The notes beneath the pieces are model-generated. The model was not told where the DNA came from. It was given only the letters and a program-made list of their open reading frames with translations, and did not search any database. A DNA stretch of 64,000 nucleotides, taken from positions 1,302,001 to 1,366,000 of the forward strand of contig CP145412.1 of NCBI GenBank assembly GCA_036867785.1, read 5' to 3'. This DNA is from Plasmodiophora brassicae (taxonomy: Eukaryota). The number at the start of each line of letters is the position of its first letter. The first letter of the stretch is position 1. Made by a program: the position numbers and the translations under genes. This document shows, one piece after another, positions 1 through 64,000 of this stretch.

Positions 1-3000
1 GCACCGTGCACCTGATGTCGCCCTGGACCGACGACGAGCGCGATCTCGTCCAGGTGATCGTCGCGCGCGTCGACGCCGTCCCCGAGGCGGTCGCCGTCCG
101 GACGATGACGGCGCTGCTGGACGAACGCATGGCGTTCCTGCATGGCCCGCGGTCGCGGGCGCTGCCGGACGCGCAGGACACCCTGCGCCTGTACGTGCAG
201 CATGTGACGACCCAGTCCAACCTGCCGTTGGCCATGCGCCTCGTGGCGTCCCGGCAGCTGGCCGCCTCGCCCGACCTGCTGCTGGAGAGCGACCAGGAGC
301 AGCGCCTCCTGCTGCGGTGGCTGGACGGCGCCGGCGGCCACGTCAGACGCGTGCTGCTGGCGCGCCTGCGCTGGCTGGCCGACGACGTGACGACGACGAC
401 GACGACGACGACGGATGCGACGCTGTACCGGATCCGGATCCGTCGCGATCAGGATAACCGCGGGTCGGTGACGTTCCCGCGCCGAAACGTCGCCAGGTAC
501 GCCGAGCTGGTGGAGCAGCAGGCGCCGGACAACGACGACGACGACGCGTCCAGGTGCTGGGCCGCTCTGCCGCGCGCCGGTGCGTCGTCGCCGGCGACGG
601 TTCGCTGCCTGATCCGCCTGGCCGCCGACCCGCAGTCGACCAAGACGACGGGCGCGCGCCTCCTCGACTGGGCGCGCCTGCGCCGCCGCTCGCCGCACGT
701 GGTCGTCAACGATCGCGTCGTTCTTCCTGTGGACGGCGAGGGCGGCTGGCTGTATTTGGAGAAGGCGGAGCAGCTCGAGGCCGACCTCGTCGAGCGCGCT
801 GTCTACGCCAGGGCCGACTGGGGCCTGGCGCCGTCGCCGGACGTCGCGTCCGCGTGCCAGGCGCTCATGGACCGGTTCCGGGCGCGTTCCCTCGCCGACA
901 CGGACGACATCGCGGCACCCGTCACGCGGGACACGTCCACGCTCGAGTTCTACGCGACGCCCGACCAGCAGGCCAGCGACGAGGACCTGATCCGGCGCGC
1001 CCGGGCGGCGCTCGCCCCGCTGGCGGCGCCGCCCGCCGCGCGTCCCGAACGGGTCGTCGCACCGGCCGACCTGACGACCCGGGCGACGATGGCGGGCGTG
1101 GCCCAGATCGAAGGCGACATTCGGGCGCTGGCGGCGCAGTACCTGTCGCCCGTCGTGCGCCCGATCCAGGCGCCGACCACCGACCAGTACGCCGTCGACG
1201 GCGACGAACACGTTCGGCGGCGCAGCGCGACGGTACGTGACGACCTCGAGCAGGGGGCCGCGACGCTCGTCGGCACGCAGACGACGTACCGGTTCGTCAA
1301 GCCCGAGTGGAGACCCGTTCTCAGCAGCGGCCTGACCAAACACGTCGCCACCCTGTCGGACATGTTCAACAGCAAGGTGGTCGACGTCGTCGGGCGGGTC
1401 GGCAGCCACCCGTCCTGGGACGTCGGCTATCGTCCCGGGTTCGACTGGCAGGCGCTGCTGCCGTTGCTGTCCAGCGGGACCAGGTCGCGGTACAGGACCC
1501 GGTTCCCCGAGCTCGCCGACGACGACGTCGACGGCCTCCACGCCAGCCTCGTCGAGCTGGTCGTCGTCGTCACCGGCCTGCAGCACGCCGAGCGTTGCCT
1601 GCGCCTTGTCGACGGCGACGAAACGCTGCTGGCGCAGGCGCTGATGCAGGAGCGCCTGCCGATCGACGAGGTCGTCCGGCGCCCGTTCCTGGCCGTCTTC
1701 GAGGCCAGCGCTGACGTGCGCCTGCGACCGGACCAGGTCGGCGACCTGCTCGCCCTGATCGGCCCGGACCCGTCCACGTTCCCGTCGATGGTCCTGCAGC
1801 GGCTGATGGGCGGCGGCAAGACGTTCGTGCTGGGCACGCTGCTCGCGCTGACCAAGGCCGACGGGTACCACCTGTCGGTCATGGTCCCTCCGGCGTCGCT
1901 CTTCGAGCTGAACGCCCCCGAGATCATGACGCGGTCGACCAGGTTCTTCGGCCAGGGCGCCAGCGTCGTCGTGTTCGAACCCAGCAACGCGCAGGTCGCC
2001 GTCGACCGCCTTCGCGACCTGTACGACACGCTGGTCGCCGCGATCGCCAACGGCCGATACGTCCTGATCGCGCCGGCGTCGCTGCACTGCATGGAGAACA
2101 CGTACATTGCCATGGCGCGGGCGGCCGACCCCGCGAAACGCGAGTCGCTGGCGTTGCTCGGCGCCATCATGCGCCTGCTCAGCGAACGCGGCGCCGTCAC
2201 GTTCGACGAGATCGACATGACGCTGGACCCGCGCCGGGAGTATAACCTGCCGCTGCCCGGCCCGGGCGGCAACCCCGACGACGTCGTCGCCCGCCTGACC
2301 GCCCACCTGTTCCTGTTCATGGCGACCGGGCACGGTCGCCCGGAGCACAAGGCCATGGTCGACGCCGTCGGCCTGCACGCCAACCGTCAGGCACTGATGC
2401 CGCGCCACACCTACGACAACGACGTCCTGCCGCACCTGATCGCCCAGTCGATCGCCTACCTGAAGGCGGAATCGTCGTCGTCGTCGTCGTCGGGGACGTC
2501 CTTTTCCGACGCCGACATGACCACGATCCTGTCGGCGGCGACGGGCGGCCTGTCGCAGTTCGCCGACCGCGTCCACGACGACGACTTCCAGCGCCTGGCG
2601 CTGATCCACGCCCAGCTGCACGACATGATCCCGTTCGCCCTGCAGGGCAGCGTCTCGCAGCATTATGGCCGGTCGTTCGAGCGGCCGCACGACCCGATCC
2701 CGGTGCCGTACGCGGCCGCCAACACGCCGTCGGAGCGCAGCGAGTTCGCCAACCGATGGGAGGTCGTCAACCGCGCCTGCATCATGCACGTGGCGCAGGG
2801 CCTCAGCATGCACGAGGCGCGGGCGTTCATCGAGTCCCTGCTGTCCGACGCGTTCGACGACGTGGACCGGCAGGCGGCCGCCGGGTCGAACGTCAGGGCG
2901 CTGATCGATGGCAGCGCCGCCGGGCAGACGTTCCGACAGGTGAAGGGCCTGCCCGCCGAGATGACGCTGTCGAAGGTCGACCCGAACAAGGAGGCCCACG

Positions 3001-5246
3001 TCGGGCTCGTCTGCACGGCGCTGCGCCGCCTGGACAACGTCGGCCTCGTGATGGCGTTCGTCGAGACGCACGTCCTCGGGCAGATCCGGTCGGTGACGCA
3101 GCAGGTCGTCGGCAACGCCGCCAACCTGGCGTCCATGTTCGCGTCCGTCCAGGGGTACTCGGGCACGATCGAGAACCTGTTCGTCTTCCCGCACCGGGTC
3201 TACGCGCGCCGGGCAACCGCCGTCCGGGCCGACCCGGGCGCCAACGGCCAGGTCCTGATGCGGGTCATCGGCCAGGGCGACGCCCTCGTCCACGACGTCG
3301 ATGCCGCCAGCGACGTCACCGACCTCGTCGGCGTCGACGTGCACGCGTGCGCCCTGATCGACATTGGCGCGTTCTTCAAGAGCGTCCGCAACGAGGACGT
3401 GTCGCGGCGCATCCTGGACGCAACCGAGCCCGGGCGCGTCGCCGGCGTCCTCTACTTTGACGAGCGCACGAACCGCCTGCGGGCCATGATGCGCGCCGAC
3501 CCGGATCGCCCGGTGACGCTGCCCGGCAGCGACCTGGCGACGATCACGGCCCGGACGGGCCTGGCGCCCGACCGCCTGTTCACGTACTACGACCACCGGC
3601 ACATCACCGGCGCCGACATCGTCCAGCCCGCCGCCGGCGTCGCCCTGGCCACGTTCTCGTCGACGACGCCGCTGCGCGACCTGCTCCAGGGCGTCATGCG
3701 CATGCGACGGTTCCTGCACACGCAGGCGGTCCGGTTCCTGGTCGCCGACCTGCCCGGGCGCGAGTGCAACGTGGCCGGCATGCTCCGGTCCGCCCAGCGC
3801 GTGCAATTCGAGGACGAGCGCGGCCAGAACCGCCAGGCGGCCCTGCAGAAGATCGACGATGCCGTGCGCCGGCGCGTCCTTCGCGTCGCCTTCCGGGACG
3901 ACGACGACGGCGGCGTCGGCTCGCCCGACATCATCGCCCGCGCCGACCACGTCATCGTCCGCGTCCTGACCGACGATTACACCGGTCGGGTCGTCCGGGC
4001 GCAGACGGAGGTGCTGACGAAGGCGGTCCTCGAGCGGCACGTCGCCGCGCTGCTGGAGCGAAGCGCCGACCTGGTCCCCGACGCCACCGAGCTGAAGGAC
4101 GAGCTGGACGCCATTGTCGAGTCGTTCCCCATGCCGGATGACCGCCTCCTGCAGAGCGACCTGCTGGACGGGGCGTCGCCGCAGGGCAACGTCGTCGAGC
4201 AGCAGGTCGAGCAGCACGTCGAGGTCGAGGTCGAGATCGACGTCGAACAGGACGTGATCGTCCCTGGGATCGCGCCGCTCGTTGCCCCGTTTGTCGGCGG
4301 CTTCCGGCAGCAGGTCTCGTGCGAGGCGACGACCGCGTTCAGCTCGTTGAACGACGAGCTTCAGCGCGCCGCCGCCGCGACCGGCTCACCGGTGCAGGTC
4401 GCGCTGGCGTCGGCGCGTCTGTTCGCCGACAACATACTCGCCACGGCGCGCTTCCTGACGACACGACAGGAGCCGAACGCCGACGACCCGGTCAGCAGGT
4501 ACCGGAAGACGCCGTTCGAGATGGCGGTGGCGGCGCCCCATCGTCGTGGCAGGCTGCTCGTCGTCCTGTCCGACATCGACGAGCTGAACGAGTTGCTGAC
4601 GTCGACGGGTGCCGACCACGACGGATCGCCCAATCATGTATGCCGACACGTCCATGTCGTGACACCCACCGGCGTCAGCGAAACAAGCGATCGCCTCGCC
4701 CCGATCGCCGACCGGCACATGGCCGCCATGAACCGCCTGTCGCTGGACGTCCTGCTCTACTATGGCGCGTTCGGCGCCGTCGACAATCGCATCGTGGCGT
4801 TCAGGGGCGGGGCCGCCGACGCGCCCGTCGAGCGCGTGCTCGGGTCGACGACGCACCTGGCCCTGCTCAAGGTCTACTTCGACGACGTGCTCCGGATGGG
4901 CGAAGAGCAACGCCGGCAGTGGGGTCGCAGCCTGCTGCGCGAGGCATGCAACCAGGCGGTCCAGGGCATGACCCTGGACGTCGGCACGATCGCGGCCCTC
5001 GCCAAGCAATACGCCAGCGAACGCATTGTCGATGACGGCGACGAGGACGGGGACGGGGACGCCGCCACGAACACCACCACGGGCACCGCCAATACCATCA
5101 CCATCATCATCGTAACAGTCATCGCGGCCGCCATAGTCGTCGCTGTCGGCGCCGCGATCGCGAACTGGCGTGGTCGGCGATCCAGGGCGCGGGCGGCGGC
5201 GGCGGCGGCCCCAGCGTATCCATCGCCGACCCAGACCGTCGAATAA
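1..5246 (+). CDS. Giant intronless P-loop/SF2-helicase-like protein (DUF3638-type) with C-terminal transmembrane helix; 5' end lies outside the window
   Basis: Uninterrupted 1746-codon ORF open at the window edge. Motifs: LRPDQ (Q-like), QRLMGGGKT (Walker A), FDEID (Walker B), GYSGT, YYDHRHITGADI, LLQGVMRMRRF, EQQVEQHVEVEVE. Hydrophobic TITIIIVTVIAAAIVVAVGAAIA is followed by a basic tail. Confidence 0.75.
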   Translation, partial: TVHLMSPWTDDERDLVQVIVARVDAVPEAVAVRTMTALLDERMAFLHGPRSRALPDAQDTLRLYVQHVTTQSNLPLAMRLVASRQLAASPDLLLESDQEQRLLLRWLDGAGGHVRRVLLARLRWLADDVTTTTTTTTDATLYRIRIRRDQDNRGSVTFPRRNVARYAELVEQQAPDNDDDDASRCWAALPRAGASSPATVRCLIRLAADPQSTKTTGARLLDWARLRRRSPHVVVNDRVVLPVDGEGGWLYLEKAEQLEADLVERAVYARADWGLAPSPDVASACQALMDRFRARSLADTDDIAAPVTRDTSTLEFYATPDQQASDEDLIRRARAALAPLAAPPAARPERVVAPADLTTRATMAGVAQIEGDIRALAAQYLSPVVRPIQAPTTDQYAVDGDEHVRRRSATVRDDLEQGAATLVGTQTTYRFVKPEWRPVLSSGLTKHVATLSDMFNSKVVDVVGRVGSHPSWDVGYRPGFDWQALLPLLSSGTRSRYRTRFPELADDDVDGLHASLVELVVVVTGLQHAERCLRLVDGDETLLAQALMQERLPIDEVVRRPFLAVFEASADVRLRPDQVGDLLALIGPDPSTFPSMVLQRLMGGGKTFVLGTLLALTKADGYHLSVMVPPASLFELNAPEIMTRSTRFFGQGASVVVFEPSNAQVAVDRLRDLYDTLVAAIANGRYVLIAPASLHCMENTYIAMARAADPAKRESLALLGAIMRLLSERGAVTFDEIDMTLDPRREYNLPLPGPGGNPDDVVARLTAHLFLFMATGHGRPEHKAMVDAVGLHANRQALMPRHTYDNDVLPHLIAQSIAYLKAESSSSSSSGTSFSDADMTTILSAATGGLSQFADRVHDDDFQRLALIHAQLHDMIPFALQGSVSQHYGRSFERPHDPIPVPYAAANTPSERSEFANRWEVVNRACIMHVAQGLSMHEARAFIESLLSDAFDDVDRQAAAGSNVRALIDGSAAGQTFRQVKGLPAEMTLSKVDPNKEAHVGLVCTALRRLDNVGLVMAFVETHVLGQIRSVTQQVVGNAANLASMFASVQGYSGTIENLFVFPHRVYARRATAVRADPGANGQVLMRVIGQGDALVHDVDAASDVTDLVGVDVHACALIDIGAFFKSVRNEDVSRRILDATEPGRVAGVLYFDERTNRLRAMMRADPDRPVTLPGSDLATITARTGLAPDRLFTYYDHRHITGADIVQPAAGVALATFSSTTPLRDLLQGVMRMRRFLHTQAVRFLVADLPGRECNVAGMLRSAQRVQFEDERGQNRQAALQKIDDAVRRRVLRVAFRDDDDGGVGSPDIIARADHVIVRVLTDDYTGRVVRAQTEVLTKAVLERHVAALLERSADLVPDATELKDELDAIVESFPMPDDRLLQSDLLDGASPQGNVVEQQVEQHVEVEVEIDVEQDVIVPGIAPLVAPFVGGFRQQVSCEATTAFSSLNDELQRAAAATGSPVQVALASARLFADNILATARFLTTRQEPNADDPVSRYRKTPFEMAVAAPHRRGRLLVVLSDIDELNELLTSTGADHDGSPNHVCRHVHVVTPTGVSETSDRLAPIADRHMAAMNRLSLDVLLYYGAFGAVDNRIVAFRGGAADAPVERVLGSTTHLALLKVYFDDVLRMGEEQRRQWGRSLLREACNQAVQGMTLDVGTIAALAKQYASERIVDDGDEDGDGDAATNTTTGTANTITIIIVTVIAAAIVVAVGAAIANWRGRRSRARAAAAAAPAYPSPTQTVE

Positions 5247-5533
5247 ACAGACTGGCTAACGCTGCTTGCTGCAATAGCGATGACGCGCGGGAGCGGATGG
5301 CACGTCCCTATCACATACGCCCAGCAGAAGCGAGGGGGCGATAACGCATACGTCACGATGATGCCCCGCGTCAGGGTCTTCGTCCTTATTGACGACTAAG
5401 CAACCCCTCTTGCGTATCTAGAGTAATGGAAACAATTGTTCGTTAGGTAGTGTGCTAGCTAGTCGGGATTGCGCATGAAGAGGATGGCGTAATCGGTAGG
5501 TATTCGGGCGACCGCCACGGCCAATTTTGTGGC

Positions 5534-5813
5534 ATGGCGTCGAACGTGCCGAAGTATCTGTATCCGGGTAGGTGGGTGGCGATGGGCAGGAGGGGTTGGG
5601 GGCCTGGGGTTGACTGTGCCTGTAGTGCTGGTGACGGCGTGCCCCGTGTCGATCTTCACCGGATACCTGGTCCGGGAGATCAACGACGGGCGCAGGGAGG
5701 ACGATGTGAATATGTTGATCCTGAGGCGGCAGGCGAGGGCCGTCGCATTGGCGCTGATCAGAAACCCAGATGCGCCCATTCCGGACCCGTTCTTTCCGAC
5801 GTTCCCCGAATAA
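5534..5813 (+). CDS. Small (~73 aa) protein of unknown function, 2 exons
   Basis: ATG 5534; a 58-nt GT-AG intron (5568-5625, TTGAC near the acceptor) gives MASNVPKYLYPVLVTACPVSIFTGYLVREINDGRREDD...PFFPTFPE*. Confidence 0.45.
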
Positions 5814-5952
5814 TAATGCTGTACTAGTTCCAATTGCCGGTACCTAACACTCTCTGTGACATTGAGCGAACACGGAACACGCCCAGGGCAGCCAAGTCCA
5901 GGATGATTCGAGGCGAGTTTATCCAGCGGGGAACGATTTCAGCCTTCGGCAT

Positions 5953-6252
5953 TCAGGGCAGAGGCGCTGCGTCGCGTATGCGAGAACGCCGGAAACGGTC
6001 CAAATCGGCGTCGAGGCTTGTGATGGCATTACGCCGGGCCCGCAGGCGGTCGGTCCAGTTCGCAGGGACGTCAGGGAACTCGTCGTCGTAGTTGTCAACG
6101 TCAGAATCATCGACGTCGCCGTTGGCATAGGTTTCGGCGTCATTCGCGCGACGACGGGGCATGCGGAAAGCTGGGCTGCCGATCATGGCCTCGGCGACGT
6201 ATCCCATGGCGATCAGCGCCACCAGAACCGCAATCACCGCGAACACCTTCAT
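5953..6252 (-). CDS. Small secreted protein (99 aa), unknown function
   Basis: Signal peptide MKVFAVIAVLVALIAMGYVAEA; acidic middle and Arg-rich flanks; single exon. Confidence 0.7.
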   Translation of the reverse strand: MKVFAVIAVLVALIAMGYVAEAMIGSPAFRMPRRRANDAETYANGDVDDSDVDNYDDEFPDVPANWTDRLRARRNAITSLDADLDRFRRSRIRDAAPLP

Positions 6253-6762
6253 GTTGTTGTCGTTGCACGCTCCAACGCGAATGCGGTCTGGTCCTGCAAG
6301 ATGGCCCAGCGCTCTGCAAGACCAGGAAGGTCTGCCACGTGTGACTAGCGTTGGTTCGCGAGACGCGTGCGCTGGTCAAGTTTGTTCGTCGCCGGCTATA
6401 TTTAGCGGACCGCGACTGCGGATGAATCGCGATGCTGATTACTGATTAGGACCGTACAAGTACAGAGACGCCTGGTGACTGAACTCCTTCCTGCCTGTGC
6501 TGTCTGTCAGGTCCCGAAACCGGTCATTCCAGCACATCGTACGGCGGGTTCGACGCCCACCAAGCCGACTCCCATGCGGCGACGTATACGTCCGTCGCCT
6601 CCCCATTGGCCAGGCGTCTTGCCGCCTGATGCAGTGTTCGCGTTCGGGTGCTCTCTACGATAGTGGGGCGACCCGCAAGCCAACCGAATGCTGCCAGATG
6701 AATGTACACAGGTAGCGGGGTGCGATCTGCGTTCGTGCAAATAGAACACGGGCGCCGTCGGG

Positions 6763-7946
6763 ATGTCCGCCGTGAAAGGCGCTGTCGTCGATGGCGACCT
6801 GGCGGCGGAGATCGGCAGGTGGGCCGCGACCGGCGCTGTCGTGTACGGGATAGCGAGCGGGGCGCACGTGTTCGCTGTGGGCGCGCTGCCCATCCCGGAG
6901 GGGCCGCCGTCGACGGCCGCGTGGGTCAACGCGTTTATCGACCAGGTGCGGCCGATTCTTCCTGGTGGCATTGAGCCCGTCGGCGTCCTGTCCAACGCGA
7001 CGCGCGATGGCGCTGACGTCGACCTCACGTTTTCGACCGATGAGCGAGGTGCGCTTCGGTGCCTGCGCCGGTCGGCGTCCTCAACGGTGGCCGTTCCTGT
7101 CAAGACGCAGCCGGGGTTGGCGTCGTCGCTGCACTGCCTCACCGGTGTCATCGATATCGGCTCACACGATCTGCCGTTCCCGTCGACGCGCGAAGTAGCC
7201 GCCCAACGCCTGAGCGAATCGATCAGCGCGTATATGGCGAAGGCCCTGTTCCTGATCGATGGCAAGCAGGTCGCTGCAGAGGATTCATCGTCCGTGTCGA
7301 GCCTGGGCAACAAGGACGGGGAGCATTCTGTGGAGTTCCTGGTCAGCACCCTGATGTCGACGCCGGTATCGCCGCCCCGTGTCCGCTTCTCCGGATCGCA
7401 GCAGGTGCTGGCGTACGTTCTTCCCACAGCGTCGATTACTGAGGCTGTTCGTGCCGTTGTCGACGACGTCACCCGCAGGTAATGCTGCATGTTCTCACAG
7501 AATTGCATGCCTCGATTCGAATGACCCTTGCTGTCAGCTCATTGCACCGCCTTCGAGTGTTTTCCGAGGATTCTCCCACCGAATGGTCCTGGGCACCCGA
7601 CGACGCTTCCGAGGGTCGGAAACCGGCCGTGTTCCATCTGCCGCGACGTCTCCCGTTCCCTGTCGGCCACGTTCGTCTCTCCGACTACGCGTTCCCCGGC
7701 GAATCCGTCGACGAAGTCAACGAACGCGTGGACGAGTTCACCGGGCGTTCGAACGCCTTCGAATCGTTCGGGGCGGTCGTTGAGGAATTCCCTACGATCG
7801 ACGAGCAGCGCCCTCCGGTTCCCCAGGCTATCGTCCGATCGACGCCGGCCGCAAAGCCATCGTTCCTGGACCTTCGCCTCCTGTTCGTTCTCGTTGTCCC
7901 TATTGTGATCGCGCTGCTCGTCACCGGTACCTGGAGACTGCACTAA
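6763..7946 (+). CDS. ODR-4-like tail-anchored ER membrane protein
   Basis: WV..FIDQVRPILPGGIEPVGV at the N-terminus, LPRRL..RLSDYAFPGESVDEV near the C-terminus, and a C-terminal TM helix. One intron at ~7479-7537 joins the two ORFs. Confidence 0.7.
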
Positions 7947-8067
7947 ACGATGGGATCCCCCGGGCACGCGACGTGATTGGTTGCGAAAGCCATAATAATA
8001 TTGTAAACGCTGAACTGGAGAGAGAGAGAGAGAACGGGTCGACGGCAGATTATAGGGGGGACCTGGG

Positions 8068-8679
8068 CTATGACGCCAGAGCCATTAACGACTTGATCGC
8101 GTCCACGGCCGTTTGATCAGTGGCAGTCGGCTGTGAGCGCCCGCGCTGGATCGCGTCCACCAGGCTGACGATGCGCTCGTTTCTATACCGCCCCGCTGTA
8201 ACGGAGCGTTGTATGACGCGCCATCGGTCTTCGAGCGTGGGCAGATCCCGGGACAGCAGGCCCGAGGCCGTTCGGACGGCCTCCCAGTCCGTGTCGCCGT
8301 GATCCAGGATGGCGCGTAGTAACTTGACGTCGGTCGCCGGTGTCCACTTGCGCTTCCGCGTTTCGTCGTGATCGTTTGATGATGACTGCCTTCTCGGTGC
8401 TGGAACGGGTTGATCGATATCACTCTCGTCGTCCGCCATGGCTGACAGGTCCAGCTCGGTGCAATCGTCGCAGTGGCCGTACTCGTCCATCCTGTAGGCA
8501 ACGAATCGCCAGAGCTGCTGGCATTCCGTGGGGGTTAACCGCCTCGGCGCGTCCAGCGACGACGCGACCGTCTCCCAGTCGATGGCGACCGATTTCTGCT
8601 TCGACAGGACATGGTCTCTGATCGTTTTGATCAGCGCGTGCACCAATCTAATATCATATCCGAACAGCGACGTCCGGTA

Positions 8680-8715
<36 letters not shown>

Positions 8716-8916
8716 CCTCGTCTCCTGTTTCGCCTTTCGTGACGACGGCGCCTTCCGCATCCGCGGCTGCCCGGCCGGCGACGCCTGCGCGTCACCGTTC
8801 GCCATGGCCAACGACGCCTGCGCGTCACCGTTCGCCATGGCCAACGACATGAGCCCATCAACGCCGTCCTGCCCGGAACGTATCGGCGGTTCCCCCGGGA
8901 ACATCATCGTGTTCAT
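8068..8916 (-). CDS. Myb/SANT-domain protein with polyQ tract
   Basis: Two Myb-like units: IDWETVAS...TPTECQQLWRFVAY and KRKWTPATDVKLLRAILDHGDTDWEAV...LEDRW. Start codon uncertain. Confidence 0.75.
8683..8710. repeat. (CTG)n microsatellite encoding polyQ on the minus strand
   Basis: Directly visible ctg run. Confidence 0.95.
8779..8848. repeat. Perfect 33-bp tandem duplication within the Myb gene
   Basis: cgacgcctgcgcgtcaccgttcgccatggccaa occurs twice and encodes LAMANGDAQAS twice. Confidence 0.95.
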
Positions 8917-9375
8917 GCTGCCGGCAGCCACGGCGACGTGCCTGCCACAACCGGCTGCAACACTTTGTCCGTGGCGCGCCACACACAGGTCTCTCGACGA
9001 CCCAGTGGCGGCACCAGGAAAATTGCGCCACTGGGCCAGCCGTGGCCACTGCCCTGCCACTACAGGTGGCGGAACTTGAACCACCAAACCCCTCCCCGCC
9101 AGAAGGGCACCTACCCGCCACTATGTGCAGGGCTTCGTCGCTCCCACCCGAACGTCGGACACGCACGTGCTGGCATGCTAAGGCCTCCCGTCGGGTTTCT
9201 GTCGTCGTGCGTGACGTGGCGATTCGGTATCGGGCCGGGCTCGGCGTGGCGAGCAACCGACGGCAACGCCCCTCGTGAATCGTGGTTGATGGTGGCCGAC
9301 GTCGTCTGCACGTCGGTGGCCGCGCCCGCCCGCCCCTCACGGAGACTCGGTCGCCCCATTTGGGCCGTTTCTGGG

Positions 9376-10808
9376 ATGTCCACGGGCAACAAGGCAGCCG
9401 TCCTGGCCGGTGTCGACCGGCTCGAGATTCGGGATGTGCCGATGCCGCCGGCGCCGGGTCCGAACCAGGTCGTTGTCCAGATCAAGGCGCTCGGGATCTG
9501 CGGATCCGACGTGCACTGTACGCGTGGCGGGCTCGTACGACCGCCGTTCCATCACGCCTGATACGTACTGCGATGGGGTGCAGATTGGAAGCACGGTCGC
9601 ATCGGGTCGTTTGTCCTGGAGAAGCCGATGGTAATCGGGCACGAAAGCGCCGGAATCGTTGCGAAGGTCGGCCCCAATGTCCAGCATTTGCGGGTCGGCG
9701 ACCGGGTCGCCATTGAACCCGGCGAATCGTGTCGAACGTGCCGCTTCTGCAAGACGGGGCAGTACAACCTCTGCCCGGGAATGAAATTCTTCGCCACGCC
9801 ACCCTGTCCGCTCGTTTCTGGCGTCCACATTCGCACGGCTCACCCTGCCACGTCGTACAGATGACGGGTCGCTGTGTAATTTCATCCTGCACCCGGCCGA
9901 CCTGTGCTTCCGGCTGCCCGGTAATGTGTCGCTTGAGTGTGGCGCCCTGTGCGAGCCCTTGTCGGTCGGCGTCTACGCGTGTCAGCGTGGCCAATGCCAG
10001 CCCGGGCAAACCGTCGCCGTATTCGGGGCCGGGCCGATCGGTCTAGTGTCGATGATCACCGCCTTCGCCTTCGGCGCCGTTCGCGTCATCGTTACCGATA
10101 TCAGCGACGTAGGCGGGGTCGTTCCGCATGGCGGCTATCGCTGATGGCGGGGGTGGGCACAGGAACGGCTGGAGTTCGCGAAATCCATGGGCGCGTCGGC
10201 GGTCGTCAACGTCAAGGCCCTGAACGAGAAGGTCAGCAACGCACAATAACGATGGGCTTGTGGCGTGGCCTGATGACAGTGCTATTTCTACTGCACAGGA
10301 AGTGGCGGCAGCCATCATTGGAGCGAACCAGGGCGAACCGGTGACCGATGGGCAGCATACACGTGCTTGCGCCTGCTGGAGACTGACCCTCCTTCAGGTA
10401 TCGCTGAGTATCGAATGCAGCGGCTCGGAACGCGCTGTGCGTCCAGCGATCCTCTGCACGCAGCCGGGCGGGTGCGTCACCCTGGTCGGCATGGGCAACG
10501 ATAACGCCAACATCCCCATCATCGACGCCGCCGTTCGCCAAGTTGATCTCCGAGGTGGGTTGTCGTTTCCGCGACCCCTCCCATGTACTGAACCACACAC
10601 TGCTGCTGCTGCTGCTACAGGCATCTTCCGGTACAAGAACACGTACCCGACGTGTATCTCGCTGCTGGAACGCGGACTCGTCAACGTCGTCCCGCTGATC
10701 ACCCATCGTTTCTCGCTGGAGACCTGGAGCCACGACAACCTGATCGACGGGTTCGAAACGGCGCGGACCGGCCGTGACGGCGCCATCAAGGTCATGTTCT
10801 CCTTGTAA
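9376..10808 (+). CDS. SORD: Sorbitol/xylitol (L-iditol 2-) dehydrogenase, Zn-dependent MDR family; multi-exon
   Basis: GICGSDVH, GHESAG, CRTCRFCKTGQYNLC, EPLSVG, GAGPIG, GIFRYKNTYP, LITHRF and AIKVM across short introns. Confidence 0.92.
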
Positions 10809-10954
10809 TACGGTACAACAACAACAACAGCAGCAGCAGCAGCTAGCAGCAGCGTGCCCTGGGCCAGTGCCAGTGTGTGAGCGGCGGTGCATCTCTCTCT
10901 CGTCGGCTTCGCAGACGCGCTTTTAGACGTTTGGTCGAGTCCGCTGCGCCAGCC

Positions 10955-11909
10955 ATGGCGCCGATGATGGTGATGGTGGCCGGGGCCGGCAGCGGGGTCG
11001 GCAAGAGCACCGTCTGCCTGGCGCTGCTGATCGCCCTGCTGCGTCGCGGTGGGTATGCGCCCGGCGACCTGGCGTACGTCAAGCCGGCGACCCAGTGCGA
11101 GGGCGTCCAGCTGGTCGCGCGTTGGTGCTCGGCGAACGGCGTCGCGTGCCGGGGCATCGGCCCGGTCGTCTACCGCCAGGGGTTCTCCTATGCCGTCATC
11201 GACGGGACGATCCCGCCGGATGACCTGCACCGCGATATTGTCGAGGCGGTCCGCGAGGTGGCGACCGGCAAGAAGGTCGTCATCGTCGACGGCGTCGGGT
11301 ACCCGGCCGTCGGGTCGTGCACGAAGACGTCGAACGCGGACGTCGCTGCTCTGCTGGGCATACCAGTCATCTTCGTTGTACGTGGGACGTTCGTTCCATC
11401 GGGTGGGCTGGACCGTGACGGGCACACCTGCTGTCAGGGTCCTGAAGGCGTCGGGAACGCTATCGACAGCACGGTCATGGCGCTGTCGTTCTTCGGCGAG
11501 CGCCGTGTCCGCGTTCTGGGCGCCATCTACAACCGGATCAGCATGGAGGGCGGCGCCCGCCACACGCTGGACAATTGCAAATGCTACGTAATCAGACGGC
11601 TGCGGGTTGGACGGTCAGGGAACGTGCTGACCGCCTGCCCAATGTACACAGGTCACGACGTACTTTGAACGCGAACGGCGCGACCTGCACCTGTATGGAT
11701 TCCTGCCCGACTGCAAACTAGCCAGCATGAGGTCCAGCCCGGCCGCCGCGTGTGCCTTGCCGAATGCACGTCAACTGCCCGTCGAGAATCTCACCCCGGA
11801 CGAACAGGCGCAGGTCGTTGCCGTCGAGGCAACGCTTGTCCCTCACATTGACCTGCAGCGGATCCTCGACGACCTCGCCGCATTCTCGGTGGAATCATCA
11901 CGTTCGTGA
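10955..11909 (+). CDS. BioD/phosphotransacetylase-N-terminal-like P-loop protein (AAA_26-type); multi-exon
   Basis: VMVAGAGSGVGKSTVCLALL, LAYVKPATQ, VIVDGVG, SNADVAALLGIPVIFV, VLGAIYNRI. Confidence 0.7.
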
Positions 11910-12017
11910 TTAAACAAAGGGCGAGTGTGGTCGGCACGTTACGCCGCCATTGTGTCACCACGCTTCCACACCTCACTGGGCTGGCGCCCATCGTTGCTTC
12001 ACCTGGACACTTCTGTA

Positions 12018-13009
12018 CTACGTATGGGTACGATGACACGACGCGCGCCGGGCGCAGGGTCGCATGGCAGCGGCCTGTTGCAGGATGCGTTCCCCGGCGG
12101 GGCTGCTGGCCGCCAGGTCGATGCGCTCATCGGGCGGCACGTGTTGGAAGGTTTCAATCGACGGCGGGTCCCCGACCGACATGGTCAGCGTTTCCGTCCG
12201 CTTGAACACGGACAGGCAGTCCCGATTGCCAGGCCAGTTCGGCAACGGCAGGCGCAGGATCTCGTGGAAACGACTAACCAGGCCGAGGTGGAACGCGGCG
12301 TTGCCCGTCTGGGAAAAGTCGCCTGGGTCGACACGCACGATCAGACAAACAGGACGCGTCCGACAACCTCGACGCTGCGTACCATGGAGCGTGCGCCCGA
12401 ACGACTCGCCAATGTACAGGACAATGTCGCCCGTGTACGCCTGCAGGGCGACGCTGCCCATGTCGGACAGGTCGGGCCAGCACAGGAACAAGGTGCGGCC
12501 GGTATGCTCCTGCAGGACAGCGGCCAGGTCGTCGCACGCGAGGACGTCGGGCGGGCGGGCGACCCGGTCGAATGCGACAATATCGGCACCGGTGCGCTGA
12601 CGAATAAGGCGCGCCCAGTACCCCCTGGACACGCGCGTTCCTCAGATGGTGACGGTGGACAACCCCACCCGGACCGGTCGCCTACGTGCCGGCCCCGATC
12701 TCGATCACAGGGGAGAACTGTGCGATCACCTACACAGAACGCCGGGTGAGCATCGCCTGCCTACGAGGTCCCGTTCTATGCGAGCCGCCCCACGAATACG
12801 GCCTGGCGGCTGGGCACAGCATGCGCCATCGGCAGGCGGATCGCCTCGTGGCACCTCTGGTACCAGCGGAAGACGCGATCCCGGTCGGCGTCGCCCAGGG
12901 CCGGGTCGAACAGGCGGCCGAGCGGCAGCCCGTCCGCCGCGGCCTGCCGCATCGCCGACCGGTACGCCGACGACAGGTCGTCATCCCACTCCAGCACGCC
13001 GTCCGTCAT
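12018..13009 (-). CDS. Class I SAM-dependent methyltransferase-like protein; multi-exon
   Basis: Spliced reading gives AHAVPSRQA, SPVIEIGAGT|GYWARLI, IVAFD, LFLCWPD, VLYIGE and LPNWPGNRDCLSVF. Ends approximate. Confidence 0.7.
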
Positions 13010-13358
13010 CGCCCGGTTCGCATCGCTGTGCGGCGCTCCGAGCGGAATGTTTGGCGTTTGCAAGCCGTAGACGAACGCGTTGGCGAACCCAGACGTCACT
13101 GGCGCTGGTTAACCCCATCTTGGCGGCCACCGGCACCAAGACGTTCCCGTCGGCCAATGCCAACGTGCTACGAGTCAACAGCGTTTTCGAGTTGGATCCG
13201 GTCACTGATAGCGTCGTGCAAGCGAAAGCGACGGTGTCGCCTACTCGCCAGCACCGATGTGCGACGAATCGACTGGCAACCGTGGACGGGGCGTGACTCA
13301 CGAAACGAATGTCGATTCCGGATTCGGGCCGGCGTGCCAAAAGCCAATCGGCGCGGCC

Positions 13359-15023
13359 ATGTCGCTGCTGGTCCTGCTGGCGTGCCTGATGGCAGGCGCA
13401 CAGTCAGCCTGCCTGCACGTTGACGCATTCGTCATCAACGACGAAATCAGATGGCGCCTGTTCGGCACTCGGGTCGAGCAGGCCACATCCGACCTGATGT
13501 CGACGGTCAGCTCCATGTTCCAGGCCTCATCCGACGAATCATCTCCATATGGGTGCATTCGCGTACGACTCGCAGGTGAGGCATCTCCCGCAGGGTTTCA
13601 ATGGGCGACATGGGCATTAACCGTAGCGCCCAGGGCAAACGACGTGGACGATGACGAACCCGATGGCGTACCCGACCTGTGCCCAAACAGGCCAGTGTGG
13701 ACCGGACGCGATCGGTGCAGCAGTAGACCCATCGGCGATGCTGGACGCCTTGAACGCCTGGGTGAAGAAGGACGCAATGACGAAACTGACCAGCCGGCCG
13801 GTGATCGTGCTCCTGACGGGCGAGTCGTTCCCGGGCATGTCCCGTGGCATATCCAACCAGGGAACCATGTGCACGGAAGATGCCCAGGTGGCTGTCAGCG
13901 TGACGACCGGCGATCAGCTCCACGATGCACAGCTGGTCGCACACGAGATCGGCCATATCGTCAACATGGCGCACAACGCGGACAAGAACTCAATCATGGG
14001 TTCGTGCAGAACGTTCGGTTCGTAACGGCGCCCAGGGCACGCTAACAGTCGCCACAGTTGAACAGTCCAGGTCGTCGGCAATACCAGTCAGGTTCCTCGA
14101 GAGCGATCTACGGCATGCCCAGGGCGCGTCCTGCGCACCAGACGTTGGAAACGCACCATCACGACGGTGCGGGAATGGAATCGTTGACGAGGGCGAGCAG
14201 TGTGACCCGGGCCTGGCCGAAGACGCGTGCTGTACTGACACCTGTCAGTTGGCACCTGGTTGCCAATGCGCTTATTCCGATGCCTGTTGCGTCGACGGTC
14301 GTTTCGCGCCCGCCGGCCACGTGTGCCGCCCAGCACGGCATGGCGTCTGCGACCAACCGGAAGTGTGCACGGGTGCGTCAGGCGCCTGCCCAGCGGATCA
14401 GTTCGCACCGGTCGGAACAGAGTGTGACGACGACCTTGGCGCATCGTCATCGTGCTACGACGGGCGATGCGCGTTATCGCTCAAAAGTCAATGCCGAAAG
14501 CATCCAGGCGACCAGCATTCGTTCGCGTGCGCGTCGCATCGCTGCGATGTACGTTCGATCCCGGTTCCGTCCGTCTCGTACGATTAACGATGTGGCGCAG
14601 AGGTTGTACTGCAGTGAATCTCCAGGGCTCTCACAAATGTCAGGGGCCTGCACGAAATTCATTGAGCGGATCGTAGCCAGTGGGTCGCCGTGCGGTGACG
14701 ACCAGGTCTGCGTCGACGGGGCATGCATCGCGAAAGGGGACGCCAGTGCAGAACTGATCGTCATGTCGACCATGCGGAGCGGCGCCCCGTCCGCCTGGCA
14801 GATCTCGGCATGGAGCACGTGCCGGCCATCCGGCACCGGGTGCATCCAGACGCGACAGGTCTCCTGTCCAGGCGGCGGCGGCGGCGCCTGCCCCACACCA
14901 TCGCAACCCATCACTGCACGGCGCCCATGCACCTGCCCCGACGACGTGTCGGGTTCGATGCCGGCGTCGCCGATATCCGCGCTGCCCCTCGTCACGCTCG
15001 CTGCCGCGATTATCTTATCCTAA
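13359..15023 (+). CDS. ADAM-like metalloprotease/disintegrin with C-terminal TSP1-like segment and hydrophobic tail
   Basis: Signal peptide MSLLVLLACLMAGAQSA; HEIGHIVNMAH plus Met-turn SIMG; CGNGIVDEGEQCDPG and CDQPEVCTGASGACP (disintegrin); WQISAWSTC; hydrophobic C-terminus. Confidence 0.85.
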
Positions 15024-15218
15024 ACGGAACGATCAATTTGAATGCGGGCTTCACGTTCTGCCTACGTCGCCAGCCGCACGTTCGCGGTCCTGCAGGCGCA
15101 GGTAGGAAATGAATGAGTGCCCCGAGCTGAGCTGAAAAATCAGCCACGGTTTGGAGTTTGCATTTTCCGGTCGTTGTGTCGCCCCCGTCCCTCAAGCAAA
15201 AGTGACTCCGCGGTCGTC

Positions 15219-16961
15219 ATGTTGAGGTTCGATGGCAGGACGGCGATCGTGACGGGTGGTGGTGGGGCTCTAGGACGGAGGTGCGATGCGTGCTAACGCG
15301 TGTCGTGGTTGACATTGGTGAAGTACCGACGGGATGCCTATGTAGCTATGCGCGGCTGTTGGCGCGTCGCGGGGCCAACGTTGTCGTCAACGATATCAAC
15401 GCGTAGGCGCGCTGCGAATCACTGGGATGGTTCGGATCTGACGCCCCGACGTGTGAAGGGCACTTGCAGATGAGACGGTGGCGTTGATCAAGCAGGAAGG
15501 TGCAGGGAACGCTGTCGCTAACTATGACCCGGTGGGGTCCGATGGAGCTCGCGTTGTCCGAATGGTCAGGCTTTTCGGAACGAAATGAAAGAGTCAGCCA
15601 CCACTAACGTTCCGCAAGGCAGTTGAGAAATTTGGTCGCATCGGTACGGGGCAGCGCTTGTCCCGACACGATAAACAGAACGGCTATAAGGGGCTTGAGT
15701 CACAGACATTGTCATCTGCAACGCCGGATCGCTGAAAGACTCGACGTTCCATAAGATGTCGACTGAGGACTGGGAAGTCATGAACGATGTTCACGTTCGA
15801 GGCGCGTTCCACGTTGTTCGTGCCGCCTGGCCGCTGATGCGCGAGCAGCGGTATGGACGGGTAATCCTGACGTCGTCCAGTGTTGGCTTGTTCGGGAACT
15901 TTGGAGCAGCAAACTGTATGTGAAGCACTGGCTGTTGCGCGGGCTGCTGTCTTACACTGTGGGTGTCGCCATGCAGATGGCGCTGCGAAAATGGCATTGC
16001 TCGGCCTGGCAAACACTCTCAGCATTGAGGGCGCCAAACACGGCGTCCATGTCAACACGATTACGCCACTTGCACATTCGCCGCTCAGCCAGGGCGTCAT
16101 ACCAGCCACGTTATTGAACATCCTCAACTGGTCAGGGTCGCCATTGATTGCCATTCGTTCCCTGATCTGACAACGGTCCTGCAGCGACTACGTCGCCCCT
16201 GTCGTCGCGTACCTTTGCCACGAATCGTGTACAGAAACAGGTACGTTCGCTGCTGCTGCTGCTGCTGCTGCTGCACAAACATCCATGCACAGATATTAAC
16301 CTTTGCTCAGGAGGACTGTTTGAGATCGGTGCTGGATGCACATCGCGACTGAGATGGCAGCGAAGCCGAGGCATGCAACTTGCCATGCCACATGAGGCGT
16401 CTTCGGTCGAACACGTGGCGCAACATTGGGCGGATGTTAACGATTTCTCGTCTGGAACAACGTTCCCGACATCAGCAGCAGAAGTGGTGGAGCACATCAG
16501 TGCCAGAGCCGTCCTGCTGACAGATCAAGTTTCCCCAGCCAGTACATCCTTCGACGGGTTCAAGTCGCGGGAGGTAGTAATTGCGGATCGCCTCAACGTT
16601 GCTGTTCGAAAACGCTGACAACATGCTATAGGTAGTAGAGCGGCTGCAAACCGCAATTGAGACACAAGGTCAAGGAGCAGGGACAGGTAGCCGCTCCACA
16701 GACAAGTACGTACTAGTGGATGGGCCAGACGGGCGGTCTGCATCCTTCGTTATCGACAGCAAAGGCCCCACGCCAAAGCTTCACACAGACCCGGCCATCG
16801 TAAGCGGCATTCGGCCAGACCGCGAATACGAGCTCGCCGACACCGATTTCCAAAAGCTGATGACGAAGATGGATGGTGGCGTACTTCGCGACTCGATGTC
16901 GACGACCATGACAACAGCTCTAACGTTAGGCAGTGCAGTATGCGGTATGGCCATGCTATGA
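15219..16961 (+). CDS. HSD17B4/MFE-2-like short-chain dehydrogenase with probable C-terminal SCP2-like domain; many introns
   Basis: MLRFDGRTAIVTGGGGALGR, NVVVND, DIVICNAG, VHVRGAF, GLFGNFGAANY.AAK, LSIEGAKHGVHVN, VAYLCHESC, LRWQRS. 3' end approximate. Confidence 0.85.
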
Positions 16962-17047
16962 AGCCACGCATAGCAACCGTCGTACGACGAGTATACCGTA
17001 TAATATCAATGGGCAACAGTATTTGGGCAACGTACTGTGTACTATGA

Positions 17048-17431
17048 TCAATCGTCGTCATCTTCTTCAGCGTTCGCCTGTTCGCATTCGTCGATCCATT
17101 CGCAGTACACGTCAACAGGTTCGGTCAGACCTGGACATGAACGTTAAGGACAGCCTACCGTTCACGACAGTGACAACAGGTCTTACTGTTTATCGGCATT
17201 CTATAGTTTGCATCACAAATTCTGCACGATATCTCTGCAACGTTCTCGCTTCGCTTCCTGCAGGCACCACGCCGTGAGCGTCTCCGAGCGATACATCAGC
17301 ACACACGCGCGACAGCCGTACATCTTGCATTCGACAGTGAGCGAATGATTGCAGAACGGGCAATCGAATGCCGTCGCCAGTTTGTCAACAACCTTCCTGA
17401 CGACGCGCTTCTTCGACTTGCGCTTGCCCAT
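17048..17431 (-). CDS. ELF1: Transcription elongation factor 1 (Elf1), 3 exons
   Basis: MGKRKSKK...FDCPFCNH...ISCRICDANY...LTEPVDVYCEWIDECE. Confidence 0.95.
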
Positions 17432-17736
17432 GGCGACAGCGCACGACGGACGCCAGCCGCGCTTTCTCCGCCACGGCGATCTGCGCGACAGCCCGCCATC
17501 TGGCGCTGCCTCGGCACCACCTGCTACGAATACGCCGAATTTGATCGGGGCGATTCACCGACCAGAGGCCTATTCGTTGGCACTGCACAGAAGAAGCGGT
17601 CTCGTTGACTGCGTGATCAGTGGCCCACCTCTGGGTATGGTCATCGATACCCGGTTCGCCATGGCTAGCGGGTCGCAAACACATGTGTCGTTGTACGGGA
17701 GGATGCGTGCACTCTTCCGGCTAGGAGAATGCTTAA

Positions 17737-19757
17737 TTATCTCTCATTGTATGATGCGCCTGGTTGGCCTTCCTCGGACTGGTCATCGTCATCGTCGTCG
17801 CTTTGGAGGATCTTCAGGATCATGTCGCGACGCCGTCGGCTGACGGTCTCTGGGCGGAACGTACACTGGGCGGCTTGGGCGCGAAGCGCCTCTTTCCGAA
17901 TCGAGTCGCGAACGACCCGATGTCTGGACTGGTCCCCAGAGAACGCGAACGGCTTCACGACCGTCACGTTGCCCTGTCGTAGTTTGTCGGCGTTCCTGAC
18001 GTGGAACACCTCCTGTTCCCGTTCCTGCTGCTCGCGCTTCTGACGCTCCGACAGCTGCTTTAGCTGCAGGAACCGATGCAGGCCTCGGACGACAACAGGC
18101 CCCCTTGCTGGGGCCACAAACGGTGTCGGTGTAGGCGCGAACGAGCACTCTTTCAGCTCGTTCTCTTCCATGGCCCGGCGAGCGGCATCCAGCTTGGCTT
18201 TCTTGCTCTCCTGGTACGCCTCGATCCGTTTCGCAACGTCTTGAGACTCGGAGAATTGCCACCTGCGAAGGAGTAGGTTACCGTTCAGACGACGCGCTGT
18301 CATGATTGGCAAGAACGTACACTCCAGATGCGGTTGCAGAATGGGACGAAAGGCGCGGCCTAAATGAGCACGCTTCGTTGACCTTCGTATCGATCTCCTC
18401 TTTTATGCGTTCGCGTGCGTAGAATGCCCTCTCGTTGCTCATCAACCGCTCATGGGTCCGTCTGGCACTTGTGCCGCCTTCGGAACGGGACGACACCAGC
18501 TGCTTGGAGCGCTCGTTGATGCGAGGATGGAACTCAAATTGTGAGAAGAACTCTTCCCGAACCTACAGACAGGTGTCATTCAGGACTATTGCGAGAGAAC
18601 GGGTGGTATCGAGACGACCATATCACGCGTCTCGTTGCGCTTCTGGGAGTCAACCAGCGAAAGGCGGTTGAAACTGTCCTGCACCGACGACGCCGACTTC
18701 CTGTGCTGGGCTCCAACGCTAGCGGAGCGCCGGGCAGGTCGTCGATTCCCTTCTTCCGCGACGTTCATCGTTCTCGACAAGCGTCGCTCCTAATCGAATC
18801 GGGTTAGGCAACTATTTGAATGTTGAGGGATCGTCGGTTACGGCTTGTAGGCGTTGCCGTTCGATGAAATCGACGGGCATATCGTGTGAGGCCTGCAGGC
18901 GCTCCACGAGATGCTTACTGGTCTCATCGATGACCGGGCGGAACGTGCACAGGTCGTCAGCGGCAGCCTGCGCTTGTTGGCGTCGTTGTGCCCACGTTCC
19001 ACTCGATTCCTGTACGAAGGTAAAGTCAGCCCCGAAACAATCTATCGAGTGGACAACCCTGTACCTGGCGAAGCATTCGCCGGCGTAGAGCAATGCTGAC
19101 GGTCTTCTTGTTGAGTTCAGGTTTGAACGGCATCTCGGCAGCGAGTTCATCCAGATGCGCCTGGCGCAGCGCCTCCTTCTTCAGCGCCTCCTCGCGTTGC
19201 ATGTCGCTGAGTCGCTGAGACAGTGGCCGTCTCTTCGCCGACATCAGTCGCGATCGTCGGCTGATTTCTGGTGTGAACGACAGTCCACTCGTTTCCTGCG
19301 CTTCCGCCTGCTGGCGTCGCGCCTCCAGTTGCATGGCCTTCTCGTGCGCCCGAGTTTGCAACCGCTCAGGAACGGGGACGCGGGACGACAGGACCGAAGA
19401 TTTCGTGGGTCTTACCTTGGGCCGGAATGTGCATTCGGCAACGGCGCTGATTTCGCTGATCTTCTTCATCGCTTCCCGCTCCTGCTGACGACGCTTATGG
19501 TCCACTACCCATTGGGAGATGCGGGCGTCAATGGCGCTGGCAGAACGGGATTTACGACGCGGTTTGGCAGGCGGAGAGGAAGGCGTAGGGACGTCTTCGG
19601 ATCGCGGCGAGCGTTTCGTCAGGGAGAACTCTACTGGGATGGTGTACTTGTGCAAAGGCCGGTATTTGGCATTCGGATGCGATGTTGAGCCTAGGTACTC
19701 TTCACAGGCTTTGATGTCTCTCTCGAGGCGGTCAAGCATAGACGTTTCGGCGTCCAT
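17737..19757 (-). CDS. Basic helical protein with repeated (C/L)xFxP motifs, probably microtubule/cilium-associated
   Basis: Successive minus-strand exons carry ECTFRPKV, LSFTPEIS, MPFKPELN, CTFRPVID, FEFHPRIN, CSFRPRL, CSFAPT and CTFRPET. Confidence 0.65.
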
Positions 19758-20040
19758 AGACGGTGGCGAACTGCGTCCTACCGGGCGTCGGCAGAACGAG
19801 CCCAGGTCAACGCGATGGGAGCAGTCGCCGTGTGACGAGCTGACAGGAGTTGCACTGGTCTACGCTGCAGTGCGGTCGTCAGCCGTCAGCTTATGAAGAA
19901 ACGCCGTCATGGATTGGCAATATTGCTCATCAACGGGCTGACCGGAGTGGTAATGTAGGCCGTTCACTTGGGTGTCGCAGCAGGAAAGGGATCGAAATAT
20001 ATAAAGTAGAGTAACAGTACGTGATAGAGCCATCGCAGTA

Positions 20041-20926
20041 TCACATGGTATACCGGATCGGTTTCGTCTTGTTGTTTTCCATGTGCACGGTCCACTCCAT
20101 TGAAAACTTGGGCGGGTGCTCAACTTCATCAATGACGGCCTTCTTGATCGCCTTGCCAAGGTTCATGATTAGATCCTTGTTGTCAGAACTGCACAACGAT
20201 TCAGCGGTTCTGGCCTGGCCCAGGTCACGATTGACTTTAACATACGTTCTGTTCCAGACGGAGATTCGGTCGGCAGCGCGACGCCTCGAGATAACAGCAC
20301 CGCAAACCTGCATGACGGAATCCGATTAGTACCCATATCATAAACAGGACTAGACAAGGGAGGTAAGCGACCTCGTCGCCGGTCGGATCAATAGCCTCTC
20401 CGATCAAGCCCAGGACGAGGTTGTCCCAGTACTTGTCCAGCTGGGACCTGTCATGTTTGATGTATAGTATCTGTTACGACCTAGATCAGCAGCGCTCCAC
20501 TAATGAAACAGGATGGCCCACACCCTGAGAAGATCGCGTTCATTACCACAGAGCGATCGTATTGCCATCAGGAAACACGTACCATTTGCCGCCCTTCTCA
20601 TTGGCCGGATCTTCCCACATTGGTTGGATACCCTTCTTGAACAGGTGGTAGTTGCTCTTGAAATCGATGCAACTCGGCCATATTGCATTTCTATAATATC
20701 TACACCAGCGAATACCGTTCAGCAGTCGCACCAAGGGCGCGCATCCGACGACCACACACCCCCAGAATCCCTCGACCGTCTCGAACGATCCGACGGCAGT
20801 CAGGTTCTGCTCCCATTCGCCGCTGCCCCCCGAATGGCTGCCGTTGGCCGGCGCCTGATAGTACCACAGGGTCCACGGCGACTGCAACGGATGCAGATCG
20901 GCGCCGCTGCCGCTGCCGTCCGCCAT
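20041..20926 (-). CDS. EIF4E: Eukaryotic translation initiation factor 4E family protein; multi-exon
   Basis: HPLQSPWTLWY, FETVEGFW, YHLFKKGIQPMWEDPANEKGGKW, LDKYWDNLVLGLIGE, CGAVISRR..DRISVWN. Confidence 0.95.
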
Positions 20927-21041
20927 CGCACCAAACCCCACGCAGAATGACACGAACGGACCGCCCCACCCGTGGCCTGCGGACTGCACTCGTTCAACAA
21001 TGGGTATTGGCGCTTTCAGGACAAAATTGGAATTTTGCGGT

Positions 21042-21064
21042 GATTTCACGGAGTCCGTGAAATC
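21042..21064. repeat. Perfect 11-bp inverted repeat (GATTTCACGGA-G-TCCGTGAAATC) just inside the left TIR
   Basis: Directly visible; the flanking tgcgg/ccgca extend the stem imperfectly. Confidence 0.9.
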
Positions 21065-21093
21065 GCGCCGCATCGGGGGCGCCGCTTGTCGTC

Positions 21094-22206
21094 ATGATCG
21101 TCAGCGCCGTCAGACGTCATCACGCATCTGCGGACACTCGTTTACACTGCTTGTATGGGTACTATATACTGAACCTTGGCAAAAACCATCTTGCGTTTAT
21201 ATACGGAAAATCTCCCTCGACAATATCGAACTGGATCCAGAAGTATGAACGTGATGGTTCGGTTTCTCGTAAGGTGACTCGTCGCATCTACAAGAAACAT
21301 TCCGAACGTCAGCGCCGTTGGATCGTGGAACTGTTCTCTGAACACCCGACGTTATTCTTGCACGAAGCGAGGGCGCGGTTTGCGGGCAAGTTCGCGAAGT
21401 ATATCTCCTGCTCTGAAATATGGGCGATTCTGCAAGAAGCTCGCTTCACTCGGAAACATGTTGAACGCCGTGCCTTGCAAATTCGAAAACTGGACATCGT
21501 TCGATTCTGCAATGATATGCACTTGGTTCGTTGGTCCCGGGAGAGTCTGGTCTTTCTTGACGAATTCGGGGTCGACAATAGGGACATGTTGCGTACCAAA
21601 GGGTTCTGCCTTGTTGGGAAACGCCTAATATACAGAGGGCAGTTCTCCCGGAAGCCTCGACGCTCAATGCTTGCGTTCGCAAGCGTTCGCGGTCTGGAGA
21701 CGTTTTCTCTGTGGAAGGGACTTTCGATCGCAAGACATTTTTCAACTGCTGTCGTCAGTTCGTTCTGCATCATCCTGACATACGCACGTATCCGGGTCGT
21801 ATGTCTGTCTGGATCATGGACGGTGCTCGGATCCATTGCCATCCAGGCATCGTCAATTTCCTGCGATCGCTGGGCATTATGCCGATTTTTTTTGCCAGCC
21901 TATTGCCCGTTTTACAATTCCATCGAGTTACTATTTGGGATGATCAAGCGGCGGCTTCGCGAGCTTTATGATGAGCGCTCCGGTTCCGATATTACTGCTG
22001 TCATCAATGACGTCTTGGTTGAGTTCAGCAACCGTTCAATGGAGGAAGTCTTCAAGAAATGCGGGTACGTTTGCGATCACGAATTCGATCCGTCCATCGG
22101 CATGCACTGCGACCTGAAGGATCTTGAATTTGATGTTACTGTACGCACTGAACAACCCTGGCATCCATTAAGGGCTGTATGTGTCATCGTTCAACTTGTA
22201 GGTTGA
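21094..22206 (+). pseudogene. DDE_3-type transposase with two compensating frameshifts
   Basis: N-terminal HTH-like region (KSPSTISNWIQKYERDG), VFLDE and FLPAYCPFYNSIE are in the main frame. EGTFDRKTF...VWIMDGARIHC lies in a shifted frame between ~21710 and the T8 run at 21886-21893. Confidence 0.85.
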
Positions 22207-22360
22207 GAACCGGGCCACCTGAAGCTAGGAAGGATATACCACGTCGCGGCAACTGGCAACCTCGTGCACGTGTACTCGCTAAGTTCAATATACTTCAACA
22301 CTATAAGCCACTGGTGCGTATTATCGATGGTAACATTCGGGCAAGTCTTCATTTAATGCC

Positions 22361-23335
22361 TTATGCTTCGTCCATGTTCTCCATATCGTTGTCATGATCG
22401 ACGTCGACCTCATTCGTAATCTCAGCCGCGATCCTGCGCCCGAAATCGGATTCGCCTGGACGACTGGCTGCTTCCATCGCGGCGATCATCTCTTCGGTGT
22501 CAGCAGCGGCTTCATGTAGTGATTCAAGCTGCGTCATGAGCAGATTGACGCCCGCCGTGACTGTCTTGAAGCCCGCCGTGACTGTCTTCGCAGTGTCCAA
22601 GATGTCTTCCAGCTTCCTCTTAAATCGTTCAGATACACATCTTGTTACGCGCATGCTCGTCTGCATGTTGTGGAGGACAGCACCCGAGTCTATTGGAACC
22701 ATGCGGAACAGGTGGGATAGATGAGGTGGGGGCGCCTCTGCCGCCCTTTCTTCACGCACCTGCTGCGGCTGGGCCTCGATCCACGCCGCCCACTGCAACC
22801 AGTTCGTATCATAGGCGAAGTACTCCGGATGCAGTCGTCTCAGCGATTCCTTCCGGGCATCCACCAACGCGATAGATGCTGCGCCGGCGCGATCCCTCTC
22901 TCGCTGTAGTAGAGCGTTCGAGACAAGTTTGAACATTGCCGCTGACGTCACCGACAGCGAGTAGCGGTGCACGTACAGAGTGAGCGTCTTACCACAAACG
23001 TGATTGAGAACGTCGCTGTTACGATAACGCGATGGCGGATACGACCGCTTCGCGCTTTCATCGTGCACGACAACGAAATGGTCCAGATCGGCCGCAGTGG
23101 GCTGCTCCTCCGACCAATGCGGCGACCGCCCATCATCGCCGAATCCGACGTGATTCCGGATGTATCCGGCGACTTTCTCCCACATCTGCGACGCCAGGTC
23201 ATCGTACGAGCTGCAGAGAACGTCCCAGGTCCCGAGAGACGGCACCGACGTCTGTCCTTTAAAATCGCGAACGATGATCTTGAAGCACAGGTGGTAGAGT
23301 CCATCACGCTGAGCGACGTCCATGACGGGCAGCAA
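22361..23335 (-). CDS. Transposon-borne second ORF (~320 aa), unknown function, C-terminal coiled coil
   Basis: Intact, intronless ORF between the TIRs and convergent on the transposase. Contains RDRAGAAS, W.QWAAWI and PPPHLSHLF, plus a 21-bp-period duplication at ~22551-22589 (KTVTAG twice). First ATG is near 23323. Confidence 0.75.
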   Translation of the reverse strand: MLPVMDVAQRDGLYHLCFKIIVRDFKGQTSVPSLGTWDVLCSSYDDLASQMWEKVAGYIRNHVGFGDDGRSPHWSEEQPTAADLDHFVVVHDESAKRSYPPSRYRNSDVLNHVCGKTLTLYVHRYSLSVTSAAMFKLVSNALLQRERDRAGAASIALVDARKESLRRLHPEYFAYDTNWLQWAAWIEAQPQQVREERAAEAPPPHLSHLFRMVPIDSGAVLHNMQTSMRVTRCVSERFKRKLEDILDTAKTVTAGFKTVTAGVNLLMTQLESLHEAAADTEEMIAAMEAASRPGESDFGRRIAAEITNEVDVDHDNDMENMDEA

Positions 23336-23574
23336 GTCGCGGTTTGGCCGTCCGACGGAGTTCGCCGGATCGGGAAACGAGGGGTCAGCTCTCGCTTGGC
23401 GCTTCCGCTACCTGCTGATAGCCGTTGCGGCGCAATTCGAGTGCGGCGGGATTTTCCCCGCACGACTCCAATTTGGTGCTGACGCCGCCAATAACGGTAT
23501 AGTAACGGGCGTATACGCAGCAAGATGCCACAGTGAACGTTGAAAACGTGTTTAGAAAAGCGGTCGGAAGGCGT

Positions 23575-24224
23575 TCAGGGCAGCAGGTGGTACCCTGTTT
23601 GGGATTGGTGGGCGCGAGACGCGGGTGAACAGAGCCGGTACAGCATGTAGAAGCCGAGGAGGGCGGTGATGGCAGAGGCGGAGACGATGGTGATCAAGTA
23701 CCATAGGCCAGGCAGGAAGCATTGGCCGTAGCACCAGGAATTGGCGGTGATCCGGGCAACGAGGCGCGGCGTCTCGCTGAGGACGATGGTGGTGTCCGGT
23801 GCTCGGGAGATCGACCCGGGAACGCAGAGCCCGCCAACGCCGTTATTGCTTGTGATCTGAATCCGTAGGTCGTAGTTGCCGAGTTCGACCGTCATCTTGC
23901 CGTCGCGAATATGTGCACACCCACGTTGGGCGACGCATGCCGAGCACGTCATGTTCGCCCCCGTGTTGCACGCGCATTGCTCCACAGCAAACAACGGGTA
24001 ATCCACGCGCCGGTCATTGTGGCACGCCCCCGTCAGCATCTCGCATGTTTGCGACCTTGAACACCACATGCACCCTGCCATCGTTCACACAACGCCAGGG
24101 CAGGCGTGGACCCGCCCGGCTTACCCGTGTGCGCCGACGTGCAATCATGGCAGGTGCCGTACTTGGAACACAACGCAGATGCTGCCCCGACCAGCAGAAC
24201 GACGGCCGCGACGCGAACCGTCAT
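23575..24224 (-). CDS. Type I membrane protein with two Cys-rich PSI-like repeats
   Basis: Signal peptide MTVRVAAVVLLVGAASA; CSKYGTCHDC...GCMWC and TCSACVAQRGC; TM LWYLITIVSASAITALLGFYMLY; tail GYHLLP; one intron. Confidence 0.7.
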
Positions 24225-24538
24225 GGCCAGAGGATGACCCCGCGCAACCGCCTCGTGTGCGTGTGTGTTTGCGTGCGACGGCGCGGGATTCCTCGCCGGA
24301 ACTGCAACCGAGACTCCGTCCGTCGTCGGGCGCCGCCGGCTGTGACTCGGGGGGGGGGGTCCGTTTATGGACCCTGTACGTACCCGGCTGCGACTGCTGC
24401 AAACGGAAGTGAATTGTATTGTACTGGAATGGCGGCCGACGACGCGCGGCGGCATTCCACAAACGGTACTGGGTCGACAAAACCGGATGGGGACGCGAGC
24501 GCGGCGGCCGCGCGCGTTGTAGCACACGTCCAGACGCG

Positions 24539-25916
24539 ATGAGGCAGTGGGGTGCTGCGTTCGCCGCCGGCGCTGCCACCGTACGTTGGGCGTGAGCACG
24601 TGTACGCTGAGCTGAGTGCCAGTGGCAGGCGGCGCGTGCGCGGCTGTCGTCGCGGATGATCCATGCAGTACGCGCTTCGTGATCCGCGCAGGGTATCGAT
24701 CGTGATGGGCGTTGCAGGTCCCGAGGGGGTATCCGAAACGTGTGCGTATCGTGGAGGTGGGCCCAAGGGATGGGTTGCAGAACGAACCGGGCGCTGTAAT
24801 CAAGACGGACGTCAAGGTGGCTCTGATTAACCTGCTGAGCGAGGCGGGACTGTCGGCGATCGAGGCCGCCGCGTTTGTCTCCCCGAAATGGGTGCCTCAG
24901 GTTCAGTATGGCAATGGATGGACCCGCGGGAACGTCTGACATCTGGGCAGATGGCGGACGGCGCCGAGATCATGAAGTCGATACAGAAGCGTGACGGCGT
25001 CGAATACCCGGTTCTCGTCCCAAATCTCGCTGGATTCAAACGTGCTCTGGAAGCTAGTGCTCGCCAGGTAGCGCGCTTGGTTGTGTGTTTATGCGTTCGG
25101 GCAGCAGTTACAGGTTCGTGAACAGGTGGCCGTGTTCGCGTCGGCGTCAGAAGCGTTCAGCCAGAAGAACATCAACTGCTCGATTGATGAGAGCTTTGCA
25201 CGGTTTGAACCGGTCATCCAGGCAGCGCTGGAGAACGATGTGAAAGTTCGAGGGTAGCGTACCACTCTTCAATCTGCTTGCTCGTCGTCTGACAGGACGT
25301 ATGTTCAAGGTACGTGTCCTGCGTGATAGGTTGCCCATACGAAGGCCCAGTTGACTCCGCTGTTGTGGCGTCCGTGTCGCGCCGCCTGCTGGACATGGGA
25401 TGCTATGAGATATCCCTGGGAGACACCATTGGGACCGGAACGCCTGGCACAGTGGAGACCATGCTCTCTGCCGTGACCACGTCCATCCCGATCCATCGGG
25501 TCGCTGTTCACTTTCATGACACGGTCTGTTCGATGTGTCTAACCCGAAACGGGCGGTGCTCACGTTTGAGGTAGTACGGGCAGGCGCTCGCCAACATCCT
25601 GTGCGCCTTCTCGATGGGGGTGTCGGTCGTGGACAGTTCGGTTGCAGGTCTTGGAGGATGCCCCTACGCGCAGGGCGCGACCGGCAATGTCGCCACCGGT
25701 GCGTTGCCCTCCTTTCAGTGCGCTTCCTCTGTTACTGACATTTCGACAGAGGACGTCGTGTACATGCTGCAAGGCATGGGTATTGATTGTGGTGTCGACC
25801 TCGAGAAACTGCTCGACGCCACAAGTTTCATCTGCGATCAGCTAGGTCGCCCTCCAGCTGGGCGAGCCGCCCGCGCCCTTCTCGTCAAACGAGCTAAGGC
25901 GGGCGAATCCGAATAG
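24539..25916 (+). CDS. HMGCL: Hydroxymethylglutaryl-CoA lyase; multi-exon
   Basis: [77 protein letters not shown]. Confidence 0.96.
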
Positions 25917-26015
25917 CACCCAGCGGTCAGTCAGACGTCCTATGGACGCTCCCTGCAGAGTCTCATTTTCAGACATCAGATTCTTGATACATTCGTTTAT
26001 CGTGCTGCCGCAGCG

Positions 26016-29000
26016 TCATTGTGGTTCAGCAACTCGGTATCGGTCTGCCGCTGCCGGCGGGTCTGCGCTCCACTCGTCTGGTTGCCCGGACGAGGCCGAT
26101 GATGTTGCTATCCTAAGGCGCTTCTTGAGCGCCAGGTTCTCGCTGCGAAGCGTATAGAGCTGGAGGCGCATGTGAGCGATCTCCATATCCTTTTCGGTTT
26201 CATGGTCGCCTGTGTTCGTAAATGGGTCGTTGTGGTTGCCGGCGCCGGCATTATCGGTTTCAAGCAGGTTGCGACCGCTGCGGAACGATTGCCGAAGCTT
26301 GGCCCCTGTTAGCGGGCCCGCGTCTGGCTTGCGGGCATAGACAATCCTGGGGAGCGTCAGGCACAGGACGACCATGACGGTCACCACCTCCAGCGACGTG
26401 AACGACATGACGAACGATAACGTCGGGCTGGTGACCACGAACATGGACGTGGGAATGATGACTGTCGACGTGAAGAATATGGCGTACTGTGCTATACTCA
26501 ACGAGCGTGTCTCTGCGAGACGCTCCCAGTCAGAACGGGCGTCAGTCGACAATGGCTACGAAGCGGCCGCACCGTTAAATTCTCTGGGGATCCACCAGCT
26601 CCTCAACGAGACAATCACGCTGGCGACGACGATGCCGCCAAAGTACACGGCCAGGGAGGTCAGCATGTAGACGTCGTATGTGCAATACTTGTCGACGACG
26701 ATGCTCGTGCTGGTCCTGTCGAGCTCCATCGTGCTGATTTCAGGCGGTGACGCCAACATGCCGGCAGTGATGATGACCGCCATCCCCGTCGCCAGCATCA
26801 GGACGTGGCGTGCCACGGTCGTATCGTTCACAGCGACGACGTTCGACGTCTCGGTCCCGACGGCGGAGAATATCCTGAGCATTCGCAGGTTCTTGGCGAA
26901 GATCGTGGATAGGATGGTGACGACCAGCATCGGGAACCACGACATCCTGATGACGCACATGGTGACCGTCGACTCCCAGGCCAGCTGGATGGCCGACCCG
27001 GTCAACAGGCACGACAGGATGCAGATGACGCAGGTGAAACGGACGCTCACAGATCGAACCGCTCGCGTCCTGCGATATCTGATGATGCACCCGAGTGCCG
27101 CCAGGATGATCAGCGACGCGATGATCGATGTCGCGATCGCCAGACCCATGGTCACATCGTCCAGCTGATGTTCCACCTCGGCCATGTCCTGTCCAGCGGG
27201 CACTAATCGACACACTGGCCAGGCGATCGACTGCATCGGGATCTGGTTCACGTCCACATCGCCAGCAGGCACGTCCGGTCCTGTGAACGGTCAGTCGCGC
27301 GTTCTGCCTAGGGGCCCATATCCGGTACCCGTCATCGCTGCTGAACAGGCTGCCCTGTACGCGTAATCAGGCGTCGCTGTCGTGATGAAGGTGGGCCCAG
27401 CGTGGATCGTCCGCGGCGGCGACACGCTCTCGGTGAGGTTCGTGTCGAACACGAGCTCGTTGCCGCCCGTGATGGCGCGTACGAGCATGAGGACGTTCGG
27501 CAGGTACCCCTGCAGGAACGCGTTCTGGTCGACGGCGAAGAACCAGTTGCCCTGGCCCATGGCCGTTAACGCCGACGGGGTCGCCTGCCAGCACGCCCCA
27601 CTGATCTTGCCCTGCCCCAGACCGAACCTATCGCTTCATCAGCACGAAGAACGCCAGATCTCATCTCGCGGCCACCTTCCCGTCCCCTGCAGGACGTTGA
27701 TCGCGTAATCGACCATGTCGACGCCGGGGGCGACGAACAGGTCAGTACCGCTCGCGATGAACGGCGCCATTGCCGACGCGTACAGGGTCTCGTCGAGCGG
27801 GTCCGACAGGAAGGCGTAGTCAGCAGTGACACGCAGCAGCGTTAGGCGGTCGACAACGCCCAGGCAGCGATCTCGCAGGGCGGACACGCCCCGGGTTCCG
27901 TTGAACCCGGCGCCGTCGTACAGGCACGTGACATGGGCGAACCCGCCGGATGCGATCAGGTCGCCCGCCATCGCGCCCGACCCGTAATCCGGCATGAACA
28001 CGTTCACGTCGTACGCCGACGCTGACTGCACCATGGACAGGTCGTTGTGAACACTGACGACCGGCACCTGCCACGTCGCGTTCCCCACGATCGCCCGGGT
28101 TGCCGACAATGACGCGTCGGCGGCAATGCCCACGCCGATCAGGTTGGTCGACGGTATCGACGCGACGTGCGCCGCCGTTGACGAATCGGTGGGCGCGGCC
28201 GGCAGGTATTCACGCACCTGACGACACGTCAGCGACGGTGCGGGGGTGCGTGCGTGCCGGTCGCCTGCTACCTGGACGCCGGCCTCACGTGCCGCCAGGA
28301 TGATCCCGCTGCGCGCCTCCGCCCAGAACGCGTTGTCGGGCGCGCCGTGTACCCATTCGATGCGCCAGTGGGATCGGTCCCAGCAGAGGGCCGACCCGGT
28401 GCACATGGGGAACCCGGCGTCCTGTCGCGCCGCGTTCCCGATCGCGTTCGCGTCGACCGACGTGATCAGCCGGGGGCCCGTTTGCAGCATGGTCGTGGCG
28501 AGGCGCGACCGCGTCAGTCTCAGGGCGTACATGAGGGCGACGCTGAGGTACCCCTGCAGGTACGGCTGCGTGTCGACGAGGAACGGGACCAGGCTGTTGG
28601 GCAGCGCCATCTCCTTCGCAACGCGCTCCTGCATCTCGGTCGGGATGACGATCGTCGTGTTCGCCCCGAGGGATCGGACGGCCTGGATGACGTCGGCGGC
28701 AATGGTGCCCGTCGCGTAGATCGCTGTGACGCCGTCGTGGACGAGGTCGGCGACCTGGCCGGACAGGTTCTGGGCGACGACCTGGCCGCTGGACAGGCCC
28801 GCGCCCCGCATCGTTGCGATCCATCCCTGGCAGCGCAGGTCGTGGCTGGACAACGTGGCGACCTGGTTCAGGCAGACGGTGCTGTTCGCGTACGCCGGCA
28901 ACGTCGCCAGCAGGTGCGATGCCGCCCGCGCGCCCACGACCCGGTTGTCGGGGCCCACGTGGAACACGGGACGCACGGCCGCGTCGCCGAGGAATTGCTC

Positions 29001-29488
29001 GCCAGAGATCACACTGGCGAACGACACCGCCTGGCCCTGCAACGAACGGATCGTCCGCATCGGCGGCGACGACAGGCTCTGCGAATTGGGCGGCGTCAGC
29101 GCAGGGCGGCCGGGCGGGGCACGCAATGACGGACGCTGGAGGACAGCTGAGCGATGACGTTCGTGAACCCGAGATCGACGGCCCTGAGGATCGCGAGCGC
29201 CTGCGCCGTCGGGGAGAACACGTCGTTCGACCAGGTGTGCAGGGGCAGGCCGCGGTCGCTCGCCGCCCTGTTATCGTTCACCCGTCAGCACCGCTGGCCC
29301 ATCGCAAACGCAAACGCGAACACCGACTGCCTGGCGCCGGCCAGGAAGGCGGTGACGAACGGCGTCTTGTTGGGCTCGGCGACGATCACGGCGATCTTGA
29401 TGGCGCGCGGGTCGGTGCAGGGGCAACGCGCGTTCCGGAACAGGCGGTCCTCGACGGCGACGACACCGTCGTCGTCGTCATCTGCCAT
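26016..29488 (-). CDS. Class C (7tm_3) GPCR-like receptor with two tandem periplasmic sugar-binding-protein-like ectodomains
   Basis: VDTQPYLQGY...TGPRLIT and FAVDQNAFLQGY...GPTFIT (type I PBP C-terminal signature twice). Seven hydrophobic segments include AKNLRMLRIF, and IPREFNE is restored by intron 26513-26572. 5' end uncertain. Confidence 0.8.
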
Positions 29489-29821
29489 GCGGTCTGTCAG
29501 TCGCGACCCCCTGTCCCCGCCGACGTCCCGCGTCACGACATGGTTGTGATCCAGTCACTGGGACTGCATGACGCCCTCCGTTCAGGCGGACGACGACGAC
29601 CTCAACAACGGCTCCAGACGTATTGATCAGGTCTGCCCTGGGGCACACGGGTGCGGCGGTCGTTCGAGGGAGTGTGGGTTATATATGCATTCAGACAGAG
29701 ACGGCTGCTATCGCAGAAGGTCGGCCTGCCACTTGGCGAAGTCGACCTTGTTGGGCCTGGTTCGGGTCGGGGCGGCCGTGTCGCGGGCAGACGGTCGTAG
29801 CGCGATCTGGGCACACACGAT

Positions 29822-30439
29822 TCAGAACACGGGGCGGCGCCGCGTCGAGATGGTCCCCACCAGGTCGACCAGCTGGACAATGTCCTCGGCAGGTCCGCCC
29901 AGCTGCGTCGTGGCGGCGTGACTTGCCAGGTGGATCGCCTTCTTGACCGACTTCAGGTTGATCGAGTCGAGACTGGACTCGGTGAGGACAGCCACGGCCG
30001 CTCGGGCCTCCTTGCCGTCCTCGATATGCTTCTGTGAGCCAGTCCGGTCACGATTCTGCCTCGACGTGCCGACTGTGGGCGTACGGCTGCCATGGAATGC
30101 CAGGCGAACAGCCGAATGTAATCGGTGTAGGAGACGACGTCGTGGCAGGACGATTTGGCCACCATGGCCAGCAGATCTTGCAGCTCCTGCACGTCGTTGA
30201 GAGAGGCCATCCCCAAGTTCTGGGATAGAAGCCGGTACAGGTCGTCAATCGTGATGGATCCCGCTATCCCAAGCCGATGTCAGCTCGGACCGAAGCGCGG
30301 GAATCGGCGTCGTACAAGCGCTCGCATCGAACAGGCCGAACAGGGTCGTGACCTCCATCAAATCGGTCGCGTCGAGGTGCTTGTACTTCCGCGCAAAGCT
30401 CGGCTCATGTCGGGCGAGAAGCGCCATGGCGTTCGCCAT
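29822..30439 (-). CDS. Degenerate EF-hand/calmodulin-like protein; multi-exon
   Basis: LMEVTTLFGLFDAS, IDDLYRLL..LG, ELQDLLAMV....DVVSYTDYIRLF, SINLKSVKKAI. Confidence 0.5.
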
Positions 30440-30572
30440 GCCTGGCAGGGCGGCGCGGTGGGATCCGGACGCACCCACCATCGCCCCCGGGCGGGCAGTC
30501 ATCACTACTCGTACGCCAGTCGATCTCGTCGTCCTATCGTTACGGCAAGACCGTAACGGGACGCTCCACAAT

Positions 30573-31497
30573 TTACTTGACCTTCTTCATCTCAACGGCA
30601 TCGTCCTCTGGGACACCACCACGAAGGCTGGATGTGCAGTACCGGCAGCGGACAGCGCTGAGGCTGATTCGGCTGGCGAATCGGTCAGAAACGGGGACGC
30701 GGGCGCCAGGTCACGGGTGCAGCGGATCCCACCAGGTACAGAAGGGGCAGATCCGAGTCGCCGGTCCAATGCCCTGGACTCTCTCTTCCTCGGTAAACGC
30801 GTGGTTGTACACTGGTTCGCATGCCGGGTTCAGTCTGTGCAGGACGAGCACCTCGCGCGATGGCGAGTACCTTTCGCAACGATGTAGACGGCGAGGACCA
30901 GGATGAATCCGTTCAGCAACGCGTGTAGGAAGGCGCCCCAGTTCCTTCCCGGGGGCGTCAGAGCGCACATCAGGCACACGGCTTGCAAATAGCAACGTAC
31001 AGTATGACCGCCCCGGCTTTAGACGCTGAGTGAAACGCGCTTAAGAGCATGCGTCGTCATGTTGATGGGCGCCGAACATACCTGCGTCGGCGTTGTCGTA
31101 AAAGCAGGTCAGCGGCCCGCTTCCGCACTGGAGCACGATGAACATGTTCTTCAGGTCCCGCTCGATAGCTTGCACGAATCAGGACGTCAGTACGGTTGGT
31201 TCGGGTTGTACTTCCAGGCGCGCTCCGTTACGAAGAATGAACGCCAGGATTGGGGCGACGATATGGTCGGCGAGCGCCCGGACGAGGTTCGAGAAACAAC
31301 CGGCAACAACCTAAGGCTACCGTCTCAGCACCCGGCATATACCCATCCTGCCAAAGCGTATGGACCAATCCCATCGACATGTCGAACACCTTCCCGGTGC
31401 CGACCAGGCGCCGCAGCTCGCCGAACATCGTGAACGCTTTCTGACGGGCCACGCGCTCGAACCGCGTCTCCTCGTAGTCGTCATCGGCCATATGCAT
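30573..31497 (-). CDS. mscL: Large-conductance mechanosensitive channel MscL homolog with C-terminal Cys4 zinc ribbon; 6 exons
   Basis: Manual splicing gives GKVFDMSMGLVVAGCFSNLVRALADHIVAPILAF (TM1), DLKNMFIVL, ASKAGAVILNWGAFLHALLNGFILVLAVYIVAK (TM2) and TRICPFCTCRISLSAVRCRYCTSSL. Confidence 0.85.
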
Positions 31498-31964
31498 CCC
31501 GCCGAGACCGGCCGCCCAAACAGCAAACGCGATCAACAGGCTTGTCGACCAGCTTCAGACGCCTCGACGAAAAATAACAATGTGGTCCAGTGGCCACCCC
31601 CAGGCCAAGGTCGACCTGCGATTCGCAGGCGACAGCGAATGTCCTGCCAGGGCGGACAGGACCCGCAGGCGAGGGGCCGTCCGGTAGTCGGAGAACGTCG
31701 TGCGGTTTATTCGCTACTCAATGGTGGGTGGCCCGAAACGCGCGCAGGCGGCAGGCAGGGGCGGGCCGGTCGGTCGGCGGCGGGCGTCGGGGGGACGCCG
31801 GCGGGCGGAGGCCGCGTCCGGGGGGGCGCGTGCCTGGGGCAATGCTTGGCGGTCCGTGATCGCCGCTGGGCGGCGGGTGCCGATGGCCCGGGATTAGAAG
31901 TCACCGCCGCCGCTGCACACAGCGCGGGCAAAGTCCGAAACGCGCCTCGCCTGGTCGACCGGCG

Positions 31965-34900
31965 ATGGCGGCCGTCGCGTTCGCCAAGCTGCTCGGCGAC
32001 AACAACTTTGTGCACTATGTCACGAAGGAGACGCTGACCCTGGGGCGAACCGCCGCGCAGTCGGACGTCGTCCTCGGCGACAACAAGAACATGTCAGTGC
32101 GGTGCACCGCGTGGGTCGATCCTCGCCCGTGACGTTCGTGACAGATCGCGGTGTCATGCCCGGATCGCCTGGAACCCGGACACGTCGTCATTCGAGCTGA
32201 CATGCCTGTCGAAGAACGGGGTCTTTGTGGATGGGCAGTTGAGTGGGCCAAGCAATCCTCCAGTGCCCCTGCATAGTCGCACCCTCATTCAGGTGGGCGC
32301 CCGTAGCGTGCTCCGCCGGCTCGCCCCTCTCAGACGCTTCTGGTGCAGATTGGGCCTCGACTGATATACTTCCTTCTGCCCAAGTCGACGTCGACGACAG
32401 TCGCAGTGGATGGCGAAGGAGATGCGTCGCAGAACCCCCCGCGTGGTCTCCAAGTCAACACCGACCAGGCAACCACTGGCAAGAAGTGGAACAGGACGAA
32501 ACGAGAGCGAATCAGGATGGCGCTTATGCGCTACGGGTACGTTTCGTACTGCAAACGATCTAGTCCAGTGCATTGAACGCACCAAGGTTCGGTCGGTGGG
32601 ACGCGCTCGCTGGGATTCTAGACGATCGGGACTACTCTCTGGTCAACGTCCAGGTCTATTGCTGTCAGCTGGTGCAGCAGCTGATTGCCAGCTGCGATGA
32701 CGCGGCGCTGGCCGCCGGCCTTCGAGAGTTGCTGAGCACTGCGCCCGTTGCGATGCCCGATGAGGACAACCCAGATTCCTCGTTGGTCGACTGGTCGTCG
32801 TTGCAGAAGAATGCCAAGAAGTGGGCGACCAGGCTGATCCTTCTTCACGTACGTAGCGTTCTGCTCCGCCCCCAACTCGCCCAGTAACTCGAGTGCCATT
32901 TAGGAACTCAAGACAGCAATTGACATGTTCGGCGAGAAGGAACTGCTATCAGACATCGGCACCATTAAGGGTGTGCTTGCGTTCGCTCCTCGGACGACGA
33001 ATCCGAATCCATTCTGATGCCATCGTCAGGTCGTCCACTTGGAGGTCATTGGGGGCGCCAGGAAGATCTCGACCTGTGCCGTGGAATCTATCGCCACGGG
33101 TTTGGTGAATTCAACGCCATTCTCAATGACGAGGCTCTCTGCTTCAAGGGTCGATGGGCGAATCGCCAAGGTTTGAAGCGGCCGGTGGCGTTAGGCGTAC
33201 TGAGTGCACCCTGAATGGCGTTTGCAGAGGGTAGCAAAGCGGAAGCCGACGAGGAGAAGGAAGATGATGACGTTTCACAAACTGGTGTCACGGCGCTGGA
33301 CTCGGAAGCGGGTCCGCCTGCTGCTCCTGCGGGGACGGCTGCGACTCAGCCGGTATCCTCCTGTGGATCTACCTGTATCTGCAAACGTTTAATTGCGTTC
33401 TTCAGGTGTCCGAAGGCCAAGGCCTGCCCGAGTGGCCGCAGCACTTAGCGCTGATCGGACGGCTTAAGCGGATCCTGGACCTTCTGCGCGTCAAGATTTC
33501 GAAAAACTACAACGGCTCGGTGTTCAAGAACGGCGGTGGCATCAACAAGCGGAAGATCGACCAGCTCGGATCGGGGGCAGATATGTCAACGCCCAAGAAG
33601 GTGGGTCGTGTCCAAAGACGAGTTCGTGAGCGGGAACTGATTCGTCGACTATCGCGTAGACCAAGCTTACGGCTTCGCGGAAGAAGTCTTCAACAAAGAA
33701 ACGTGTGGATAGCTCCTGGACGATCAAAGATCAGGTACGTGCGCTTTCGGCAAAGCAACCCGAGAGTTGTAGCCGGGCTAACATCGGCATGCAGGCCGCC
33801 TTCCAGCGCGGCATTGTTGCTCAGGGTCACCCCCCTTCGTGGAACGTGTTCCGTAATGCGAACCCGTCGCTGGCTGATAAGCTGGATGCGGAAATGGACG
33901 ACTACTATGACAAGTTTATCGAAGCCGTTGATCGGACAGTTGTATGTTCAGCGTTCCGACGGCTGATCAGTGGTCTAACCCAACATAACAGATCGATTCG
34001 ACAGTGGAGGAACAGTCGGAACAGGCACCGGATGGTGACGGGTATGTGTTTCAGGTTGACGTGGTATGGCCGTCTGCTGACCTTCGTCGTCTCCAGGGAC
34101 GAATCGATGACGTTTACCGTGGGTGTCGCTGTGAAGATAAAGGAGCGCATCGACCTGTTTGACATCGTAATTCCTGTTGTGGTAGCGCGGGATTCTGATC
34201 AGAGGTGGCAGATTTGATCGTATGCGGGACATATTGGCTGTGGGAGATCTGAGGCTACTACACGTTCCGCCGGACCCTGCTCTCTCAGGATTCTACCAAT
34301 CATGGGCGGGCGAGCACGACCTGCAATTCCTCAAAGGTGTGGTCGAGCATGGCATCGGCAACTGGGCAGCGATATTCAAGGACCCGAATCTTCCGCTGCT
34401 GTCAAGTCTTCACGGTCTGCCGGCCGACACGAAGGTTCTGTCCCGTCGTCTTCAGGTACGATTTGCGGGTCCGCGTGACCTGATCCGTTATCCAATGGGC
34501 TGGTTTGGTTCAGCAAATCTTGTCGGCGGTCGGCCTCGATCTCGACGTCCCGCCTCTAAAGTCAAAGTATCAACCGCGTCACCCTGGCGCAAGTAGGAAC
34601 TCGCGTTTGTTTTAACAGGGTACATAAGCCTGATGTTATGCCTCACAGAACCAAGTGATAGTGCAGAAGGCCCTGGCGCTAAGCAGTCTGGAGCGATCCC
34701 ATCGCCAGTCGTATACGACGCCGATGGTCGTGTTGTTCTTCCGATCCAGGTCACGTCCAGCTTGAGACTCTTGTCCCTCGGTCTGAGGCATGCGTTCTGT
34801 TGTGCGCCCCGTATCTGATCCCACTCTGCCCGCAGGGACTGTCGTAAATGGACGCGGTTTCCGAGATGGCAAGCATGTGTTTCCCATCGGGTTCAAATCA

Positions 34901-35719
34901 GGTAACAAGGACGCCGACGTCTGCCTTCTGGCTGCTGATGTCATCGCGCTAGAACGGGACTACCCGTCGCTTGTCGACCCTGCTCGACGGTGTAAATACG
35001 TGTGCGAGGTTATCGAGGGCAGAGATGCCCGCAACGAGCCGTGTGCACAGTTTCGAGTGATTTGTGCTGACCTCCCTGATGAGCCGATCGTGGCGGACCG
35101 GCCCACTCCCGTCTGGAAGCAAATCGAGACAAGGTTTGAGCGGGAGGCCCCGTATCGCGTGGCGATGTGTTGACACTGGAGATACAGGTTGGACAGCAAG
35201 CGCAATACGAGCCGAAAGAGGTCAACGATCAATGGCATGGAGAAGTTCGGTCTGAACAACCCTCTGGTGATATCCCTGCTGTCGGAAAGCGCTGGCGCCG
35301 ACGGCGGCAGTGCGGGCAACCAACAGGCGCGCCCGATGGAACCTACCGTGTCCCATCAGTCGACAGAGCCTGCGCCACAGAACGGGCATGCCAGTGACTC
35401 GTCGCCCCCTGAGTCTGTATACGACGACTCGTACCGGGAAGACCAAGACGTGGTCATGCGTGATCGACTGCCGTTTGGTGGGCCTCGGGTGGCGGGGAAG
35501 GAGGCTGTCCGGGCATTGCCTGCAACGATGCCAATGCCCATGGCCGTAGACTCTGATGACGACATTGACGACGACGACGATGAGAGCCAGTTTGACGATG
35601 ACCCAGGGGAAGACGCTGACGCTGACGATGTCGGCGACGACGATCAGGAGGACGACTCAAGTGCTGCAGACGAAAGCAGTGGGCTGGAAAGCGACCATGG
35701 TCGCATAAGCGAACTGTGA
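31965..35719 (+). CDS. FHA + CHD7-like SANT/SLIDE-type C-terminal modules + FYRN/FYRC chromatin protein; multi-exon
   Basis: AFAKL..LTLGR..NMSRCHARI..SKNGVFVDG (FHA); ALMRYGFGRWD; EDLDLCRGIYRHGFG; WAGEHDLQFLKGVVEHGIGNW; FPIGFKS..YPSLVDP..KYVCEV (FYRN); VWKQI..NGMEKFGL (FYRC); acidic tail. Confidence 0.7.
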
Positions 35720-35976
35720 AAGCGTTGGTCACCATAAACTATCTTGTTGATTTCTGAGCACCGCAATCGTCCCTATCACATGGTCGGCTCGTCTCTAACG
35801 TTTCAGGTGTCAGAAACATCTTCCGCAGGGCATTGTATAATAATCGTGTGGGTACTACGGGATTGGCAAGCCCCTCCATCTGCCGACCCTACATGGGTTG
35901 TACTGCGGCTTCGCCAAGGCGTGCTAGCATCACAGATCGAGGACAGATATTCCGGAACGAGAGCACCATCAGGCGA

Positions 35977-37324
35977 TCACCATTCCAGAGAAGGGGCTCG
36001 CGAGTCCCCCGGCGTATCCGACGTTGCTTCTTCCATTCGTCGCATCCGTCTGGCTGACCCGATGGCCGTCATCGGACGACCTTTGTTTAAACCTTCCAGC
36101 AGGACGCAGGCCTTGCAGGTCATGGCACTCGTCATATAGCCGCACTGGGCGCATGCCTTCAACTAAGCGCGATCCAACACGTCAACGAGGCACAGAGGGC
36201 GCCGTACGACAGCCGCTACCGTTTGTTTCTTGCGTCCAGCGGTCTGGACCCTGAGCTGTTCGGCGTTCTGAATGATATTCAGGATGGTCCTCGAATCGGT
36301 CCGTTCGAGGTCCTTGATGTATTCGCGCGCATACCCACGGTACGCCTGGGGTGCATACGTGCACTCTGTGGAGAAGTAGTCCAGCTTGTTCAGGTACGCG
36401 TACATGACGATCTCCTTCTCGTACGCGTACTTGAAGGGCTTGCAGCGAGAGATGGACGAATCCACACCAGTGACAATGTCCACGCAGCGACCTGCCGAGA
36501 CCTGGTTAGCGTGCAGAAACAGGGCGATGACAATTGGGCGCAAACCTAATCTAGCGATGTCCCCACGAAGAAGGTTCATCAGAACGGTCTCGGCGACATC
36601 GTCCGCATTGTGACCAGTGACGACCTTCGTAGCGCCAATCAGCGCGGCTCCACGATCAAGCGCCTGCACGAGTACGTTAAGAACCACAAACAGCGATGAT
36701 GATGTCGACTTGTTTGACCTGTCGCCTAAAGACACCACTAAAGACCACATGAGCGAGTGTGACCATCAACAAAGAGAAGTGAGACGTGTACCAGAACGTG
36801 CAGTTGTTCCTTAGGCCAACCTCGGCAACAATCTCGTCCATTGTCCATCCATACAGGTCCGCGTACGAAAGCACCTGTGCGTTCTAATGTCATCGACCCG
36901 CATGAACAATATGTTATGCGGCGATACCTTTAGGGGCAAGCCGTACTCCTCCCTGTTTCGCTGAACCGTCGCTAACGAATCATCGCGGTACCCACGAATG
37001 CCTTCGTCAATCGACAGCAGCGTCAGATTGAGACCATAGTCTCTCTCTCTGTTGAGCTTGCTTATCACATGGATTAGGACGGTGGAATCTAAACAGTACA
37101 GTGTCGGTCCGATCGTGGAATTGAATTGCGGACTCCTCACCTTTTCCTCCGGAGGCGCCAATAGCGACGTGGTCACCGCGCTCGAATAGGCGGTTCGCGA
37201 CGACCGTCGCATGGATCTCCTCCTCGAAGAGCTCAAAGAAACAGGCCGTACAGACCCGCGACCCATCGGCCGGGCGCCGCACCTGGGCCTTTGCCCGCGT
37301 ACAGCGTTCACAAGGCAGCGGCAT
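35977..37324 (-). CDS. CTU1: Cytoplasmic tRNA 2-thiolation protein 1; multi-exon
   Basis: [77 protein letters not shown]. Confidence 0.96.
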
Positions 37325-37442
37325 ATGGGCCCGTTGCTCGGGGTCCGTGGCGGACTCCGTGACGCACCTGACACGGCGTTCTGCTCGACACGTCTTCGTG
37401 GCGGCCAGGGACACTGCTTAGCCACGGCTGCCTGCCTCCACC

Positions 37443-39645
37443 ATGGTCGTCTACAATTTTCGGACGCTGAAACCGGTGCCGTCGTCGAATGAGCTGCTCG
37501 ACATTGTCCTGTCGCGGACGCAGCGCAAGACGGCGACGCAGGTGCACAGGCGGTTCAGCATTGCCCGCATTCGACAGTTCTACATGACGAAGATCAAGTA
37601 CACGCAGACAACGTTCCATGAGCGTATCAGCGCGATCGTCGACGAGTTCCCGCGCCTGGATACCATTCATCCGTTCTACGGGGACCTGATCAATGTTCTG
37701 TACGATCGCGACCACTACAAGCTGGCCTTGGGCCAGCTGAACATGGCCCGGACCCTGATTGACAACGTCGCCAAGGACTACCTTCGTCTGCTGAAGGTGC
37801 GCAATGATGCCAGTGACGATAAGGTTGTACCTCCTAACCGACACGTGCTGACGGCATAGTTTGGCGATTCGTTGTACCGATGCAAACTGCTGAAGCGCGC
37901 CGCGCTGGGTCGGATGGGCACCATCACGAAGAAGCTCAAGTCGTCGCTTGGATACCTGGAGCAGGTCCGTCAGCATCTCAGCCGATTGCCGAGCATTGAC
38001 CCGAGCACTCGAACGCTGCTTCTGACCGGGTACCCCAACGTGGTACGTTTGCCTGCGTGTCCCGTGCCCGTGTCGAATGTCCATTCACAATGCTGCCCAG
38101 GGCAAGAGCTCCTTCATCAACAAGGTAACGCGCGCCGACGTTGACGTCCAGCCGTACGCGTTCACAACCAAGTCGCTGTTCGTTGGCCACATGGACTACA
38201 AGTACCTCCGGTGGCAGGTCATTGATACGCCCGGTATCCTGGGTACGCGCCCGCCCGAGATGCCTCGTTGCGCTGGACATACGCTGACCGTCAGTGGGCA
38301 CAGACCACCCGCTCGAGGATCGTAACACGATCGAGATGCAGTCGATCACGGCGCTGGCGCACCTGAACTGTGCCATCGTCTTCATCCTGGACGTGTCCGG
38401 CACGTCCGAGTACTCGATCGCGCAGCAGGTCAGCCTGTTCAAGAACATCCGCCCGTTGTTCGCCAACAAGCCGCTGGTGCTCGTTGCCAACAAGGTCGAC
38501 ATCCAGACGCTGGACGCGCTGGACGACGAGGACCGCGCCCTGATCGCGTCCGTCACCGAGGACGGCAAGATCCCGCTGATCCCCATGTCGAACGTCGCCG
38601 GCGACGGCATCAACGACGTCAAGACGCAGGCGTGCGACCTGCTCCTCGAGCATCGCATTTCGGCGAAGCTTCGCACGAACAAGGTCGACTCGATCCGCCA
38701 TCGGATCAACGTGGCGCGGCCGGTCGCCCGCGACAACAAGGAGCGCCCGGTGCACATACCGGCGTCGGTGCTGGCGGCGCGGGCGGCGGGTGCTGCTTCC
38801 GAAGCGATGCCCGTGGAGAAGCGGCGTCTGATGCGCGAGATCGAGGCGGAGAGCGGCGGCGCCGGCGTGTTCAACTTCGACATGCGCATGCACTGGGACC
38901 TGGACGACGCGACGTGGACGCAGGACGGCATCCCCGAGATCTGGAACGGCAGGAACGTCGCCGACTTCTTCGACGCCGACATCGAGGCGCGCCTGAACGC
39001 GCTCGAGGCCGAGGAAGCGATCCGGTGCGACGACGAGGACGGGTCCGGCAGCGAGAGCGACCTGGACCCGGAGCAGAAGGCGCTCGCGCAGGCGATCGAC
39101 AAGAAGAAGCGCATGCTGAAGATCAAGGCGCGCGACGTGCGCACCATGAACCAGCCGCAGCTGCCGCGAACGAAGCAGCCGGCCAAGTCCATCGACGAGT
39201 TCGCCCAGCACCTCGAGACGATGGGCCTCCCGTCCGACAAGGTACGCGAGCGCACGCGCGGGCGCAAACGCGCCCGGCACCCGCCGGCGGATGCGATGGA
39301 CGTCGAGGAGGACATGGTCGACGACGAAGCTGCGCCCGCCTCGGTGAAGATTGCCCGGGTGCGGTCACGGTCGCGAGCGCGATCGATGACGCCCGGCAAA
39401 GAGAGCGCCTTCAAAGACGAGAAGTACGTCTGCGTCCGTTGCACAACGCTTTCTCTGTCGCTAACGGGTCGCTGTTGTTGTTCGCACACAGAGCGCAGGC
39501 GCGCGCCCGCAGGCTGGCCAAGATCGACCAGCGGCCGTCCAACCGGATGGCGCGGGCCGGCGAGGCCGACCGCGCCATTCGCGACGCCAAACCAAAGTGG
39601 CTGTTCTCCGGCAAGCGCGGCATCGGCAAGACCGACCGTCGTTAG
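37443..39645 (+). CDS. NOG1: Nucleolar GTP-binding protein 1; multi-exon
   Basis: [76 protein letters not shown]. Confidence 0.97.
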
Positions 39646-39717
39646 AACCTGCACGACGAACGACGACGCATCGCAGCAGAATACACGACCAGCAGCCAGC
39701 GAAAGCGACCCAGGTGT

Positions 39718-41550
39718 TTATACGGCGACGGCCGGCATGACGATGACGACGTTGAGGATGGGGACGCCGCCGTCGCCCGACGGCCGGCAGACGATGACGC
39801 GGACCTGTCTGGTGTCGGGCGTGCCGGGCGCGATGCACCGGACGGCCACGTCCGTGTGCAGGTTGACGCCGGGCACGATGGCGGGGACGACGAACGCCGG
39901 CCTGGCGATCGTGTAGACCTGCGTGTCCAGCATGATGCAGACGGGGACGTCGAGCAGGGCGGACGGGCCCGTGTTCCGGAACGCCAGCCGGATCAGGAAC
40001 CGGGGGCCCAGGCCCAGCACCTGCGCGTTCAGGCGCAGGGACAGGTGCGACGAGACGGACCCGTGGCCCTCGGCGAGCACCTTGGCGTACGCCTGCGCCG
40101 TCGCCAGGCGCAGGCGGGCCAGGTCGCGCTGGAACACCATGTGCATCTGCGGGCCCTGCTGCCGCTCCCGGTTCATCTGGTCGACGTACAGCTGCGTCCG
40201 CTTCGGGATCGCCAGCGGCTCGTCCTGCTCGGCGGGCGGCCCCGACGACGCCTGCTGCTGCTGCTGCTGCTGATTGGCGTCCAGCTGCGCCTGGCGCTGC
40301 AGGATCTTCATCGTGATGGCGCCCGTCGTCGACACCATGAACAGGCTGGCGTCCTCGCGCCCGTACTGCCCGAACTTCATCGCGGCGACCGGCGCCGAGC
40401 ACGTCACCGTCGTCAGCAGCGCCCGGCCGTCGTACAGGCGGACGTCGCCGTTCGCCAGGGCGACCATGGCGCCGGACAGGTTCGACGCGCGCCTCAGCTG
40501 GAAGGCGGCCATGCAGGTGATCGGGGCGGGCAGGCGCACCGTGTACAGCAGGTTGCCCTTGACGTGGTACCCGTGGAACACGTTGTTCATGCACCCGACC
40601 AGGACGTGGTTGACGAGCAGGACGACGCCGCAGCACTCGGTCTCGGTCTCGATCGGCCCGCCGATCACCTTCCCGTTCCTGATCGAGTAGACGCGCCCGT
40701 TGCGGCAGGCGGCGACGACCCGGTACGTCACGTCGAGCAGGCCGCTGGCGTCGAGGAAGGCGGGCGCGGCGCCCAGGTCGATCTGGCGGACGACCTTCAT
40801 CCCGTGCTGGTTCAGGATCAGCACCTGGCCCGCCTCGGTGCCGACCACGACCGACCCGACCGCCCTGGCGTCCTCGGACGACTTGTTCAGCGTCGTCATG
40901 CACGTGATCGGCGCGTGGTACCCGAGCGGCTTCCCGCGGCACGACTCGACAAAGGCGGCGCGGGACACGTCCGACCCGATGCCGATCAGCGTGGCCGATC
41001 GCGGCGTGATCGTTCGGCCCGCCTGGCGCAGCGCGACGAGGTCGCTGGCGCCGGCCTCCGGCCTGAGCTGGCCGGACGCCAGGCGATCCCAGATCAGGGA
41101 TTCGTCTGGGTCCGGGTCGACGGCGGGCACCTGGAACTTGTAGAACGGGCGCAGGTTCCTGTAGATGTACAGGAGCGGGCCGGACGCGATCGCCAGCATC
41201 GGCACGAGCGGCGTGGCGGCGTCGGCGTAGAACGCCTCGACGGCGGTGGGCTCGTCCAGCAGCGCCATCTCGGTCAGCGCCGCCTTGCCCCGGTAGACCT
41301 TCAGCCGGCGGCTCTGCAGGGCGACGACCGCCTTGTAGTCGCCGTCGCCGTTCAGGTCGACGAGCTGGAGGCACCCGCGCGACAGGCGCGCGTTCGCCAC
41401 CGGGTCGTCCCAGGCGTTCAGCCAGATCCGGGCCGCGGCCGCCGTCGCCGCCGGCTGCTTCTTCGCCAGCGGCACGTCATCGTCGCCGGCGTCGTCGTCC
41501 TTGCCGGTGTGGCCTTCGCGCGGGAGCGTCGCCGCCGCCGGCTGCGACAT
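39718..41550 (-). CDS. BBS1: Bardet-Biedl syndrome 1 protein (BBSome subunit), intronless
   Basis: WLNAWDDPVAN, DLNGDGDYK, YRNLRPFYKF, KFGQYGRED, IPKRTQLYVDQMNRER, MHMVFQRDL, LNAQVLGLGPRF. Confidence 0.95.
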   Translation of the reverse strand: MSQPAAATLPREGHTGKDDDAGDDDVPLAKKQPAATAAAARIWLNAWDDPVANARLSRGCLQLVDLNGDGDYKAVVALQSRRLKVYRGKAALTEMALLDEPTAVEAFYADAATPLVPMLAIASGPLLYIYRNLRPFYKFQVPAVDPDPDESLIWDRLASGQLRPEAGASDLVALRQAGRTITPRSATLIGIGSDVSRAAFVESCRGKPLGYHAPITCMTTLNKSSEDARAVGSVVVGTEAGQVLILNQHGMKVVRQIDLGAAPAFLDASGLLDVTYRVVAACRNGRVYSIRNGKVIGGPIETETECCGVVLLVNHVLVGCMNNVFHGYHVKGNLLYTVRLPAPITCMAAFQLRRASNLSGAMVALANGDVRLYDGRALLTTVTCSAPVAAMKFGQYGREDASLFMVSTTGAITMKILQRQAQLDANQQQQQQQASSGPPAEQDEPLAIPKRTQLYVDQMNRERQQGPQMHMVFQRDLARLRLATAQAYAKVLAEGHGSVSSHLSLRLNAQVLGLGPRFLIRLAFRNTGPSALLDVPVCIMLDTQVYTIARPAFVVPAIVPGVNLHTDVAVRCIAPGTPDTRQVRVIVCRPSGDGGVPILNVVIVMPAVAV

Positions 41551-41688
41551 TGGTCACAGACTGAACCCGCTGAGGTCGAGGGCGGGTCGAGGGGTGGGCC
41601 GCCCTTCGTTTCGCGCGTCGTTTTGCGACTACGCATGTGACGACGCGCACAAACGCGCATCGTGAACGTTCGTCGGCGCTGTTTATCG

Positions 41689-41949
41689 TCACGGCGGCGC
41701 GCCGCGATCCTGGACGTCGGCGATCAGGCGGTACCCTGGGGCTAGCAGGTCCGGACGGGAACGGCGTCGGCGCCGGCGAGCGGCGATGACCACGGTGACG
41801 CAGGCGCAGATCGTGGACAGGGCCAGCAGCGCCAGGATCGCTAGCAGCGCCATGGCCGTCGTGTCCACCGCGGGCGGCGACGATGTCGGCAGTGCCGTCG
41901 TCGTCGCCATCCGTACCCGCTGACCGATTCCCGCACCCGACGACGACAT
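41689..41949 (-). CDS. Possible small single-pass membrane protein
   Basis: Thr/Ser/Pro-rich N-terminus, hydrophobic MALLAILALLALSTICACVTVVIAA, then RRRRRR. No homology recognised. Confidence 0.35.
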   Translation of the reverse strand: MSSSGAGIGQRVRMATTTALPTSSPPAVDTTAMALLAILALLALSTICACVTVVIAARRRRRRSRPDLLAPGYRLIADVQDRGAPP

Positions 41950-42066
41950 GATGGTAGGGACAGGGCGCGACAACGGCGACAGATTCCCAGCTGAGCGCGC
42001 GCGCGCGTACGCCCCACAAGAACGCAGATACCAAGTCGGCCAGTTTCCGTCGTTTACCTAATGGAT

Positions 42067-42510
42067 TCATTTGGGCAGGGTGGCGGACGCGTTGCCGGAG
42101 ACGACCCGGTAGGCGCGCCAGGCCAGAACGGCGACGCAGGCGTGGTACAGGAAGACGCCGGTGAAGGTGGCGGAGACGGCCATGTTGTTCGTGGTGACGA
42201 CGAGCAGGAAGACGAAGGCGCCGCTGAAGAACAGGACGATGATGGCCAGGACGAAACAGGTCAGGCAGGCCGACGGGCTGCGCTTGTTGAACGCGTGCAG
42301 GGCGCAGACGGCGAAGATGATCTCGAACAGCATCAGCGGCAGGAGCACCATGCAGAACACGGTGAGGAACTCGTCAATGACCTTCCGTAGCGCCTGGAAC
42401 AGCGCGATCGAGACGATGACCAGGCCCAGCACCTTCAGGAGCGAGAAGACGCCGACGGCCAGCAGGCAGGTCAGCGAGCAATCGTCCCGCTTCTGCTCCG
42501 ACGTCGACAT
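42067..42510 (-). CDS. Small four-TM membrane protein, unknown function
   Basis: 147-aa ORF with four hydrophobic segments and coding-like GC-ending codons. Confidence 0.65.
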   Translation of the reverse strand: MSTSEQKRDDCSLTCLLAVGVFSLLKVLGLVIVSIALFQALRKVIDEFLTVFCMVLLPLMLFEIIFAVCALHAFNKRSPSACLTCFVLAIIVLFFSGAFVFLLVVTTNNMAVSATFTGVFLYHACVAVLAWRAYRVVSGNASATLPK

Positions 42511-42765
42511 GGCGCGCCCGCTGGTGTTTCGAGGAATGGATCGGGCGGCGCCATCCGGCGCTGTGGAAGTGACTCACGTTCAGAGTGATTCACGACGATT
42601 CGGTGCCCCAACGTCGTCAAGCAGAATCGGGGGGCGACTGACACCTCGCGAAACATCGCATGTACAACATAATGGGTAAAACCTTGACCGTTTAATATGT
42701 CACGGGGACCACACGCTCGAGTCGATATCGATGGACAGTGGATTGACGACAAGTCGGAATCCTGC

Positions 42766-44736
42766 TTAGTCGACCTCCTCGATCTTGGGGCCCGGGCCGG
42801 ACGGCTTCGAGCCGGCCGCCTGGCCAAAGTCGGGCATGCCGCCGCCCATGCCGGGCATGCCGGCGCCTTCGGCACCGCCGGCCGCTTGGTACGCCTTCGT
42901 GATGATGGGCGTGCAGACCGACTCCAGCTCCTTCTGCTTGGCCTCGTACTCCTCCGTCTCGGCGTCCTGGTGCGCCTCGAGCCACTTCAGGACGTCGGTG
43001 ATGGCCGTGTCGACCTTGGCCTTGTCGTCCTCGCCGATCTTGTCCTTGAACTTCTCGTCCTCGATCGAGTTGCGAAGCGAGTACGTGTAGTTCTCCAGGC
43101 CGTTCTTCGCCTCGACCTTCTTGCGCAGCATCTCGTCGTCGTGCTTGTACTTCTCGGCGTCGCGGATCATCGCCTCGATGTCCTCCTTGCTCAGACGGCC
43201 CTTGTCGTTCGTGATCGTAATCTTCTGGCGCTTGCCGGTCGACTTGTCCTCGGCGCTGACGTTCAGGATACCGTTGGCATCCAGGTCAAAGGTGACCTCG
43301 ATCTGAGGGACACCACGCGGGGCCGGCGGGATGCCCGACAGCTCGAACTTGCCGAGCAGGTTGTTGTCCTTCGTCCGCGCACGCTCGCCCTCGAACACCT
43401 GGATCAGGACGCCGGGCTGGTTGTCGGCGTACGTCGAGAAGATCTGCTGCTTCTTGCACGGGATCGTCGTGTTGCGCTTGATGAGCGACGTCATGACACC
43501 GCCGGCGGTCTCGATACCGAGCGACAGCGGGGCAACGTCCAACAGCAGGATCTTGCTGGTCTCCTCGCTGGAGTCGCCGCTGAGGATAGCGGCCTGGACG
43601 GCGGCACCGTAGGCGACGGCCTCATCCGGGTTGATCGACTTGCACGGCTCCTTGCCGCCGAAGAACTGCTTGATCAGCTCCTGGACCTTGGGGATACGCG
43701 TCGAGCCGCCGACCAGGACGATTTCGTGGATGTCGCTCTTGGAGAACTTGGCGTCGCGCAGGACCTTCTCGACCGGGATCAGCGTGTCCCGGAAGTAGTC
43801 GCCACACAGGGCCTCGAAACGCGCGCGCGTGATCGTCGAGTTGAAGTCGATGCCGTCGAGCAGCGAGTCGATCTCGACGGACGCCTGCGTCGACGACGAC
43901 AGCGTTCGCTTGGCACGCTCGCACTGCGTTCGCAGGCGACGCAGGGCGCGGTTGTTGCCCGTGATGTCCTTCTTGTGCTTGCGCTTGAACTCCTCGGCGA
44001 AGTGCTGGACGAGGCGGTTGTCGAAGTCCTCGCCACCGAGGTGGGTGTCACCGGCGGTGGCCTTGACCTCGAAGATGCCGTCCTCGATCGTCAGGACGGA
44101 GACATCGAACGTACCACCACCCAGGTCAAAGATCAGGACGTTCATCTCCGATTTGGAGTTCTTGTCGAGGCCGTAGGCGATGGCGGCGGCCGTCGGCTCG
44201 TTGATGATACGGAGGACGTTCAGGCCGGCAATCATACCAGCGTCCTTCGTCGCCTGACGCTGCGAGTCGTTGAAGTAGGCGGGGACGGTGATGACGGCGT
44301 TGTTGACGGATTCGCCGAGGTACGCCTCGGCCGTCTCCCTCATCTTGATGAGGACCATGGACGAGATCTCCTCCGGGTAGAACGTGCACGTGTCGCCCTT
44401 GTACTGGACCTCAAAGGCCGGGCGGTCGCCCTCCTTCTTGACGACCGTGAACGGCCACAGCTTCATGTCGGCCTGAACGATCGGGTCGGAGAACTTGCGG
44501 CCGATCAGGCGCTTGGCATCGTGGACCGTGTTCTCCGGGTTTCGGGCGGCCTGGTTCTTGGCGGCCTCACCAATGAGACGCTCGGTCTCGGTGAAGGCGA
44601 CGTACGACGGCGTCGTGCGGTTGCCCTGGTCGTTGGCAATGATCTCCACGGCGTTGTTCTTCCAGCATCCGACGCACGAGTACGTCGTGCCGAGGTCGAT
44701 ACCGACCGCGGGGCCACTGACTTTCTTCTCAGACAT
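42766..44736 (-). CDS. HSP70: Cytosolic Hsp70, intronless
   Basis: [38 protein letters not shown] repeats, C-terminal GPKIEEVD. Confidence 0.99.
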
Positions 44737-44848
44737 GGCGCTAGCGAATCAAATGTGTCCGTGCAGAAGCGGTCTGCGCTTGTGCGCTCGAATGACAATG
44801 AAGGCCGGCGGACGCGCAGTCCGTGGATCGGATCCGTACGCGCTCATT

Positions 44849-44944
44849 CTCTGGAACATTCCGCGGCAGCGCCCTCCGCCCGCCCTCCGACCAGCCCGGA
44901 CTTCCCTGGGGCGGCGCGTCGCCAAAACCGCGCGGAATATTCCG
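44849..44944. promoter_or_regulatory. Candidate heat-shock elements upstream of HSP70
   Basis: CTCtgGAAcaTTC (44849-44861) and palindromic cgGAAtaTTCcg (44933-44944) match inverted nGAAn arrays 110-210 bp upstream of the ATG. Confidence 0.6.
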
Positions 44945-46221
44945 ATCTCGAGCGCGCGGATCAATTCCACTGCCCGTTTTGTGGCGCCTGCCGGCTCCCA
45001 GACAACCCGCCGTGCGCGCTGCTGCCCTGCGGCCACTTCCAGCTGGGCGAAGAGCCGCAAGTGCTCAGAGGCCAGCAATGCAACGCTGACGACATGACAT
45101 GTACGACGTCCGCATGAAACGCCTGGCAGGATCGCGAGGCCGCCGAGCATTTTTGCTCTTCATCCTCTGGAAGTGTTCCTTCTTGTAGTATCGTTAGCAC
45201 TCGGGTTTCGCCAGGTTCACCTTCTGGCCACGTTTCAACGTACGCATGGGAGCGCCCCTCCCTTGATGATACTTGTTCCTTGTTGGCTCGTCGCCTCTGG
45301 ATTCTGCGTGGCGCAATGCTTGAACCAGCCTTGTCTTCGTCTGGAATTCTCCCACGTTCAAATGTGGAGCGTGGTGTGCAACGTTAATGTCTGTTAATCG
45401 CCGCCAGCAATTCGGGTACTGCGGTGGTCGTTAACTGGATGTAGAGGTGTGCCGTCGGAATGCCTTGCTCTGTTCGTCAGCAGGCGCGTGGCGTTTCGCT
45501 GGGTCTGCCTGGTTAACATGCATTAACGTTGCGCGCCACACTCCAGTACAGTGCGAGGACAGTCGTCGATTGCTTCTGATGCCGAGGGATTCAGCCTAGG
45601 TCCCGTCCGGGTCCACCACCTTCGCGCGTCAAGCATGCCGACCATGTTCGTCAGACACGTCCAACATTATCCATGTTGAGGGTCTGTTCCGCTTCCAGCA
45701 TCGTCCAACAGTTTGCGAGCTTCGTCACCGTTTGCGTCCAGTACTGCTGGCAGGCGGACATGCGGTTGATGCTGCTGGCCATGTCGATTGTCGGGACGAC
45801 CGTTTCGGTCGGCGGCGCTGCTTCTGCGCGAATCCGCAGATCGCAGACGAGTGGCCGACGCGACAGGTGGGCGCCGCGCCACCGTTCCCATCCATTCGTT
45901 TGTTGCACCGGGTGACGGGAAGTTGAGTCAGTAGTACGTAGTGCAACGCAGCGCTGGGAGTGGGCCGGTTGCCAGCTGCCATCGAGGCCCTGCACCAGGT
46001 CGTGCCGGCTGCCAGGGTACCGTCGCGATCGCTGGATCGCCTGGCCGGTGATGTGCCCAGGGCTACTAATGTCGCCCAGCGGATCGTCGCGTCGGCCAGT
46101 GCGCAGGCGATTCCCGAAATCGAAACCCACTGAGGGTGTTGGCGTCCCGGGCGCACGTTGGCGCCACCGCGCGTCAGGCGCGCTTGCGTCGATCGGTCTG
46201 GGTGGCTGCGTCGTCGCGGCC

Positions 46222-47277
46222 ATGGCCTCAGCCATTGCCATCGAGCAGTACGCCGATGGGTGGGTCGTGTCCCGCGAGATGGTCGTCCTGCTGTATACAG
46301 TGGCTGGCGCGCTAGCCAGCGGGCTCGGATGCCTGCCACTTGTGCTGCTGCCCCGTATGGATCGGCGCATGCAGGGCCTTGCAGGGGGCGTCACCGCAGG
46401 AGCCATGTTCATGGCCAGCATAGGTGTCGTATATTCACATCTCGTCATCATCTCACGACGCCTCCTTGACGGGGTCGTTCGCCAGACATGCTGGCTGAAG
46501 GAGCGGCCTGCAACGTCCCTGCCGCTGCAACGACCTGCCTGGTCTGCATGGTCCTAGGTGCGGTTGCTGTTGCGATCATTAACGCGTTTGTTCACTGGAT
46601 GGACCTGTCCGTCGGTAGTCGTCCCGTCTGTTACCTCGGTGTTCGCCGAGCGTCTGACAAGTTCTTGCCTGCAGAAAACCTCAAGGGCGCCGACCATAGG
46701 AAAGCCATTATAATTATCCTCGTCCTAACGCTGCATTCATTCGCGGAAGGTGATGCTGATCGACACGACAGTATCGGCTTCCCGGGCCGTCCCTGACGAC
46801 CAACGTTGCAGGGCTGGGCATCGGGGTCTCGTTCTCGGAAGAAGCCCATCGCGGTCTCGGCCGGTATATTGCGATCGCGATCGCGCTGCATAATGTTGCA
46901 GAGGGCGCCATTGTCGGGTTGTCACTTGTCCCGCGGGGCGAAAGCCCACATCGCGCAGCTGGGTTCGCAATCATCTCGTCTATACCGCAGCCCATCGTGG
47001 CCCTGCCGTGCTTTGCTCTTGTCCAGGATTTCTCTGGTACATGCGGGCGCCCCGTTGACAATTGCCGATTGCTAAGTCTGCGTTCGTAGCGTTGCTGCCT
47101 GCCGGGTTGGGCATCGCTGCAGGCGCAATGCTGTTCCTGGTGTTTTTCGAGATCGCGCCCGATGCACTGAAGTGGACATCATGGACCGAGTTTACCCTTT
47201 GCGCCCTCGCAAGCGCTGCATCGATGGCTTCCTTGAGAATCTTCATTGGAAACCTGGATACGGTGGCTCTCTCATAA
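46222..47277 (+). CDS. ZIP-family (ZupT/ZIP11-like) metal transporter; multi-exon
   Basis: ALASGLGCLP, AGAM, LTLHSFAEG.GIGVSF, AIALHNVAEG, SSIPQP, AAGAMLFLVFFEIAPDA. Confidence 0.9.
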
Positions 47278-47607
47278 CGCCCTATTTCTACCCTATCAGT
47301 ATTCTATTCAGTAAACACGTATGTAATTCGCGTAAAGTTCAGCATGCAGATTGTGTCCAAACTGTCCGACATAATGTGTCGTCCTTGGCACCGATAACGC
47401 AGGAGGAACAAGCGTTGCAGGCTTTCATGTGATCATAACGAACAGTATTTACCGCCTTACCTCTCCTCACTGCTTTCGTCTGGATCCGATTTGTCAGGTG
47501 CGGTTGCCTCTGGTTGCCACGATTGAGGTCCGGTACCGGCGATTTGCGCGGCGCGGTCCGTGGCGGACCAGCAGTGTGTTATCGGTTGGCGCAGGGCAGT
47601 CGGAGCC

Positions 47608-48597
47608 ATGAGGCCGATCCTGCTCAAAGGTCACGAGCGTCCTCTGACGCACCTACACTACAACAGGGAAGGCGACCTGCTGTTCTCATGCAGCAAAGAT
47701 CACAAACCTACTGTGTGGTATGCCCATACCGGCCAGCGCCTCGGCACGTACAACGGCCACAAAGGTTCCATATGGCATTGTGACACGAACTTCACCTCGA
47801 AGTTGTTCCTGACGGCTGCTGCCGACAACACGGCCAAGCTGTGGAATTTGGAGACCGGCGAGGAACTTTTCACGTTCAACCACCTGTCGCCGGTCCGGTC
47901 CGTCGGTTTCGCGCTGGGTGACCAGCAGATCCTGACAGTCGGCGACAAAGCGATGGGCCAGGTCCCGAAAATCTTCATCTACAATCTGTACGGCGGTGAC
48001 GTGGACCGGATTGAGGACAAGCCGATCCAGGAGTTCGTTGGCCACGAACTGAAGATCAACCGCGCGTACTGGGGCCCGTTGAACGACACGATCATTTCGG
48101 CCAGCGACGATGGGACCGTACGTCTGTGGGACGTCGAGACGGCCAGGGAGATTGCTCGTGCCAGCGATCATTCCAAAGGCATCAACAACATGACGTTCTC
48201 CAAGGACAAGACGATGTTCATCACAAGCTCCAAGGACACGACGGCACGGCTCTACGACGCGAGGACGCTCGAGTGTGTGAAGGTCTACAAGACGGATCGT
48301 CCCGTCAACGCCGCGGTCATCTCGCCGATCATGCCATACGTCATCATTGGTGGTGGTGAAGAAGCCATGAACGTCACACAGACGCACACCCGTCAGGGTA
48401 AGTTCGAGGCCATGTTCTACCACGTCGTCAACCAGGACATGCTCGGCACGGTCGCTGGGCACTTCGGTCCCATCAACACGCTAGCGTTCAACCCGGACGG
48501 GAAGAGCTTTGCATCGGGTGCCGAAGACGGTTACATTCGGCTGCATATATTCTCGGAGAAGAACCCGGTCGATAAGGACTACTTCAACACGAAATAA
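47608..48597 (+). CDS. EIF3I: Translation initiation factor 3 subunit I (WD40), intronless
   Basis: MRPILLKGHERPLT, YNREGDLLFSCSKD, GHFGPINTLAFNPDGKSFASGAEDGYIRLH. Confidence 0.97.
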   Translation: MRPILLKGHERPLTHLHYNREGDLLFSCSKDHKPTVWYAHTGQRLGTYNGHKGSIWHCDTNFTSKLFLTAAADNTAKLWNLETGEELFTFNHLSPVRSVGFALGDQQILTVGDKAMGQVPKIFIYNLYGGDVDRIEDKPIQEFVGHELKINRAYWGPLNDTIISASDDGTVRLWDVETAREIARASDHSKGINNMTFSKDKTMFITSSKDTTARLYDARTLECVKVYKTDRPVNAAVISPIMPYVIIGGGEEAMNVTQTHTRQGKFEAMFYHVVNQDMLGTVAGHFGPINTLAFNPDGKSFASGAEDGYIRLHIFSEKNPVDKDYFNTK

Positions 48598-48673
48598 ACG
48601 ACCAGATACCTCTGCCACTGGTCTTACAATGTGTAATGGAGCGTGCGTGTCCCGATCGGCGCCGTCGCGCCCA

Positions 48674-49092
48674 TCATTCGGCCTTCAACCATTTCTCCAG
48701 GTTGTCCTCCTTGGTGACCCACTCCTCCCACTTCTTCAAGTTGTCTTCCTTGCTGGCCCATTCCTGTGCGAACGCGATTCAGAGATCGGTGTTGATCACG
48801 CAGCCGAGCAGCACACATCGAAATTCTCCAGGGTCGGAACGTCGAACCCGTATTTCGAGGATCCCGACGCTCGTGACACCGCAGGCACCTCAGTCGGTGG
48901 TGTCTCGGGCTTGGGCGTCTTCGGCCCCGACAGCTTCGCCTTGGCGAGGTCTGCCGCGACGACCGGTCAGCAGTCCGACCTCAACGTAGCGCATCAGACC
49001 GATCGCTGACATATCAGCCCCGCGTAGGCCGCCAGCGTCCCAAGGACCTTCTGGTGGGAATGCGCGAAATATTTGTTCAGAATCGCTTCCAT
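48674..49092 (-). CDS. Small (~100 aa) single-TM protein, possibly ATP synthase subunit k-like; 3 exons
   Basis: Spliced: MEAILNKYFAHSHQKVLGTLAAYAGLIYLAKAKLSGPK...PTLENFDEWASKEDNLKKWEEWVTKEDNLEKWLKAE*. Confidence 0.6.
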
Positions 49093-49318
49093 GCCTGTTG
49101 TCGCGTCACCCGCACACTCCCGAACTGACTGCGGGAAGCCAACCTGACACCGACGCACCCCCCAAAACGACCGCCCACGGTCGAGCTACCGTACGACAAT
49201 GACAAGCGCAGCCCACTGTCGACTGCAATAATAATTGCGAACTGCTATTCGTATATTCTTCCTACTGGCGAAAGAGTACTTTGGGGGGATAGAAAGTTCA
49301 AAACGTGCTTCAATAGAT

Positions 49319-51059
49319 CTACAGAAGCGGATGCTGGTCGTCGTCGAACATCTGTCTGGATTCCGGTGCGAAGGGAGCCCGTCGTGGTGGACCGAGAGCG
49401 CCGAGCGCACGTAATGCCATGAAGATGAGCGCCGTTGTCAGGTTGACGGCAACGGCGGCGAAGAGGAGGAACGGCGTGCGGGTGCCGATGGATCCGATGG
49501 TGAAGAGAACGACGATAGTCTTGACGACGGTGATGGCCCAGGCGCCCGTCAGGCCGAAGGGGACAACGTATGGACGCGGCGTCATCGGCTCCGTGTACTT
49601 CAGGACGATAAACGCAGCAAACTCTAGGAGCAAGTTGAAGCATTGGAGAATCATCTCAAATTGGACCAACTGGGAGAAATCCAACACGACAATGGCACCC
49701 GTAACGACGAGCTGCGCAACGATTGCCTTCACAGGCGTTCCATGCTTTGGCGACAGGTAGCTCAAAAAGAGTGGCATCGTTCGAATGAACACGCCCTGTT
49801 CCTCAGACGTATCCGATGCCATTGCCCATATTCGCCGAGATGTTGACGCCATTCCTGCGTTCTGTCGAGTCGCGCGTTAAGTACCATGGTGATGAGGCAA
49901 CAGGTTTCCGTACCAGTTGGCCGACGCTGCCGCAAACGCAGGCTGCCCTAACCCAGATTGCTAGCCACGGCGACGCTTGCTTGGCGGCTTCATAGAACGC
50001 ATCCGCAGTCCACAGTGCAGGGTCGGGCAACAGCGAGTACGAGATCGCAACGGGGCCGACAAAGGCGCATGTCGACGCGACCAATGCCAGTGCAATACCG
50101 AGCGGATACGTCGTCGGAGGATCGGCAACCTCACCGGCAATTGAACCAAGAGCATCCCAACCTGCAGGGCAATGTCATATGAAACCCACGAAAGGGCGTA
50201 AGGCCCTTACCGGTGTTTGACCACAGCAGAATCGATGAGAACAACGCCCAATCCGGCTTAAGCGGGAGCTTACTCCATGGGCCCGTCTCGAACGACGTAA
50301 TTGCATATGGGATTTCGACAGCAAATACAGACTGGACACCACAATTGACACAGTTCCAAGCAGGTGCATGACGCGAACGTACCATGGAAGCAACAAGAAG
50401 GGCAATGGATACCTCTCCGACGAGATCAAGACCCATCGCGTTACACAATGACATGACGCCAAGGATGGAAATCTTCAACGCCCAGCGTGGAAATTGCCCC
50501 AAGTGTCCCGGCAGGTACGAGGCAATCAGGTTTGGATAAAGGCAAATATCTAGGAACGACGACGCTAACGTCATGTAAGCGTTGACAACGCCCGCCGTTT
50601 CCCCAAGGGCTCTCCAGACCCATAGAAATGACCCTACTGAACGTTCGCAGTTGTTCCCTTAGCAATCAACAACGGCGGATCCAACCTCCATTGTCCGGCA
50701 TCATGGTTGACAATTCTGTACGACAAACAAACGCTAAGGAAACGAAGCGCGGTCCCCAGATACTGTCCAACCGGCTGTCATCAACGACTGCGGGATGGCC
50801 CAGACGAACGGGAGCAAAACCAGCCCTAGGAGGCAGTAGAACACACCTCCAGCACCAACGGCTTCTTCCAACCCGAAAGGTCCTTACGTTCACAAGATCG
50901 TCACCAATTAACCCGACAGTTGACAGTTAGTTCCAAGATGGGCGTACCGCCACAGGTCAGGAAAAAGCCCAGTGCGACGAATCGCCCGAGCGTCAGGACG
51001 CGGACGGGCCTGCCATCAAGCTGCACGACGCCATCGATATTAGGGTCACTGTCGGGCAT
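49319..51059 (-). CDS. APC-superfamily amino acid/polyamine (LAT/PUT-like) transporter, paralog 1; multi-exon
   Basis: FFLTCGGPFGLEEAV, TELSTMMPDNGG, LLWSNTG, GEVADPPTTYP, EFAAFIVLKYTEPMTPRPYVVP. Confidence 0.9.
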
Positions 51060-51515
51060 GGCACGCTGCCTTGGCAGCGCCCGCCCGCCTTCGTCAGCAG
51101 CGCCCCACGACCGGCGTTGTCGTGCTGCTCACCACCGTTACCGGAATGCCGTCACTCCGCCGAGCGAACTTCGTCTCTCGCGCGCGACAATGTTTTGCAG
51201 GATTTTCCAAACCCGGACTCGCGACGGGATGATTGCAGACGCGGGCCGTGACCACTGAGCTGCTGCCCAACGAAACCTGTCGTGCAAGTACGCACTGCCA
51301 AGCCCGGTCCGCTAACCATTGCATAGGTGAGGCTGAGCACCAGGCACGCATGCTGCGGCATGGTATCTACGTAATTGTACAGGCAGGTGTGCGCATTTCG
51401 TGTACGGGATGCGCCGATGACGATGGGGGCACCGTCGTTGTGAGCACGTGGTGGTTGGTGGTAAGGACGGTAACGCAAAATTTGGACATCGGACTGCGTC
51501 GCCTGGACAAGGGCC

Positions 51516-52241
51516 ATGTCGACGCTGGCAGAGACGAGCTCTGTGGTAGGAACGGATGCGGTGTGCCTGGCCTGGGTGTGATCCGTTGGTTGAACACTGT
51601 TGCTAGTTGGATGAACTGACCGCTGTGTTCGCTGCCGACGATGATGAGCAGCTGCTGCGGCACGTGCTGGATACGAAGGCGACGATCGAGGCGGACTACG
51701 ACAGGAAGGAGGCGCAGGTTCGCGCCGTGATTGACGACCTGGGCAATGCTATCTCGAACCTGCAAGCTGAGATCGCGGCATCACCCGAGGAGCACTTCGT
51801 CCAGGACAGGGATCGTGCCGAACGCGACCAGCAACGACTGCGGGATGAGATCAGCAGATTGCAGAAGCAGCGTGATATCGCCATCCAGAGGCTTGCGGAG
51901 GTAGGGCATAATGACGGACGGGCTAGGCGCTTTCGCACAGGTTGACTTCATGCCAGATCGAAACGGAGAACGCGAAGATCGACGAGCAAGAGACGGAGGA
52001 GTCCAGCACCGTCGGTGCCCAGATTCCGCATGCGAAGCATTTAGTGAATCTGTACTCGTCAATCTCGAACATCAAATGGGATTTCGACGAGCTTGACGAC
52101 GTAAAGGGCACGATGTTCCTGCCCAAGAAGAGCGACGTCAAGATGTTCCACTACAAGGTCGGCGACCCGATGTCGCTAGCCGAGATCCGCAACGCTCTGT
52201 GGGATACGATGTGGCTCAATCATTCGCCACACGAAACGTAG
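51516..52241 (+). CDS. SPC24: Kinetochore Spc24-like protein; 3 exons
   Basis: Long coiled coil, then LVNLYSSISNIKWDF...VKG...EIRNALWDTM (Spc24-type globular C-terminus). Confidence 0.7.
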
Positions 52242-52331
52242 GGTCCCCTATCAAGCAAGCGCCGCTCGATGTGTATAAAGCCAGCCGTTCCTGTCGCCAC
52301 TGTGCAAGTATAATATTGTACGTATGGTACA

Positions 52332-53282
52332 TTAAGCAGCCAACGCGCCCGTCTTCGTTTGAGGGAACGGCCATGCATGAACGACGTGGTCGCCTCCGGT
52401 GACGCAGACAGGCGCGGTCCCATGCCACGACATGCCTGTCGCGCCCATCTCCTGCGTAACCGCCCTCTTCTCTTCGGTCGTAACGTCCCACACCTGAATA
52501 TCGCGACCCATCGTCGTGGCTAGCACCGCCGGACTGCTGATCGAGAACCGAACGCGGTCGAACGGGGACAACGGCGCCTGCTCTTGCCGAACTGGACTGG
52601 CAGCGAACCGACAATCGAACAGCGACAGGCGGTCGGTGCTGACGGTGGCGATATACGGGAAGTGGAAGTCAGCGTCAACGACAAGGCTTGTGAACCTCCT
52701 GATCAACGAGTCCGCGTCGGGCGTACTCCTCGGGTCGACCAAACGCATGGCGCCGTTCAGCTCGGCGATGAAAACGACGTGCGGCAGGCGAGTCGACGTT
52801 CGAACTGCGACGCCCGACGATTGCAGCGTCTGCAACGTGCCCGACTGGCACGACTCGATATCGGTCAAGCAGACGAGCGCGTCGTCGGCAGCGGTGATAA
52901 CGGAGGATTCCGTCAGAACGCACGCGTTGATCAGGTCGCGGTGCGGTTCGTATTTCCGAGACGCGGTCCGCTCCTCGCCGTTCCCGTCGACGAAGCGGTA
53001 GACGGTGACAGAGCAGTCCGGAGTCACCATGCCGAGCGTCAGGTTCCCAGGTATGCTCTCGGGATGCCACGACACGGACGGGACGTAGCAATGCCCGTGC
53101 CGCGCCTCGCGAACGACGCGAACCTCGCCGCGCTGCACGTCGTCGACCGTCGCGACGGTCAGCACCGACTCTGCGCCGATCGCCAGGTACGACGCCGCGA
53201 ACGGGAACGGGCACATCTCGACCGACGAGATCGTCGACGCCGACTCGCACGCGTACGACCACGGCTTCGTCGTCGACGCCAT
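52332..53282 (-). CDS. NUP37: WD40 nucleoporin Nup37-like
   Basis: VEMCPF..YLAIG, HRDLIN, ITAADD, SSGVAV..VFIAELNGAMRL, and C-terminal GMSWHGTAPVCVTGGDH, which resembles the NUP37 end. Confidence 0.75.
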   Translation of the reverse strand: MASTTKPWSYACESASTISSVEMCPFPFAASYLAIGAESVLTVATVDDVQRGEVRVVREARHGHCYVPSVSWHPESIPGNLTLGMVTPDCSVTVYRFVDGNGEERTASRKYEPHRDLINACVLTESSVITAADDALVCLTDIESCQSGTLQTLQSSGVAVRTSTRLPHVVFIAELNGAMRLVDPRSTPDADSLIRRFTSLVVDADFHFPYIATVSTDRLSLFDCRFAASPVRQEQAPLSPFDRVRFSISSPAVLATTMGRDIQVWDVTTEEKRAVTQEMGATGMSWHGTAPVCVTGGDHVVHAWPFPQTKTGALAA

Positions 53283-53430
53283 TGCGCGCAGTCCCGGCGG
53301 CAGCTTCTGCGCGACTGGCGCGCGTCAGGTGCCGAGCAAATTGACTGCAGGTAGGTGCCGGTAAGTGGTACCAGGTGACGGCAGCTGTATTGATCGTTGG
53401 GGGCGGTGGCACAGCAGAGCGATCTACTAT

Positions 53431-54003
53431 TTACTTCATGGAGTACATGCCGGGCTTGTAACCCTTCAGCGGCGGGTGCCACTTCGGATTCGGGATGCAC
53501 AGCGGCATCTGGTCGTCGTCGTTGAGGACCTCGGCGGCTTTGCGCAGGGCGTCGGTGGGCAGGGCGGCGATCGCCTCAGCGCGCAGGCGAATGCGCTCGG
53601 TAAGATATGCCTTGATCCGGCGGTCGCGAGCGCCGCACTGCCGGGAGTATTCCTTGGCGAGCTCCTTATGCCGGTCAAGCTCCTGCAACGTAGCCAGTTA
53701 GGAACGCGAACGGCGGCGCCGTGGACAACTGCCAACCTCTTGTGTTCGATCATCGGCCGCGCCCTTCTGGTCGTACCACTCGATACACTGCGCGACGACC
53801 TGATCGTCTTGGCCCGGCGATTCCCTCTCCTTCTTCGGGTCCTTCTTCCCCTTCATCTTCGACTTCTTCTGCTCCGTCCGCTTCCGCTCCTCCTCGAGTT
53901 CGTCCTCGGTGGAGTCCATCCTCTTCACGGGGATCTTCAACGACCGCCACTGCATACCGTGCCGGGCAATGCTCCATCGCCGCGCCGCAATCCCCACCAG
54001 CAT
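53431..54003 (-). CDS. Mitochondrial ribosomal protein mL40-like; 2 exons
   Basis: Arg-rich targeting-like N-terminus; LAKEYSR..RAEAIAALPTDALRKAA...P.WHPPLKGY. Confidence 0.65.
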
Positions 54004-54425
54004 GGCGACGGAAAACACCGCACTGCCGCCTCCATGCCGCCGAGGCGGTCCCCCACCGGCCACCTGACCTTGTCGCCACGAGATAGGTGATACTGGTCCC
54101 CAGTGCGGCTATGTAGCAACCATCATCAGCTGATATAACTATACACGACGACCCACCACTTTCAGCGTGTCCTAAGCAACGCCCGGGTCAAACGTCGTCG
54201 ACCTCGCAGGTTCGCGGTCGTTCGCACGAGCGCCTCAATCGCGTTAGGACTAGGGGTCACATAATATGTATATCGTTGTGCCCAGAGGCCCCACGGCCTC
54301 CTGCTCGATGCTCGGCTGACGATCCGCGCATCAGGATGCCGCTGGCGATGCATGCACCATTCGTCAGCGCTTGGCCCTGCTCCGCACGGCGATCCGTCCG
54401 ACCACCATCCCTGCCCAACACGGGA

Positions 54426-55845
54426 ATGGCATCCGTCGATGCCCATGTCCCCGTCATTATCGTTACGGGTTCGTTGCGGTTCCAGCCGAGAGGCGTCCTT
54501 GGGAGAGGCGGGTGTCTGTTGCTGATATGACGGCACAGGGTTCCTTGGGGCCGGCAAGACCACGCTGATCCGGTCGATAACGTCACAGCTGCAGGCGGGC
54601 AACCCGGGGTACAAGTCGGTGTGGTTGAAGAATGAATTTGGAGACCAGGCTGTGGACACGGCGCTTGCCGGGTCGTCTGTGTCCGTGAAGGAAATCGTCA
54701 ACGGATGCCTTTGCTGCCAGTTGGTACGACGCTCCGAGTTACGAGGATAGGCGGCTGTGGCTTGACACGGCCTGCTGGCCAAGGTTGGACAGATGGCGGA
54801 TGCGCTCGGGGAGCTCGTCGCGTCGCGACCTGCACCAGAGCACATTTTCATTGAGACGTCCGGGTCCGCATATCCGGCGCCTCTTGTTCTCGAGGTCCAG
54901 CGATTGCAGGTCAGATATCAACCCTAAACCGAAAGTATGTATATTCCGGTTCATCGTTCTTCTTGCTGCCCAGGGACAAGGTTGCCGACTCAAGATTTCG
55001 TCAGTCGTCTGTGTAATTGACTGCGAGAATTTCCCTGGGTGGGTTCGGCTCTTCTCGTGGGACCATATCCACTGACATGTGCCTGTGTTTAGGTACAAGG
55101 ATACCAGTATCACTGCAAAGCTGCAAGCCAAGTTCACTGACCTTATCCTTCTCAACAAACACGAGAACATCTCTGAAGACCACCTTGATAAAGTAGTCGA
55201 TCAGGTTCGTGGCTGTGCGCGTTCGTCCAATATTACGAATCAGCTTTAGCTGACCGGTCTTCTATTGTCATTGACAGGTCGTAGGGTTGAATCCGGACAC
55301 ACCTCGCCTGAAGACAGCGCGTGGGGCAGTGAACGCTGAACTTCTACTGGATTTTACGCACAGGGAAGAAATGGACCGATTAATGGCGTCCGATCCTGTC
55401 GTCAGCAATCCACATCACCATTCTAATGAGGTTACACATATTAACGGCGGGCCGATTCCCTACAGTACTCAACCGCCCTCCCTTGAATAGGTTGAGGTTC
55501 TATCGGTTCAGCGGCCGCGGGCGGAGCCGTTTCTCGAGAACGAGATCACAGAATTTCTGGGGAATTTGTCGCGGGATACATTCTACCGCGTCAAAGGTCG
55601 GTGATGACGACCCATTCTAATATGCAAGCTGACGGCCACATCCAGGTTTTGTCTGGACGACTGAAGGACCTAGATTGCTGAACTTTGCATTCGGACGTTG
55701 GGAGCTGATTCCGCTCACAGCCGACGATCGTGCCGTGCCTCCTGTGTCGAAGTTGACCATTATGGGCAGCGGTATCCGGTTTCGGACGGGTTCAATTCGT
55801 GACGCTCTACGCGTTGCAGACGACGCCATCACGCTGATTCAGTGA
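54426..55845 (+). CDS. CobW/COG0523 (ZNG1-like) G3E GTPase metallochaperone; multi-exon
   Basis: VTGFLGAGKTTL, KNEFG, NGCLCC, IETSGSAYP, ILLNKHE, FYRVKG. Confidence 0.92.
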
Positions 55846-55989
55846 CATTCGTCGAGGGAGCGTGCCCTCGTCTGGTAGCACGGGTATTCATGGGCTCACA
55901 AAGCACGCGAGTCAGACGAACCATTGTATTGTTGGGTGGATCGTTGGACAATCAATACAATAATGGGCTAGGTACCGACGCGCCACTAC

Positions 55990-58976
55990 CTAGGCGTCCC
56001 ACTGATCAGGGACGTTGTCGTTACGAAGCGAGTCCCAGATATTCGACGCGCGTTGCGGTTGCTGCAAGCGGAGACTGGGCTTGCCGGCGTTGGGTTTCGA
56101 GCCTTTCGACGCCGCCGCTGACGCCTGCATTTGATCAACGAACGATTGCGATGGTGCCACGACCTCCGAATAGACCAGTCCGGATTCGTCAACATTGCAC
56201 AGAGCGCTTTGCAATGCATCCGTACTGGCGAATGCAATCACAACAGCGGTCCGATCGAGCCAACGTACCTGGACGTGGTCAGAGTGTCGCCATGACGCGA
56301 CAAGCCGGTCAAGGAGGATGTTGCCGCCTTCAACGAGACCGTTGATTTGGACGACTGCGTGCGTTGACGGCGCTTGTGCCACTTTCGGGCGAGTGGAAGA
56401 CGGGCCCCGAGCATACAGTTGCGCGCAGGATGACAGTAAGGCTCTGGAATGCAGGGCACGCGAGCTGTCCTGACGAACGAACCGGACGCAGCGGCCTTTC
56501 CCGTCGTTGAACACCTCCGAGACGAGGCCATACGCCTGCGCCATGTGGCGTAGGAGTTGAACACGGTTCAGAGTCGTGGCATCCATAAACAGAGTGCGAT
56601 TGCTTGATGACAGGAAACTGTCCAGCTGGCGTTCGGCGCGTTGAACGAACACTAGGTCGTTGTTGGCGAGCGTTAGGATATGGACGGTCCATGGGATCTT
56701 GACAGGTTCCGCCGATGCTCCTATGGGGACATCAAGGGCAGCTGCCAACGCTCGGTTCCTTTGCGTCTGCAGGCAAACGGTGTCGCAGGGCAACTGTTGG
56801 GCATCAGGGAACCCGGAGGTATAGCCACATTGCTTTTCGGCAACCAAGCGTCCACAAGCGCACTGCACTCGAATGCATTTCTTGCAAGGTACACTTGGAC
56901 AGTTGTCGTCGCCATGGCAGGACGCGGCACACGGGTGAGAGCATGGGCGAACAGAGCCGCATTTCTCGGTACAAGGAGAGTCGCGTTCATGAACGTGACA
57001 GGGTTTGGTGCAAATGTGCCGCCGGCATGGCATGGGTTGCCCACAAGGATGCCCACAAGAAACAGCTGCGGCCGAGCAAGGAACTGAAGGCATGGTCTTG
57101 TGCCCTCCCGCGCATAATCTATAGGCGAGCGTCAGATGTCCCGGCTTGAAGCGACTCGTAAAGTGATGCCTACCTCTTGACAAGAATCATGCACTTTGGG
57201 CAAGGTCCCACGTGACAGTTGTAAACGCAACGATGCCCACAGGGACGGGTCACGCGGCATGGGTTCGTACACTCTGGAGGATCAGTTCCGCATAGCACTG
57301 GTCCAGGAATTCTCCTGGCACCGCAGGGGCACGACACACCTTCGACAATGGGGCGACCACAGGGCTACAAATGAACATCAACGAAGGCAGACCGATGAAC
57401 AACCGGGAACCGGCTTACTGGACACGGTTGGCTGTGGCAGTTTTGCTCGCAGGCATGAATCCCACAGTTGAGCGTCTTCCCACACGGCACCGTACATGTG
57501 TGGGACACAAGATCACAGCAACGTTTCGTGCATCGGTGGCGACCACACCCAAGTGGAGCATTACACACAGAAGCACATCGCAGCTTGGGCGTCCCATCCT
57601 CTTCAAGAGCTGCGCACGAAACTCGTCAGCGAATGACATGCGATACCATGCAAGTTCCGAAACAATGCTTACCGTGGCGATATTCAGGGCAAGGAAGAAC
57701 GCGAACTTCACGGCCACAGAAGCAGAGCGTCGTCACCATTTCGGAGCATGGCGGACAGGGAGAGTCGTGGCATGGATTCGTGCAGACGTGTTCACATCCA
57801 GGCAGGCGGCGTCCGCAGGTCTGATCGCACGTCGGGATCGGGTCAAGGCAGGAGACGCGGCGAGGAGCATCAGGCGGAAACAATTTCCCACATGCACATG
57901 TCTGGGGATCGGTTACAGCGCGATCGCAGGATGGGCACGGTCCTGAATGGCACAGCAACGTACAGGAATGATTTCCGCATGCAAGCTGCTTCCCGCATGC
58001 GGTTCCGCACGTGAAGTGAAGCGTCCCAGAAATCTTGTCAAGAACGCCTTCTCCGCAATTCATCGTCGCTTTTGACCGGCCACAGAAACAGGTGAGATCG
58101 TTCTTCAAATTGCAGGGCCCGCACGGCCCGTTATGGCACATCAATTTGCTGCAGGAAAACACACACACATATCAGATCGATCATGCCTGGGCAAACGCGA
58201 ACATCTGGTAACATACCAGGTGTGTTTCTTGCACTGGAGCAATCGCCTGCATACTGCAGAGCATGTCGGTTTCGAGTCCGTTCGTCGGCTGCATCGAATA
58301 TCGATCCTCGAGCGCTTGCAGGCGCACTGCACCGATACCACGGCGGTGCACTCTGGGCATGGGCCCGGGTGGCAAAGCAGCGTGCACGTATGGACGCACC
58401 CAGCCACAGATCGCGGGCGCCCACAAACGCTCCCGCATGAATGCGGCGTTAGATCAGGGTCAAACGATGGATCCTTCATCTTGCCACAGAAACACTTGTA
58501 GAACGTCGGCAAATCCTTCTTCGCGGTGATCACGAACTGACAATTGGGACAGCGCCAGCGTTTCAACGTTTTGGCATTGGAAGCAGGCGCATCCTGCGCC
58601 TGCTGTGATCGTCCCCAGCGCAGAGCACATTCTAGATGGACGCACGCGTAGCAAGACGCACAGGCAAAGATCGCCGCGCGCGCTCCAATGTTCTCGATAC
58701 ATATCGCGCATGAATATTGCCCTAGCGTGAAGCGCCGGATCATCTCTGTGGCATCACAGAATCAGGGGCGAACGCTACCCACAGCGACACACGACGGGCC
58801 CTACCATCCGCTAGCATTGATATCGTGGGCGCGGACGCCGGACTGGACGCGGGCGCCGGCGCATCGTGAATATCGTCGCCTGCTGCCGGGACGGACCCGC
58901 TCCGTTTCTGCCTTGGCCGCCAGCGTCTGCCCCGACCGCGGCGACCGCGTCGCGCGCCTCGGTCCGCCTCCGACAT
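55990..58976 (-). CDS. NFX1: NF-X1-type zinc finger protein (RING + NF-X1 repeats + R3H-like); multi-exon
   Basis: CAICIE..CYACVHLEC..WRCPNCQ, PHSCGSVC, repeated C.H.C...CH.GPC..C, RNRALAAAL, LRHMAQAYGL. Confidence 0.9.
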
Positions 58977-59306
58977 CGAAACCCGCTCCTGCTGCTGCTG
59001 CTGCAAACCAAACCCAGAGCAAACTGCGGAATGCCGCTCGCGTCGCGCGCGCGCGGCCGGTCGGATCCGCGGAATAGAAAATTCGTATCCGAACCGTGGC
59101 CCGTATTCTATTCGGGGCGGGCCCTGAACCCCCCAAAGTGGACGGGACGGGTCGCGCGTTACAGCGCAGTGTGCCGCGGCGACTGGGGGCAGCCGGGGGC
59201 GGACTGCTGGACCAGTGGTGGAGGGCGACCCAGCACGGCCGCCAGACGGGTCATGGTGGTCGGGCGGGTGGCCCTCTAGGCGGCCGGCCGGTACATAGCG
59301 GGACGC

Positions 59307-60965
59307 ATGAGCTATGCGCACGCCGTTGCCTGGCTTGCCGACGACGGCGGCGACGACGACGACCGCAAGGCGCCGCTCGTCGACGACGACCCGGAGCGCG
59401 GTCTGCTGCTGGAATCGGATCAGGAGAAGGACGGCGAACCGAGTCGTGATGTCCCGAAACGCGTCCTGTCGATCGGGCGTCTTGTGTTCCTTGCGTTCTT
59501 CCTGACGTGCGGCGGGCCATTCGGCCTCGAAACGGTCTGACAAATACGCCGCCGGCCTCTATTGCTCATCCCATTTACACGTGCGACCAGGCGGTGGAGG
59601 TTGGTGGTGTCGGCCTCGTTATTATTGGTCTTCTAGTCCTGCCCGTCATCTGGTCTATCCCGCAATCGCTGATGACGGCTGAGCTAGCAACCATGATGTC
59701 TGTCAACGGAGGGTACCGCTCTGCTGTCGCCGACGCCTGTCCTGCTGATTTCTGACTCGCTGTGCTCGAAGTCCACTGGTGTGGGTGTGGCGGGGCCTGG
59801 GGGAACTACCCGGCGTAATCAACGCGGCGAACGGTCTAGCGACGAGCGTGATCGACATCAGCGTCTACCCAGACTTGATCGTGGCCTACCTGCCGATAAC
59901 GCTGTCCCCTCTCGCAAGATACCTGGGAAAGGTCGGTATCCTGGCCCTCGTCACCGTCATCAACATCCTGGGCCTGGAAGTCGTCTCCGTCGTCTCTGGC
60001 GTTCTCGTGTTCATCAGCATGGGTGTGTTCGTTGTCGAAGTACCGTATGCAATTGCCGTCTGGGATGCGTCTAAATGGACGTCGGTGCCGACACCCATCG
60101 ACTGGGCCCTTCTGTTCTCCATTCTGCTGTGGGCCAACACCGGCTACGATTCGCTGGGGAACTTTGCAGGCGAAGTGGAACGCCCGACCCGTACGTACCC
60201 GCGGGCTATCGCCCTGACCCTTGTGGCGAATTCCTTCGCGTACATTGGCCCAATCGTCGTCGGCTACACGCTGCTGCCCGACGTTAAGCTCTGGGACGAC
60301 CGTGGGTTCCTTGAGGCCGCCGAGAAGACGACCTTTTGCATTGCAATCTGGATGACAGTCGCCGCGTCGTTGTCAAACGTGGGCAAGCTGAACGTCGGTA
60401 TCGCGACAACAGTAAGGAATCGTTCGGAATGCGCACGTTTGAGGCGTCGCGCTCAGCGGGATTCGTTCAGGCACGGCTAATGTGGGCGATGGGTGCCCGG
60501 ATTCAGGACGGGGGCGTGTCCATGCGAACGCTTCCGTCGGCGTTCGGCGTCCTGTCTCGACGGTTTGGCACCCCCGTTCGTGCGCTGCTCGTCCAGTTCC
60601 TTCTGGCATCGGTCATGTGCCGGTTCGACTTTGCCGCGCTCGTCCAGTTCGAGATGTTCCTCAACTGCGTCTGCTTGGGCCTTGAGTTCGCCGCGTTCCT
60701 CGTCCTCAGATACACCGAACCGCTGACACCGCGCCCGTACGTCGTCCCAGGCGGGCTCTGGGGCGCATGGGGCATCACCCTGTCGAAGAGCGCAATCCTC
60801 CTGTTCACGGTGGGCTCAATCATCTGGCTGAAGCCTGTCATCTTCGCCGGCGCCGTCCTCTTCAACGCCCTTGTCGTCGCCGTGTACTACTGGCAGCGTT
60901 TCCGCAAACGAAGAAGGCGGAAGCGTCATCAGAGGCAGAGGTCGCTGTCCCATTTCGGGGGATAA
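59307..60965 (+). CDS. APC-superfamily amino acid/polyamine transporter, paralog 2; multi-exon
   Basis: FFLTCGGPFGLE, AELATMMSVNGG, LLWANTGYDSLGNFAGEV, EFAAFLVLRYTEPLTPRPYVVP. Confidence 0.92.
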
Positions 60966-61174
60966 ATCTACGCATCCAAGCGCTGAATGATACACCTCGT
61001 GGTCGTTTCGTCGCAGTTGTGTCCAACAAGGAGGACCAGGTAGGAGGAATCCGTTTCCCAGCAGGGCAAGGCCCCGGGACCCGCTTCTGGTCACAGGAGC
61101 GACCACGTTTGCAAGGCGCGTAGCAATGCAACGGTCGTAGGACAGATGGCTTGCTGAGGGAGGCGAACGCTACC

Positions 61175-63296
61175 ATGGACGATGAGGACGATGAGAGCAC
61201 GGCGGCGCTGCTGGACGAGACGGGCACATCGGTTAGTCTGGGGGACAGCGAGCAGAACCCTGACGCGCCGGTCCCCGTCCGCGAATCGTCATCGTCGTTC
61301 GGTGCCCATCGTCGTTATATTCGCCCGGAACGGGACGCTTCCCCAGCATCGTCGCCACTGCCGCACGTCCCCATCGATCCCGATGCCGATATCATGCGCC
61401 GGAACCTGAACCTGGACCAGCAGCGCTGCTTCGCCAACGTCATCGCCTGCCTGCTGCCGAACGATCCAGACAACCTTCAGTTTTCCGCCGAGTTCTTCGA
61501 CGAACTGACCGAATACCTCGACCTGATCGAATACCGCCCATCGTTCCACCCGCTGCTGATGTCGAAGAACATCAACCCGAGGCCGTTCGCTGAGGTGCGT
61601 TCGCTGGCTGAGACAACCCGATCGATGCAGTGATCCCTGGCAGGACATGGAACTGTCGTCGACCGTGGAGAAGGCCCAGCTCCTCATCGACCTGCTGCTG
61701 TTCTTCACGTCGAGGTTCCAGACGTACGACGCCCGGCTGCGCATCGTGCTGGTCCAGCTAGCGGACCTGTTCCGCGTGTCGTGGCACTGGGTGGTCCAGG
61801 AGGAATCCGCCCTGATGCACATGCTCAAATCGGACGTCAGCGCCGCCGAGATCAGCAGCCCCAGGACGTCCAAGGCCAAGAAATGGGCCAAAGTGGGCGC
61901 CGCCGTCGCCATATCGTCGTCGCTGTTCGTCGTCACGGCCGGCCTAGCGGCACCCGCTCTGGGCGCTGGCATCGTCGCTCTGGGCGCCGGGTCAGGCGTC
62001 GGCGCGTTCATCGGGTATCACGGTCGCCCGATGTGTATATGTCTTGCTGACGTTCCTGGGCCAGGTCGACGGCAGGGACGGCGATCGTGTCCGGCTTGAT
62101 GGGTGCCACTGGTGGCGGGCTGGCCGGCTACAAGATGAACCGCCGCGTTCAGGACATACGCGAGTTTGCGTTCAGGCCGGTCGACGGCGCCGATCGTGAC
62201 CGGGATTCCATGCTGGTCACGATCTGTGTCACCGGTTGGTCACCAGGGGGGCACCCGCGTCCTGGGCGGGTCTGATGGATGCGCTCCCGCAGGCATCCTT
62301 GATGACAGCGTCGGGTACGACGAGCTATGGTGGCCGATGAAGGCGTTCATCCCCAGCGACTGCTACGTGCTCGAGTGGGAGACACAGGTCCTGAAAGACA
62401 CGGGCAACGGCCTGCGTAACTTCGCCAAGTATCAGGTGGGCCCGCGTGCCGCCTCAATGGGACGACGCGTTTGAACAAGAACGTCGTTCAGCTTGGGACG
62501 CAGCTGGCGCAGGAGGCGCTGCGACAGACGTTGATGATGGGTGTTATGACCGCGCTGGCGTGGCCGTCCGCGTTCATTTCGGCCAGCTATCTGATCGACA
62601 ACCCATGGTACGCCGACACGGCGTCGGCATGATACGTGTGGCGTCTGAGGGGGGACAACGGACAGGTCCCTGGCGGTATCTCGTGCGGATCAAGCTGGCA
62701 CATTGTTAGCCGACGCGTTGTGCGCCCGGGCACATGGCCTGCGGCCCGTCAGCCTCATCGGCTACAGCGGTACTTCAGACTGAACCGTCTGCCTCCCGTC
62801 GACATTTCGTCGTCATTAAGTGCCGTCCGACAGTCGGAGCGCGGGTCATCTATCGAGCGCTGATGGAAATGTCGACCCGGGGATTCGAGGCCCAAGGGAT
62901 CGTTCAGGATGCGTTCCTCCTCGGTACCGGGCCTAGACGCCAGGGTTATCGCGCGCGCTGACACGGGGTCGTCCCCAGGATGTCCTGAATCGGCCAAGCC
63001 CGCCAAATGGGAGCGCATGCAGAGCGTCGTTGCCGGTCGGCTTGTCAATGCGTACAGCAGATCCGACCTGGTAAACGCGCGCTGACGCATGCAGATCGGC
63101 CCCGCCAACCGCCCATGCACAGGTGCTGAAATTCCTGTTCCGCGCCGCGTCCCCCACGCTGCACGTGTGCGGCCTGGAGCCCGTGCAACTCGACACGGTG
63201 GAGAACATCGACCTAACCGCCATGATCGACGGCCACCATACCTACGTGACTGTCATGCCCGACCTGCTCGACGTCATACAATTCGCCTGTTGCTAA
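61175..63296 (+). CDS. TMCO4/DUF726 membrane-associated alpha/beta-hydrolase-like protein; multi-exon
   Basis: YDARLR, VTAGLAAP, GATGGGLAGYKMNRR..EFAF, VLEWETQVL, LIDNPW, RPVSLIGYS.GARVI, VAGRLVNAYS. Confidence 0.9.
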
Positions 63297-63531
63297 AACA
63301 TTCACGCCGATCGCACACCTTACCCTACACCCGCGTTTCACCTCGATGGGACACACCCGAACGCGTTTCGAGACCGGGGCGACGGCACGAGTCGCCCTTC
63401 AATGCAGTGGGCGACTGTGCCGGCGCGAGATTATAATTTTAGGCACAGCGGCGGCCTCGTGCCACAAAAATATCCGCCGCCGCCTGCCGCGTAAGCCGAA
63501 CGGCGGCCCGCGAACGCCTCCTCCAGCAACC

Positions 63532-64000
63532 ATGATGGGACTGTTCGCCAAGCGAAAGACGACGAAAGGTTGGCTGGCGTGGGGTCCGGGCGGTGGTGCC
63601 GCGGTTGCCTGATCGGCGTGGTTTGGCAGAGATCGTCCGGGAGCAGAAGCGGATGGTCGATAAGGCGATCCGTGGCCTGGAGCGGGAACGCCAGGGGATG
63701 GAGCGCCAGGAGAAGAAGCTGATTATGGAGATGAAGACGATGGCAAAGAAGGGCCAAGATGTGTGTATGCATTTTCAGTGACGTTTGGGGTGGGCGTCGA
63801 CGCTGACGCGGATGGCGCTGTAGAGTTCAGTTCGGATCATGGCGAAGGACTTGGTGCGAATTCGGAAGCACCAGGAGAAGTTCCTGAACATGTGTGCCCA
63901 GCTGCGTGCCATCAGCCTGCAGATGACGGAGGTGTCATCGACGGCGATGCTGGCCGAATCCATGTCGAAGGTGACGAAGAGCATGGGCGTCCTGAGCCAG
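63532..64000 (+). CDS. CHMP2: ESCRT-III CHMP2/Vps2 (Snf7 family), partial at the window end
   Basis: VREQKR..KAIRGLERER..MERQEKKLI.EMK.MAKKGQ..SVRIMAKDLVR. Confidence 0.92.

What the first reader, a model, noticed from the sequence alone, without database searches (positions are those of the whole stretch)
22361..23335. Intact transposon passenger protein of unknown function
Seen: a ~320-aa intact ORF with a mixed alpha/beta-looking N-terminus, a central RDRAGAAS...WLQWAAWI...PPPHLSHLF block, a C-terminal heptad region with a duplicated 7-aa unit, and an acidic tail. No RuvC, integrase or RT motifs are visible. It stays open while the partner transposase is frameshifted. Inference: an accessory factor (targeting, anti-silencing or oligomerisation) or a domesticated gene.
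Basis: partly seen in the sequence, partly recalled or inferred. Interest (0 to 1): 0.7.

Follow-up and report, generated by a model that had tools for sequence, protein, structure and literature searches.

The report
Transposon's second gene, likely transposase partner
This gene is the conserved second gene of a recently mobile cut-and-paste transposon of the clubroot parasite, and its protein is predicted to dock on the element's own cutting enzyme, which is unusual in a transposon class that normally needs only one gene.

Summary
The 320-aa ORF (22361-23323, minus strand) is real. It is the second gene of a 2,489-bp IS630/Tc1-type (DD34E) transposon of Plasmodiophora brassicae, flanked by TA and imperfect TIRs. 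The transposase is frameshifted only in this copy; two sister copies are intact. An empty TA site shows recent mobility. The same convergent gene pair occurs in three more lineages of this genome and on one unrelated metagenome contig. The protein has 276 relative clusters (mosquitoes, midges, an oomycete, a chytrid), no Pfam family, and dN/dS about 0.23. The model shows a beta-grasp (ubiquitin-like) domain, a helical domain, a coiled coil and a C-terminal DxDH motif. Co-folding with the intact transposase scores 0.66 against 0.00 for the best control: this supports binding but does not show it. Best reading: an accessory subunit of the transposase, working like Harbinger's partner protein. 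Its modules also sit in host-type genes, including Culicoides ZAD zinc-finger proteins. Linkage in insects and function are untested. The scan noted this element before on another copy (e1-7153700).

The parts
21005..23493 (.). Whole two-gene IS630/Tc1-type transposon, family A (2,489 bp including the TA at each end)
   Evidence: Three full copies (C4, C11, C15) and one internally deleted copy (C8) share exactly these ends with unrelated flanks
21005..21043 (+). Left end: TA target duplication plus imperfect TIR
   Evidence: 39-nt arms, 77% complementary; an empty site with a single TA on C6
21094..22140 (+). DD34E transposase, exon 1 (D156, D243, E278 in the intact copies)
   Evidence: Pfam DDE_3 and weak HTH hits; NCBIfam IS630 model above its cut-off; spacing of 34 in 114 of 120 homologs
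21698..21886 (+). Stretch read out of frame in this copy only; it removes the second catalytic D and part of the predicted ORF2-binding surface
   Evidence: Two compensating indels against C11 and C15; contigs of runs X1 and X2 carry the window form, so it is not an assembly error
22141..22201 (+). 61-nt GT..AG intron at the 3' end of the transposase gene
   Evidence: Skipped by contigs in 3 of 4 runs laid; the NCBI protein P0163 has the spliced end
22202..22222 (+). Transposase exon 2 and stop codon
22361..23323 (-). ORF2, 320 aa, convergent with the transposase (the finding)
   Evidence: 276 relative clusters; NCBI calls the sister copy 'uncharacterized protein'
22949..23302 (-). ORF2 residues 8-125: beta-grasp (ubiquitin/PB1-like) domain
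   Evidence: AlphaFold2 mean pLDDT 92; Foldseek best hit Cdc24 PB1, prob 0.92, E 0.024; VIA Z 4.5-5.2 to many ubiquitin-like domains. Weak scores, but the rows agree on one fold
22703..22903 (-). ORF2 residues 141-207: helical domain, the most conserved part (DRAGA, L161, H165, WxxWA, PP, F206); main part of the predicted transposase interface
   Evidence: no clear fold match, best Z 4.4
22466..22687 (-). ORF2 residues 213-286: long helix, probable coiled coil; holds the 21-nt tandem at 22545-22586
22394..22405 (-). Conserved C-terminal D-x-D-H motif (residues 307-310)
   Evidence: 76 of 80 members; absent from 6 of 6 multi-module fusion proteins checked
23455..23493 (-). Right end: imperfect TIR plus TA

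Best explanation
ORF2 is the dedicated second gene of a two-gene lineage of IS630/Tc1-type DNA transposons, and its product is an accessory subunit that binds the element's own transposase. Shown: it travels between the TIRs, faces the transposase, is kept in distant lineages and is under purifying selection. Predicted: its helical domain and the start of its coiled coil dock on an edge strand and two helices of the catalytic domain, and none of the three catalytic residues is among the named contacts. Inferred: the coiled coil oligomerises the protein and so helps to assemble or stabilise the transposase complex on short, imperfect ends. The beta-grasp domain and the DxDH tail, which lie outside the predicted interface, then reach a host or chromatin partner. 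It works like the two-protein PIF/Harbinger system (recalled) but with an unrelated partner. The part 'dedicated element gene under selection' stands at about 0.93; the full mechanism at 0.6.
For: Linkage: all 12 near-complete transposase loci found in G000 (3 of family A, 8 of B, relic D) have a convergent ORF2, and so do relic C and the deleted C8 copy. An unrelated 33%-GC metagenome contig, L069, has the same layout (ORF2 E 3e-66, transposase end E 7e-23) and a similar terminal motif. Linked pairs keep the layout at 23-47% ORF2 and 30-56% transposase identity (short overlaps left aside). Families A and B lie on either side of the sampled insect and chytrid transposases in a quick tree. Selection: 5 synonymous changes in 141 sites against 4 nonsynonymous in 480 (family B, Fisher p 0.032), and 10 in 39 against 9 in 129 (A against the C13 relic, p 0.003). 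Co-folding: ipSAE 0.66 (0.64-0.71 in three runs), best of 3 controls 0.00; runs agree in at least 75% of contacts; partner pLDDT at least 76. The mark was reached by 51 of 78 solved and 2 of 108 mismatched microbial pairs, by 39 of 65 solved and 2 of 126 unrelated eukaryotic pairs, and by 7 of 44 blind neighbours. Hosts overlap: both proteins have named relatives in Aedes, Culex, Sabethes, Armigeres, Ochlerotatus, Uranotaenia and in chytrids.
Against: Binding is a model, with no experiment. Predicted interface columns are no more conserved than the rest: mean entropy 2.76 against 2.61 bits in ORF2, and 2.24 against 1.40 in the transposase. The best-conserved motifs (DRAGA, DxDH) are not among the named contacts. 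Physical linkage outside Plasmodiophora rests on one contig; a second (L066) ends before the transposase would start. Linkage in insects was not seen. Nine short transposase relics lack ORF2 and five short ORF2 relics lack a transposase in the 7-8 kb fetched. The helical domain is kept in host-type fusion proteins that have no transposase domain, which suggests a role of its own. The negative control (6 loci without ORF2) is a single other lineage.
Confidence: 0.6

Rival explanations
1. ORF2 binds the transposase but as a brake: a self-encoded inhibitor or chaperone-inhibitor that limits transposition or times it, as ICAD does for the CAD nuclease (recalled analogy; both use beta-grasp domains).
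For: The same co-folding result. Copy numbers are low: 4 copies of A and 8 of B found. Host-type genes keep the predicted binding domain and drop the coiled coil and tail, as a captured restriction factor might.
Against: No catalytic residue is among the named contacts, though unnamed residues are uncertain. An inhibitor should be easy to lose, yet no intact transposase of this lineage without ORF2 was found in G000.
Confidence: 0.15
2. ORF2 serves the element by acting on the host (anti-silencing, chromatin or ubiquitin machinery) and does not touch the transposase; the co-folding pass is a false positive.
For: Ubiquitin-like fold. In Culicoides the modules sit between a ZAD domain and C2H2 fingers, an insect transcription-factor layout. 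The interface is not conserved. Blind neighbours pass 7 times in 44.
Against: A score of 0.66 lies above all 4 calibration mismatches that passed (0.34-0.59). The family spans Rhizaria, insects, an oomycete and chytrids, whose silencing systems differ (general knowledge).
Confidence: 0.2
3. ORF2 is a captured host gene riding as neutral cargo, or a domesticated gene that works for the parasite.
For: A host-type gene with three N-domains and one helical domain lies on C4 with no transposase in 6 kb (L058, P0006).
Against: Same position and orientation in five lineages and dN/dS about 0.23 between element copies. Single-module, tail-bearing forms are the common ones. The direction of transfer was not tested with a rooted tree.
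Confidence: 0.05

Closest known systems
IS630-Tc1-mariner (ITm) DD34E transposons, IS630-like branch (Gambol, Hiker and Dici are named neighbours in PMC13469147, passages read)
   Same: TA duplication, TIRs, N-terminal HTH and DD34E catalytic domain; passes NCBIfam's IS630 model
   Different: ITm elements 'usually carry one ORF' (PMC8533490, passage). This lineage carries a second, conserved, convergent gene. Its ends begin TA-TTG and are imperfect. Its place among Gambol, Hiker and Dici was not tested.
Ciliate multi-ORF ITm elements: Paramecium Anchois, Sardine, Thon, Tennessee; Tec; TBE (PMC3464196, PMC5405496, PMC7325037; passages, and parts of supplement file 3 of PMC5405496)
   Same: ITm transposase plus conserved extra ORFs of unknown function
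   Different: Their ORF2 sequences lack the DRAGA-type motifs (0 hits in 3 supplement files) and look unrelated by eye (not aligned). Anchois is listed as DD32E, and some elements carry a tyrosine recombinase. This family is found outside ciliates.
Dici1/Dici2 of Diutina catenulata (PMC13469147, passages)
   Same: DD34E, TA duplication, short TIRs, extra coding sequences
   Different: Three CDSs; CDS3 is described as a transposase relic with a homeodomain, and CDS1 (143-146 aa) has no homologs. Neither description fits ORF2.
PIF/Harbinger two-protein transposons (recalled; no paper read)
   Same: A second element-encoded protein that binds the transposase: the best functional model
   Different: Different transposase superfamily and target duplication; the partner is Myb/SANT-like, and no such match appeared for ORF2.
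Beta-grasp fold proteins (PB1, ubiquitin, RBD, UBX)
   Same: Topology of ORF2 residues 8-125
   Different: Z only 4.5-5.2 at about 5-17% identity, no sequence match. The domain is internal and not a conjugatable modifier.

Membership tests
ITm superfamily (the element) | TA target-site duplication | tested here: met
   TA at both ends of 4 of 4 family-A copies. A run contig joins the element to a flank that is an empty site with one TA in G000.
ITm superfamily (the element) | Terminal inverted repeats | tested here: met
   39 nt, 77% complementary in A; shorter and more divergent in B
ITm superfamily (the element) | DDE/D catalytic triad, DDE_3 domain | tested here: met
   D156, D243, E278 in the intact copies; DD34E in 114 of 120 homologs, 6 not scored. 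The window copy has lost D243.
ITm superfamily (the element) | N-terminal paired HTH domain | tested here: inconclusive
   HTH_32 E 3e-5 and HTH_23 E 0.016, both under Pfam cut-offs
Canonical ITm elements | A single ORF | tested here: not met
   Second conserved gene in all near-complete loci
IS630-family transposase | NCBIfam NF033545 above the curated cut-off | tested here: met
   112 and 123 bits against 100
Gambol / Hiker / Dici | Monophyly with the reference transposases | not testable with these tools
   No reference sequences were available to the tools; lineage motifs had 0 hits in the supplements searched (2 files of PMC13469147 were not searched)
Fanzor/TnpB passengers of IS630-type elements | RuvC nuclease domain | tested here: inconclusive
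   No Pfam, NCBIfam or PDB sequence match and none listed in fold searches. The model's elements are all assigned to other parts.
PIF/Harbinger partner protein | Myb/SANT domain | tested here: inconclusive
   Not listed in Pfam scans of 80 members or in fold searches of the helical domain
PIF/Harbinger partner protein | Binds the cognate transposase | tested here: inconclusive
   The prediction passes (0.66 against 0.00); no experiment
Paramecium ITm ORF2 | Sequence similarity to Anchois/Sardine ORF2 | tested here: inconclusive
   Motif search 0 hits; compared by eye only
Beta-grasp fold | Beta hairpin, helix and further strands in ubiquitin topology | tested here: met
   49 of 50 VIA rows align to residues 1-135, nearly all ubiquitin-like, Z 4.5-5.2; these scores are in the range that the tool calls common

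The most novel reading that the evidence does not exclude
A eukaryote-wide, undescribed lineage of obligately two-component IS630-like transposons, in which a new protein family (beta-grasp domain, helical transposase-binding domain, coiled coil, DxDH tail) is a required subunit of the transposase complex and links it to host chromatin. Hosts have captured the module at least twice (a Plasmodiophora gene; Culicoides ZAD zinc-finger factors), perhaps to bind and tame the transposase or to reuse its chromatin link.
Probability: 0.4. Interest if true: 0.82.

Novelty: new variant of a known kind. Interest (0 to 1): 0.68.

Why it matters
Tc1/mariner transposases are the textbook one-protein transposition system and the source of gene-transfer tools such as Sleeping Beauty. 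A widespread branch that keeps a second protein bound to the catalytic domain would show how these enzymes can be regulated or guided, with a predicted surface to test. It would give a meaning to a family of at least a couple of hundred 'uncharacterized' proteins in mosquitoes, midges, oomycetes and chytrids. It would also add a case of transposon modules built into insect ZAD zinc-finger factors. The element is polymorphic among clubroot samples, so it is a current source of insertions.

Tried and rejected
Pfam (80 members), NCBIfam, PDB by sequence (37; coiled-coil noise only) and phage records (53) named no family for ORF2. ESM Atlas gave unnamed Arthropoda clusters at 0.87 and DUF2420 at 0.77, leads under the bar. 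The whole-model wide fold search was filled by coiled coils; the viral library had nothing at E 0.001. The helical domain alone gave best Z 4.4, with UBA/CUE/MLLE rows at Z about 3.2-3.6, which I do not use. Motif scans: 7 of 7 viral matches and 3 of 3 prokaryotic-genome matches were false; 2 of 4 metagenome matches were true. A metagenome scan with P0024 and a viral scan with the transposase alignment (83) found nothing. P0139 (Toxocara) is a low-complexity false hit, so the 276 count holds some noise. No RNA holder is listed as such; runs are guessed to be RNA. dS was saturated for 4 of 8 ORF2 or family-A pairs outside family B (107), and the C9 relic gave 0.44. Literature: 9 searches for a description of this two-gene lineage or its parts found none (one search found the ciliate papers). 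Repbase, TEfam and subscription papers (Gambol, Hiker) could not be searched, and bioRxiv supplements are closed.

Full report
1. Observation. NCBI names the sister protein an uncharacterized protein of Plasmodiophora brassicae. The 7-aa duplication is a 21-nt tandem at a place where relatives gain or lose heptads.

2. The element. Imperfect 39-nt inverted repeats at 21005-21043 and 23455-23493 bound a 2,489-bp unit. It recurs on C11 and C15, and with an internal deletion on C8; each copy has TA at both ends and unrelated flanks. A pattern search found these 8 ends and one other site that has neither gene nearby. The transposase starts at 21094 and faces ORF2. In C11 and C15 it is intact, with D156, D243 and E278, and it passes the IS630 model. 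In the window copy a one-base loss and a one-base gain garble residues about 202-264 and restore the frame. The copies differ at 7-8 places in all, one of them in ORF2, so the open ORF2 in this copy says nothing about selection.

3. Public runs (contigs only, RNA status guessed by the tool). Contigs in 3 of 4 runs, from three studies, skip a 61-nt GT..AG intron at 22141-22201; this gives the 355-aa protein P0163 and shows spliced RNA. All 4 runs have contigs over ORF2, but they are unstranded, so a sense ORF2 transcript is likely and not shown. X1 and X2 carry the frameshifted form and X8 and X12 the intact form, so both are real. One X12 contig joins the left end to a flank that is an empty site in G000, followed by a single TA. 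The family is therefore polymorphic and recently mobile.

4. The pairing is conserved. ORF2 finds 30 places in G000. Family B is 2,851 bp (5 of 6 full copies checked, one 2,846), has two introns in its transposase and was found at 8 loci. It has the same convergent layout at 23% ORF2 and 48% transposase identity; its ORF2 is full length if an in-frame intron is allowed. Relics C (L055) and D (L056) repeat the layout. Of 43 stretches scanned with both profiles: 15 have both genes, all convergent (4 A, 8 B, C, D, L069); 9 have only short transposase relics; 7 have only ORF2-like sequence (five relics, one host-type gene, L066); 6 carry a more distant IS630-type transposase with no ORF2; 6 had no hit. 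Those 6 distant loci are one lineage, a thin control. L069, a 33%-GC metagenome contig, has an ORF2 homolog facing a transposase end and, 209 bp before its ATG, a motif like the A and B ends (the pattern was drawn with L069 in view).

5. The protein family. 276 clusters at 50% identity match at E 0.001 or better and 148 at 1e-10 (at least one is noise). Of 30 looked up, the named ones are from six mosquito genera, Culicoides, Aphanomyces invadans, Irineochytrium and Plasmodiophora, besides the false Toxocara hit; most are unnamed Logan records. The transposase has 169 homologs at 1e-20, most 42-50% identical, from mosquitoes, Bradysia, Chytriomyces and unnamed contigs. Of 87 Logan contig lengths, 51 are 2.3-3.4 kb, room for both genes: a hint only. 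Linkage in these hosts could not be read. Purifying selection shows in two pairs of element copies, dN/dS about 0.23 (p 0.032 and 0.003); a third gave 0.44 and the others were saturated.

6. Anatomy. The model from 80 sequences has mean pLDDT 92 and pTM 0.57. Residues 8-125 form a beta-grasp domain: the best Foldseek hit is the Cdc24 PB1 domain (prob 0.92, E 0.024), and VIA gives Z 4.5-5.2 to ubiquitin-like domains. These are weak scores that agree on one fold and name no function. Residues 141-207 form a small helical domain with the strongest conservation and no clear match. Residues 213-286 form one long helix, and a D-x-[DEN]-H motif closes 76 of 80 members.

7. Co-folding. The intact transposase (residues 5-340) and ORF2 (5-312), folded without alignments, scored 0.66, 0.64 and 0.71; three controls scored 0.00. 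Runs agree in at least 75% of contacts and partner pLDDT is at least 76. The mark was reached by 51 of 78 solved and 2 of 108 mismatched microbial pairs, by 39 of 65 solved and 2 of 126 unrelated eukaryotic pairs, and by 7 of 44 blind neighbours. I know of no like solved complex: the only PDB relative of the transposase is Sleeping Beauty at E 4e-4, and ORF2 has none. ORF2 residues 171-177, 201-205 and 215-229 meet transposase residues 203-208, 219-228 and 301-312; the triad is not among the named contacts. Against: the interface columns are no more conserved than average on either side. This supports binding and does not show it.

8. Host-type forms. A C4 gene has three N-domains and one helical domain, with no transposase in 6 kb. 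Culicoides proteins P0032 and P0078, and the unnamed P0023, carry a zf-AD (ZAD) match under the Pfam cut-off followed by repeated modules; P0032 ends in C2H2 fingers. All 6 multi-module proteins checked lack the tail motif. I read these as domestications (inference; direction not tested). In the midge proteins a dimerising ZAD (recalled) stands where the coiled coil was lost, which fits an oligomerising role for the coil and a nuclear role for the module.

9. Mechanism. Most likely (0.6) an accessory subunit that binds the catalytic domain, oligomerises through its coiled coil and aids complex assembly or links it to a host factor. Rivals: a self-encoded inhibitor (0.15), a host-facing factor with no transposase contact (0.2), cargo or domesticated gene (0.05).

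10. Known systems. The element is an ITm member by its TA duplication, TIRs and DD34E triad, but it fails the single-ORF norm (PMC8533490, passages). Multi-ORF ITm elements are described in ciliates (PMC3464196, PMC5405496, PMC7325037: passages, plus parts of one supplement) and in Dici (PMC13469147: passages and 12 of 14 supplement files searched); their extra ORFs do not resemble this one as far as I could compare. Passage searches of PMC3212995, PMC11544213 and the clubroot pangenome preprint 10.64898/2026.10.14.759018 showed no mention. Harbinger and ICAD are recalled analogies. I found no description in the searches named under Tried and rejected; Repbase and subscription papers were out of reach, so an annotation there is possible. 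The scan noted this element on another copy (e1-7153700) and other two-gene ITm elements elsewhere; these are unchecked notes and not support.

11. Verdict. Real, and more than a passenger: a new variant of ITm transposon with a conserved partner family and a testable predicted interface. Interest 0.68.

Noticed in passing
G000:C4:513464-515167 (L058; P0006): Host-type gene with three tandem copies of the ORF2 N-domain and one helical domain, no transposase within the 6 kb fetched; one database row calls it 'START domain-containing', which Pfam did not confirm for P0006.
   Followed up: partly
P0032, P0078, P0289, P0023: Culicoides proteins (P0023 unnamed) carry repeated ORF2 modules; three have a ZAD match and P0032 has C2H2 fingers. 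A probable domestication into transcription factors.
   Followed up: partly
L048:654-3504 and seven more loci: Family B element, 2,851 bp, with two introns in the transposase gene and a probable in-frame intron in ORF2 ending at L048:1268; its ends share little beyond the first five bases and a short inner motif.
   Followed up: partly
G000:C6:1127332 (L103): Empty TA site that carries the element in run X12.
   Followed up: yes
   Followed up: no
window 20100-20926 (minus): The element sits about 80 bp upstream of a spliced gene that looks like eIF4E (motif recalled, not scanned); the transposase gene is transcribed away from it.
   Followed up: no
L104-L109: A second IS630-type transposase lineage in this genome, about 31% identical, with no ORF2 homolog within about 4 kb.
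   Followed up: partly
window 24670-25916 (plus): Intron-containing gene that looks like HMG-CoA lyase (recalled, not scanned); ordinary.
   Followed up: no

What the first reader, a model, noticed from the sequence alone, without database searches (positions are those of the whole stretch)
26016..29488. GPCR-like receptor with two tandem bacterial sugar-binding-type ectodomains
Seen: two repeats, each opening with a C-x-C/CW..R..I segment followed by an F(W/V)....G helix and closing with D.Q.(Y/F)LQGY...GP..IT, then a 7TM with K.LR..RIF and P.EFNE and a short coiled-coil tail. Established: the DQQPYLQGY-like signature is typical of ABC sugar-binding proteins, whereas animal class C GPCRs have a single amino-acid-binding Venus flytrap. 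Inference: a candidate sugar or exudate chemoreceptor. No clear signal peptide was found, so the 5' model is incomplete.
Basis: partly seen in the sequence, partly recalled or inferred. Interest (0 to 1): 0.7.

Follow-up and report, generated by a model that had tools for sequence, protein, structure and literature searches.

The report
Clubroot parasite receptor with two sugar-type domains
This is a real, spliced gene of the clubroot parasite Plasmodiophora brassicae for a class C GPCR-like receptor whose sensing part is two bacterial sugar-binding-type modules in a row; the design also occurs in diatoms and its function has not been tested.

Summary
Window 26016-29488 (minus strand) is a 7-exon gene. 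Its spliced product is letter for letter a public 1048-aa Plasmodiophora brassicae protein. It carries two Peripla_BP_4 (CUT2 sugar-binding type) modules, aa 16-320 and 332-642. A Cys-containing stalk follows, then a 7tm_3 class C heptahelical domain and a tail with a four-heptad leucine zipper. No ANF_receptor or NCD3G match was found. All six 48-60-nt introns appear as joints in RNA-like contigs and none in a DNA run. The intron-5 joint links the last binding-module exon in frame to the 7TM exon. The architecture is not unique: 15 of 105 relatives share it, mostly diatom sequences, and a 2013 diatom paper noted sugar-type N-termini. The ligand and a chemoreceptor role remain inference. In passing: a published "effector" candidate, Pb4_104154, is the antisense ORF of this gene's 7TM exon.

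The parts
26016..29488 (-). Whole coding region (ATG 29488 to TGA 26018-26016), 7 exons and 3147 nt of CDS, encoding a 1048-aa protein
   Evidence: The spliced translation equals public protein P0109 letter for letter. P0109 is named 'G-protein coupled receptors family 3 profile domain-containing protein', Plasmodiophora brassicae.
29489..29575 (-). 5' UTR, at least 87 nt, with two tiny upstream ORFs (ATG CAG TCC CAG TGA and ATG TCG TGA) and an in-frame stop at 29555-29557
   Evidence: The X1 contig ends at 29575 with no joint upstream of intron 1. The sequence is and the ORF limits.
29328..29488 (-). Exon 1 (aa 1-54): acidic N-terminus with no hydrophobic signal segment, the C22-x-C24 motif, and the start of binding module 1
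29268..29327 (-). Intron 1, 60 nt, GT..AG, with CTGAC near the 3' end
   Evidence: Joint in the X1 contig, absent in DNA run X15..
29135..29267 (-). Exon 2 (aa 54-98)
29079..29134 (-). Intron 2, 56 nt, the only intron whose length is not a multiple of 3
   Evidence: Joint in an X5 contig; retained in the X1 contig.
28272..29078 (-). Exon 3 (aa 99-367): most of binding module 1, the inter-module linker with GFPMC324 and C330, and the start of module 2
   Evidence: This exon alone matches PDB 4ru1_A (CUT2 monosaccharide-binding protein) at E 3.8e-4.
28218..28271 (-). Intron 3, 54 nt, in frame and without a stop codon, so invisible to ORF reading
   Evidence: Joint in X1. Paralogue P0002 lacks these 18 residues.
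27676..28217 (-). Exon 4 (aa 368-548): middle of binding module 2
27628..27675 (-). Intron 4, 48 nt, containing TGA TGA
   Evidence: Joint in X1.
27329..27627 (-). Exon 5 (aa 548-647): end of binding module 2 (VDQNAFLQGY...AGPTFIT) and C642
27281..27328 (-). Intron 5, 48 nt. Removing it joins the binding modules in frame to the 7TM domain. Retaining it gives the truncated 659-aa public model P0108.
   Evidence: Joint in X1, X3 and X5, which come from three studies; absent in DNA run X15. P0108 ends ...GTGYGPLGRTRD, which is read into this intron.
26573..27280 (-). Exon 6 (aa 648-884): stalk with WPVC671 and TM1-TM5, including KNLRMLRIF and PREFN
   Evidence: Pfam 7tm_3. Hydropathy.
26513..26572 (-). 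Intron 6, 60 nt
   Evidence: Joint in an X5 contig; retained in the X1 contig.
26016..26512 (-). Exon 7 (aa 884-1048): TM6, TM7, the cytoplasmic tail and the stop codon
28413..29443 (-). Binding module 1 (aa 16-320), Peripla_BP_4/CUT2 type; the span includes introns 1 and 2
   Evidence: Custom profile 4e-38. AlphaFold2 model residues 25-319 versus 4ru1_A: Z 30.8, rmsd 1.9 over 278 residues.
27345..28379 (-). Binding module 2 (aa 332-642), Peripla_BP_4/CUT2 type; the span includes introns 3 and 4
   Evidence: Custom profile 2.4e-25. Model residues 334-945 align with the GABA(B) receptor flytrap plus 7TM (6wiv_B, Z 25.9, 511 aligned).
26349..27143 (-). 7tm_3 heptahelical domain (aa 694-938); the span includes intron 6
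   Evidence: 85.1 bits. Seven hydrophobic segments lie between aa 696 and 935. Alignment to the mGlu2 7TM.
26103..26180 (-). Leucine-zipper-like heptads (aa 995-1020; a/d core I-M-L-L-N-L-L-A) within the predicted tail helix aa 989-1022
   Evidence: The core, including the Asn, is conserved in paralogue P0002 (L-L-N-L-L).

Best explanation
The locus encodes a membrane receptor of the class C (family 3) GPCR kind in the clubroot protist Plasmodiophora brassicae. Its sensing part is not the animal ANF/LIVBP-type Venus flytrap. It is two tandem type I periplasmic-binding-protein clamshells of the CUT2 monosaccharide-binding subfamily, the one carrying the 'DQQPYLQGY...TGP' signature.

Shown here: the 7-exon gene structure, one spliced transcript, the identity and order of the domains, class C motifs in the 7TM, and a heptad-repeat tail.

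Inferred: a small carbohydrate-like ligand (monosaccharide or polyol most likely) closes one clamshell, most likely the membrane-proximal module 2, which is collinear with the GABA(B) flytrap. The movement passes through the roughly 50-residue Cys-containing stalk to the 7TM domain of a dimeric receptor. The dimer may be helped by the tail zipper. The 7TM then activates a heterotrimeric G protein. Module 1 either binds a second ligand or acts as a modulatory or dimerising module.

The biological role would be nutrient or host-cue sensing by zoospores or intracellular plasmodia. That role is a guess.
For: Gene and transcript: my spliced model equals public protein P0109. All 6 of 6 introns appear as CT..AC joints on the + strand in RNA-like contigs, so the transcripts are minus-strand. 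X1 shows introns 1, 3, 4 and 5; X5 shows 2, 5 and 6; X3 shows 5. None of the 9 listed joints appears in DNA run X15. One 4535-nt X1 contig spans 29575 to below 25800.

Domains: Pfam gives Peripla_BP_4 at 1.7e-25 (2 stretches) and 7tm_3 at 8.2e-24, with no ANF_receptor, Peripla_BP_6 or NCD3G listed at E <= 1. There are two profile hits at aa 16-320 and 332-642.

Sugar type: the family profile hits CUT2 monosaccharide-binding proteins first (4ru1_A 1.3e-67, then glucose-, arabinose-, ribose- and allose-binding proteins). Exon 3 alone hits 4ru1_A at 3.8e-4.

Fold: the AlphaFold2 model has mean pLDDT 80.5 and pTM 0.68. Module 1 matches 4ru1_A at Z 30.8, rmsd 1.9 over 278 residues. Residues 334-945 align with the GABA(B) receptor 6wiv_B at Z 25.9. 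Foldseek's top hits mix full-length mGlu, GABA(B) and CaSR receptors with sugar-binding proteins.

Class C motifs: the alignment to mGlu2 places C756 (top of TM3) and C847 (ECL2) on the receptor's cysteines. It also places K/R of KNLRMLRIF on KTNRIARIF, PREFNE on PENFNE, and LPRI on APKL. These are the residues named as class C hallmarks in passages of PMC3727952.

Topology: the positive-inside count predicts N-out. K+R counts are ICL1 5, ICL2 4, ICL3 3 and tail 16, against ECL1 0, ECL2 2, ECL3 0 and 1 in the 35 residues before TM1.

Family: 15 of 105 non-self relatives carry 7tm_3 plus Peripla_BP_4. The nearest ESM Atlas cluster is 7tm_3 100% and Peripla_BP_4 94%, with 79 members, mostly diatoms.
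Against: No ligand, G-protein coupling, dimerisation or localisation was tested here or, as far as my searches show, in print.

The protein and its paralogue have no N-terminal signal peptide. At least 8 of 13 other full-length relatives have a strongly hydrophobic N-terminus. How a ~690-residue N-terminal domain would reach the outside is therefore open.

Two of the five conserved family motifs are altered in the Plasmodiophora pair: 'HG..D.FW' is lost in module 1, and the 'FD' motif is replaced in both modules by PTE and CWQ. That these motifs line the sugar pocket in bacterial relatives is my recollection of E. coli ribose-binding protein, not a call result.

The X1 contig retains introns 2 and 6. 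One low-depth X5 joint (27736->27782, 45 nt, side 25) fits no model. The runs are labelled 'RNA?' as a guess only; that they are RNA rests on the splice joints.

The same architecture in free-living diatoms argues against a role specific to plant exudates.
Confidence: 0.6

Rival explanations
1. Same receptor, but the ligand is not a sugar. The Plasmodiophora modules have diverged to bind something else, such as an amino acid, an ion or a furanosyl signal like AI-2. Alternatively only one module binds and the other is structural, like the amino-terminal domain of ionotropic glutamate receptors.
For: Module 1 has lost the 'HG..D.FW' motif, and both modules have lost the 'FD' motif kept in diatom-type members. 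The same fold group includes AI-2 receptors LsrB (Z about 26), TorT and the XylFII sensor partner. The only phytomyxid zoospore attractant named in a paper I read is glutamine, for Spongospora (passages of PMC8921600).
Against: The best sequence and fold matches are all to monosaccharide or polyol binders. The Asp, Arg and Gln of motifs 2, 3 and 5 are kept in both modules.
Confidence: 0.3
2. The binding modules stay in the cytosol because there is no signal peptide. The protein would then sense an internal metabolite, or it would be a mis-targeted or non-canonical membrane protein and not a surface receptor.
For: There is no hydrophobic N-terminus in P0109 or P0002 (maximum 15-residue Kyte-Doolittle score before the first CxC is 0.40 and 1.01). 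The 5' end is supported by a contig and an in-frame stop.
Against: The positive-inside distribution predicts N-out. Cysteine motifs before and after each module (CxC and FPxC/WPVC) are conserved family-wide, as expected for disulfides outside the cell. The nearest non-Plasmodiophora relative P0101 and most other members do have a hydrophobic N-terminus. An inverted 7TM would put the G-protein-facing loops outside.
Confidence: 0.1
3. Two separate products: a soluble 659-aa binding protein (public model P0108 / PBRA_005340) and a separate 7TM protein.
For: One public annotation ends inside intron 5. Contigs with retained introns exist: X1 retains 2 and 6, and an X3 piece covers 29116-29438 unspliced.
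Against: Intron 5 is spliced out in contigs of all three RNA-like runs laid, with 49 to 255 nt on the shorter side. The splice keeps the reading frame into TM1. Paralogue P0002 and 14 other relatives are fused the same way.
Confidence: 0.04

Closest known systems
Diatom class C GPCR-like proteins with sugar-transporter-type N-termini (Port et al. 2013, PMC3727952). Database relatives include Seminavis robusta 'acid type B receptor subunit 1' (P0086) and Entomoneis paludosa P0068.
   Same: Same three-part design: Peripla_BP_4 module(s), a Cys-containing stalk and 7tm_3. 12 of the 15 fused relatives show two Pfam stretches. The CxC...FPxC cysteine frame and the DQQPYLQGY...TGP signatures are shared. 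[quoted passage not shown]
   Different: Only about 16-23% identical to the window's protein. The diatom forms keep all five conserved family motifs in both modules and have hydrophobic N-termini. Orthology of the membrane-proximal module across lineages is only weakly supported (UFboot 63 / SH-aLRT 86). None has been functionally characterised in what I read.
Metazoan GABA(B) receptor (class C GPCR)
   Same: A clamshell joined to the 7TM without the nine-cysteine domain. Model residues 334-945 are collinear with 6wiv_B (Z 25.9). Both have a coiled-coil-like C-tail; that GABA(B) subunits pair through such a tail is recalled knowledge. There are two paralogues in the genome (P0109, P0002).
   Different: The flytrap is of the ANF_receptor/LIVBP type in GABA(B) and of the CUT2 sugar type here. 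An extra distal module is present here. Sequence identity is about 10-11%. Heterodimerisation was not tested here.
Bacterial CUT2 monosaccharide-binding proteins (e.g. PDB 4ru1 ACEI_1806, ribose-, glucose/galactose- and allose-binding proteins)
   Same: Same fold and signature motifs (Z 26-31). From recalled knowledge, some of them (ribose- and galactose-binding proteins) also serve as chemotaxis sensors by docking onto a membrane transducer. This is the closest analogy for how the module would work.
   Different: Those are free periplasmic proteins with signal peptides that feed ABC transporters or chemoreceptors. Here two copies are fused to a eukaryotic 7TM and there is no signal peptide.
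Non-canonical class C GPCRs of early-diverging fungi and Amoebozoa (Krishnan 2012 PMC3251606; Seppala 2016 PMC5168858; Dictyostelium fAR1, PMC5969738)
   Same: Class C 7TM combined with binding-protein domains other than ANF (BMP, SBP_bac_1, OpuAC, LysR_substrate, type II sugar SBPs) and no NCD3G (passages read). fAR1 shows that a protist class C receptor can be a chemoattractant receptor (search-listing abstract only).
   Different: Those papers list no Peripla_BP_4 module and no tandem type I pair. The gut-fungal sugar-type domains are structural type II, whereas here both are type I.

Membership tests
Class C (family 3) GPCR, Pfam 7tm_3 | Heptahelical domain matching the 7tm_3 profile above the curated cut-off | tested here: met
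   85.1 bits against a cut-off of 33.5, aa 694-938. Seven hydrophobic segments.
Class C (family 3) GPCR, Pfam 7tm_3 | Conserved TM3-ECL2 cysteine pair, basic residues at the cytoplasmic end of TM3, acidic residue in the TM6 'FNE' motif, and the TM7 'PK' motif | tested here: met
   The alignment to mGlu2 places C756 and C847 on the receptor's cysteines. It also places KNLRMLRIF on KTNRIARIF, PREFNE on PENFNE and LPRI on APKL, with K changed to R here; the paralogue has LPKL. The residues are those named in PMC3727952 passages.
Class C (family 3) GPCR, Pfam 7tm_3 | Large N-terminal clamshell of the periplasmic-binding-protein superfamily ahead of TM1 | tested here: met
   Two such modules. Module 2 plus the 7TM is collinear with the GABA(B) receptor.
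Class C (family 3) GPCR, Pfam 7tm_3 | G-protein coupling and obligate dimerisation | not tested
The one complex-prediction job (two copies of the tail) could never be queued.
Animal-type class C receptors (mGlu/CaSR/TAS1R) | ANF_receptor-type flytrap and the NCD3G nine-cysteine domain | tested here: not met
   Neither family is listed at E <= 1 for P0109 or P0002. HMMER's filters drop most very weak matches.
Peripla_BP_4 / CUT2 sugar-binding proteins | Profile match above the cut-off and a two-lobed type I fold | tested here: met
   90.5 bits against 35.1, two stretches. Z 30.8, rmsd 1.9 over 278 residues to 4ru1_A. Module 2 scores 2.4e-25 with my profile.
Peripla_BP_4 / CUT2 sugar-binding proteins | Intact sugar-contact residues | tested here: inconclusive
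   Motifs 2, 3 and 5 (Asp, Arg, Gln) are kept in both modules. Motif 1 is lost in module 1 and motif 4 ('FD') is replaced in both. Which residues contact sugar is recalled from E. coli ribose-binding protein and was not computed.
Peripla_BP_4 / CUT2 sugar-binding proteins | Secreted or periplasmic protein with a signal peptide that serves an ABC transporter | tested here: not met
   No hydrophobic N-terminus. The modules are fused to a 7TM domain and are not free.
Tandem Peripla_BP_4 + 7tm_3 family of diatoms and Plasmodiophora | Order module-module-stalk-7TM, with CxC before and (C..)FPxC after each module | tested here: met
   Alignment blocks. 15 of 105 relatives carry both Pfam families. 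The Plasmodiophora pair lacks the first Cys of the linker motif and one Cys of the second CxC.

The most novel reading that the evidence does not exclude
The two Plasmodiophora paralogues (P0109 and P0002) would form a GABA(B)-like obligate dimer through their conserved Asn-containing leucine-zipper tails. This dimer would be the parasite's sensor for host-derived sugars or polyols. The tandem clamshells would reach the cell surface without any signal peptide, by an unconventional route. It would be the first host- or nutrient-sensing GPCR defined in Phytomyxea, and a class C receptor with two stacked ligand modules.
Probability: 0.12. Interest if true: 0.65.

Novelty: new member of a known kind. 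Interest (0 to 1): 0.4.

Why it matters
Plasmodiophora brassicae causes clubroot of brassica crops, and nothing is known about the receptors by which it senses hosts or nutrients. This gene and its one paralogue are concrete, transcript-supported candidates. Each has a soluble ectodomain that can be expressed and screened for ligands.

More generally, the family shows that class C receptors were built more than once from different branches of the bacterial binding-protein superfamily, here a sugar-type branch used twice in tandem. The missing signal peptide is a clear cell-biological puzzle.

Practically, the work settles which of two conflicting public gene models is right. It also shows that a published effector candidate from this locus is most likely a wrong-strand gene call.

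Tried and rejected
- Alternative genetic code or pseudogene for the in-frame stops: rejected. Every stop lies in a 48-60-nt GT..AG intron that RNA-like contigs remove.
- Upstream signal-peptide exon: the AG at 29482, preceded by CTGAC, looked like an acceptor. No contig uses it, and no ATG-led hydrophobic ORF lies between 29483 and the upstream gene.
- Whole genome: none is held for this window.
- Earlier findings of this scan: nothing by place or by sequence.
- Word-indexed homologue searches were insensitive. They returned 1 hit (Pseudo-nitzschia, 'longer') and 2 hits (P0002 and an Allomyces receptor). The exhaustive search supplied the family.
- Single-sequence PDB search with the whole protein found only the mGlu2 7TM, at E about 1e-3.
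- Paralogues within the window: none (tblastn).
- RNA holders: no listed holder is on record as RNA. The runs were judged RNA-derived only from their splice joints.
- Bi et al. 2019 on GPCR signalling in P. brassicae is not held. I know it only through a review's passages (PMC9180986).
- A search for the gene's accession numbers found only the effector paper. No held paper contains both 'Peripla_BP_4' and 'GPCR'. A five-term search of class C / GPCR / sugar-binding / diatom / periplasmic from 2014 on found nothing relevant.
- The ligand of PDB 4ru1 could not be learned from the library.
- Domain tree: whether first and last modules are each orthologous across lineages stays unresolved. The last-module group has 63/86 support, the Plasmodiophora module 1 sits in a polytomy, and there are long-branch warnings for P0042, P0012 and P0101.
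Full report
**What is at the coordinates**

On the minus strand between 29488 and 26016, stop-to-stop reading gives six consecutive open frames. Five of the six breaks between them are in-frame stops. The sequence around each break has a GT start and a CTGAC or CTGAT motif 10-20 nt before a YAG end. Trial splicing gave a 7-exon, 3147-nt CDS with introns of 60, 56, 54, 48, 48 and 60 nt. The paralogue P0002 guided the exact splice choices.

The translation is letter for letter the public 1048-aa protein P0109. Its sources name it 'G-protein coupled receptors family 3 profile domain-containing protein' of Plasmodiophora brassicae. A second public model, P0108 (PBRA_005340, 659 aa, 'Periplasmic binding protein domain-containing protein'), reads into intron 5 and stops there. 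It therefore lacks the 7TM half.

**Transcript evidence**

No run is on record as RNA. I laid Logan contigs of three 'RNA?' runs from three studies, plus one run that holds 0.99 of the sampled words and looks like DNA. All six predicted introns appear as joints with CT..AC ends on the + strand, which means GT..AG on the minus strand.
- X1 shows introns 1, 3, 4 and 5.
- X5 shows introns 2, 5 and 6.
- X3 shows intron 5.
- X15, the DNA-like run, shows none of the nine joints listed.

A single 4535-nt X1 contig runs from 29575 through the whole gene. It retains introns 2 and 6. It continues past 25800 into the convergent HMGL-like gene, so it merges two transcripts at its 3' end.

It joins the last binding-module exon to the 7TM exon in frame. 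One low-depth X5 joint (27736->27782, 45 nt, side 25) fits no model, and I leave it unexplained.

**The 5' end**

The X1 contig is unspliced from intron 1 up to 29575. An in-frame stop lies at 29555-29557. Two tiny uORFs precede the ATG. The upstream minus-strand gene's contig ends at 29692. No ATG-led hydrophobic ORF lies in between. So the protein starts MADDDDDGVVAVEDRLF... and has no signal peptide.

The paralogue P0002 also lacks a signal peptide. At least 8 of 13 other full-length relatives, including the nearest non-Plasmodiophora relative P0101, have their strongest hydrophobic 15-mer (Kyte-Doolittle >= 2.0) within the first 32 residues. The positive-inside count still predicts the canonical N-out topology. 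K+R counts are ICL1 5, ICL2 4, ICL3 3 and tail 16, against 0, 2 and 0 in the extracellular loops. How the ~690-residue N-terminal part crosses the membrane is unexplained.

**Domains**

- Pfam on P0109 gives Peripla_BP_4 (E 1.7e-25, two stretches) and 7tm_3 (E 8.2e-24). No ANF_receptor, Peripla_BP_6 or NCD3G is listed at E <= 1.
- A profile I built from 29 single-domain relatives hits aa 16-320 (4e-38) and aa 332-642 (2.4e-25).
- The family profile (50 sequences) hits solved CUT2 monosaccharide-binding proteins first. 4ru1_A scores 1.3e-67, followed by glucose-, arabinose-, ribose-, allose- and galactose-binding proteins.
- Exon 3 of the window alone hits 4ru1_A at 3.8e-4, aligning GPDN, RCQGW, DTQPYLQGY and TGP.
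- The AlphaFold2 model has mean pLDDT 80.5 and pTM 0.68. Module 1 is mostly above 90, the 7TM is at 75-88, and the tail is low.
- Module 1 superposes on 4ru1_A with Z 30.8, rmsd 1.9 over 278 residues. Residues 334-945 align collinearly with the GABA(B) receptor flytrap plus 7TM (6wiv_B, Z 25.9, 511 residues; the large rmsd reflects domain orientation).
- Foldseek's best hits mix full-length mGlu, GABA(B) and CaSR receptors with sugar-binding proteins.
- The sequence alignment to mGlu2 (E about 1e-3) shows the TM3 and ECL2 cysteines, the K/R of KNLRMLRIF, PREFNE and a TM7 P-R in place of P-K. Passages of PMC3727952 name these as class C hallmarks.
- The tail has four heptads with core I-M-L-L-N-L-L-A (aa 995-1020). 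The core and its Asn are conserved in P0002.

**Relatives**

An exhaustive search of 1.84 billion representatives with the 467-aa exon 3-4 stretch (read through in-frame intron 3) found only 106 proteins at E <= 1e-3. Two were at E <= 1e-30: the window's own exon ORF and P0002, a paralogue in the same species at 38-42% identity.

Of the 105 non-self hits, 15 carry both 7tm_3 and Peripla_BP_4, and 12 of these show two Pfam stretches. Other hits fuse the tandem pair to a guanylate cyclase (P0081), to a kinase (P0038) or to SBP_bac_3 (P0004). Many are two-module proteins without a detected 7TM, and the rest are single-domain binding proteins.

The named sources are diatoms (Seminavis, Entomoneis, Thalassiosira, Pseudo-nitzschia) and marine transcriptomes. 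The nearest ESM Atlas cluster is 7tm_3 100% and Peripla_BP_4 94%, with 79 members, commonest Bacillariophyta.

The family shares a cysteine frame: CxC before each module and (C...)FPxC after it. It also shares five conserved motifs per module. The Plasmodiophora pair (and P0101) has lost motif 1 in module 1 and replaced the 'FD' motif in both modules.

In a maximum-likelihood tree, the two Plasmodiophora copies pair module by module (100/100 and 100/99). So the whole tandem gene duplicated. Their last module groups with the last modules of diatom-type members only weakly (63/86), and there are long-branch warnings.

**Literature**

- Passages of Port et al. 2013 (PMC3727952) report diatom class C-like GPCRs. 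[quoted passage not shown]
- Passages of Krishnan et al. 2012 and Seppala et al. 2016 document other non-ANF binding-protein domains on class C receptors in fungi and Dictyostelium.
- No held paper contains both 'Peripla_BP_4' and 'GPCR'.
- A review's passages (PMC9180986) say Bi et al. 2019 identified a GPCR pathway in P. brassicae and that an inhibitor reduced symptoms. That paper is not held, so it may already list this gene.
- Glutamine is cited as a zoospore attractant for the related Spongospora (PMC8921600 passages).

**Interpretation**

The architecture claim is solid. The mechanism is by analogy. A clamshell closes on a small ligand and drives a dimeric class C 7TM through the stalk. 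The membrane-proximal module takes the place of the GABA(B) flytrap. The distal module is either a second sensor or a modulatory module.

A carbohydrate-like ligand is the most likely class, given the closest sequence and fold relatives. The altered motifs leave real room for another ligand. The 'exudate chemoreceptor' role is possible but has no support beyond the organism's biology.

**Side finding**

The + strand ORF 26701-27168 lies wholly inside exon 6. It is 155 aa from its first ATG, carries IRRFLAK at residues 61-67 and begins with a hydrophobic stretch. This is the published candidate effector Pb4_104154 of PMC9530463, for these reasons:
- The paper's table gives the same length and motif and a best hit to SPQ95396.1, which is P0109.
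- The supplementary CDS starts with the same bases, and the motif position is the same.
- The paper's two qPCR primers each match the window once, at 26721-26740 (+) and 26821-26840 (-).
- At the protein level the ORF has no similarity to P0109. A translated search of its nucleotides hits P0109 aa 686-840 at 100% identity on the reverse frame.

All splice joints show minus-strand transcription, and a qPCR amplicon cannot tell strand. The 'effector' is therefore most likely a wrong-strand gene call over transmembrane-helix codons. Contigs cannot exclude an unspliced antisense RNA.

Noticed in passing
window 26701-27168 (+), inside exon 6 of the receptor gene: This antisense ORF (155 aa, IRRFLAK at residues 61-67, hydrophobic start) is the published 'putative effector' Pb4_104154 of PMC9530463, reported there to suppress cell death in 10 of 12 tests. 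The paper's CDS start, motif position and both qPCR primers match here. The ORF's only link to SPQ95396.1 is a reverse-frame translated hit. It is most likely a wrong-strand gene call over TM-helix codons.
   Followed up: yes
window 27281-27328 (intron 5) and public model P0108: The public model PBRA_005340 (659 aa) retains intron 5 and stops inside it, which splits the 7TM half off the gene. Three RNA-like runs splice this intron out, so the 1048-aa model is the right one.
   Followed up: yes
window ~25072-25979 (+): A convergent HMGL-like (HMG-CoA lyase type) gene lies here, with Pfam hits in three ORF pieces. A 54-nt GT..AG intron at about 25925-25978 is spliced in X1, X3 and X5. The X1 contig joins it to the receptor's 3' end, so the two transcripts' ends overlap or abut.
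   Followed up: partly
window 29692-30280 (-): An upstream minus-strand gene has a 54-nt intron at 29807-29860 that is spliced in X1, X3 and X5. None of the ORF pieces I scanned has a Pfam family. Its contig ends at 29692, only about 117 nt from the receptor transcript's contig end.
   Followed up: partly
window 29497-29567 (-), 5' UTR: Two very short upstream ORFs (4 and 2 codons) precede the receptor's ATG. They may or may not affect translation.
   Followed up: no
introns of the gene (six; see parts): All six introns are 48-60 nt. Each has CTGAC or CTGAT 10-20 nt before the 3' AG. Five of the six lengths are multiples of three, and one (intron 3) has no stop codon, so naive ORF reading runs straight through it.
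   Followed up: yes
window 27736-27782: One low-depth X5 contig shows a 45-nt joint with GT..AG ends on the + strand inside exon 4 (25 nt on the shorter side). It fits no gene model. It may be an assembly artefact or a rare event.
   Followed up: no
relatives P0081, P0038, P0004 (not in the window): The same tandem sugar-type module pair is fused in other protists to a guanylate or adenylate cyclase, to a protein kinase, or to an SBP_bac_3 domain. The pair therefore looks like a portable sensor cassette.
   Followed up: partly

What the first reader, a model, noticed from the sequence alone, without database searches (positions are those of the whole stretch)
30573..31497. Hidden six-exon bacterial-type MscL channel with a Cys4 zinc-ribbon tail
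Seen: five short GT-AG introns join into a ~190-aa protein with MscL-like TM1, loop and TM2, followed by CPFC-x10-CRYC; the ORF track shows only fragments. Established: MscL is the prokaryotic osmotic safety valve, is patchy in eukaryotes, and some homologs carry this Cys tail. TM1 reads MSMGLVVAGCF where E. coli has LAVGVIIGAAF, so gate residues diverge. Inference: an old, intron-colonised acquisition that may protect wall-less stages from osmotic shock.
Basis: partly seen in the sequence, partly recalled or inferred. Interest (0 to 1): 0.7.

Follow-up and report, generated by a model that had tools for sequence, protein, structure and literature searches.

The report
Clubroot parasite MscL channel gene
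This is a real, spliced and transcribed gene of the clubroot parasite Plasmodiophora brassicae for a pressure-release (MscL-type) channel with a zinc-binding tail; public databases already annotate it as such, so it is a sound but ordinary find with an unusually altered pore helix.

Summary
The gene is real and lies exactly at 30573-31497 on the minus strand. It has seven exons and six GT-AG introns of 55-63 nt, not six and five: a 25-nt micro-exon (31001-31025) was missed. Spliced contigs from four studies show these junctions.

The 191-aa product equals, bar two residues, a Plasmodiophora brassicae protein that UniRef already names a large-conductance mechanosensitive channel. It scores 60.5 bits on Pfam MscL against a cut-off of 27.4.

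The CPFC-x10-CRYC tail marks a large MscL subfamily. It occurs in 148 of the 150 best relatives and in bacteria of many phyla, but in only 3 of 23 MscLs in an even sample of one phylum.

On a tree the protein joins a eukaryotic clade of early-diverging fungi plus plasmodiophorids, apart from bacteria (100/99). It is the fast-evolving one of two P. brassicae paralogues. Its altered S1/TM1 residues are shared with Spongospora.

Channel function, membrane location and any role in wall-less stages are untested. Verdict: already annotated, with modest interest.

The parts
31366..31497 (-). Exon 1 (codons 1-44): start ATG, acidic N-terminus, S1 helix, start of TM1
   Evidence: Its 44-aa peptide is 100% identical to P0001. 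The junction to exon 2 is seen in 4 of 4 runs.
31311..31365 (-). Intron 1, 55 nt, GT..AG
   Evidence: Spliced out in contigs of X1, X4, X5 and X8 (joint 31308>31364, cut +2).
31232..31310 (-). Exon 2 (codons 45-71): rest of the pore-lining TM1
   Evidence: It is the only single fragment with a weak Pfam MscL hit (E 0.033).
31169..31231 (-). Intron 2, 63 nt, GT..AG
   Evidence: Joint 31168>31232 in 4 of 4 runs.
31082..31168 (-). Exon 3 (codons 71-100): outer loop with Cys85 and Cys92
   Evidence: A loop Cys pair occurs in 38 of 64 eukaryote-clade rows and 0 of 36 bacterial rows.
31026..31081 (-). Intron 3, 56 nt, GT..AG
   Evidence: Joint 31025>31082 in 4 of 4 runs.
31001..31025 (-).
   Evidence: skipping it gives a stop at codon 110. 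It lies between exons 3 and 5 within single contigs of X4, X5 and X8. Its residues align to the conserved stretch just before TM2 in solved MscLs.
30945..31000 (-). Intron 4, 56 nt, GT..AG
   Evidence: Joint 30943>31000 (cut +1) in 4 of 4 runs. X1 also holds a 115-nt unspliced piece, 30915-31028.
30871..30944 (-). Exon 5 (codons 108-133): TM2
   Evidence: Hydropathy peak at residues 114-130. Modelled helix 110-144.
30812..30870 (-). Intron 5, 59 nt, GT..AG
   Evidence: Joint 30811>30871 in 4 of 4 runs.
30733..30811 (-). Exon 6 (codons 133-159): linker and first zinc knuckle (CPFC)
   Evidence: Cys154 and Cys157 are invariant in the family.
30673..30732 (-). Intron 6, 60 nt, GT..AG; it splits the zinc ribbon between its two knuckles
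   Evidence: Joint 30672>30733 in X1, X4 and X5. It is retained in the X8 contig, which also differs at 30730, the +3 base of the donor.
30573..30672 (-). Exon 7 (codons 159-191 plus stop TAA at 30575-30573): second zinc knuckle (CRYC) and a short acidic tail
   Evidence: Cys168 and Cys171 are invariant; Ala165, Thr172 and Ser173 match the family consensus.

Best explanation
The locus is an expressed nuclear gene of Plasmodiophora brassicae, or a very close strain of it. It has seven exons and six short spliceosomal introns and encodes a 191-residue subunit of the MscL family, in the subfamily whose C-terminus is a Cys4 zinc ribbon.

By homology the subunit has a cytoplasmic N-terminal amphipathic helix, a pore-lining TM1, and an outer loop, here with a Cys pair that probably forms a disulfide. 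TM2 follows, then a roughly 20-residue linker and a small cytoplasmic zinc ribbon in the place where E. coli MscL has its C-terminal helix (recalled). Several copies (five in solved MscLs, recalled) would form a channel that opens when membrane tension rises and releases solutes.

This copy is the fast-evolving one of two P. brassicae paralogues. Many otherwise conserved S1 and TM1 residues are replaced, and the same replacements occur in Spongospora. So it is a conserved, re-tuned plasmodiophorid channel rather than a decaying copy.

Shown: gene structure, splicing, family membership, the conserved tail, the eukaryotic clade, and conservation of the derived residues. Inferred: oligomer, topology, zinc binding, tension gating, and any role in wall-less zoospores or plasmodia.
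For: - Gene model and identity: the model and its 191-aa product match P0001 except I147V and K191E.
- Splicing: all six introns are removed at the predicted bases in single contigs of X4 and X5. X8 shows five of six, and X1 shows six across several contigs.
- Family: Pfam MscL 60.5 bits against a cut-off of 27.4, E 2.6e-16, residues 24-142. phmmer matches 8 distinct solved MscL sequences, and 9tiu_A aligns residues 25-144 to 4-109.
- Fold: the AF2 model has mean pLDDT 79.4 with helices 36-69 and 110-144 and a roughly 90-pLDDT ribbon. Its four best structural matches are all MscL (Z 6.0, 5.3, 5.3, 4.0).
- Tail: 148 of 150 best relatives carry CxxC-x10/11-CxxC. The four Cys are invariant in alignment A1 and in 62 eukaryote-clade and 36 bacterial rows.
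- Bacterial use: in 3 of 3 bacterial genomes checked, the tailed gene is the only MscL match.
- Constraint: TM1 is identical in Plasmodiophora and Spongospora. 5 of 5 coding differences in the X8 strain are synonymous.
- Pore: the positions aligned to the residues I recall as the E. coli gate (L19, V23) stay hydrophobic (M40, L44), and G22 is kept as G43.
Against: - All eight NCBIfam MscL equivalog models score below their cut-offs (best 63.2 against 159; TIGR00220 36.1 against 71).
- About a dozen positions conserved at 75-100% in relatives are replaced: F28L, F31L, N36K, A41S, V42M, G47A, A49C, S56A, V58A, D60H, F120G, F128Y. Gating could therefore differ strongly or be lost.
- Foldseek found no PDB match at E <= 0.001 (best 4y7k_D, E 0.027), and the VIA Z-scores are only middling.
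- The tail reaches no Pfam zinc-ribbon cut-off (UPF0547 11.3 bits against 29).
- The runs are Logan contigs whose RNA label is a guess, so expression level, stage and strand are unknown.
- No experiment on any eukaryotic MscL turned up in my searches.
Confidence: 0.7

Rival explanations
1. The divergent copy is no longer a stand-alone emergency valve. It could be a modifying subunit that co-assembles with the canonical paralogue (PBRA_002036, P0166). It could also be a channel with a changed threshold or selectivity, used for something other than osmotic rescue, such as solute exchange by the wall-less plasmodium inside the host cell.
For: A second paralogue with canonical residues exists. The window copy sits on a very long stem (2.45 changes per column). 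It has lost the two conserved S1 phenylalanines, the conserved Asn and a TM1 glycine. These derived residues are nevertheless conserved in Spongospora, which fits a new constrained role.
Against: The pore positions aligned to the recalled gate stay hydrophobic and the overall MscL architecture is intact. Nothing here tests co-assembly; the complex-prediction job never ran.
Confidence: 0.22
2. The channel sits in an internal membrane (mitochondrion, ER or a vacuole) rather than the plasma membrane.
For: The NCBI name of P0001 carries the tag '(mitochondrion)'. Eukaryote-clade members have longer N- and C-terminal extensions than the bacterial ones: a median of 28 against 6 residues after the last Cys.
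Against: The record's longest contig is 1.68 Mb and the gene has spliceosomal introns, so it is nuclear and the tag looks like an annotation artefact. The first 24 residues hold 6 acidic and 4 basic residues, unlike a typical mitochondrial presequence (recalled rule). A conserved Cys pair in the outer loop suits an oxidising outside or lumen, which would allow the secretory pathway or the cell surface.
Confidence: 0.15
3. The gene is a recent direct transfer from bacteria, or bacterial contamination of the assembly.
For: MscL is mainly prokaryotic, and the tailed form occurs in many bacterial phyla.
Against: The gene has six spliceosomal introns that are removed in transcript contigs. An orthologue exists in Spongospora. 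It lies on the eukaryotic side of a 100/99 split from 12 bacterial sequences, and a 96 split from 36. It shares eukaryote-clade traits: the loop Cys pair, and Trp110.
Confidence: 0.01
4. The gene is a decaying, non-functional paralogue.
For: It has many replacements at conserved positions and scores low on the family models.
Against: The frame is open. All splice sites are used. TM1 is identical to Spongospora's. All 5 coding differences between strains are synonymous. The four zinc ligands are intact.
Confidence: 0.03

Closest known systems
Canonical prokaryotic MscL (solved: 9tiu/28oa 136-142 aa, 2OAR, 3HZQ, 4Y7K/4Y7J)
   Same: It matches Pfam PF01741 above the cut-off. The alignment runs from the S1 helix through TM2. 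The four best structural matches of the model are these MscL entries. The order S1 helix, TM1, loop, TM2 is the same.
   Different: No solved sequence aligns beyond query residue 148, so none covers the Cys4 tail. The window protein replaces many conserved S1 and TM1 residues, fails the NCBIfam equivalog cut-offs, has an outer-loop Cys pair, and is encoded by a seven-exon eukaryotic gene.
Bacterial MscL with a C-terminal Cys4 zinc ribbon (e.g. loci L001-L080; Sorangium, Vitreoscilla, Paenibacillus)
   Same: It has the same tail: CxxC-x10-CxxC with the conserved Ala, and Thr-Ser after the last Cys. The tail sits at the same place after TM2.
   Different: The bacterial proteins are 132-177 aa, with a median of 6 residues after the last Cys and no loop Cys (0 of 36). 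They keep the canonical TM1. They sit on the other side of the 100/99 split. In one evenly sampled phylum the tailed form is a minority, 3 of 23 MscLs.
Fungal MscL-zinc-ribbon proteins annotated 'large conductance mechanosensitive channel' (Batrachochytrium, Spizellomyces, Allomyces, Globomyces, Polychytrium, Mortierella, Podila and others)
   Same: They share the eukaryotic clade, an N-terminal extension and the tail. The chytrid ones also share the loop Cys pair and often Trp at query position 110.
   Different: Identity is only 23-31%. The fungal proteins keep the canonical GNV.DLAVG...G.AF TM1. The plasmodiophorid branch is much longer.
Second P. brassicae paralogue PBRA_002036 (P0166, 179 aa)
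   Same: Same organism and same architecture, with 36% identity over 158 residues, the loop Cys pair, the NWG motif and the tail. A single plasmodiophorid origin of both copies is not rejected (p-AU 0.485).
   Different: P0166 keeps the family-consensus residues at the positions where the window copy and Spongospora differ. It is not encoded in this window.

Membership tests
MscL (Pfam PF01741) | Score above the curated Pfam gathering cut-off | tested here: met
   The annotated protein P0001 differs from the window product at 2 residues. It scores 60.5 bits against 27.4, E 2.6e-16, residues 24-142 on profile 1-103 of 123.
MscL (NCBIfam equivalogs, e.g. TIGR00220, NF010557) | Score above the equivalog cut-off, meaning the same function is assumed | tested here: not met
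   All 8 MscL models hit but fall below their cut-offs: NF010557 63.2 against 159, TIGR00220 36.1 against 71. These models are built for prokaryotic annotation.
MscL | N-terminal amphipathic helix, two transmembrane helices joined by an outer loop, and a fold like solved MscL | tested here: met
   AF2 helices at 8-33, 36-69 and 110-144. Hydropathy peaks at residues 61-63 and 114-130. The top four VIA matches are MscL, Z 6.0 to 4.0. Foldseek's best hits are MscL, but at E 0.027 and 0.07, so the structural support is modest.
MscL | Conserved S1/TM1 signature (F..F, G-N-V-x-D-L-A-V-G-x-I-I-G-x-A-F) | tested here: inconclusive
   G35, V37, D39, G43 and F50 are kept. F28, F31, N36, A41, V42, G47 and A49 are replaced, identically in Spongospora. 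The positions aligned to the recalled hydrophobic gate remain hydrophobic.
MscL | Homo-oligomeric (pentameric) pore | not tested
MscL | Opening by membrane tension; rescue from hypo-osmotic shock | not testable with these tools
   This needs patch clamp or shock-survival assays.
MscL-zinc-ribbon subfamily | CxxC-x10-CxxC directly after the post-TM2 linker, with conserved Ala between the knuckles and Thr-Ser after the last Cys | tested here: met
   The protein has C154, C157, A165, C168, C171, T172 and S173. The motif is present in 148 of 150 best relatives and 76 of 80 bacterial loci.
Zinc ribbon (Pfam UPF0547 / DZR / zf-RanBP-like) | Profile match above cut-off, or a clear structural match, and zinc binding | tested here: inconclusive
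   UPF0547 scores 11.3 bits against 29. Relatives reach 16-21 bits, also below the cut-off. The modelled tail aligns to RanBP2/NZF fingers at Z about 3, with rmsd 0.8-1.2 A over 24-25 residues. Zinc binding is not testable here.

The most novel reading that the evidence does not exclude
Plasmodiophorids keep two MscL-zinc-ribbon channels. This one has been rebuilt at its S1 anchor and pore helix into a channel with new gating. For example, it could be a low-threshold or regulated solute pore of the wall-less plasmodium or zoospore, with the cytoplasmic zinc ribbon acting as a redox, zinc or partner-binding switch under the pore. That would make the tail a so far undescribed regulatory module of a widespread MscL subfamily in bacteria, fungi and plasmodiophorids.
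Probability: 0.12. Interest if true: 0.6.

Novelty: already known. Interest (0 to 1): 0.3.

Why it matters
No paper in the searchable library deals with an MscL of Plasmodiophora or with a zinc-ribbon tail on MscL, and I found no functional study of any eukaryotic MscL.

The clubroot parasite spends most of its life without a wall, as I recall, so a tension-release channel could matter for its survival in soil water and inside host cells. The tailed MscL subfamily is large and spans bacteria, fungi and plasmodiophorids, yet the role of its tail is unknown. This divergent, conserved copy offers a natural variant for testing which S1 and TM1 residues set gating.

As a genome-scan finding, however, it re-discovers a gene that databases already name correctly.

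Tried and rejected
- Single-exon Pfam scan: only 1 of 6 fragments gave a sub-threshold MscL hit, so the exons alone could not settle membership.
- First splice script: it had one boundary off by a base and gave a false frameshift. This was corrected.
- Five-intron models: four keep the frame open, but none appears as a joint in the contigs.
- Whole genome: none is held for the window, so the paralogue's gene structure and intron positions could not be compared.
- RNA runs: no listed holder is on record as RNA. The four runs laid are contigs whose RNA label is a guess. They show presence of the spliced form, not level, stage or strand.
- Bigger AU test: on the 100-row tree it did not finish in two 288-s runs. 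I used a 41-row set instead.
- Profile search with the eukaryote alignment: it listed mostly unnamed or bacterial proteins and added no new eukaryotic lineages.
- Foldseek against PDB: no match at E <= 0.001.
There is no result either way.
- Literature: ten searches found nothing on the topic. Three papers that I recalled or found cited were not held. The statement that fungi carry MscL homologues rests on database names and on one passing remark about an unpublished MscL-like knockout in a nematode-trapping fungus (PMC13463886, passages only).
- Earlier notes of this scan near the place: none.

Full report
**What is in the sequence**

On the minus strand an ATG at 31497 opens a frame that breaks off after 44 codons. 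Stop-to-stop ORFs of the region show only fragments, in all three minus-strand frames.

Chaining the fragments through GT..AG boundaries gives seven exons:
- 31497-31366
- 31310-31232
- 31168-31082
- 31025-31001
- 30944-30871
- 30811-30733
- 30672-30573

The six introns are 55, 63, 56, 56, 59 and 60 nt long. Five of them carry a CTGA(C/G/A) word near the acceptor, readable in the print; I counted no chance expectation for this. The coding sequence is 576 nt and gives a 191-residue protein.

A 25-nt micro-exon (31001-31025) was missed, and without it the frame shifts to a stop at codon 110. Four five-intron alternatives do keep the frame open, for example 31082 joined to 30981, giving 195 aa. 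None of them is seen in transcript contigs.

**Transcript evidence**

The index listed 24 runs, of which 20 hold part of the stretch, from ten studies. None is on record as RNA, and the 'RNA?' labels are guesses.

I laid four runs from four studies. All are Logan contigs.
- X4 and X5: one contig each carries all six joints at exactly the predicted bases.
- X8: one contig carries five of the six joints and retains intron 6.
- X1: the joints are spread over several contigs, and there is also a 115-nt unspliced piece (30915-31028).

The micro-exon lies between exons 3 and 5 within single records of X4, X5 and X8. Contigs cannot give level, strand or stage, and whether the joined form also stands in DNA runs was not reported in that call. 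The window itself holds the introns, so cDNA is the simple reading.

**Identity**

The exon-1 peptide found a 191-aa database protein, P0001, at 100% identity. NCBI names it 'unnamed protein product (mitochondrion) [Plasmodiophora brassicae]' and UniRef 'Large-conductance mec...'. A Pfam MscL hit is precomputed for it.

My spliced product differs from P0001 only at I147V and K191E. The window is therefore P. brassicae or a very close strain, and the gene is already annotated. The record's longest contig is 1.68 Mb, and with spliceosomal introns the '(mitochondrion)' tag looks like an annotation artefact.

**Family tests**

- Pfam: P0001 scores 60.5 bits on MscL against a cut-off of 27.4, E 2.6e-16, residues 24-142.
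- NCBIfam: all eight MscL equivalog models hit but stay below their cut-offs, the best being 63.2 against 159.
- Solved structures by sequence: phmmer matches eight distinct solved MscL sequences. The 136-aa chain 9tiu_A aligns residues 25-144 to its 4-109, and the M. acetivorans fusion aligns the micro-exon residues to the conserved stretch before TM2.
- Model: an AlphaFold2 model built on 32 aligned relatives has mean pLDDT 79.4, helices at 8-33, 36-69 and 110-144, and a small two-strand ribbon of about 90 pLDDT at 151-162.
- Foldseek: the two best PDB hits are MscL, but only at E 0.027 and 0.07.
- VIA-align: the top four are all MscL entries, at Z 6.0, 5.3, 5.3 and 4.0.
- Tail fold: it resembles RanBP2/NZF-type fingers and ribosomal L40e only weakly. 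It reaches no Pfam zinc-ribbon cut-off.

**The tail is a family trait**

A full HMMER scan of 1.84 billion representatives gave 1958 hits at E <= 0.001 and 276 at E <= 1e-10. The best alignments run to about query residue 175, so they include the tail.

Of the 150 listed, 148 carry CxxC-x10/11-CxxC at the same place. The two exceptions are an unspliced ORF artefact of this locus (P0002) and a partial Spongospora protein (P0003). The four Cys, an Ala between the knuckles and the Thr-Ser after them are conserved.

In one-per-species prokaryotic genomes, 593 of 600 pattern matches encode relatives. Of the best 80, taken from more than 20 phylum labels, 76 carry the tail. That choice is biased, because the query itself had a tail.

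Two less biased checks:
- In 3 of 3 bacterial genomes checked, the tailed gene is the only MscL match.
- In an even sample of 61 genomes of one phylum, 23 have an MscL. Three of those 23 are tailed, one being the seed genome, and one could not be read.

So the tail is a widespread minority form. None of the eight solved sequences aligns past residue 148. Two earlier notes of this scan, e1-5364312 and e1-699726, had also met tailed MscLs, in a phage and in alphaproteobacteria.

**Where the gene belongs**

I looked up 30 clusters. Seventeen carry an organism name, and all of these are eukaryotes:
- Chytrids: Globomyces, Zopfochytrium, Batrachochytrium, Spizellomyces (two genes), Entophlyctis, Chytriomyces, Polychytrium.
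- Hyaloraphidium.
- Blastoclads: Allomyces, Sorochytrium.
- Others: Mortierella (two), Podila, Calcarisporiella, Piptocephalis.
- A second P. brassicae protein, PBRA_002036 (P0166).

The taxonomic groupings of these genera are recalled. The Atlas adds Ascomycota-dominated MscL clusters as nearest neighbours by features. Spongospora subterranea has a partial orthologue with 61% identity.

Tree results:
- FastTree, 228 rows: 64 rows, including all named eukaryotes, formed one group with no bacterial locus inside.
- Quick IQ-TREE, 100 rows: the split had SH-aLRT 96. Most 'eukaryote' rows there were labelled from the first tree, which is partly circular.
- Careful IQ-TREE, 41 rows (LG+C20): 29 eukaryote-clade rows separated from 12 bacterial loci at 100/99. 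Window plus Spongospora had 100/100 on a very long stem (2.45). The pair sat with the second paralogue in a chytrid-rich group at 94/83, not starred, and the bootstrap had not settled.

AU tests reject neither of two alternatives:
- A single clade of all three plasmodiophorid sequences (p 0.485).
- A clade of the 16 named fungi that excludes the plasmodiophorids (p 0.365).

The acquisition is therefore old, predating the Plasmodiophora-Spongospora split, and shares its origin with the fungal genes. Whether it was inherited or passed between fungi and plasmodiophorids is open.

Two traits support the eukaryotic grouping:
- A Cys pair in the outer loop: 38 of 64 eukaryote-clade rows against 0 of 36 bacterial rows. 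Both P. brassicae paralogues and the chytrids have it.
- Trp at query position 110: 29 of 64 against 1 of 36.

**What is unusual about this copy**

Compared with columns conserved at 75-100% in relatives, the window protein has these replacements: F28L, F31L, N36K, A41S, V42M, G47A, A49C, S56A, V58A, D60H, F120G and F128Y. Nearly all are shared with Spongospora where that partial sequence exists. The second paralogue keeps the consensus residues.

The stretch GTGKVFDMSMGLVVAGCFS is identical in the two genera. All 5 coding differences in the X8 strain are synonymous. This points to a constrained, re-tuned protein, not decay.

In the alignment to 9tiu_A, the query number minus 21 gives the chain number through TM1. 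The residues I recall as the E. coli hydrophobic gate (L19, V23) correspond to M40 and L44. G22 is kept. G26 becomes Ala, and the two S1 phenylalanines become Leu. The functional meaning of those E. coli positions is recalled, not tested here.

**Mechanism proposed**

By homology this is a tension-gated oligomeric pore with both ends in the cytoplasm and the zinc ribbon hanging below the pore. The outer loop is probably disulfide-stapled.

I put about 0.97 on family membership and about 0.55-0.6 on it working as a mechanosensitive release channel. Its use for wall-less stages is plausible but untested. The named relatives include fungi that I recall as lacking zoospores, so the family is not tied to zoospores.

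**Literature**

Nine searches combined MscL with one of: Plasmodiophora; fungi and oomycetes; 'zinc ribbon'; Neurospora; chytrid; horizontal transfer; 'zinc finger'; fungi plus Phytophthora; or the full channel name with zoospore. A tenth combined 'Plasmodiophora brassicae' with mechanosensitive. They found nothing on this gene or on the tail.

I read listings only, plus passages of five papers. The only relevant line is a remark on an unpublished MscL-like knockout in a nematode-trapping fungus (PMC13463886). Subscription reviews that may describe eukaryotic MscLs were not held.

**Verdict**

Novelty: already known. Interest: 0.3. The open points are the role of the zinc ribbon and the rebuilt pore helix.

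Noticed in passing
window 30673-30732 (intron 6) and 30730: The X8 contig, a diverged strain with 17 base differences and one inserted base in 1.5 kb, retains intron 6. It also has C>G at 30730, the +3 base of that intron's donor on the minus strand. Retention would end the protein soon after the first zinc knuckle. One contig only.
   Followed up: partly
window about 29830-30503 (minus), with a further intron at 30264-30315: Another minus-strand gene seems to start about 70 nt after the MscL stop. Contigs of X4 and X8 run on from the MscL gene into it and skip a 52-nt GT..AG intron; their loose ends match window 30234-30263. Two translated pieces had no Pfam hit.
   Followed up: partly
window 27639-29270 (minus): An unbroken 543-aa frame hits the bacterial-type periplasmic binding protein domain Peripla_BP_4 (55.1 bits against a cut-off of 35.1). 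This is a second prokaryote-flavoured domain about 1.3 kb from the MscL gene.
   Followed up: no
not in the window: protein P0166 (PBRA_002036): P. brassicae has a second, more canonical MscL-zinc-ribbon paralogue of 179 aa, 36% identical to this one. tblastn finds no second copy in the window.
   Followed up: partly
protein P0063 (1414 aa, unnamed source): A VPS11-like protein carries an MscL domain and the zinc-ribbon tail at its C-end. It is probably two neighbouring genes merged by a gene model, but this was not checked. P0059 and P0117 are close relatives.
   Followed up: no
window 34186-34596 (+) and 34787-35173 (+): Frames here hit a CHD1/Hrp3 HTH domain and an FYRN domain. These are ordinary eukaryotic chromatin-protein exons nearby.
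   Followed up: no
window 31700-31900: A very G+C-rich stretch with G-runs lies upstream of the MscL start. Contigs of X1, X4 and X8 run through it to the end of the laid stretch at 31800; X5 stops at 31747. So the 5' end of the transcript, or an upstream gene on the same contigs, lies further up.
   Followed up: no
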